Below are positions 1-32,000 of a stretch of DNA of 32,000 nt, one piece after another (position 1 is the first letter of the stretch; every line of letters starts with the position of its first letter). The notes beneath the pieces are model-generated. The model worked only from the letters and a program-made list of their open reading frames with translations, did not search any database and was not told the DNA's origin. The stretch is from NCBI RefSeq assembly GCF_001644705.1, contig NZ_CP015137.1, positions 1,110,001 through 1,142,000 of the forward strand. Direction: 5' to 3'. The stretch is from Dickeya solani IPO 2222 (lineage in GTDB: Bacteria > Pseudomonadota > Gammaproteobacteria > Enterobacterales > Enterobacteriaceae). The position numbers and the translations under genes are program-made.

Positions 1-1854
1 CGCCAGACGCAGGTCGCCCTGCACCAGTTGCTGTAGCTGCAATGTCAGCGTGCCATGCACCTGTTTATCCGACTGCACATCGCCATTGAGTGTCAGTTTG
101 CCAAGGCTCAGTTCCTGCCAGCGCAGCGCTGTGGCATTGATTTCCGTCTGCAACTGCGGCGCATCGCGCTTGCCGCTCAGTCGCAATTTCCCCATCACCT
201 GCCCGCCCAGGCCGGGCAGAATCCCGTTAAGCGCCGGCGCGTTGATATCGCCGTTCAGCCGCCACTGGTCGCTCAGCTCGCCCTGCAACGTCAGTTGGTT
301 ACGCCCCAACGCCAGCGTAACGCCCGGAATCGACCACTGACCGCTGGCGTTGCCGCTCAGCGCGCCTTTGACCATCACCTTGTTCTGCCGTACCTGCCCG
401 TCCAACGCTAACTGCGGCACGTCCAGTTGCCACGCCTCGCCCGCCAGACTGCCGCGGGTGGTCAACGATCCCTCCAGCCGCGCCGGCCATTCCGGCCATT
501 GCTGCGCGGTATTGATACCCTTCAGGGTCACGTTGCTGTTCCAGCTAATCGCATCGCGCCAGTCCAGTTGACCGGTGATATCCGCCGTGCCCTGCAACGC
601 AGCCAGCCGCAATCGCGTCAGCGCGAATTGCTGCTCACTGCCGCTGCCCTCCAGCGTTAGCGTGCCGGGCGGTAACTCACGGCCGCGAATATCGCCCCGT
701 AAGGACAGCGAATAATCGGTGGCTTTACCGCCGATGTTCAGTTGCACATCGTTGAACTGATACTGAGCGTCGCCGGTCAGCGGCCAACGCAATTGCGGGC
801 TGTGCAGGCTGACATTCAGCGGCAAGCCGGGCTCGGCCAGCGCGGTCTGGATATCCAGCTGCGCCCGCTGCGGGCCGGACAGGTTCACCGCCAGCCGTAA
901 CTGCTGGCGCAGGCTGCCTTCGGCCGTCAGCCGTAGGCGTTCGCCTTTAAGCGGGTCGCTGTTCACCATACCGTTAACGTTGAGCGCCACCGGCCAATCG
1001 CCCGCCAGCCGGGCGTCGCCGTGGGCGTACAGCGCGCCCTGCGGCGACTGCACCATCAGTTGTTGCAGCGTCAACGTCTGCTGCCGGGTGGCGGCCTGCA
1101 GTTGAAAGCGGGAAATGACCACCGGCTGGCTGCCCAGAATCTGCCAGGCGTCGCCGCGTAAATCGGCGATGGTGATATCCAGCGGCAGCGTGAACTCAGG
1201 CATCGCCGGCAACAGCGGTGCGGCAAACAGGGTGCGCAACGTTTCGCCCAGCGGTGGTGGCTTGCCAGCCGCCGCTGGCGGCGTGGGCGGCGTTTTCGGT
1301 GCGGCAGGCAGCGCCACGGTGAGGCCCGAGACCTGCGTCGGCAGCAGCGTCAGCGAGCGCCCCTGCCAGCTCAGGCCGGTTTGCAGCAGCGACAGCGACA
1401 CATCGGTGCCGTCGACGATGATACGGCTGTTGTTCAGGTTTAACCGACGCAGCGCCACCGCCACGGGCGCGCTGATTTCGGTTACCGGCGCCGCCTGCGC
1501 CGCAGGCTCGGATTTAGCAGGCGGCATGTCGCCGGTATTGATTGCCACCGTCAGGTTCTGCAGCGACAGGTCGTCCAGACACAGCTGGCTGCGCCACAGG
1601 CAATCCGGCGCCAGCGCCAGATGCAGACTGTCTGTCTGCACGGTCACGCCGGGCATTTGATAGCGTACCGCTTTCAGCGTCAAATCCCGCCAGCCGCCAT
1701 CGACCTGCCCTATTTCCAGCCCCGGCACCCAGCGCACGGCGGCGCTGAGCAACAGATGCAACCCCGGCGTCGTGGTCACCAGCAACACCACCGCCAGCAA
1801 TAACGCCAGCACGCCAGCCATCAGGCCAATTCCGGCTTTTTTCATCCTGCTCAT
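1..1854 (-). CDS. tamB: TamB (YtfN), inner-membrane subunit of the translocation and assembly module. N-terminal 618 codons only; the 3' end lies beyond the window start.
   Basis: The ORF track omits this gene because it has no stop in the window. My reverse-strand translation from the ATG (complement of 1852-1854) gives [70 protein letters not shown].... It stays open to position 1 (1854 nt = 618 codons). The start overlaps the tamA stop as ATGA (1851-1854). The signal-anchor and the [13 protein letters not shown] region match E. coli TamB as I recall it. Confidence 0.9.
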
Positions 1855-3635
1855 AACTCCGGCCCCAGCCCGATATAAAACTGCAATCCGTGTTTGTCGT
1901 CATCCCCAATCGGCCGGGCGATATCCAGTTTGATCGGCCCCACCGGCGACGCCCAGCGAATACCGATACCGGCACCGGTTTTGAGGTTGGTGCGCGCCAG
2001 ATCGTTGACGGCCTCGCCGCTGTCCACAAACACCGCGCCCCACCATTTCCCGGTAACGTTGTACTGGTATTCCAGAGAACCGGTAGCCAGTTTTGAGGCC
2101 CCGGTGAGTTTGCCGTCGCTGTCGCGCGGAGAAACGGACTTGTATTTATAGCCGCGAATGCTACGGTCCCCGCCGGCGAAGAAACGCAGCGACGGCGGTA
2201 CGCGGGAGAAGCTGCCGGTTTCGATCCAGCCCAGATTGGCACGCGCCACGACGCGGTGTTTTTCCGCCAGCGATCGGATCCAGACGTTCTGGGCCTGAAA
2301 CACCGCAAAATCAATATCCGAGCCCCACAGGGTATTGGAGACATCCACCGAATAGCGCTGAGTATCGCCCCAGTCGGGCATCAGCCCGCCCCGCTGCCGG
2401 GTGCGGTTAAAACTGAGGCCGGGATAAATCAGCATGGTGGTGTTGGTGACGTTGGCCTGGGTAAAGTGATCCAACGTCCAGTGCAGGTTGACCGCCCGCT
2501 GCCAGCCGCTGGATAGTTCCCAGTAACGCGCCAGGTTGAGTGACGTCGAGTCGGACTGGGTGTCGTTGAGGTCTTCGCGCTTGAAGCCGCCCTGCACCAG
2601 ATAGTATTGCTCCAGCGGACTTTTCAGCAGCGGAATCTTGTAGCTCAGATCCAGTTGCTGCTCCGGCGAGGACAAACTCAGGCTGCTTTCCAGACTGTGG
2701 CCGTAAGCATTGACCCAGGGTCTTTTCCAGGTGGTTTTCAGCCGCGGCCCGACATCGGTGGCGTAGCCGCCCCCGGTTTCGACGCTGTTGCGAGTGCGCG
2801 GCGTCAGCACTGCATCCAGCGGCAGTATTTTACTCCGACGGCCCTGTTCGAAATCAGGCGCCACCACCACCGCATTGAACCAGCCGGTGGCGGACAGACG
2901 CCGGTTAAACTCCCCCAGCTGTTCCGCCGAGTAAACGTCGCCCTCCTGAAACGGCACCAGATTCCGCAGATAAGCCGACTGGATCTGGGAACCGCGAAAA
3001 TTGACTTTGCCGAAGCGGTAACGCGTGCCGCTGTCGTAGTCAATGTCCCACCAGGCCTGATGGGTAGACGGCATCACGCCCAGTTGGCTTTTATTGAAGC
3101 GGCCGTCAAAGTACCCCTTTCGCATCGACAGGGTGCCGAGTTCACTTTTGAAATCATCGTAAGCGCCGTGGTTGAGGATACTGCCTTCGACGGGGCGATG
3201 CTGCCTCACCAGTTTTTGATAGTCTTCATCACTCTGCGCGCCGCCGCGGATGGCAATACTGGAGCCGGCGATTTTCACCGGCTCCCCCGGCTTGACGGTC
3301 ACCTTCAGCACCGGGCGGCCGCGCCCCTGTGCCGGAGTAAACGCAAAGCGAATCTCCGGGTCGTAATAACCCAGCGCGCGCAGCCCTTTGCGGATCGCTT
3401 CATCGACCCGGGCGCGGAAACGGCCATCGGCGTTGACTTCATCCTGCGTGATGGTGGAAAGGCGGGCACGTACATTTTTCTGCAGTTCGCCCTCCAGCCC
3501 GGTGAGCTGCAGGCGCACATTTGATGCGGCAAGCACTGGCGCCGCCATTAGCAGCAGACTTCCGAGTCCCAACATGCGGCAAAATATGGCGCCACGACGG
3601 CAAAATCTGTTTTTTGTCCTGATAAGAATGGTCAC
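1851..3635 (-). CDS. tamA: TamA (YtfM), Omp85-family outer-membrane subunit of the translocation and assembly module
   Basis: The 594-codon ORF is colinear with E. coli TamA from ...[22 protein letters not shown] through the C-terminal [13 protein letters not shown]. The start is uncertain. GTG at 3635 is preceded by GGGAAG. ATG at 3575 would give [17 protein letters not shown] but has no RBS. Confidence 0.93.
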
Positions 3636-3677
3636 TTAACTTCCCGGCAGTATCAGCAGAATCGACGTATTTTCTGA

Positions 3678-3734
3678 TTAACTACAGACAAGTATGCCTG
3701 TAACGGTGCTGTTAACTATAGCTATTAACTATAG
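3678..3734. repeat. Three direct copies of TTAACTAYAG in the tamA/msrA divergent intergenic region
   Basis: TTAACTACAG is at 3678-3687 and TTAACTATAG is at 3712-3721 and 3725-3734. The last two copies are 13 bp apart, start to start. Confidence 0.6.
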
Positions 3735-3980
3735 ATAGTCGTCGCCATGCAGACAACGCTATCCCCCCGAAAACTCCATCGCTCATGTCGGGCATAGCCA
3801 GTCAACGAGCAGGTCGGGCGGTCTCCGGATGCCGACCGTACGGGCGCTTATCGGTGTGGCGCGCCGCCCGGCGTCAGCATCGCTGTCATATTGCTGTGCT
3901 ATTTCGCCATAAAGACAGAGCGCATTAACTCGGTTATGCTCTGAAAGTATGAAACACCGGGTGATAATCAGGAGCCAAAC

Positions 3981-4622
3981 GTGATAGAGAATTTTGATAA
4001 GACACAGTTGATCGGCCAGTCGGATGCCCTGCCGGGCCGCACCACACCCATGCCGGTCGCCCGTCTGCACGTGGTGAATCAGCATTCCATGACCCATGTG
4101 CCGGACCACATGGAGGTGGCGATCTTCGCCATGGGCTGCTTCTGGGGCGTGGAACGTCTGTTCTGGCAACAGCCGGGCGTGTATAGCACCGCGTCCGGGT
4201 ATTGCGGCGGCTATACTCCTAACCCCACTTACCGGGAGGTCTGTACCGGCAAGACCGGTCACGCGGAAGCCGTGCGCGTCGTGTTCGATCCCGCGGTGGT
4301 GAGCTACCCGCAGTTGCTGCAATTGTTCTGGGAAAATCACAACCCGGCGCAAGGCATGCGACAGGGCAACGACATCGGTACACAGTACCGTTCCGCGATC
4401 TATGCGTTAACCCCGGAGCAGGAAACGGCGGCGAAAGAGAGCGACCAGCGCTTCCAGCAAGCTATGCGAGATGCGGGCAATAACCGCGACATCACCACGG
4501 AAATCCAGCCCGCTGGGCCATTTTACTACGCCGAAGATGAGCATCAGCAATACCTGCACAAGAACCCGGACGGCTATTGTGGACTGGGCGGCATCGGGGT
4601 TTGTTTGCCTCCGCAGGGCTAA
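3981..4622 (+). CDS. msrA: Peptide methionine-(S)-sulfoxide reductase MsrA
   Basis: The start is GTG with AGGAG 6 nt upstream. The 213-aa product contains the GCFWG active-site motif and is colinear with E. coli MsrA, ending [13 protein letters not shown]. Confidence 0.95.
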
Positions 4623-4734
4623 GCGACCTGGCTATTTTGTTCGCCGTTTTGGGCCAGGGCGCTGCCCGCTCAGCATGCGTCGTATGTTGTCTGCGCGCCA
4701 TCTGCGCCCAAACTGGCGGTAATTTGACCGCGCC

Positions 4735-4743
4735 TGCTATACT
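4735..4743 (+). promoter_or_regulatory. Candidate extended -10 promoter element (TGcTATACT) for ytfL
   Basis: TGCTATACT lies about 105 nt upstream of the ytfL ATG. There is no good -35, which is consistent with an extended -10 promoter type. This call is by sequence inspection only. Confidence 0.3.
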
Positions 4744-4847
4744 GGGCGACCACGGGCCGACTTCCGGCCCCTTTTGCGGCGATGTCGCACCCATGATGTT
4801 ATTCCCTTTCAGAGGTTCGCCGTCCGCGACGACTGTGCGAAAAAACT

Positions 4848-6164
4848 ATGCTAAACAGTCTGTTAATTATTTTATTTCTTATCGCCATCAGTGCGTTTTT
4901 CTCTCTGTCTGAAATCTCGCTGGCCGCTTCACGCAAGATCAAGCTGAAGCTGCTGGCCGACGAAGGCGACCTGAACGCCGCCCTGGTGCTGAAACTTCAG
5001 GAAACGCCGGGCATTTTCTTCACCGTGATTCAGATCGGCCTCAACGCGGTCGCCATCCTGGCCGGTATCATCGGCGACGCAGCCTTCTCGCCCTCTTTCG
5101 AAGTGCTGTTTGCCAGCTTTCTGCCGCAGGATATGGTCGCCCGCGCCAGTTTTATCTGCTCGTTTGTGTTGGTTACCAGCCTGTTCATTCTGTTTGGCGA
5201 CCTGACGCCGAAACGCATTGGTATGATTGCCCCGGAAACGATAGCTATTCGGATCATCAACCCCATGCGCTTCTGTCTGCTGGTGTTCCGCCCGCTGGTC
5301 TGGCTGTTCAACGGTCTGGCTAACCTGATTTTCCGCTTGTTCAAGCTGCCGATGGTGCGCAAAGAAGACATCACTCCCGACGATATCTATGCGGTGGTGG
5401 AAGCCGGCGCGTTGGCTGGCGTGTTGCGTAAACAGGAACACGAGCTGATCGAAAACGTGTTCGAACTGGAGTCGCGTACCGTACCCTCTTCAATGACCTC
5501 GCGTGAAAGCGTGGTCTATTTCGACCTGCATGAAGATGAAACGCAGATCAAAGAGAAAATCGCGCACCAGCCGCATTCCAAGTTTCTGGTGTGCAACGAC
5601 ACCATCGATCAGATCGTCGGCTATGTGGACTCCAAGGATCTGCTGAACCGGGTGCTGGGCAACCAGAGCCTGGAACTGACCAGCGGTGTACAGATTCGCC
5701 CGGCGCTGATCGTGCCGGACACCCTGACGCTGTCGGAAGCGCTGGAAAGCTTCAAAACCGCGGGCGAAGACTTCGCGGTGATCCTCAACGAGTACGCGCT
5801 GGTGGTGGGGATTATCACCCTTAACGACGTGATGACCACGCTGATGGGCGACCTGGTTGGGCAAGGGATGGAAGAGCAGATTGTCGCCCGTGACGAGAAC
5901 TCCTGGCTTATCGAGGGCGGCACGCCGATAGAAGACGTAATGCGGGCGCTCAGCATTGATGCGTTCCCCCACTCCGACAATTACGAAACCATCGGCGGGT
6001 TCATGATGTATATGCTGCGCAAGATCCCCAAACGCACCGATTTTGTCCGTTACGCCGGGTATAAGTTCGAAGTGGTGGATATCGACAGCTACAAGATCGA
6101 CCAGTTGCTGGTCACCCGGCTGGAAGAAAAAACGACGGCCAACGCCGAAGCGCATCCGGCGTAA
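4848..6164 (+). CDS. ytfL: YtfL/PaeA-type CNNM (DUF21-CBS-CorC_HlyC) inner-membrane transporter
   Basis: The 438-aa product starts MLNSLLIILFLIAISAFFSLSEISLAASRKIKLKLLADEG. It is nearly colinear with E. coli YtfL, including KQEHELIENVFELESRTVPSSMT and GYKFEVVDID. Confidence 0.93.
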   Translation: MLNSLLIILFLIAISAFFSLSEISLAASRKIKLKLLADEGDLNAALVLKLQETPGIFFTVIQIGLNAVAILAGIIGDAAFSPSFEVLFASFLPQDMVARASFICSFVLVTSLFILFGDLTPKRIGMIAPETIAIRIINPMRFCLLVFRPLVWLFNGLANLIFRLFKLPMVRKEDITPDDIYAVVEAGALAGVLRKQEHELIENVFELESRTVPSSMTSRESVVYFDLHEDETQIKEKIAHQPHSKFLVCNDTIDQIVGYVDSKDLLNRVLGNQSLELTSGVQIRPALIVPDTLTLSEALESFKTAGEDFAVILNEYALVVGIITLNDVMTTLMGDLVGQGMEEQIVARDENSWLIEGGTPIEDVMRALSIDAFPHSDNYETIGGFMMYMLRKIPKRTDFVRYAGYKFEVVDIDSYKIDQLLVTRLEEKTTANAEAHPA

Positions 6165-6213
6165 GCCGTTATGCGCATTGATCTCAACAAATAATAAACC
6201 CCAACAAATAACA

Positions 6214-6236
6214 ACGGCCCGTCAACGGGCCGTTTT
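6214..6236. terminator. Bidirectional rho-independent terminator between convergent ytfL and ytfK
   Basis: The stem is ACGGCCCG (6214-6221) paired with CGGGCCGT (6226-6233), with loop TCAA. A T-run lies downstream and an A-rich run upstream. Confidence 0.75.
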
Positions 6237-6258
6237 CCTGTCGCAGGGGCAAGCTCTT

Positions 6259-6465
6259 TCAGCCCAGTTCAGCCTGCAACTTCAGTACCTGACGGTTGAC
6301 TTCGGACATCACCACCAGATGCTGTTTGTCCTGCGTTTTGGGCAACAGAATGCGGCCCTGATCAAATTCAAAAGCGCCAACCCCTTTGATGTAGAGTCTT
6401 CCACGAAACAGGATTTTCACATACTTGGCGACCTTAAGGGGATTGTAACGTTCGAAGATCCTCAT
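6259..6465 (-). CDS. ytfK: YtfK (DUF1107) small protein, 68 aa
   Basis: The internal start at 6465 is preceded by GGGAGGAGAGG. The product [43 protein letters not shown]... is colinear with the 68-aa E. coli YtfK. The 84-aa ORF-track version is a 5' over-extension. Confidence 0.9.
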
Positions 6466-6537
6466 CGTTTTCCTCTCCTCCCGTTTTTTCTCCACCACGC
6501 TACCCGTTCCCAATCAGGGTCGGATGATGCTCAGCGC

Positions 6538-6590
6538 GGCAATCACGTACAGTTGGTCAATCACATACAAATTGATCAATCACACACACT
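6538..6590 (-). repeat. About 2.5 tandem copies of a 19-bp unit (TGTGATTGAyCAA...) upstream of ytfK
   Basis: In ytfK orientation the sequence reads gtgtgTGTGATTGATCAATTTGTA / TGTGATTGACCAACTGTAC / GTGATTGCC. The units are at 6566-6584, 6547-6565 and 6538-6546, which is 73-125 nt upstream of the ATG. Confidence 0.6.
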
Positions 6591-6852
6591 TGGTTAGTGT
6601 CCTTATCCTGCGGTTAGTTCCCGCAATGACAGAATTATTTACGGCGTTTACATATTTTTACCGAATAGACTAATGCCATACTTTTTAAATCAGTATAAAC
6701 CTTCAAGTTATTGCCGTATGTGCGATATGCCGCAAACTCACACACGCTACGGTGATCGCCTCAACGGCCGCCAATCTACCGCGAAAATATGACCAAAAAA
6801 CGACAGTACGCCACCAGCGACATTAAAGATAAAAACGGGAAAGCGGGAAGCG

Positions 6853-6877
6853 CACGGCAGGCTCATCGCCTGCCGTG
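6853..6877 (-). terminator. Probable cysQ terminator hairpin
   Basis: A perfect 9-bp stem pairs CACGGCAGG with CCTGCCGTG around a 7-nt loop, about 45 nt beyond the cysQ stop. On the minus strand it is followed by the T-rich tail cgcttcccgctttcccgttttt. Confidence 0.5.
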
Positions 6878-6919
6878 GCTATCATCAGGAAAATCCGGCC
6901 GGAGCGACCGGAAAGAAGA

Positions 6920-7660
6920 TCAGAACAGTGAAACGCGAAAGCCCGGGTTCAGGAAGGATTCACGCGGCAGATAGGAGAGCGTGCGCCCTTGCCAGTCATG
7001 CACCTGCGCGCCGGCAGCCAGCGCCACCGCATGCCCGGCGGCGGTATCCCAGATGTTGGTCGGCCCGAAACGCGGGTAAAGCTGGGCCTTGCCCTCCGCC
7101 ACCAGACAGAACTTCAGCGACGAGCCAATAGACACGGTATGGTGTTCGCCCAACTGTCGTAGATAATCATCCAGTTCCGCATCGGCGTGGGAACGGCTCA
7201 CCACTACCAGCGGCGGCCTGGCGTCTTTTACCTGAATGGCGCGGCGTTTCCCCCCCTCTTCCTTCCAGGCCTTACCATCCACGGCGGCGTACATCACCCC
7301 GGTCACCGGCACGTATACCACGCCCAGCACCGGCTTGCCGTTATCGATCAGCGCGATATTGACGGTAAACTCACCGTTGCGATTGAGAAATTCTTTGGTG
7401 CCGTCCAGCGGGTCCACCAACCAGTAACGCTGCCAGTGCTGACGTTCAGACCACGCCTGCGGGTCCTCCTCTGACAGCATCGGCGTCTCGGGGTATTGTT
7501 CGGCCAATCCACGCGCAATGACCCGGTGCGCCGCCAGGTCGGCCGCCGTCACCGGCGAGTCATCTTTCTTAAGCGTCACGTTCAGCGGCTGCTGACCGTT
7601 ATAAACCTGCATGATGGCGTCTCCCGCCTCACGCGCCAGTTGGCAGATCTGTTCTAACAT
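6920..7660 (-). CDS. cysQ: 3'(2'),5'-bisphosphate nucleotidase CysQ
   Basis: The 246-aa product is the same length as E. coli CysQ and colinear with it ([31 protein letters not shown]). Confidence 0.95.
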
Positions 7661-7893
7661 CGTTTCACCTCGTTATACGTACAGGCCATGCTTCAGGTGT
7701 CGCAACAGTGCACGCACCGGCCATTTTTATCTCTGCCCCGGAATTCTATGCCATGCTTCACACTTCAGGCTGATATTTAACACGATATTCATCAAAATCT
7801 GCGATACACATTCTGGCCGCGCCGCCATTGTCGGACAATCGCCCGACTGCGCAGGCGTTGCCATGCCAATACCTCGTCACAGGAGCGACCTTT

Positions 7894-9843
7894 ATGAAGC
7901 ATAAGCTGGTGCTGAGCCTGCTCGCGATAGCCATCGCTAACGCCACTCAGGCAGCCACCGTCGATTTACGGGTGCTGGAAACCACCGATCTTCACAGCAA
8001 TATGATGGACTATGACTACTATAAAGACAGTCCAACGGATAAATTCGGACTGGTCCGTACCGCCAGCCTGATTCAGGCCGCCCGTCAGCAAGCCGTCAAC
8101 AGCGTGCTGGTGGACAACGGCGACATTATTCAGGGTAGCCCACTGGGCGACTATGTCGCCGCCAAAGGGTTGCAGAAAGGCGACGTACACCCGGTCTATC
8201 TGGCGATGAACACGCTGGATTATGCAGTCGGCAATATCGGTAACCATGAATTCAACTACGGGCTGGACTACCTGCATAAAGCGCTGGCCGGCGCCCATTT
8301 CCCTTATATCAACGCCAACGTGCTGGACGCCAAAACCGGCAAACCGCTGTTTACTCCTTACCTGATCGAAAAGAAAACGGTGAAAGACCGCGATGGCAAC
8401 CCCCACGAACTGCGTATCGGTTACATCGGTTTCGTACCGCCGCAAATCATGGTCTGGGATAAAGCCAACCTGAGCGGCAAAGTCACGGTGGCAGACATCA
8501 CCGAAACCGCGAAAAAATGGGTGCCTGAACTGCGCAAACAAGGGGCGGACGTGGTGATCGCCATACCGCATTCCGGCCTGTCGGCGGAACCGTATAAAAC
8601 GATGGCGGAAAATTCAGTCTACTACTTAAGCCAGATCCCCGGTATCGACGCCATTATGTTCGGCCACGCCCACGCGGTATTCCCGAGCAAAGATTTCGCC
8701 AGCATCACCGGCGCCGACATCGCAAAAGGTACGCTGAACGGCGTTCCCGCCGTGATGCCCGGCCAGTGGGGCGACCATCTCGGCGTGGTGGATCTGGTCC
8801 TGAACAACGACAGCGGTCAGTGGAAAGTGGCCGAAGGCAAGGCGGAAGCCCGCCCGATCTACGACAAAGCGCAGAAGAAATCGCTGGCGGCGGAAGACCC
8901 GCAGTTGGTCAACGTGCTGGCGGACGCCCATCAGAAAACCCGCGAGTTTGTCAGCAAACCTATCGGCAAAGCCTCCGACAACATGTACAGCTACCTGTCG
9001 CTGATTCAGGACGACCCGACGGTCCAGATCGTCAACAACGCGCAGACCGCGTACGTCGAGCACTTTATTCAGGGCGACCCGGATCTGGCGGAGCTGCCGG
9101 TGCTGTCCGCGGCAGCGCCGTTCAAAGCAGGTGGTCGCAAGAACGACCCGGCCAGCTACGTGGAAGTGGAGAAAGGCCAGTTGACCTTCCGTAACGCCGC
9201 CGACCTCTACCTCTATCCCAACACGCTGGTGGTGGTGAAAGTTAAAGGCGAGCAGGTACGGGAATGGCTGGAATGCTCTGCCGGCCAGTTCAACCAGATT
9301 GACGCGCACAAACGCGAGCCGCAATCGCTCATCAACTGGGATGGTTTTCGTACCTACAACTTTGACGTCATTGACGGCGTGAACTACCAGATAGACGTCA
9401 CCCAGCCTGCCCGCTACGACGGTGAGTGTCAGTTGATCAACGGCAACGCGCATCGTATCAAGGATCTGACCTTCAAAGGCAAACCGATCGATCCGCAGGC
9501 CACGTTCCTGATCGCCACCAACAACTACCGCGCCTACGGCGAGAAATTCGCCGGCACCGGTGAAAAACAGGTCGCGTTTGCGTCGCCGGATGAAAACCGC
9601 GCGGTGCTGGCCGCCTATATCAGCGCCGAAACGAAAAAAGCCGGCGAGGTAACCCCCTCGGCGGACAACAACTGGCGTCTGGCGACAATTGTCAGCGATA
9701 CCCCGCTGGATATCCGGGTGGAGACATCGCCGTCGCCGAAAGCGGCAGCGTTCATCAAGGAAAAGTCGCAGTACCCGCTATCGCTGGTGGGTAACGACGA
9801 CATCGGCTTTGCCGTCTACCGTCTGGATCTGCAAAAACAGTAA
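7894..9843 (+). CDS. cpdB: 2',3'-cyclic-nucleotide 2'-phosphodiesterase / 3'-nucleotidase CpdB (periplasmic)
   Basis: The start at 7894 has AGGAG at 7881-7885 and gives the signal peptide [20 protein letters not shown]. The mature part is colinear with E. coli CpdB ([25 protein letters not shown] ... [12 protein letters not shown]). The ORF-track start at 7828 is an over-extension. Confidence 0.94.
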
Positions 9844-9850
9844 GCCCATC

Positions 9851-9879
9851 AAACCGCGCTTCCACGGCGCGGTTTTTTT
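9851..9879 (+). terminator. cpdB rho-independent terminator
   Basis: The stem pairs AAACCGCGC (9851-9859) with GCGCGGTTT (9867-9875), and the T-run continues to 9879. Confidence 0.8.
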
Positions 9880-9924
9880 CATCGTTTCCCCCCGATAATC
9901 CTTTTTAGGGATAGCCAATCTTAA

Positions 9925-9947
9925 AAGATGCATTTAAAATACACTTT
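9925..9947 (+). promoter_or_regulatory. NsrR operator (11-1-11 inverted repeat) in the ytfE promoter
   Basis: The site reads AAGATGCATTT-A-AAATACACTTT. The left half is identical to the published NsrR half-site AAGATGCATTT. The right half matches 8 of 11 positions as reverse complement. It overlaps a TATAAA -10 candidate at 9947-9952 and lies 31 nt upstream of the ytfE ATG. Confidence 0.85.
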
Positions 9948-9977
9948 ATAAATTGCACCGTTCAGGGGGTACCCACC

Positions 9978-10643
9978 ATGCATTACCGCGACCAATCATT
10001 AGGCGAACTGGCCATCACCATCCCGCGCGCTACCGCGCTGTTTCGTGAATTCAACCTCGATTTCTGCTGTGGCGGCAAACAGACGCTACTGCGCGCCGCC
10101 AGTAAACAGGCGCTGGATATCGAGATACTGGAATCGCGCCTGGCCGATCTGGCCGCGCAGCCGTCAACGGAAAAAGACTGGCAGCAGGCGTCGCTGGGCG
10201 AGATGATCCAGCACATCATCAGCCGTTTCCACGATCGTCACCGTGAGCAGTTGCCGGAATTGATCCGGATGGCCGAAAAAGTAGAGCGCGTGCACCACGA
10301 CAAACCGGCCTGCCCGCACGGACTGACCAATCAACTGATGCTGATTCACGACGATCTGGCGCAGCACATGATGAAAGAAGAGCGGATTCTGTTCCCGATG
10401 ATTCAGTCCGGTATGGGTGCGCAAGCTGGCGGACCGATTTCGATGATGGAACACGAACACGATGACGCCGGTCAGCAACTGGAAGTGGTCAAAACCATCA
10501 CCAACAACGTTACGCCGCCAGACAATGCCTGCACCACCTGGCGGGCGCTGTATACCGGTATCAACGAGTTTATCGACGACCTGATGGAGCACATCCATCT
10601 GGAAAACAACCAGCTGTTCCCACGAGCGCTGCGAGGCGAGTAA
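9978..10643 (+). CDS. ytfE: Iron-sulfur cluster repair di-iron protein YtfE (RIC)
   Basis: The 221-aa product starts [37 protein letters not shown]. It is colinear with E. coli YtfE and ends [14 protein letters not shown]. Confidence 0.95.
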
Positions 10644-10693
10644 CGACCGTTGTCCGTTGCCGATTGGTCGTCATCACACCCACAGCAACAATC

Positions 10694-10714
10694 ACCACCT
10701 CCCGAGGAGGTGGT
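10694..10714 (+). other. Perfect 9-bp hairpin (ACCACCTCC-cga-GGAGGTGGT) in the ytfE 3' UTR
   Basis: I saw this directly in the sequence. It pairs an SD-like GGAGG with CCTCC. No U-tract follows, and the real terminator comes at 10732. Confidence 0.5.
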
Positions 10715-10731
10715 TTAGGGCTGACAATAAA

Positions 10732-10756
10732 AAACCGCGCCGTACTGGCGCGGTTT
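10732..10756. terminator. Bidirectional terminator between ytfE (+) and the DUF2502 gene (-)
   Basis: The stem pairs AAACCGCGCC with GGCGCGGTTT around the loop GTACT. It is flanked by an A-run upstream and a T-rich run downstream. Confidence 0.8.
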
Positions 10757-10788
10757 CTGTTTGGCTTCTTTGCCATCAACCCTCTGGG

Positions 10789-11139
10789 TTACCAACGCGG
10801 ACCACCGCGATGATGACCCCAGCCCCATCCTGGACCAGGGCCGCCCGGACCGGGACCGGGTACAACATAAACCGGCTGCGGGGGTTCAACGATCACAACA
10901 CGTGGCTGGGGTGGCGGTGCGTAGTAATAAACCTGGCGGGCATGATGGTGTCGACGCGCATACCAGCTGTCTGGATCGCACCAACGATCGCCGTCCCAGT
11001 AATAGCCACGATCGTCACGATCGCCGATGTCAAGATGCACACCCGGCAGTGCCAGACTCAGGCTGTTGGCCTGTGCGGCGGGTATCGCCGACAACAGTAC
11101 GCCCGTCATCATGGCACCCAATAAAAGTGGCTTAATCAT
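10789..11139 (-). CDS. Secreted DUF2502 (YaaX-like) protein with a Pro/Gly/His/Trp-rich tail
   Basis: The start at 11139 is preceded by GAGG. The signal peptide is MIKPLLLGAMMTGVLLSAIPAAQA. The motif LDIGDRDDRGYYWDGDRW matches the IGDRDNRGYYWDG core I recall from E. coli YaaX/DUF2502. Confidence 0.75.
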   Translation of the reverse strand: MIKPLLLGAMMTGVLLSAIPAAQANSLSLALPGVHLDIGDRDDRGYYWDGDRWCDPDSWYARRHHHARQVYYYAPPPQPRVVIVEPPQPVYVVPGPGPGGPGPGWGWGHHRGGPRW

Positions 11140-11436
11140 AATGCTAACCTCTGCTTCACCGCGATGCGGCGGATGACTCACTTATACGGCGCGCCACCAT
11201 TAGCTGCTATCAGAAAATGGCTAAATATTAATACCTTCAGGAAAGCAATTCAGGTTTGGCGTCGCTTGTCGAAGTCAGCATAACGGAGCAATCGTCAGGC
11301 CGCCTTTACCAGGTGTATCGAGTGGTTACACACAACACGGGATCAGCAAACCGGCACGGCTTGCCAGGTTGATGAAAAACGATGGGGCTAGTGTGGCTAA
11401 CGCTATGACGGATCAGGAAAAAACATGCGAGGTCAG

Positions 11437-11469
11437 GAAAAAGCATGCCGGGTCACGATGTACCCGGCA
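11437..11469 (-). terminator. fklB rho-independent terminator
   Basis: On the minus strand the sequence is TGCCGGGT-acatcgtg-ACCCGGCA followed by TGCTTTTT. It starts 8 nt after the fklB stop. Confidence 0.8.
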
Positions 11470-11476
11470 GCGAAAC

Positions 11477-12097
11477 TTACAGGATTTCCAGCAGTTCCAC
11501 TTCAAAAATCAGCGTGCTGAACGGCGGGATGGACGCGCCCGCGCCACGTTCGCCATACGCCAGATTTTGAGGAATATAGAGTTCCCATTTCGAACCGACC
11601 GGCATCAGCGTCAGCGCTTCGATCCACCCCGGAATCACGCCGCTAACCGGGAATTCCGCCGGCTGGCCACGCTGCACCGAACTGTCGAACACGGTGCCGT
11701 CAATCAGGCGACCGGTATAGTGAACCCGAACCCGATCCTGACGCGCCGGGATCGCACCTTCGCCCTGCGTCAGCACACGGAACTGCAGGCCGGTTTCGGT
11801 GCTGCTAACGCCGTCTTTGCCGGCGTTGTCTTCCAGAAAGCGCTGACCTTCCGCCGCCTGCTCACGCTGACGCTCAAGACGCACCGCATCCGCCCGCTCA
11901 TGCACTTCACGCAACGCACGATGTACCACATCAACCGGCACCACAGGCGCTTTTCCTTCCAGCGCATCGCACAGCCCCGCTACCAGCGCATCGGGGATCA
12001 ACCCCTCCAGACCGGATTCCTGCAGTTGTTGACCAATCTGCAGGCCAATGCCGTAGCTTGCCTGTGCTTCGACGCTGTCATAAGAAGGCGTTGTCAT
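11477..12097 (-). CDS. fklB: FKBP-type peptidyl-prolyl cis-trans isomerase FklB
   Basis: The start at 12097 is preceded by AGAGGAA. The 206-aa product [25 protein letters not shown]... has the same length as E. coli FklB and ends [13 protein letters not shown]. The ORF-track start at 12136 is an over-extension. Confidence 0.95.
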
Positions 12098-12323
12098 GAA
12101 TGTTCCTCTAATCTGTAAAATACGAAAGCGCAGCATAGCAGCGAGTCGATTGAGGGTAAAACGTTCTGTCGCGATCTCACCGCCTTGCCGGTCGACGGTG
12201 CGTCAAACCGCTCACGTTTGCGGCGCCGGTATTCAATGACGATGACCTTAACTGGTTATCTGTCGTTGATTACCGATATAATTAGGTTGTTTTCACCTTT
12301 ATACGGTTCTAAGAGAGGTCACC

Positions 12324-13028
12324 ATGGGCAGAATCGCGCCCAGGAGAAAGCAATCCACCTGGAATCACCTGACGCTATGGCAGTCCTGCCAGAACTGGCT
12401 GGCCCAATGGCGTCAACGCAAGGACATTCCCGGTGAACCGGAAGAAAGCGCAGATGAAGCGGAGACGGTTATCCCGGCCCCCGCTCCACGCCGCAGGCAT
12501 CGCAGACAGCTATCCTGGCTGCGGACGCTTTGGCATCTGCCGGATGATTTCAGCTGGATGGAACCGCTGCCCTATTTTCACCGTCGTTGTATTCTGATTT
12601 TGCTGTGTTTGCTGTTGCTGGTGCTGCTGTGGCCGTCCCCACCAGCCCCTGCGCCTTCTCGTCAGATAGACGTGCCGCTCAGCTCGCAGACCGCGCCGAT
12701 ACAGGCGCAACTGGTGGACCCCGCCGCCACCGCCAGCCAGACGCCGCGCCCGGCGACGTCTGGCGCCAACTGGCAATCCTATCAGATCGCGTCCGGCCAG
12801 ACGCTGGCCCAGCTATTCCGCGACAACAGCCTTCCCGTCAACGATGTCTTCGCCATGGCGCAGGTGGAAGGACAAAACAAGCCGCTCAGCAATCTGCGGG
12901 CCGGGCAAAAAGTCCGGCTACAGCTCAATACGCAAGGTATGGTGAGCCAGCTTGAGATCGACACCCCGGACGGTCAACAGGTACAGTTCGTTCGCCAGCA
13001 GGATGGTTCTTTCATCCGCATTCGCTGA
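12324..13028 (+). CDS. ytfB: YtfB, OapA-family (LysM-like/OapA domain) cell-division-associated membrane protein
   Basis: The RBS AGAGAGG precedes the ATG. WHLPDDFSWMEPLPYFHRR is followed by a TM segment. The C-terminal part WQSYQIASGQTLAQLFRDNSLPVNDVFAMAQVEGQNKPLSNL...DGSFIRIR is colinear with E. coli YtfB. The gene is divergent from fklB, as in E. coli. Confidence 0.88.
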   Translation: MGRIAPRRKQSTWNHLTLWQSCQNWLAQWRQRKDIPGEPEESADEAETVIPAPAPRRRHRRQLSWLRTLWHLPDDFSWMEPLPYFHRRCILILLCLLLLVLLWPSPPAPAPSRQIDVPLSSQTAPIQAQLVDPAATASQTPRPATSGANWQSYQIASGQTLAQLFRDNSLPVNDVFAMAQVEGQNKPLSNLRAGQKVRLQLNTQGMVSQLEIDTPDGQQVQFVRQQDGSFIRIR

Positions 13029-13386
13029 GCGCTGACTGTTCTATCAGAAAATCACGCAACACCATCGCATGATTCCGCTCCTTATCCCGGCTGCCATACA
13101 GCAGGGTTATCGGCTGCGACTGACGCAGTAACGCCACCAGCGGCTGCCACGCGGTATGTTGACGCAGCTCCGCACGGTACATCCCGACAAAAGTGTCCCA
13201 TTGCACCGGATTAGCATGAAACCAGCGCCGTAATTCATGGCCTGGCGCGACGTCTTTCAGCCAAACGACGCCGGGCAGACGGCTTTTGGCTATGCCGCGC
13301 GGCCACAGTCGGTCGACCAGAAATACCGAATGTTCAGGAAGAGGCGGTATGTCATAGACGCGCACCAGCCGGATCAATTCTGTCAT
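13012..13386 (-). CDS. DUF488 (YeaO-like) protein
   Basis: The start at 13386 gives MTELIRLVRVYD...FLVDRLWPRGIAKS...ITLLYGSRDKERNHAMVLRDFL, which matches the YeaO/DUF488 pattern (VDRLWPRGI, LLY..K....NHA.VL). Its 3' end overlaps the ytfB 3' end by 17 bp. Confidence 0.8.
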   Translation of the reverse strand: MTELIRLVRVYDIPPLPEHSVFLVDRLWPRGIAKSRLPGVVWLKDVAPGHELRRWFHANPVQWDTFVGMYRAELRQHTAWQPLVALLRQSQPITLLYGSRDKERNHAMVLRDFLIEQSALSECG

Positions 13387-13525
13387 GTCATGTCCCCCGG
13401 TTATCGTGCTCCATGATAGCCCCCGTTTCACAGACTGTCTCGCCTATACCGACCTCCCCCGGATCGTCTTAACGATCCATTTCGCGCAAAAAACCCTTGA
13501 CAGGATCTCCGTATTTGATAAAAAC

Positions 13526-13550
13526 TGCAAACGTTCCCGCAAACGTTTTA
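13526..13550 (+). promoter_or_regulatory. Operator-like tandem GCAAACGTT motif (LacI/PurR-type half-sites) upstream of the DHDPS-like gene
   Basis: The site reads TGCAAACGTTcccGCAAACGTTTTA. Each copy has a central CG and matches the left half of PurR/LacI-family boxes (GCAAACGTTTGC type). TTGACA sits 23 nt upstream. An identical 25-mer occurs inverted at 21041-21065. Confidence 0.55.
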
Positions 13551-13665
13551 CAAGAAAAATACCCTACAGGAAAAAGAGGACGTTATGAAAGAAATCACTA
13601 TCGATTTACGTGGTCTGAACCCGGCGCCGATCACCCCCTTCACCCGCGATGGCGCGGTGGATTAC
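13526..13665 (+). repeat. Left arm of a 140-bp inverted repeat (operator, RBS and first 27 codons of the DHDPS-like gene)
   Basis: It is the reverse complement of 20926-21065, with only a handful of mismatches in my by-eye alignment (for example ccggcgccg versus ccacctacg). Confidence 0.85.
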
Positions 13666-14520
13666 ACCGCCTGTAAAAAACTGGGCGCCTGGCTGGCCGG
13701 CATCGACGGCGTCAAGAGCCTGACCGTACTGGGTCACGCCGGGGAAGGCACCTTCCTGTCCCAGGATGAACAGATGAAAGTGATTGAAGCCTTCGCAGAA
13801 TCCGTGAACGGCGCCATTCCCATCATCGCCGGCATCACGCTGGAAGGCACCGCGGTGGCGGTGGAGGAAGCCAAACGGGCCATCAAGGCCGGTGCATCCG
13901 CCGGTCTGTTGTATCCGTCGCACGGCTGGCTGCGTTTCGGCTACCAGAAAGGCGCGCCGCAGGACAAATACCGTCAGGTGTACGAAGAGAGCGGGCTGCC
14001 GCTGATTCTGTTCCAGTACCCGGATGCCACCAAATGCACCTACAGCCTGGAGACGCTGCTGGATATCGCCGCGCAGCCCGGCGTGTTCGCGATGAAGAAC
14101 GGCGTGCGCAACATGCGCCGCTGGGACACGGAAATTCCGGTCATCCGCCGGGAGCGTCCGGAGCTGCAAATCCTGAGCTGTCATGACGAATACCTGCTGT
14201 CGACGGTCTTTGACGTGGACGGTCTTCTGGTGGGATACGGCAATATCGCGCCGGAGCTGCTGGTGGAGATGATTAAGGCGGGGAAAGCGAAGGATTACGC
14301 GAAGGCGCGGGCCATCCACGACCGTCTGCTGCCGGTGACGAAGAGCGTCTACCACCGGGGTTCGCATATGGAAGGGACGGTGGCGCTGAAGCACGCACTG
14401 GTGGAAAGGGGGATTCTGGAGCACGCCACGGTGCGTTCGCCGTTGATGCCGCTGGAGGCGGGAGCGGAAGAGGAAATCAAGGCGGCTATCCGGGCGGCTG
14501 AACTGCCTCGCGTTGGCTGA
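13585..14520 (+). CDS. Dihydrodipicolinate synthase (DHDPS/NAL) family class I aldolase or dehydratase; substrate unknown
   Basis: The 311-aa product has GHAGEGTFLS (the GTTGE-like motif), LFQYP (the catalytic Tyr region) and FAMKNG (a candidate Schiff-base Lys). The RBS AAGAGGA is 6 nt upstream of the ATG. It is not the housekeeping dapA by context. Confidence 0.8.
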   Translation: MKEITIDLRGLNPAPITPFTRDGAVDYTACKKLGAWLAGIDGVKSLTVLGHAGEGTFLSQDEQMKVIEAFAESVNGAIPIIAGITLEGTAVAVEEAKRAIKAGASAGLLYPSHGWLRFGYQKGAPQDKYRQVYEESGLPLILFQYPDATKCTYSLETLLDIAAQPGVFAMKNGVRNMRRWDTEIPVIRRERPELQILSCHDEYLLSTVFDVDGLLVGYGNIAPELLVEMIKAGKAKDYAKARAIHDRLLPVTKSVYHRGSHMEGTVALKHALVERGILEHATVRSPLMPLEAGAEEEIKAAIRAAELPRVG

Positions 14521-14536
14521 TTAGTCCCCCTTGTTC

Positions 14537-14572
14537 TGCCACGGTGCCGAGAATCACACAGGCGCCGTGGCA
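14537..14572 (+). other. 12-bp stem-loop just 3' of the DHDPS-like gene (no U-tract)
   Basis: TGCCACGGTGCC (14537-14548) pairs with GGCGCCGTGGCA (14561-14572) with one G-U pair and a 12-nt loop. It could be an mRNA 3' stabiliser or a weak terminator. Confidence 0.4.
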
Positions 14573-14948
14573 TATGCCAGGCTGTGACCACACCGCCGTT
14601 ACCACGCACTATGTTCTGGTTCACACATCATCAGACGCACAGATCTCATCGACGGCCGCTATCATTATCCAGCGGATTAACTCAGGCTGCTCCCGTCAAT
14701 AACCCGTATTGCGGGCACAGACCGAAATGCCAAAAACATAGCTAATTCATCTGAGCCACTCCATAATAATCGCATGCAAAACAGGCGATAAAATATCCGC
14801 TCCCCAGACAGCCCGGTGTTGCCGACATGACGGTAACAGCAATCTTGCCGCACGGCCCATGCCGTTGGCGGCGTCTGAACCTAAGACGGTTTAACGCAAC
14901 TGCGGCGTCTGGCTGGGAATGCCCACATTGATTAACCCTAAGGATGAC

Positions 14949-15995
14949 ATGGATTCAAACGCATTTTCGCAGCACGGCGCAAACCGGAAACTAAGCAATA
15001 AGCCCGTCACTCTGCAAGATGTGGCGACGGTGGCAGGCGTCAGTGTTTCTACCGTGTCCCGGGTACTGGACGAACGCCTGCCGCCGTCGCGCAGCAAAAC
15101 CGCTGAGCGGGTTCGGCAAGTCGCACAGGAACTGGGATATCGCCGGGATATTATGGCCTCCAGCTTGCGCCGCGGCGGCACCGGCACCATCGGCGTACTG
15201 GTGCCGCGCCTGAGCGACATGGTGATGGCGTTGCTGTATGAAGCCATTTTCCGGGCAGCGGAAAAACAGGGTTATTTCACGATCGTCGCCACCTGCGGCG
15301 ATGATCCCGCGCAGGAAAAAGCGGCGGTGGAATCGCTGCTCGACAGACGGGTTGACGGACTGATTCTGGCGACCAGCCGACTCGATGACCGTCTGCCTGC
15401 CGAGTTGCGTCAGCAACAGATTCCCCACTCGCTGGTACTGCGTACCGACGGTATCAGCCGTTCTGCCATCGGCAACGATGAGCAAGGCGGTTATCTGGCC
15501 ACCCGGCATCTGATCGATTTAGGCCATCGGGATATCGGCCTGATTGCCGGACCCAACTTCACATCGGGCGCGCGCGATCGTCGTTTGGGCTTCCAGCGCG
15601 CCATGCAGGAAGCGGGCTTATCGATACGGCCCGAGTGGATTAAAGAATCCGGCTTCGGCATTGAATCCGGGGAAGCGAAAGGATTGGAACTGCTCACGCC
15701 CGCGCATCGGCCCAGCGCCATTTTCGCTATTAACGACGATCTGGCGATAGGCGTCATGGCTGCCGCGCATCGTGTCGGCCTGACGCTCGGTCAGGATCTG
15801 TCACTGGTGGGATACAACGATATTCCGCTGGTGGCGCGTCTGCCGGTGCCGTTGTCTTCGGTACACATCCCGCTGGATCACATCGCTTCGCTGGCGGTAG
15901 AACTGCTGCTTTCCGCTTCAGACGGCAATGAGCCAATCCGCCGGGTTATCCCCAGCCTGATCCCCAGAAGCTCCAGCGCACCGTTCAACCGCTAA
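14949..15995 (+). CDS. LacI-family transcriptional regulator
   Basis: It has an N-terminal HTH (VTLQDVATVAGVSVSTVSRVLD) and a periplasmic-binding-protein-like sugar-binding core (GVLVPRLSD..., VDGLILA, FAINDDLAIGV). I prefer ATG 14949 (AAGGA upstream) over ATG 14919 (no RBS), but the start is not certain. Confidence 0.85.
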   Translation: MDSNAFSQHGANRKLSNKPVTLQDVATVAGVSVSTVSRVLDERLPPSRSKTAERVRQVAQELGYRRDIMASSLRRGGTGTIGVLVPRLSDMVMALLYEAIFRAAEKQGYFTIVATCGDDPAQEKAAVESLLDRRVDGLILATSRLDDRLPAELRQQQIPHSLVLRTDGISRSAIGNDEQGGYLATRHLIDLGHRDIGLIAGPNFTSGARDRRLGFQRAMQEAGLSIRPEWIKESGFGIESGEAKGLELLTPAHRPSAIFAINDDLAIGVMAAAHRVGLTLGQDLSLVGYNDIPLVARLPVPLSSVHIPLDHIASLAVELLLSASDGNEPIRRVIPSLIPRSSSAPFNR

Positions 15996-16040
15996 TCGCG
16001 TTGCCGGCATCGCGTTCGGCGCATGGCGGCGCAAACCGCG

Positions 16041-16070
16041 CCGGTCACCCTGCTTAACCGGGGTGACCGG
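16041..16070. terminator. Perfect 10-bp hairpin between the convergent LacI-family gene and MCP
   Basis: CCGGTCACCC (16041-16050) pairs with GGGTGACCGG (16061-16070) around a 10-nt loop. Only a weak T-run follows. Confidence 0.5.
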
Positions 16071-16076
16071 CCGGAT

Positions 16077-17966
16077 TTACGACAATAATCGCCGTGCCGC
16101 TATCCTTGTGGTCTGGTGATAGCCGTCTTCTTCCCGATCCTCTTCACCTTCAGGCAAATGAAAGACCGCAATCAGTTCCGCCAAGCGAGCCACCTGTTCT
16201 TCCAGCGCGTTTGCTGCGGATGACGACTCATGCACCATCGACGCATTTTGCTGGATGGTCGAATCCATCTCCGTCACCGCACTACCGATTTGTGAAATAC
16301 CGCGGCTCTGTTCATCTGAAGCGGTAGAAATTTCACTCATCAGCGTGTTGACCGAACCGACCGCCGCCACGATCTCCTCCATCGTCGAACCTGCACGAGC
16401 AACCAGCGCCGTACCGGCATCCACACGGGAAACCGACTCGGTAATCAACGCTTCAATCTCTTTGGCCGCCTGAGAACTGCGCTGAGCCAGACTACGAACC
16501 TCACTGGCCACAACAGCGAACCCGCGGCCCTGCTCGCCGGCCCGCGCCGCTTCCACAGCGGCATTCAGCGCCAGAATATTGGTCTGAAAAGCGATGCTGT
16601 TAATCACCGAGGTAATATCGGAAATCTTTTTAGAGCTGCCGGAAATCTCGGACATGGTGCTGACGACTTTCCTGATGATATCGCCCCCTTTGTTGGCAAT
16701 ATCGGACGCCTGACCGGTGATTTGACTCGCGTGGCGAGCGTTATCCGCGTTGTTTTTCACCGTTGAGGTTAACTGTTCCATGCTGGCCGCCGTTTCCACA
16801 ATCGCGCTAGACTGCTGCTCCGTTCTTGACGACAGATCGCTGTTGCCTGCGGCGATGGCGGTTGATGCGTGGGCTACCTGGTTGACGCTTTTGCGAATAT
16901 CCCTCACCAGTGTGCGTAGCCGTAATGTCATCCCCATCATCGCGGCCGTCAGCATTCCCAGTTCATCGTGGCGTTCCACCGTCACCGACGTCGACAGATC
17001 GCCGTCGGCAATGGTTTCCGCCAGTTTCAGGTTGGACATGATAGAACGGGTGATCAGCCGCGTTACCGACCAGGCAATCAGCAAACCAAACAGTACCGCC
17101 AGCACGCCCAGCACCACCACCTGCAGCACCGCGCTATTGATCACCGAACTGTTTTTCGCATCGATACTGCCGACAATATTGGCGATATCGGCAGTAATCT
17201 TGTCGCCGGTAATCCGAAATTTCGCATCGGAGTCTTTAAGACGGGTTAAATTATCAACATATTGCATCGCCGCCTGGCTGTAACTGGCCATATATTTATC
17301 TACATCGGCCAGCTTACTTTTTCGCTCGCTATCGACAGCGGCAGAAAAATCAGCATAGATCTTGCGGACGTCATCATAGTTTGACTGCAAGGTTTTCAGC
17401 GAATCCGTGCTGCCCAACCGCTGCAAACTTTGCATACTATTCGCCAGTTTGAAAAATGCCAGCAGGGTATTATCGCGTTTTGCCAGCAATTCGGTTTCAT
17501 CCGGTTTTAATGGCAGACTTCCCGTAAAACGAGCCAGCATATCCCCCTTATCAAGGGCATCGATGGCTTTACTCGCTTCCTTCACTTTATTCAATGCCAT
17601 TTTCAAATTATCCAGATCTTGCCAATACTGTTTCATATCCTGATCCAGACTATTGAAGTAGTCGCTATATTCATTTCCCCATATCAGCGTTTTGGCCTTA
17701 TTAATTTGATCTACGATTTGATTATTATATTTAACTAGATTAGTCAGGTTTGTTTCATCGAATGAGAAGAAATACTTTATTCTCGCAATTTTTGACTGAT
17801 CAAGATAATGATTCATGTCATTCATTATTATTGTTTTCACATAGAGGTCACGAATAATAAAGAAACGAACCGCACCAAACCCTGAGGCCAAAATTACCAG
17901 CATAAGCACAATGGCAAATCCGCCATACAGTTTATGTGACACTTTCATTTTATTTATAAATTTCAT
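16077..17966 (-). CDS. Methyl-accepting chemotaxis protein with a ~245-aa, apparently all-helical periplasmic sensor (HBM-like?)
   Basis: TM1 is [19 protein letters not shown] and TM2 is [22 protein letters not shown]. These are followed by a HAMP domain and the conserved signalling hairpin [42 protein letters not shown] prefer the start at ATG 17966 ([16 protein letters not shown]). The ORF-track start at 18008 is non-ATG and over-extended. Confidence 0.9.
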
Positions 17967-18020
17967 TTTTATCCCAACCCTCACCTTCAGCAACAGGAAA
18001 AAAAGCAAATCTTAAAGACA

Positions 18021-18047
18021 TCATCGGCAAGCCGCCAGACACGTTTA
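18021..18047 (-). promoter_or_regulatory. FliA (sigma-28) class III flagellar-type promoter for the island MCP
   Basis: The minus strand reads TAAACGTG-N11-GCCGATGA, against the consensus TAAAGTTT-N11-GCCGATAA. That is 5 of 8 and 7 of 8 matches with exact 11-nt spacing, about 55 nt upstream of ATG 17966. Confidence 0.7.
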
Positions 18048-18301
18048 AAACAGTTTTCTCATTTTGCGCACGCGACTGTAGCATTGAAAAATTCATGCTT
18101 TAAAATATAAAAAATGTGATGCATTTAAAAAAACCACATAAAAAATCAGAATATAGTTCTAAAGATAATGACTCTACACTGTGGCTGGGCGACCCCTAAA
18201 CCTAATAAGCCTCCGCCTTGAATAGGCTAATAACAAGATCGATTGATACTGGCAATTAACAATTCATTCCAGCGTAAGCCATATCATGATGGCGATATCA
18301 C

Positions 18302-19150
18302 TCATGATAGAATAACTTTTTGTTCTACCACATTGTGTAAACAGCCAATTTTCTCTATCTCCACCTCCACAATATCACCGTCATACAGGAATAGCGGCGG
18401 ATTGCGTTTTTTACCTACCCCTCCGGGGGAACCAGTAATAATAACATCGCCGGGTGAAAGCGCACTGAAGGTACTGATATACGCAATCAATGCGGGGATA
18501 GAGTGAATCATACCGGAAGTATTATCATTTTGAACGGTTTGACCATTTAATCGGGTTTGAATACGCAAATTCTGTGGTTGTGGAATTTCATCTCGGGTTA
18601 CCAGCCAGGGGCCAAATGCACCGGTTCGGCACCAGTTTTTCCCGGCGGTAAACCAGCTATGCTGCCAGTCACGCACCGAGCCATCCATATAACAACTGTA
18701 TCCGGCGACATGTTCAAGAGCCTGCGCCACATCAATTTCCCTGCCGGCCTTGCCAATAATAACCGCCAGTTCGCCTTCATAGTCAAACTCGTTGGATTGC
18801 GCCGGCTTGAGCAAGCCGCAATTATGCCCGACCTGAGAGTCTGGGAAACGAATAAATAATGTAGGCGCGGGGTTGGCCTCTCCGAATTCCACTCTTTTTT
18901 CGGCATAGTTCATCCCGACACAGAAAATTTTCCCGGGGTTGTTGATGACGGGTAAAAAGGTGACGTCCTTTTCCTGATAGTCCGCTTTCTCATGCAAAAA
19001 ACGCTGCGCGTCATGCACCCCATTTTCTTTGATCAGCGCCCGTAAATCGGCGTATCGCATTCCCAATCTGGCGCCCAGATCAATAATGCCCGCGTCGACT
19101 TTTAATCCGTAGCTTTCCCTTGAACCAACAATAAAACTCGCTAATTTCAT
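18302..19150 (-). CDS. Fumarylacetoacetate hydrolase (FAH) family protein (acylpyruvase / 2-keto-4-enoate hydratase / diketo-acid hydrolase type)
   Basis: The 282-aa product has the typical FAH-domain layout: KIFCVGMNYAEK, EFDYEGELAVIIGK, MDGSVRDWQ and LSPGDVIITGSPGGVG. The RBS GAGGTG precedes the ATG at 19150. It is visibly more AT-rich than its neighbours. Confidence 0.85.
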   Translation of the reverse strand: MKLASFIVGSRESYGLKVDAGIIDLGARLGMRYADLRALIKENGVHDAQRFLHEKADYQEKDVTFLPVINNPGKIFCVGMNYAEKRVEFGEANPAPTLFIRFPDSQVGHNCGLLKPAQSNEFDYEGELAVIIGKAGREIDVAQALEHVAGYSCYMDGSVRDWQHSWFTAGKNWCRTGAFGPWLVTRDEIPQPQNLRIQTRLNGQTVQNDNTSGMIHSIPALIAYISTFSALSPGDVIITGSPGGVGKKRNPPLFLYDGDIVEVEIEKIGCLHNVVEQKVILS

Positions 19151-19262
19151 TTTTCACCTCGATAACGGATACCGTCTTTGCCAGACCACACGCCGAACCA
19201 GATGGCCTGTTCCACGTACGATTCTGCCCCGCCGAAGCGGGACAAAACGCGATCAGCCCAGG

Positions 19263-20675
19263 CTACGGTGATAGCTCCTCAAGTACCTTCCCTTTCGTTT
19301 CAATGGCGTACAGCACCGTCACCACGCCCCCGATCAACGCAATCAGCGCAAAGGCGACAAACACGTACCGAACGCCAAAATCACCGACGATGACACCCAC
19401 CAGCAACGGACCAACGGCAGAGCCCGCCCGCAGCCAGGCGCTGCCAAGCCCAGTACCAACGGCTCGCAGCCGCGTCGGATAGAGTTCGGAGGAATAGAGG
19501 TACAGAGAGAACGTGATCGTCTGCAATATGGCATATGCCACCGTAGCGCAAACCAGCACCTGCATCGGCGTGGTCGCCCCGAGTACGGTCAATGTCACCA
19601 ACGGTATGATCGCCAGCAAAAATGCCGTCGCATACCAGGGCTTACGTCCGACCTTATCGATAGATAAGGCGCAGATAACCGATGCCAGAACACCGAATGC
19701 CGAGGTCGTCCAGCCATAGGCCAGCGCCGTTTCGAGCGGTAATCCAAACACTTTTCTGTACAGCGTCGGCAGCCAGGTTACCAGACCGTTGTTTATCATG
19801 TAGCCGCAAACCCATAGCGCCCAGATGGTGAACGTGCGTTTGCGGTAAATACCGGAAAACAGTTCGCGCCAACCTTGCCGCAACACAGATGGTCCTCCTG
19901 TCGGACGAATCACCGGCTCCGGTAGCGTGCCGCCACGACGAATCACCTCGCTTTCCAGCCTGGTCACTACCTTATCCGCTTCGGCAAAGCGCCCTTTTGA
20001 CGCCAGCCAGCGGGGTGATTCCGGCATCAGCCAGCGCAATGGCACGGTAATAATCGATGGAATCAATCCCACGATAAACATCGCCTTCCAGCCATAGATC
20101 GGCACCAGAAAATACCCGGCGATCCCGGCAAACATCATGCCTATCGGGAAAATGACTTCATACAGCAGGAAGAAGCGCCCGCGTTTTTTCGCACCGACGA
20201 ATTCGTTGATATAGGAGCTCGCCACGGGAACTTCGGCACCGATACCAACCCCCTGCAGAAAACGGAATACCATCATTGACGCGCCGCTCCAGGCAAAGAG
20301 GCAAGCGGCATCCATAAACACAAAAAGAAGAATCGTGATTTTCAGCACCCCAAGCCGACCGATTTTTTCGGCCAGCGAACCAAAAAAGACCGCACCGACC
20401 AATTGTCCAACATAACTGGCGGCGATAATCATACCGATATCGGCCGCACTCAATCCCCACTCAGCTGCGAGTTGTGGCATGGCAAACGCAATCGCCAGCA
20501 CCGTATAAGCGTCAAAAAAGGTGGAAAGCCCCACGACCACGCGAATAGTCAGCAACTGACGGGTAATGGGCATTCGTTCCAGACGAGCAACCAACTCGGC
20601 ATTGCTTGTTGATTCCGAGTGCGTGGTGCTGACGACCTGCTCTATGGCTCCGGCACTAATGTCATGTGTCGACAT
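19263..20675 (-). CDS. MFS transporter, metabolite/aromatic-acid:H+ symporter-like (12 TM)
   Basis: The 470-aa product has MFS signatures: GSLAEKIGRLG (the loop 2-3 motif), PESPRWL and ELYPTRLRAVG. GGAG lies 9 nt upstream of the ATG at 20675. Confidence 0.85.
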   Translation of the reverse strand: MSTHDISAGAIEQVVSTTHSESTSNAELVARLERMPITRQLLTIRVVVGLSTFFDAYTVLAIAFAMPQLAAEWGLSAADIGMIIAASYVGQLVGAVFFGSLAEKIGRLGVLKITILLFVFMDAACLFAWSGASMMVFRFLQGVGIGAEVPVASSYINEFVGAKKRGRFFLLYEVIFPIGMMFAGIAGYFLVPIYGWKAMFIVGLIPSIITVPLRWLMPESPRWLASKGRFAEADKVVTRLESEVIRRGGTLPEPVIRPTGGPSVLRQGWRELFSGIYRKRTFTIWALWVCGYMINNGLVTWLPTLYRKVFGLPLETALAYGWTTSAFGVLASVICALSIDKVGRKPWYATAFLLAIIPLVTLTVLGATTPMQVLVCATVAYAILQTITFSLYLYSSELYPTRLRAVGTGLGSAWLRAGSAVGPLLVGVIVGDFGVRYVFVAFALIALIGGVVTVLYAIETKGKVLEELSP

Positions 20676-20823
20676 AAGTTTGTTCTCCAGAAAGGATTTT
20701 CAGAGGCGCACCATGCCCGTTAAGAGCGGATATCGCATTGATAAGCCGGGAAAACGACAACAATGTCATCTTGACCGCGCTAATCATGCAGCGATGCTCA
20801 GAACACGGCAGCGCCGTGCTTCA

Positions 20824-21006
20824 TCAGCCAACGCGAGGCAGTTCAGCCGCCCGGATAACCGCCTTGATTTCCTCTTCCGCTCCCGCTTCCAGCGGCAGCA
20901 GACGGTCGTGGATGGCCCGTTTGGCGTAATCCACCGCGCCATCGCGGGTGAAGGGGGTGATCGTAGGTGGGTTCAGACCACGTAAATCGATAGTGATTTC
21001 TTTCAT
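20824..21006 (-). pseudogene. In-frame, triply deleted 60-codon relic of the DHDPS-like gene (paralogous to 13585-14520)
   Basis: The translation is MKEITIDLRGLNPPTITPFTRDGAVDY-AKRAIHDRLLP-LEAGAEEEIKAVIRAAELPRVG*. This corresponds to residues 1-27, about 239-250 and 290-311 of the intact copy. The deletion junctions fall at the microhomologies GGATTAC and TGCCG. The ORF-track version (start 21066) is over-extended. Confidence 0.85.
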
Positions 21007-21065
21007 AACGTCCTCTTTTTCCTGTAGGGTATTCTTTTTATAAAACGTTTGCGGGAACGTTTGCA
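20926..21065 (-). repeat. Right arm of the 140-bp inverted repeat
   Basis: It is the reverse complement of 13526-13665. The two antisense shadow ORFs in the track (13606-14424 and 20566-20985) end in almost the same peptide (...HRAIAGEGGDRRRVQTT versus ...HRAIAGEGGDRRWVQTT), which independently shows the duplication. Confidence 0.85.
21041..21065 (-). promoter_or_regulatory. Second copy of the tandem GCAAACGTT operator-like motif, upstream of the relic/MFS/FAH unit
   Basis: The minus strand reads TGCAAACGTTCCCGCAAACGTTTTA, identical to 13526-13550. A TTGACA lies 27 nt further upstream. Confidence 0.55.
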
Positions 21066-21427
21066 TATATTTCTGATAAAGGGCTGGTGGCTGTCAAGAA
21101 GACGATAAAGATTTTGATGGGTTGTGTGATGAGTATCGCCGTCTGACACTTCTCAGAGCAGTTCAAGCAGCTGAATAAAATATATGCAGATTACATCACG
21201 GAAATTTATCGGAAGAATAAACGACGTAGGAAGATGAGTATTAACTTACTAAAAATTAAATAAATTACAAAAAATAATCCAAATACCTTTTTACCTGCAT
21301 TTTATGAATAACAAACCGCCCGCTATGACAAAGTAATCCCTTTTTCTGATTATTTCGCCAGTGATTTGTAAGTCACTATTATCGGTTGCTTTTCGCATGC
21401 GAACAAAATAAGACACGCCAGAAATGC

Positions 21428-21454
21428 AAAACGCTGGCACAAGGCCAGCGTTTT
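21428..21454 (-). terminator. rplI (rpsF operon) rho-independent terminator
   Basis: AAAACGCTGGC pairs with GCCAGCGTTTT around a 5-nt loop. On the minus strand it is followed by TTTTGCATTT, 27 nt after the rplI stop. Confidence 0.85.
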
Positions 21455-21481
21455 ACGTGTTGTGGTCAACCGAAGTAAAAC

Positions 21482-21943
<462 letters not shown>

Positions 21944-21972
21944 TCAAAGTCTCGTTAATGGACAGTGGCCGA

Positions 21973-22525
<553 letters not shown>

Positions 22526-22530
22526 AACAA

Positions 22531-22941
<411 letters not shown>

Positions 22942-23023
22942 TTATTCAGCCTCCTGTCAGGGTCAGCCGCGGCCCATGGAAGCAAGGAACGTGTTGTTTG
23001 TACGACTGAAAAAATGACGCGTA

Positions 23024-23052
23024 AGTATACTGGCCCCCGCAAGAGAAAACAA
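23024..23052 (-). promoter_or_regulatory. Candidate sigma-70 promoter of the rpsF-priB-rpsR-rplI operon
   Basis: The minus strand reads TTGTTT (23047-23052), a 17-nt spacer, then TATACT (23024-23029). This would give a leader of about 95 nt, the region where the S6:S18 autoregulatory structure is described in E. coli. Confidence 0.45.
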
Positions 23053-23085
23053 GCCATATCGCTGACTTCCATCTGAGGAAACAGA

Positions 23086-23117
23086 GAAAAGCAGACATGG
23101 CCCGCCGACAGCGGGCC
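23086..23117 (-). terminator. yjfP terminator
   Basis: GGCCCGC (23099-23105) pairs with GCGGGCC (23111-23117). On the minus strand it is followed by atgtctgcTTTTctctgttt, 14 nt after the yjfP stop. Confidence 0.6.
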
Positions 23118-23130
23118 AGAAGCGGGTAAA

Positions 23131-23880
23131 TCAGAGCGAGCGCGAAAAGAAATCCGCGCCGGCCTGCAAGGCGGTCGGGGTGATTTTGTGGCCGATGCCG
23201 GCCTCGGTCAGGTAAGTCAGGCGCTGATGGGACTGGCGGGCGGTTAGCTCCTGGTACAATCGTTCGCTCTCCTGCGCCGGCACCAGTTCATCCGCCAGAC
23301 CGTGCCAGAGCAACAGCGGCCGGTCGGATACGGTGTCCAGTTGATGACGCACATCAAAGGGCGCCACTCGCTCAGCCAGCTCCTGTAACTGTGCCTGCGC
23401 GCCCGGTTCTTCCGGCGTTACCGGCGGAAACAGCGTCTGCGATAACGATGAAAAGTATCCGGAGCCCATAAAGCAGGCCGCAGCCCGCAGCCAGGGATAT
23501 TGCGTCATCGCAGCCAGCGCGGTCATTCCCCCCATTGACGCGCCGCAAATCCCGACCCGATCCCCGTCAATCAGCCCCTGTTCACGACACCAGTCCAGAT
23601 AGCCGGGCAATTCCCGAACATTATTAAGGAAAATATCCCAGAAACTGCGCCAGCGGCACGCCTCATCGCCGTCAAATCGCGCGCCATGCATCAACGCATC
23701 CGGCGCGATAACGCGGAACCCGGCCTTCGCCAGTGCGTAGGGAAAATACGCGTAGACTTCCTTCGACGAGGTATAGCCATGAAAGAAGAAAATGGTTGGC
23801 AACGGTCGCGTTCTGCCGCCGGATGGAAAGGCGTGTAACACCCCTATCCCTGAAACATTCTCACTACCCATTTCTACCAT
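23131..23880 (-). CDS. yjfP: Alpha/beta-hydrolase esterase YjfP
   Basis: The start at 23880 has GGAGG 5 nt upstream and gives a 249-aa product, the same length as E. coli YjfP. It is colinear with it (VLHAFP, FFHGYTSSKEVY, the nucleophile elbow GASMGG, LLLWHGLADELVP). Confidence 0.88.
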   Translation of the reverse strand: MVEMGSENVSGIGVLHAFPSGGRTRPLPTIFFFHGYTSSKEVYAYFPYALAKAGFRVIAPDALMHGARFDGDEACRWRSFWDIFLNNVRELPGYLDWCREQGLIDGDRVGICGASMGGMTALAAMTQYPWLRAAACFMGSGYFSSLSQTLFPPVTPEEPGAQAQLQELAERVAPFDVRHQLDTVSDRPLLLWHGLADELVPAQESERLYQELTARQSHQRLTYLTEAGIGHKITPTALQAGADFFSRSL

Positions 23881-24033
23881 CATCGCCTCCATTCCTTCAT
23901 TGATTGACAGGTAAAACCGTAAAAAACGCCTACAATTATTCTGTACATCATTTAACCACCAGCAACACTCGACACATAGAACAACAGTTCGCAATGATCT
24001 TGATCAAATTAGTTACAAAAGCACCAATTAGTG

Positions 24034-24060
24034 TAAAATTTCGCACTTTTTTGCCGTTAA
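24034..24060 (+). promoter_or_regulatory. FliA (sigma-28) promoter for the second MCP
   Basis: TAAAATTT-N11-GCCGTTAA matches the consensus TAAAGTTT-N11-GCCGATAA at 7 of 8 and 7 of 8 positions, 47 nt upstream of ATG 24108. Confidence 0.75.
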
Positions 24061-24107
24061 CGGCATTAGCCACTCCCTAATAACGTCCCACAATAAAGAG
24101 AATTATC

Positions 24108-26048
24108 ATGCAGCTTGCTTTTAGACGCTGGAGCCTCGGTGTCAAACTTTCAGTTATCGCCTCCCTGAGTGTGGCTGTGCTGTTTATCGCATTCAGCCTT
24201 AGCCTGACGCGCTCGGCCGGTGAGAAACTGGAATCGTTGACAATGCATGACATGGAAAGTCAGGTTACAGGTATTACCGATATGATAGCCATGTACGACA
24301 CCAGCCTGCAGGCCAGCGTCGACAGCTATACCAATCTGTTTGCCAGCTTTCTTCCTTCTCGTTTTACCGTGGACAATCAGGCGCGTCTGCCCATCAGCGG
24401 CACAACCGCGCCGAACCTGAAGTCCGGTGATACCATCCTCAACATGAACACCACCGTCACCGACGACTTTCTCAGCCGCACCGGTGCCATTTCCACCATT
24501 TTCGTGCGCGACGGCGACGACTTCGTGCGTATCACCACCTCGCTGAAGAAGGAAGACGGCTCGCGCGCCATCGGCACCAAACTGGATCGCGCCAGCCCGG
24601 CGTTCGCTTCCGTCTCCGGCAACAAGTCCTTCAGCGGGTTAGCGGTACTGTTCGGCAAACAATATATTACCCAGTACAAACCGGTCACCGACGCCAGCGG
24701 CAGCGTGATCGCCATTCTGTTCGTGGGGATTGATATCAGCAAAGAATTTGCCCAGATGCAAAAACGTATTCTGGATAAGCGTATCGGCAACGCCGGCCAC
24801 TTTATCGTACTCAGCAAGGCAGGCGCGACCGCTGGCACTTATCTGGTGCACCCGACGCTGACCGGGCAAAAACCGGACTGGTCTGGCGATGCGCTGCAAC
24901 AGGTGCTGAAAAACGACGGCGGCAAACTGGAATACGATGATAACAGCCTGAGCGGCGATGACCGTACCCAGGTGATGGTGTATCGCAGCGTACCGCAGTG
25001 GAAATGGGTCGTCGTCGGCACTATCAGCAAGGCCAGCCTGCTGGCGGAAATCAATACAATCCGCAATCTGTTTCTGGGCGGCGGCATCGCGCTGGTGGTG
25101 CTGTTTGCCGTGTTCTTTGTCTACCTGACCCGCCGCTGGCTGAGCCGGCCGCTGGATGAAGTGGTTAAAGTGGCGGAACAGTTCGCCGCCGGCAACTTGC
25201 AAGCGACGCTGACCACCAAAAGTCAGGACGAAGTCGGCCGGCTGGTGGACGCCATCAACAGTATGGGCCACGGCCTGACCCGACTCGTGTCTCAGGTGCG
25301 CGATGCCGCGGAAGAGATCGCCGCCGGGACTGACGCGCTGGCCGAAGACAGCGGCAACATCAGCGAGCAGATATCCCGTCAGGCCAGCAGCGTGGAAGAA
25401 ACCTCGGCGACGATGGAACAGTTGTCCTCGACGGTGAAACAGAATGCCGACAACGTCTCCTCCGCCAAAGGGCTGGCGGCGGAAAGCGCCAGCGCTGCAC
25501 AGAATGGCAGCAAAACGGTGGCGGACTCGGTGGAAACCATGAGTGAAATCAAACGCTCGTCGCAGAAAATCGCCGACATCACCACCACTATCCAGTCTAT
25601 CGCTTTCCAGACCAACATTCTGGCGCTCAACGCGGCGGTGGAAGCCTCGCGCGCCGGCGAGCACGGCAAGGGCTTCGCCGTGGTCGCCGCCGAAGTCCGC
25701 TCGCTGGCCCAGCGCAGCTCTTCGGCGGTGAAGGAAATCGAGGCGCTGATTGCCGAATCGTTGCATCAGATCGAAACCGGCTACCGTTTCTCGGAAAAAA
25801 CCCGTTCGGTGATGGACGATCTGCTGCATCGTATCCAGCAGGTCAGCACCATCGTCAATGACATTGATATCGCCTCGCGCGAGCAGTCGCAGGGAATTGA
25901 ACAGGTTAACGTGGCTATCAACCAGATTGGGCAGGCCATCAACCAGAACGCCTCGCTGGTGCAGAATTCGGAAAGCACCGCGCAGGGACTACGCGAAAAA
26001 GGCCATCATCTGAGCGATGTGGTCAGTGTGTTCCGCATCCACCCCTGA
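24108..26048 (+). CDS. Methyl-accepting chemotaxis protein with a Cache-type (Cache_3-Cache_2-like) periplasmic sensor
   Basis: The 646-aa product has TM1 LSVIASLSVAVLFIAFSLSL. Its sensor region contains AISTIFVRDGDDFVRITTSLKKEDGSRAIGTKL and VAILFVGIDIS. These are followed by TM2, a HAMP domain and the signalling hairpin [41 protein letters not shown]. Confidence 0.9.
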   Translation: MQLAFRRWSLGVKLSVIASLSVAVLFIAFSLSLTRSAGEKLESLTMHDMESQVTGITDMIAMYDTSLQASVDSYTNLFASFLPSRFTVDNQARLPISGTTAPNLKSGDTILNMNTTVTDDFLSRTGAISTIFVRDGDDFVRITTSLKKEDGSRAIGTKLDRASPAFASVSGNKSFSGLAVLFGKQYITQYKPVTDASGSVIAILFVGIDISKEFAQMQKRILDKRIGNAGHFIVLSKAGATAGTYLVHPTLTGQKPDWSGDALQQVLKNDGGKLEYDDNSLSGDDRTQVMVYRSVPQWKWVVVGTISKASLLAEINTIRNLFLGGGIALVVLFAVFFVYLTRRWLSRPLDEVVKVAEQFAAGNLQATLTTKSQDEVGRLVDAINSMGHGLTRLVSQVRDAAEEIAAGTDALAEDSGNISEQISRQASSVEETSATMEQLSSTVKQNADNVSSAKGLAAESASAAQNGSKTVADSVETMSEIKRSSQKIADITTTIQSIAFQTNILALNAAVEASRAGEHGKGFAVVAAEVRSLAQRSSSAVKEIEALIAESLHQIETGYRFSEKTRSVMDDLLHRIQQVSTIVNDIDIASREQSQGIEQVNVAINQIGQAINQNASLVQNSESTAQGLREKGHHLSDVVSVFRIHP

Positions 26049-26058
26049 TCGCGTCATC

Positions 26059-26100
26059 ACCTCTGCCGGCCACCGGCAGAGGTCCGCTTCGGCGGTTTAT
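26059..26100 (+). terminator. MCP terminator (11-bp hairpin plus a CCGC-UUCG-GCGG hairpin and a T-run)
   Basis: ACCTCTGCCGG (26059-26069) pairs with CCGGCAGAGGT (26073-26083). This is followed by CCGCTTCGGCGG (26084-26095) and TTTAT. Confidence 0.7.
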
Positions 26101-26185
26101 CCCCCGTTACACGCCAGCAGTATCCCTGTTTACCTCAAGGGGTTACACTATACTCCCCTGTACCGGACCGACCGGAACACCACCT

Positions 26186-26554
26186 ATGACACGCCCATCA
26201 TGGCTATTAAGCGTTACGCCGTTAGACCGAGTATTGCTGAGCGCCCTGTTATCAATGCTGATCAGCGGTTGTACGTTACTGGCCGGTAAGCCGGTCCCGC
26301 CGCCACCGCTCGCGGAGCAGGCGGTCGAAGTGTCCAGAGAACAGAGCTATCTGCTGGAAAAAACCGGTTCGGTCTCGGTCGATGTACGCGGCAGTCTGGA
26401 TGATGCGGTACGGGAAATACAACGTCAGGCCAACGCACGCGGCATGCCTTACTACCGGGTAGTCAGCCTGACGGAAGACGAACATGTGCGGCGGGATAGC
26501 TGGCGCGGCTACGCAATCTTCTACCGACTGCCGCCCACTGCCGCCCACCCCTGA
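26186..26554 (+). CDS. bsmA: BsmA (YjfO)-like DUF1471 lipoprotein
   Basis: It has the lipobox LISGC. The region EQSYLLEKTGSVSVDVRGSLDDAVREIQRQANARGMPYYRVV...WRGYAIFY parallels E. coli BsmA (QRIGSVSTMVRGSPDDALAEIKAKA...YYVVV...AILY). It is adjacent to yjfP, as in E. coli. The start codon is not certain. Confidence 0.75.
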   Translation: MTRPSWLLSVTPLDRVLLSALLSMLISGCTLLAGKPVPPPPLAEQAVEVSREQSYLLEKTGSVSVDVRGSLDDAVREIQRQANARGMPYYRVVSLTEDEHVRRDSWRGYAIFYRLPPTAAHP

Positions 26555-26600
26555 ACCAGCCAGGCCAAACCAGTTTCCCAAAAAGATTGAGAGGATAAGG

Positions 26601-26876
26601 ATGAAAACAAAGATTGCCGCCATCGCCCTGTTACTGCTGACAACCGGCGTTAGCGGCGTGGCAGCGGCCTCGGAATACCCGTGCCGCAGCCCGGAATGGA
26701 ATGTCTGGGTCGAAATGCAGGTGAATACGCGCGGGCAACTGGGCGATGTGGAAGTGGGTTCGCTGATCTGGCAACAGGCGGTAGAAAGCCAGCTGCCTGC
26801 GGCGTCCTGGCCATCACGCAATTCAGTGCTGTGGTGCGCCGCGGTAGAACAGAAACTTGCCGGACTGAAAAAATAA
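26601..26876 (+). CDS. Small secreted protein of unknown function (91 aa, 2 Cys in the mature part)
   Basis: The internal ATG at 26601 is preceded by GAGGATAAGG. The signal peptide is MKTKIAAIALLLLTTGVSGVAAA/SE. A strong hairpin terminator follows. I do not recognise the family. Confidence 0.65.
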   Translation: MKTKIAAIALLLLTTGVSGVAAASEYPCRSPEWNVWVEMQVNTRGQLGDVEVGSLIWQQAVESQLPAASWPSRNSVLWCAAVEQKLAGLKK

Positions 26877-26900
26877 CGCGTATCCGGCGCCCACTAGCAA

Positions 26901-26926
26901 CAGGGCAACCCGCCTCGGTTGCCCTG
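26901..26926. terminator. 10-bp hairpin between the convergent small-protein gene and rlmB
   Basis: CAGGGCAACC (26901-26910) pairs with GGTTGCCCTG (26917-26926) around the loop CGCCTC. Confidence 0.6.
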
Positions 26927-26978
26927 CCAACAGGCATCATGCCTGATGCCGGTTTCTCTTAGCGCGCCTGCGCCATGA

Positions 26979-27713
26979 TCATGCCTGACGCTGGCGTACG
27001 GCTTCGAACAGACAGACCCCCGTGGCGACCGACACATTCAGCGACGACACGCTGCCCTCCATCGGAATGCTGATCAGTTCATCGCAATGTTCGCGGGTCA
27101 AACGGCGCATCCCTTCCCCTTCCGCCCCCATCACCAGCGCCAACGGGCCAGTGAGTTTGCTCTGATACAACGTGTGATCCGCTTCGCCCGCCGTACCGAC
27201 GATCCAGACGTTCTGCTCCTGCAGGAAACGCAGCGTTCGCGCCAGATTGGTCACGCGAATCAGCGGCACGGTTTCCGCCGCGCCACAGGCGACTTTCTTC
27301 GCAGTAGCGTTAAGCTGGGCGGAACGATCGCGCGGCACAATCACCGCGTGGACCCCCGCCGCGTCAGCGCTGCGCAGACAGGCGCCCAGATTGTGCGGGT
27401 CGGTCACGCCGTCCAGCACCAGCAGGAACGGGGTATCCAACGATGCCAGCAGCCCCGGCAGGTCGTTTTCCTGATACTGACGCCCTTCTTTCACCCGAGC
27501 GACAATCCCCTGATGCACCGCGCCTTCCACCTTGTCGTCCAACCACTGACGGTTGGCGACCTGCACCGCGATGCCGTTGGCTTCCAGCTCAGCGATCAAC
27601 GGCTGCAGGCGGCGGTCCTCACGTCCTTTAAGGGTGAACACTTCCAGAAAACGTTGGGGGTCTTGCTCCAGCAGCGCTTTCACCGCATGGATGCCGTAAA
27701 TAATTTCGCTCAT
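26979..27713 (-). CDS. rlmB: 23S rRNA (guanosine2251-2'-O)-methyltransferase RlmB
   Basis: The 244-aa product starts [16 protein letters not shown] and has the SpoU/TrmH motifs [21 protein letters not shown] and [17 protein letters not shown]. It lies directly downstream of rnr, as in E. coli. Confidence 0.95.
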
Positions 27714-27776
27714 TAATACTCTTCAAACAGGTTAACGGGGCAGCCGGCCCGGCTGCCCATGATACAGATGCGAGGA

Positions 27777-30260
27777 TCAGGCGGGCTCCGCCGGTTTCTT
27801 CTTTTTGCTGGCGCGCTTGGCGCGAGTAGCTGCAGCAATTTTACGCGTTTTTTCGGCGTTCTTTTGCGATTTTTCCGTCTTCTTCTTGCCGTCGGTTTTC
27901 GCTTTATCTTTATCCTTGGCCTTGCCGGCAGGCTGACGCTTGCCGTCGCCTTCGGTACGGAATGCGCTGTTCGGTTCAAAGTTGGCGCGCTGACCGGTAC
28001 GGCGACGACGCGGCGGTTTTGCATCCGCCTCGCCGCCTTTCTTCGCCCGATCGCGCGCGGTCTTACCTTCACCGCGGACCTTACGGGTGGAAGACACCAG
28101 CGCAAAATCGATCTTGCGTTCATCCATGTGCACGGCCTCAACGCGAATCTGCACTTCGTCCCCCAGTCGGTACACCTGACCGCGGGATTCGCCAATCAAC
28201 CGCTGGCCGACATTGTCATAACGATAGTAGTCGTTATCCAGCGTCGAAACATGAACCAGACCGTCGATAAACAGGTCGTTGAGACGCACAAAGAAACCAA
28301 AACCGGTGACGCTGGAGATAATACCGGTAAAGGCTTCGCCGACATGATCCTGCATGAAGTCGCACTTCAGCCAGTCGGCCACGTCGCGCGTAGCTTCATC
28401 GGCCCGGCGCTCGGTCATCGAACAGTGTTCGCCCAGTTGCAGCATCTCGTTGAAATCCGAGTGCCAGCCGCCGCTGTGCGTCCAGCGGGCTTTACGATCG
28501 CTGAGCAGGTACTTGATGGCCCGGTGCAGCGACAGATCCGGGTAACGCCGAATCGGTGAAGTGAAGTGCGCGTACGAAGTCAGTGCCAGACCGAAATGAC
28601 CGCGGTTTTCCGGGTCGTACACCGCCTGTTTCATCGAACGCAGCAGCATGGTTTGCAGCATCTCATGATCCGGCCTGTCGGCGATGGAATCCATCAGTTC
28701 GGCATAATCTTTCGGCTGCGGCTTCATGCCGCCTTTCAGCGTCAACCCCAGTTCGCCGAGCACGCTGCGCAGCGCCAACACATGATCCTCGCTGGGCTGG
28801 TCATGCACACGGAACAGCGCCGGTTCTTCGCCCTTCTCGACAAACTTCGCCGCCGAGATGTTGGCCAGAATCATGCATTCTTCAATCAGCTTGTGCGCGT
28901 CGTTGCGCACCACCGCTTCCACCCGCTCGATGCGGCGTTCAGCGTTGAAGATAAATTTGGCTTCTTCGGTTTCGAACGCGATGCCGCCGCGCACCTCACG
29001 GGCATGATCCAGCACCTTGTACATCCGGTGCAGCTCTTCCAACGGCGCGACCAGCGGCTGGTAATGCTCGCGCAGCGCCTCATCGCCCTGCAGGATGCTC
29101 CACACCTTGGTATAGGTGAGGCGGGCATGCGAACTCATTACCGCCTCATAGAAGGTATAGCCGGACAGTTTCCCTTGGGTGGAAATCGTCATTTCGCACA
29201 CCATACACAGGCGATCCACCTGCGGGTTGAGCGAACACAGCCCGTTGGAAAGCACTTCCGGCAACATCGGCACTACCTGCGACGGGAAGTAGACCGAGGT
29301 ACCGCGCGCGCGGGCTTCATGGTCCAGCGCCGTACCGGGACGCACGTAATAGCTGACGTCGGCGATCGCCACCCACAGCCGCCAGCCGCCGCCGCGTTTC
29401 TTCTCACAGTACACGGCATCGTCAAAATCGCGCGCGTCTTCGCCGTCGATGGTAACCAGCGGCAGAGAACGCAGGTCCACCCGGCCTTTCTTGGCGTTTT
29501 CCGGCACCTCTTCCGCCAGGTCGCTCACCTGCTCTTCCACCTTGGGCGGCCAGCTGTGCGGAATTTCATGGGTGCGCAACGCGATATCCACCGCCAGCCC
29601 GGTGCCCATGTTGTCGCCGAGGATCTCCACGACCTTGCCGATAGCCTTGGTGCGGCGAGTGGCACGTTGGGTCAGTTCCACCACCACCACCGACCCCATG
29701 CGGGCGCCGGCGATAAATTCCGGCGGGATCAGGATGTCGAAGCTGAGCCGGCTGTCGTCCGGCACCACGAAGCCGGTGCCGGCCTCGGTGAAGTAACGCC
29801 CGACGATCTGGTTGGTGCGGGGCTCCAGAATGCGCACGATACGCCCTTCGCGGCGCCCTCTGCGGTCTTCGCCCAACGGCTGGGCCAACACCACATCGCC
29901 ATGAATCACCGTTTTCATCTGCTCGGCGGAGAGGTAAAGATCGTCTTTACGCCCTTCCACCCGCAGGAAACCGTAGCCATCGCGGTGGCCAAGCACCGTG
30001 CCGCGCAGCAGATCCAGCTTTTCCGGCAGCGCATAGCACTGGCGGCGGGTAAACACCAGTTGCCCATCGCGCTCCATGGCGCGTAACCGGCGGCGCAGGG
30101 CCTCCAGTTGCTCATCGGTGGTCAGTTGCAGATCGGTGGCCAGTTCCTCACGGCTGATAGGCGTATCCCGTTTTGCCAGATGCTCAAGAATGTACTCGCG
30201 GCTGGGGATGGGGGATTCATATTTTTCTGCTTCACGTTCCAGAAACGGATCTTGTGACAT
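27777..30260 (-). CDS. rnr: Ribonuclease R
   Basis: The start at 30260 has GGAGGAA upstream and gives [28 protein letters not shown].... The product is colinear with E. coli RNase R through the RNB and S1 domains and the Lys-rich tail. The ORF-track start at 30308 is over-extended into nsrR. Confidence 0.96.
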
Positions 30261-30300
30261 TGCGGTTCCTCCGTTGTCATCAGCAGGCGGCTGAACAAGC

Positions 30301-30726
30301 TTATTCAACCAGAAGTAATTTATAGAGGGGTGGGTTTTCTTCTACCATATCGGCGAGCGTGTAATTATCCAGTTCCTTCAGGAAATTTTGTACGGCCTGC
30401 TGCAGCACCTGCTTCAGGCGGCAGGCAGAGGTGATATGACAAAATTCCTTGCTGCAGTTAACCAGCGACAATGGCTCCAGCTCTCGCACCACATCCCCGA
30501 TGCGAATGGTGGACGGATCGCGGCCCAGCCGGATACCACCGTTTTTACCGCGCACCGCCATAATCAGCCCGGCGCGGCTCAACTGATTGATGATCTTCAC
30601 CATATGGTTACGTGAAACGCCATACACTTCAGTCACTTCTGAGATGCTGGTCATTTTGCCCTCCGGCAATGACGCCATATAGATCAGCGCCCTCAAACCA
30701 TAATCTGTAAAACTTGTTAACTGCAC
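30301..30726 (-). CDS. nsrR: Nitric-oxide-sensing [Fe-S] transcriptional repressor NsrR (Rrf2 family)
   Basis: The start is GTG at 30726. The 141-aa product [53 protein letters not shown]... contains the three cluster cysteines (C..C.....C) and ends PLYKLLLVE. It is colinear with E. coli NsrR. Confidence 0.96.
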
Positions 30727-31086
30727 AGAGACCTCTGGGTACCTTGCCGGACAGTCATACGACCGCCCCGAAAAAACGCGGGCTGGAACCGGGGTGGCGC
30801 TCGTTAGCCCTGGTCCGTACCCGTCATGTTCATTTTTTATCAGCAGATGATAAACCAGTGATCAACGTCGGGCGAATTTATTTAGCGCCAACCGATCCTT
30901 TCCAAAGCCGAATTCCCCGAGTCCATGTATTTCCATTCACAAAAGATAAGAGAATCGTGCTTCCTAACATACTGTTTCATCTGTTATGTTCTGAACAAAA
31001 ATAACCCTACAACACCTTAACGTACGGCGAGCCCGGAATAGGCTCTGTCAGTGGTTTTTTGCTCTGCACACACTAGGAAATGAACC

Positions 31087-32000
31087 ATGCGTTTGAAAAA
31101 TCTCTCCATCCGCACCGGTCTGCTAACACTGCTGACCGTCATCACCCTATTGTTACTGCTGGTCAGCGGTATGGGGATTCAGGCCATCAACAAGAGCCGT
31201 GCCTCCCTGACGGCGCTCAATCAGATTCAGGGAGAACAGCTGGGCGCGTTAATGAATGGTTATAACCTGACGTTACGAGCCAGAGCCTCCGCCACGCTGG
31301 CGGTGCGCAAAATCGAAATCGGTTTGCTGGATGTCGGCGTCAAAGAGACCGAAAAGCTGGAAGGCTATGTGCAACAGTCGGAAAAGGATATTCGTCAGTT
31401 TAACAGCGTGGGAACCAACGGCGAGCAGGAACAGAAACTGGCGCAACAGGTGTTAAAAAGTTATCAGGATTACCTGAATCAGGGGCTGAAGCCGATGATG
31501 GACTCCCTGAAAAAGCAGTACACCGACGAATATTACACCTTGCTGGAAAACAACCTGACGCCCCTGAGCGACGCGTTTGATAAATCCATCCAGAACTTCC
31601 GCAGCTACTCCCAGCAACTCTCCGAACAACATATCCAGCAGGCCAATAACAACGAACGGCTGATGCTGATGCTGATCGCGTTTGCCTGTCTGCTGTCTCT
31701 GCTGCTGGTGCTGCTGGGCTGGCTGGCGTTGCGCCACATGCTGCTCAAACCGCTGGATTACGCGATTGAACAACTGGAACACGTGGCCTCCGGCGATTTG
31801 ACCCGCCGCATTACTCAGGGCGGCAACAATGAACTGGGGCGGCTGAACGACGCCATCGAGCGCATGCAATTAGCGCTGCTGGATTCGGTCAGTCAGGTGC
31901 GTGACGCCAGCCACCAGATCGATCAAGGCAGCCGTGAGTTGTTCAGCGGCAACCGCAATCTGGCGGAACGGACCGAAGAGTCGGTCGCGGCGCTGGAACA
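31087..32000 (+). CDS. Methyl-accepting chemotaxis protein with a four-helix-bundle (Tar/Tsr-like) sensor. 5' part only; it continues beyond the window end.
   Basis: The ORF track omits this gene because it has no stop in the window. My translation from ATG 31087 (AGGAAA upstream) gives MRLKNLSIRTGLLTLLTVITLLLLLVSGMGIQAINKSRASL..., then TM2 (LMLMLIAFACLLSLLLVLLGWLAL) and HAMP (PLDYAIEQLEHVASGDLTRRI...NELGRLNDAIERMQLAL). It stays open to position 32000. Confidence 0.88.
   Translation, partial: MRLKNLSIRTGLLTLLTVITLLLLLVSGMGIQAINKSRASLTALNQIQGEQLGALMNGYNLTLRARASATLAVRKIEIGLLDVGVKETEKLEGYVQQSEKDIRQFNSVGTNGEQEQKLAQQVLKSYQDYLNQGLKPMMDSLKKQYTDEYYTLLENNLTPLSDAFDKSIQNFRSYSQQLSEQHIQQANNNERLMLMLIAFACLLSLLLVLLGWLALRHMLLKPLDYAIEQLEHVASGDLTRRITQGGNNELGRLNDAIERMQLALLDSVSQVRDASHQIDQGSRELFSGNRNLAERTEESVAALE

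Follow-up and report, generated by a model that had tools for sequence, protein, structure and literature searches.

The 60-codon open reading frame (ORF) on the minus strand at 20824–21006 of the window (the whole 32,000-nt stretch of Dickeya solani IPO 2222 DNA that was analysed) is a deletion derivative of the intact DHDPS-family gene at 13585–14520. As gene remnants go it is genuine but rather ordinary, and it stands in front of genes for an MFS transporter, a FAH-family hydrolase and a methyl-accepting chemotaxis protein (MCP). What is such a stump doing at the head of an operon? Our preferred reading, to which we give a probability of about 80%, is that a redundant paralogue has been decaying and that what is kept of it serves the MFS–FAH(–MCP) genes as regulated promoter and translated leader. 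The 60 codons would be all that is left, after progressive shrinkage, of the gene that opened an old DHDPS-like–MFS(–FAH) operon, and the relic peptide itself would have no function.

The remnant and its source gene

The source of the relic, on the plus strand, encodes 311 aa (Pfam DHDPS, 2.9e-41). Its protein scores 131 bits against the dapA equivalog model, whose cut-off is 206, so the gene is not a bona fide DapA. A long antisense ORF inside it (13606–14424) was put down to its GC-rich codon usage. The genes that follow the relic on the minus strand are the MFS gene (19263–20675, 470 aa; Pfam MFS_1/Sugar_tr), whose nearest NCBIfam model, the aromatic acid/H+ symporter subfamily, is matched below cut-off, the FAH-family hydrolase gene (18302–19150, 282 aa; Pfam FAA_hydrolase, 1.3e-61) and the MCP gene (16077–18008; Pfam MCPsignal/HAMP), the last of the cluster on this strand. 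The MCP gene is found in Dickeya and Symbiopectobacterium and is absent from Pectobacterium versatile and P. aroidearum. E. coli genomes match only rplI (identified by Pfam and E. coli BLAST) and rpsR and therefore lack the cluster.

Local alignment of 13450–14600 (plus strand) with the reverse complement of 20760–21140 reveals collinear homology. The main block pairs 13526–13665 with 21065–20926 at 133 of 140 identical positions and spans the operator, the Shine–Dalgarno (SD) sequence, the ATG and codons 1–27; 14308–14329 equals 20919–20898 (22/22) and 14447–14521 pairs with 20897–20823 (73/75). The first-pass annotation had described the blocks as near-identical to parts of the 311-aa gene, with start, ribosome-binding site, operator-like repeat and stop conserved, and all of this is borne out, as is its translation of the relic, MKEITIDLRGLNPPTITPFTRDGAVDYAKRAIHDRLLPLEAGAEEEIKAVIRAAELPRVG*. 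On the minus strand, the ORF (60 codons plus TGA) is built of four blocks. Block 1 (20926–21006) corresponds to intact 13585–13665 and ends, after codon 27, at a 105-nt deletion junction. Block 2 (20911–20925), GCCAAACGGGCCATC, is an exact 15-mer copy of 13870–13884 (AKRAI, within EEAKRAIK). Block 3 (20898–20919), from 14308–14329 (RAIHDRLL), overlaps block 2 by 9 nt, and block 4 (20824–20897), from 14447–14520, holds the last 24 codons and the stop. Homology ends one base past the TGA, in line with the earlier statement that it stops at the stop codon. Of the 311 residues, 1–27, 95–99/242–249 and 288–311 are retained, and the DHDPS fold has lost its catalytic core (residues 28 to ~288). The 60-aa product occurs as an identical protein on 44 D. 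solani contigs, where NCBI names it 'hypothetical protein'. The records of the relic-length proteins (P0001–P0004), which include it, list no Pfam domain.

The state before decay and the second copy

Did a complete gene ever occupy this position? In a metagenomic lineage (L051) a full 311-aa DHDPS copy lies directly upstream of the MFS gene, and an intact DHDPS gene does so in ~25 alpha- and beta-proteobacterial loci, which substantiates the earlier claim that the relic stems from a DHDPS-like gene once heading MFS–FAH. The comparison with relatives that had been proposed as a check thus recovered the intact arrangement, and with it in-frame relics of 97, 93, 58, 29 and 26 codons. Those of 97, 93 and 58 codons are in syntenic loci (L042, L043 and L044), and those of 26–29 codons, in P. 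versatile and Symbiopectobacterium, are a separate relic with a junction of its own. In D. oryzae the relic body has been replaced by unrelated DNA, which has no similarity to the window or to the fetched loci, and an ORF of 63–66 codons runs from the same ATG; the shuffle P is 0.06–0.08, and two genomes differ in it by a 9-nt in-frame indel. In Pantoea alvi there is no relic, and the operator immediately precedes the MFS gene.

In the proposed history, the Pectobacteriaceae cluster would have carried the DHDPS-like gene with its operator and ribosome-binding site as two near-identical inverted copies, one heading MFS–FAH and the other heading the LacI-family regulator gene, with gene conversion keeping them alike. 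Contigs of the metagenomic lineage that has the full-length copy (here L050) and of P. aroidearum (L053) terminate in inverted DHDPS 3' ends, which agree at 143 of 144 and 281 of 285 positions and diverge at stop+1 and stop+5. The relic is 95–100% identical to the intact copy of its own genome (~96% in the window), whereas orthologues from different lineages are ~75–82% identical. Paralogues within a genome are closer than the ~20% divergence of orthologues, which implies concerted evolution. The evidence comes from L050, from L053 and from comparison between genera; D. solani and D. dadantii are too close for the purpose (their intact copies differ at 1–3 of 135 nt). With two copies present, the one next to the MFS gene would be dispensable. 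It is the MFS-proximal copy that decays in all three lineages, an observation for which the decay explanation does not account.

Deletion history

Comparison with the longer relics resolves four nested deletions, of 99, 432 and 117 nt and then, in D. solani only, of 105 nt; the first three would date from the ancestor of D. dadantii and D. solani. The junction repeats are GGAAGGCACC (10 nt) for the 99-nt deletion, CGGGCCATC (9 nt in D. solani, equal to the overlap of blocks 2 and 3) for the 432-nt deletion, TGCCG (5 nt) for the 117-nt deletion and a GCC microhomology (3 nt) for the 105-nt deletion. The P. versatile/Symbiopectobacterium relic would go back to a separate deletion of 846 nt in that lineage, with CGCG[A/C]TG (6/7) at its junction. 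A short direct repeat is thus found at each junction with one copy kept, the mark of microhomology-mediated deletion.

This history differs in part from that of the first-pass annotation, which had invoked three losses, all multiples of three: 633 nt at GGATTAC, 117 nt at TGCCG and a further 3 nt. The 117-nt junction stands, the four deletions add up to the same 753 nt and each is a multiple of three, but there are four events on record. The copy of 13870–13884 within the relic overturns the 633-nt and 3-nt steps. The longer relics of L043 (93 codons) and L042 (97 codons), both D. dadantii-like, do so too: they preserve the intermediate sequence, and block 2 extends upstream in them as TAVAVEEAKRAI. 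The model of 633 nt plus 3 nt is hence replaced by one of 99 + 432 + 117 + 105 nt.

Promoter, operator and leader

What survives the trimming appears to be what the downstream genes would need, namely the 5' UTR with the SD sequence and the ATG, and a −35 box with a tandem operator of LacI type that overlaps the promoter. Upstream conservation of −35 box, operator, SD and ATG extends to every lineage and all copies. The putative −35 box of the relic/MFS promoter, TTGACA at 21092–21097 (minus strand) within CTTGACAG, is assigned from conservation and direct reading. CTTGACA is present in every compared sequence that covers the position, on the relic side and the intact side, and the full CTTGACAG in all but one; the comparison took in the D. 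solani, dadantii-like and D. oryzae loci, the intact side of Symbiopectobacterium and further Symbiopectobacterium/Pectobacterium copies. The −10 box is weak, and a consensus promoter and terminator scan of 20500–21600 missed both this conserved TTGACA and the terminator of rplI. The latter, a hairpin with a T-rich tail that follows rplI and was read directly at 21421–21454 (minus strand) as AAAACGCTGGC-CTTGT-GCCAGCGTTTT GCATTT, is a likely intrinsic terminator and would insulate the relic promoter from the operon of ribosomal-protein genes.

The operator-like element (21042–21065, minus strand) consists of two 12-nt units, TGCAAACGTTCC and CGCAAACGTTTT, each with a GCAAAC half-site (GCAAAC-GTTCCC and GCAAAC-GTTTTA); the left halves are perfect, the right halves match at 4/6 and the centre is CG. 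The units begin 26 nt downstream of the −35 box. An exact second copy precedes the intact gene at 13526–13549 (plus strand), with TTGACA at 13497–13502. The window has just two sites for the 24-nt operator TGCAAACGTTCCCGCAAACGTTTT, at 13526 and 21042, the chance expectation being 0, and in L051 the element has four tandem units. Which protein would bind there? The LacI-family regulator encoded at 14919–15995 (plus strand; Pfam LacI and Peripla_BP) is the presumed repressor at both operators; its closest NCBIfam models, RbsR, PurR and CytR, are all matched below cut-off. At least 10 metagenome contigs have the motif between a LacI orthologue (57–66% identical) and a DHDPS orthologue (70–80% identical); operator and regulator also occur together in all Pectobacteriaceae loci. 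Paired half-sites near a promoter, together with this co-occurrence, are characteristic of LacI-family operators. The MFS–FAH(–MCP) genes would then be co-regulated with the intact DHDPS–LacI unit through identical operators.

The relic ORF has the same SD sequence, AGAGGA (21011–21016, minus strand), as the intact gene. Together with the ATG at 21006, the stop at 20824 and the untranslated spacer of 148 nt (20676–20823, minus strand) to the MFS start at 20675, a distance given correctly before, it has the layout of a putative upstream ORF (uORF). The spacer does not resemble the sequence that follows the intact gene. Indels of 2 nt and 1 nt set it apart from its counterpart in dadantii-like loci, and its predicted fold has −59.1 kcal/mol (z = −2.6). 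A 15-nt hairpin that had been pointed out at 20804–20818 is present as sequence but is absorbed into this larger fold; as a terminator it was ruled out, having no U-tract and being lost in the minimum-free-energy structure. An Rfam search of 20400–21600 (E up to 1) gave no known leader or riboswitch. The surviving promoter, operator, SD and ATG suggest that the stump provides MFS–FAH(–MCP) with a regulated promoter and a translated leader. Among the earlier proposals, that of a captured regulated promoter and leader, given there as an alternative, fits best.

Why the frame is still open

The first-pass annotation held that in-frame deletions of this kind are not what neutral decay predicts and proposed selection for translation through the relic. 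Is the open frame evidence of selection? That argument assumed that one deletion in three preserves the frame by chance. In the intact gene, 42% of direct-repeat pairs of 3 nt and 53% of those of 5 nt are in phase, and the share is 62% for pairs of 7 nt or more and 67% for 8–10 nt. Under a repeat-phase null of 0.42–0.67 per event instead of 1/3, four in-frame deletions have P ~0.10–0.18, and five, counting both lineages, P ~0.04–0.09. The in-frame state is weaker evidence for selection than was claimed.

One account, to which we give slightly less than even odds, takes the frame as a by-product: neutral DNA between a needed promoter and ribosome-binding site and the MFS gene, for which in-phase microhomologies, 6-/9-nt slippage and occasional gene conversion suffice to leave a frame open. 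The repeat-phase statistics speak for it, and the 99-nt (J1) and 432-nt (J2) junctions fall on two of the six longest repeats of the gene, both in phase. So do the likeness of each relic to the intact copy of its own genome, the 98.6–99.3% identity of the inverted copies in L053 and L050, and P. alvi, whose operator adjoins the MFS gene with no relic in between. The peptide evolves as neutral sequence would: pN/pS is ~1 (0.9–1.6) among Symbiopectobacterium relics vs 0.02–0.13 for the intact gene, and over 135 shared nt relic lineages have 9 unique changes vs 2 in intact copies, both comparisons resting on small counts. The by-product account fits less well with the persistence of an open frame in four differently built leaders, the unrelated D. 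oryzae sequence included, and with the sizes of the indels. In non-degraded genomes those in the relic ORF measure 105, 6, 6, 6/12, 9 and 9 nt, all multiples of three, and those in the adjacent 5' UTR and spacer 1, 2, 1, 3, 1 and 1 nt (Fisher P 0.015, computed before one 1-nt 5' UTR indel was added).

Some signal of frame maintenance is left because the flanking indels are mostly not multiples of three, and the contrast hints at a constraint on the frame beyond mechanism. A second account, possible but with the odds leaning against it, is that the frame is actively maintained: untranslated C-rich RNA would load Rho and lower MFS–FAH expression, so that in-frame variants survive, and the stump would be a selected, sequence-independent translated leader that brings ribosomes to the original stop. 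Such selection against polarity would agree with five large deletions in two lineages that are all in frame, with six of six smaller or later ORF indels in multiples of three (vs one of six in the flanks) and with the SD and ATG being intact in every lineage. The 5' half of the relic has a C/G ratio of 1.4–1.6, exceeding any window of the intact gene, and the out-of-frame registers meet stops every 60–200 nt. Frame-breaking variants, a 14-nt deletion (L004) and a 10-nt duplication (L041), are confined to symbiont loci in which the MFS gene itself is truncated or fragmented, and in D. oryzae the ORF stays open through unrelated sequence, with its one indel in frame. That uORF translation gates the access of Rho is established (PMC12360218, PMC7815308).

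Against active maintenance, the repeat-phase null makes the large deletions unexceptional or nearly so, and all the ORF indels fall within periodic repeats of 6 or 9 nt, whose unit length keeps the phase automatically. Frameshifts could also be erased by gene conversion from the intact copy, which is under selection, so the residual signal is confounded by both mechanisms; the lineages are few and not independent, the relic frames of L003 and L034 are intact though their clusters are decaying, and untranslated spacers of 66–148 nt are tolerated. Returning to the decaying paralogue, its frame would owe its survival mostly to the tendency of repeats in a codon-biased gene to lie in phase, with a contribution from gene conversion and perhaps from mild selection against polar variants.

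That the 60 residues form a functional small protein or a sequence-specific leader (for metabolite sensing or ribosome stalling), the leader-peptide role of the earlier proposal, is most improbable despite the strong SD and ATG and the annotation as a protein in 50 D. solani contigs, since pN/pS is ~1, lengths (26, 29, 58, 60, 93 and 97 codons) and internal content vary, D. oryzae has an unrelated body, the DHDPS core is missing and the searches returned neither a Pfam domain nor an Rfam element.

Implications

The stepwise decay is unusually well resolved: a full-length gene, intermediates of three sizes and two independent end points all survive in living relatives, and every junction maps to a named short repeat. 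In D. solani the 60-aa 'hypothetical protein' should be annotated as a gene remnant. Arguments of the form 'in frame, therefore selected' need a null for codon-phase bias, which is 42–67% here, not 33%. The inverted duplicate also breaks short-read assemblies of the cluster. Our literature search found no paper on the relic locus, general work on uORFs and Rho aside, and none on an in-frame bias of repeat-mediated deletions in bacterial pseudogenes.

Could the frame reflect a wider rule? It is tempting, though we think it unlikely, to suppose that anti-polarity selection filters the decay of redundant operon-first genes and leaves open, translated 'fossil uORFs'; equally doubtful is the corollary that only deletions and indels that leave ribosomes a stop near the next gene persist. 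If so, the relics line up in nature as successive steps of that rule, from 311 through 97/93 to 60/58 codons and from 311 through 29 to 26, joined by the unrelated ORF of 63–66 codons in D. oryzae. Were frame selection true, the locus would offer an uncomplicated natural setting for testing the limits that transcription–translation coupling sets on the decay of operon pseudogenes, an idea open to genome-wide checking.

Comparison with known systems

Mira, Ochman and Moran in 2001, and Kuo and Ochman in 2010, reportedly described a deletion bias and the deletional decay of bacterial pseudogenes. The relic has the hallmarks of such remnants: collinear homology to a functional source gene still in the genome, loss of the catalytic core, relaxed constraint with neutral evolution, junctions on short direct repeats, and relatives that show both the intact ancestral state and progressive shrinkage. 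It differs in that start, stop and frame have outlasted at least four deletions. Unlike typical remnants, it lies between a needed promoter and needed genes, so promoter, operator and SD would still be under selection.

Concerted evolution of inverted duplicates by gene conversion is known, for example, from tufA/tufB in Salmonella. The likeness lies in paralogues that are 96–99% identical within a genome when orthologues differ by ~20%, and in a sharp homology boundary common to lineages; here, however, one partner is being deleted piecemeal, leaving ever shorter conversion tracts. LacI-family repressors of the PurR/RbsR type with operators at two transcription units share the GCAAAC half-sites with central CG, the overlap with the promoter, identical operators before both units, a regulator gene in the cluster and the co-occurrence of motif and regulator in other bacteria. 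The difference is that the operator consists of tandem 12-nt repeats (two here, four in L051) and not of one clean palindrome.

In Rho-dependent polarity, nonsense and frameshift mutations are polar whereas in-frame deletions are not (reviewed in PMC12360218). The relic is likewise an operon-first ORF whose translation would decide Rho loading before the downstream genes, and the surviving natural alleles resemble the deliberate 'non-polar in-frame deletions' of geneticists; yet the phase bias of repeats explains much here without Rho. Finally, regulatory uORFs and leader peptides gate Rho or attenuators, as in toiL–topAI (PMC12121999) and E. coli 5' UTR uORFs (PMC7815308). The layout of promoter, short ORF, untranslated spacer of 66–148 nt and structural genes is the same, but those uORFs sense signals and are conserved in peptide or key codons, whereas the relic would be a neutral fossil of variable length.

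The relic and its gene context

The relic stands at the head of one of two convergent units. On the plus strand, an operator is followed by the intact gene of the DHDPS family (dihydrodipicolinate synthase-like; 13585-14520) and a LacI-family regulator gene (14919-15995). On the minus strand, an operator is followed by the relic (21006-20824) and the genes for an MFS transporter (19263-20675), a FAH-family hydrolase (18302-19150) and a chemoreceptor, MCP (16077-18008). Pfam matches identify all these genes except the relic, as well as the flanking OapA/YtfB-like (12324-13028, plus), DUF488 (13012-13431, minus) and rplI (21482-21931, minus) genes. The intact DHDPS-like protein, at 131 bits, falls below the dapA cut-off of 206, and it is predicted to be a class I aldolase or dehydratase. 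Inside its gene runs a 272-codon antisense ORF (13606-14424, minus), which is most likely no gene but a consequence of GC-rich codon choice. In Dickeya and Symbiopectobacterium the catabolic cluster includes the MCP gene, which is absent from Pectobacterium versatile and P. aroidearum and may encode a sensor of the cluster's substrate.

How much of the intact gene does the relic retain? Its minus-strand translation is MKEITIDLRGLNPPTITPFTRDGAVDYAKRAIHDRLLPLEAGAEEEIKAVIRAAELPRVG followed by a stop, a peptide that a protein search matched at 100% identity to a 'hypothetical protein' of Dickeya solani, present on 44 contigs, which assigns the window to that species. Local alignment pairs intact 13526-13665 with relic 21065-20926 (133/140 identical), 14308-14329 with 20919-20898 (22/22) and 14447-14521 with 20897-20823 (73/75). 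The first block begins 58 nt 5' of the relic ATG, homology ends one base past the stop codon, and a 148-nt spacer then leads to the MFS ATG (20675). The first-pass annotation had described just this: near-identical blocks with start and stop kept, a conserved upstream stretch with an operator-like repeat, and homology ending at the stop, 148 nt before the MFS start. At relic codons 14-16 (20962-20968), four substitutions within 7 nt (CCGGCGCCG to CCACCTACG) change PAP to PPT; the patch is confined to the D. solani relic and looks like one multi-nucleotide event, not separate changes.

Deletion history in Dickeya

How did a 311-codon gene shrink to 60 codons? The protein search found relics of other sizes, namely 58 aa in D. 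solani (six contigs), 97 aa in L042 (CP094943.1) and 93 aa in L043 (D. dadantii), all at syntenic loci between rplI and the MFS gene. The 93/97-codon relics consist of residues 1-56 (…GHAGEGT), AVAVEEAKRAI, HDRLLP and LEA…PRVG. Aligning each relic with the intact copy of the same genome reveals four deletions (J1-J4). Losses of 99 nt (J1, junction repeat GGAAGGCACC, 10 nt), 432 nt (J2, CGGGCCATC, 9 nt in D. solani) and 117 nt (J3, TGCCG, 5 nt) took place in the D. dadantii/D. solani ancestor, and a loss of 105 nt (J4, GCC, 3 nt) in D. solani only; the dadantii-type relic minus nt 82-186 is the D. solani relic. The 117-nt deletion at TGCCG is as first proposed. The accompanying 633-nt and 3-nt losses are rejected, because the 15-mer GCCAAACGGGCCATC (20925-20911) is an exact copy of intact 13870-13884, which fits nested deletions with 93/97-codon intermediates. 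Small differences of 6 or 12 nt among relics lie in the periodic stretch GAAGCGGGAGCGGAAGAGGAA.

Full-length copies and independent relics in relatives

A full DHDPS orthologue immediately precedes the MFS orthologue, in the same orientation, at about 25 alpha- and beta-proteobacterial loci. That some relatives keep an intact DHDPS-MFS-FAH arrangement, as anticipated, is borne out. In L051, which belongs to a metagenomic lineage with an MFS protein 77% identical, a full 311-codon gene stands 5' of the MFS gene. A 4.5-kb contig of that lineage, L050, carries a DHDPS 3' end, MFS and FAH, and on the opposite strand LacI and a second DHDPS 3' end; these contig ends are inverted copies (143/144 identical) that diverge one base past the stop. 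The layout recurs in P. aroidearum L053, where the two ends each hold 94 in-frame codons, match at 281/285 positions and diverge five bases past the stop. From these layouts we infer that the ancestral Pectobacteriaceae cluster had two full inverted DHDPS copies, and that the break in homology at the stop codon is an ancestral trait and no feature of the relic. Since DHDPS orthologues of different lineages differ by about 20%, the inverted copies have evidently been kept alike by gene conversion. Assemblies of the cluster break at the inverted duplicate: short-read contigs L046 (Musicola keenii), L050 and L053 end inside or beside the DHDPS repeat. Full-length copies next to the MFS gene may in this way go unseen in draft genomes.

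Relics also arose outside Dickeya. Symbiopectobacterium loci (L001, L003, L034, L047, L054) have a 29-codon relic ORF (e.g. MTNMNIELRGLNPTPFTPFHRNAELPRVG and a stop) and P. versatile (L045) one of 26 codons; common to both is an 846-nt in-frame junction at CGCG[A/C]TG, and the P. versatile relic has lost one additional 9-nt TPF repeat unit. Frame-broken relics occur at two degraded symbiont loci, one with a 14-nt deletion (L004) and one with a 10-nt duplication (L041), where the MFS gene is also truncated or fragmented. In D. oryzae (L002, L049) the promoter, operator, SD and 4-6 codons are retained; the sequence that follows is unrelated, yet it forms a 63-66-codon ORF from the same DHDPS ATG (L002 9692-10000; L049 556-869). 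This replacement sequence is GC-rich, and the FAH gene is also absent from those loci. Pantoea alvi L021 is without a relic; there, operator-like sites precede the MFS gene and the DHDPS gene alike.

The cluster looks like an island that moved as a unit: in Dickeya (L042-L044) its neighbours are rplI and DUF488/ytfB, in Pectobacterium and Symbiopectobacterium (L045, L047) slyD and slyX. No mobility genes were seen at the cluster (13450-21100; L042-L045, L047). Inverted promoter/5' DHDPS copies flank the relic-MFS-FAH-(MCP)-LacI-DHDPS cluster on both sides (window 13450-21100). In metagenome contig L163 (2-5716), FAH, DHDPS (84% identical) and LacI (75%) all lie on one strand; this DHDPS-LacI orientation is unlike that of Dickeya and means that the cluster has undergone more than one rearrangement.

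Putative promoter, operator and leader

The repeat TGCAAACGTTCCCGCAAACGTTTT of the first block occurs at only two places in the window, on the relic and intact sides (0 expected by chance). All copies on both sides, in all genera, keep CTTGACA (mostly CTTGACAG), the operator, SD and ATG; the spacer from CTTGACA to the 12-nt-periodic operator measures 23-26 nt and is lineage-specific. Each operator unit, with a perfect GCAAAC left half-site, 4/6 of the right half and a central CG, appears to be of PurR/RbsR type, and the cluster's LacI-family regulator is nearest the RbsR, PurR and CytR models. In a metagenome scan for GCAAACGTTCCCGNNAACGTT, the motif adjoined LacI (57-66% identical) and DHDPS (70-80%) orthologues on at least 10 contigs; in the two compared for motif position (L083, L131) the LacI and DHDPS genes flank it, and the DHDPS start follows about 25 nt further on. 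Unit number differs among lineages, with two in D. solani and four in L051, where a tandem array (about 390-445) holds ATTGCAAACGTT three times plus one variant. The 21-nt operator pattern also occurs near a LacI-family gene of distant kinship (about 26% identity) that lacks a DHDPS neighbour (L059, L067, L073, L079-L082 and about 25 other metagenome loci, many from human gut), which suggests an operator type shared among LacI paralogues.

One repressor would thus control both convergent units, and the relic region would give the MFS-FAH(-MCP) unit a regulated promoter and translated leader; translation of the relic, polarity, use of the promoter and binding by the repressor are here predictions from sequence. 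Read-through from the ribosomal operon is unlikely, as rplI is followed by a good hairpin with a T-rich tail (about 21454-21421). No Rfam elements were found in the relic leader. The spacer (20676-20823) has a predicted fold of -59 kcal/mol (z = -2.6 against shuffles), drawn as one long imperfect hairpin; its conservation with Musicola, Symbiopectobacterium and D. oryzae covers only the last ~40 nt, the MFS RBS region.

Is the open frame selected?

The relic has stayed in frame, as the first-pass annotation noted, but does this imply selection for translation? As a null, we took all maximal exact direct-repeat pairs in the intact gene and counted those a multiple of three apart. The in-phase fraction is 0.36 for 2-nt repeats, 0.42 for 3, 0.47 for 4, 0.53 for 5, 0.62 for at least 7 and 0.67 for 8-10 nt, a bias due to codon usage, as recurrences of the amino-acid motifs EGT, RAI, LP and DY share their codons. 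Two of the gene's six longest repeats, both in phase, served for J1 and J2. When each event is given the in-phase fraction for its repeat length, P for four in-frame deletions is about 0.10-0.18 (naive 0.012), or about 0.04-0.09 with the Pectobacterium/Symbiopectobacterium event added (naive 0.004). Staying in frame is less surprising than it appears, and against this repeat-phase null the argument from frame to selection is much weakened. Frameshifts could also be removed by gene conversion with the intact copy, which is under selection.

Selection against polarity remains a live hypothesis, to which the modest residual signal lends roughly one chance in three. In non-degraded genomes, indels in the relic ORF (n=6) measure 105, 6, 6, 6/12, 9 and 9 nt and those in the adjacent 5' UTR and spacer (n=6) 1, 2, 1, 3, 1 and 1 nt (Fisher P = 0.015, computed before the 5' UTR indel was included); every relic-ORF indel falls in a stretch that repeats with a period of 6 or 9 nt, and few lineages are involved. 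Frameshifts could plausibly be polar, because the 5' half of the relic is C-rich (C/G 1.4-1.6) and out-of-frame registers meet stops within 60-200 nt. A sequence-specific leader peptide, the other role first proposed, or a small protein is very unlikely, given a relic pN/pS of 0.9-1.6 within Symbiopectobacterium (intact gene, same genomes, 0.02-0.13), nine unique changes in Dickeya relic lineages against two in intact copies over 135 shared nt, mostly non-synonymous (R9H, V25M, A to V, R to H, PAP to PPT), and a length and content that vary from 26 to 97 codons. The relic is the remnant of a redundant, gene-converted, inverted paralogue, and as such an object of known kind.
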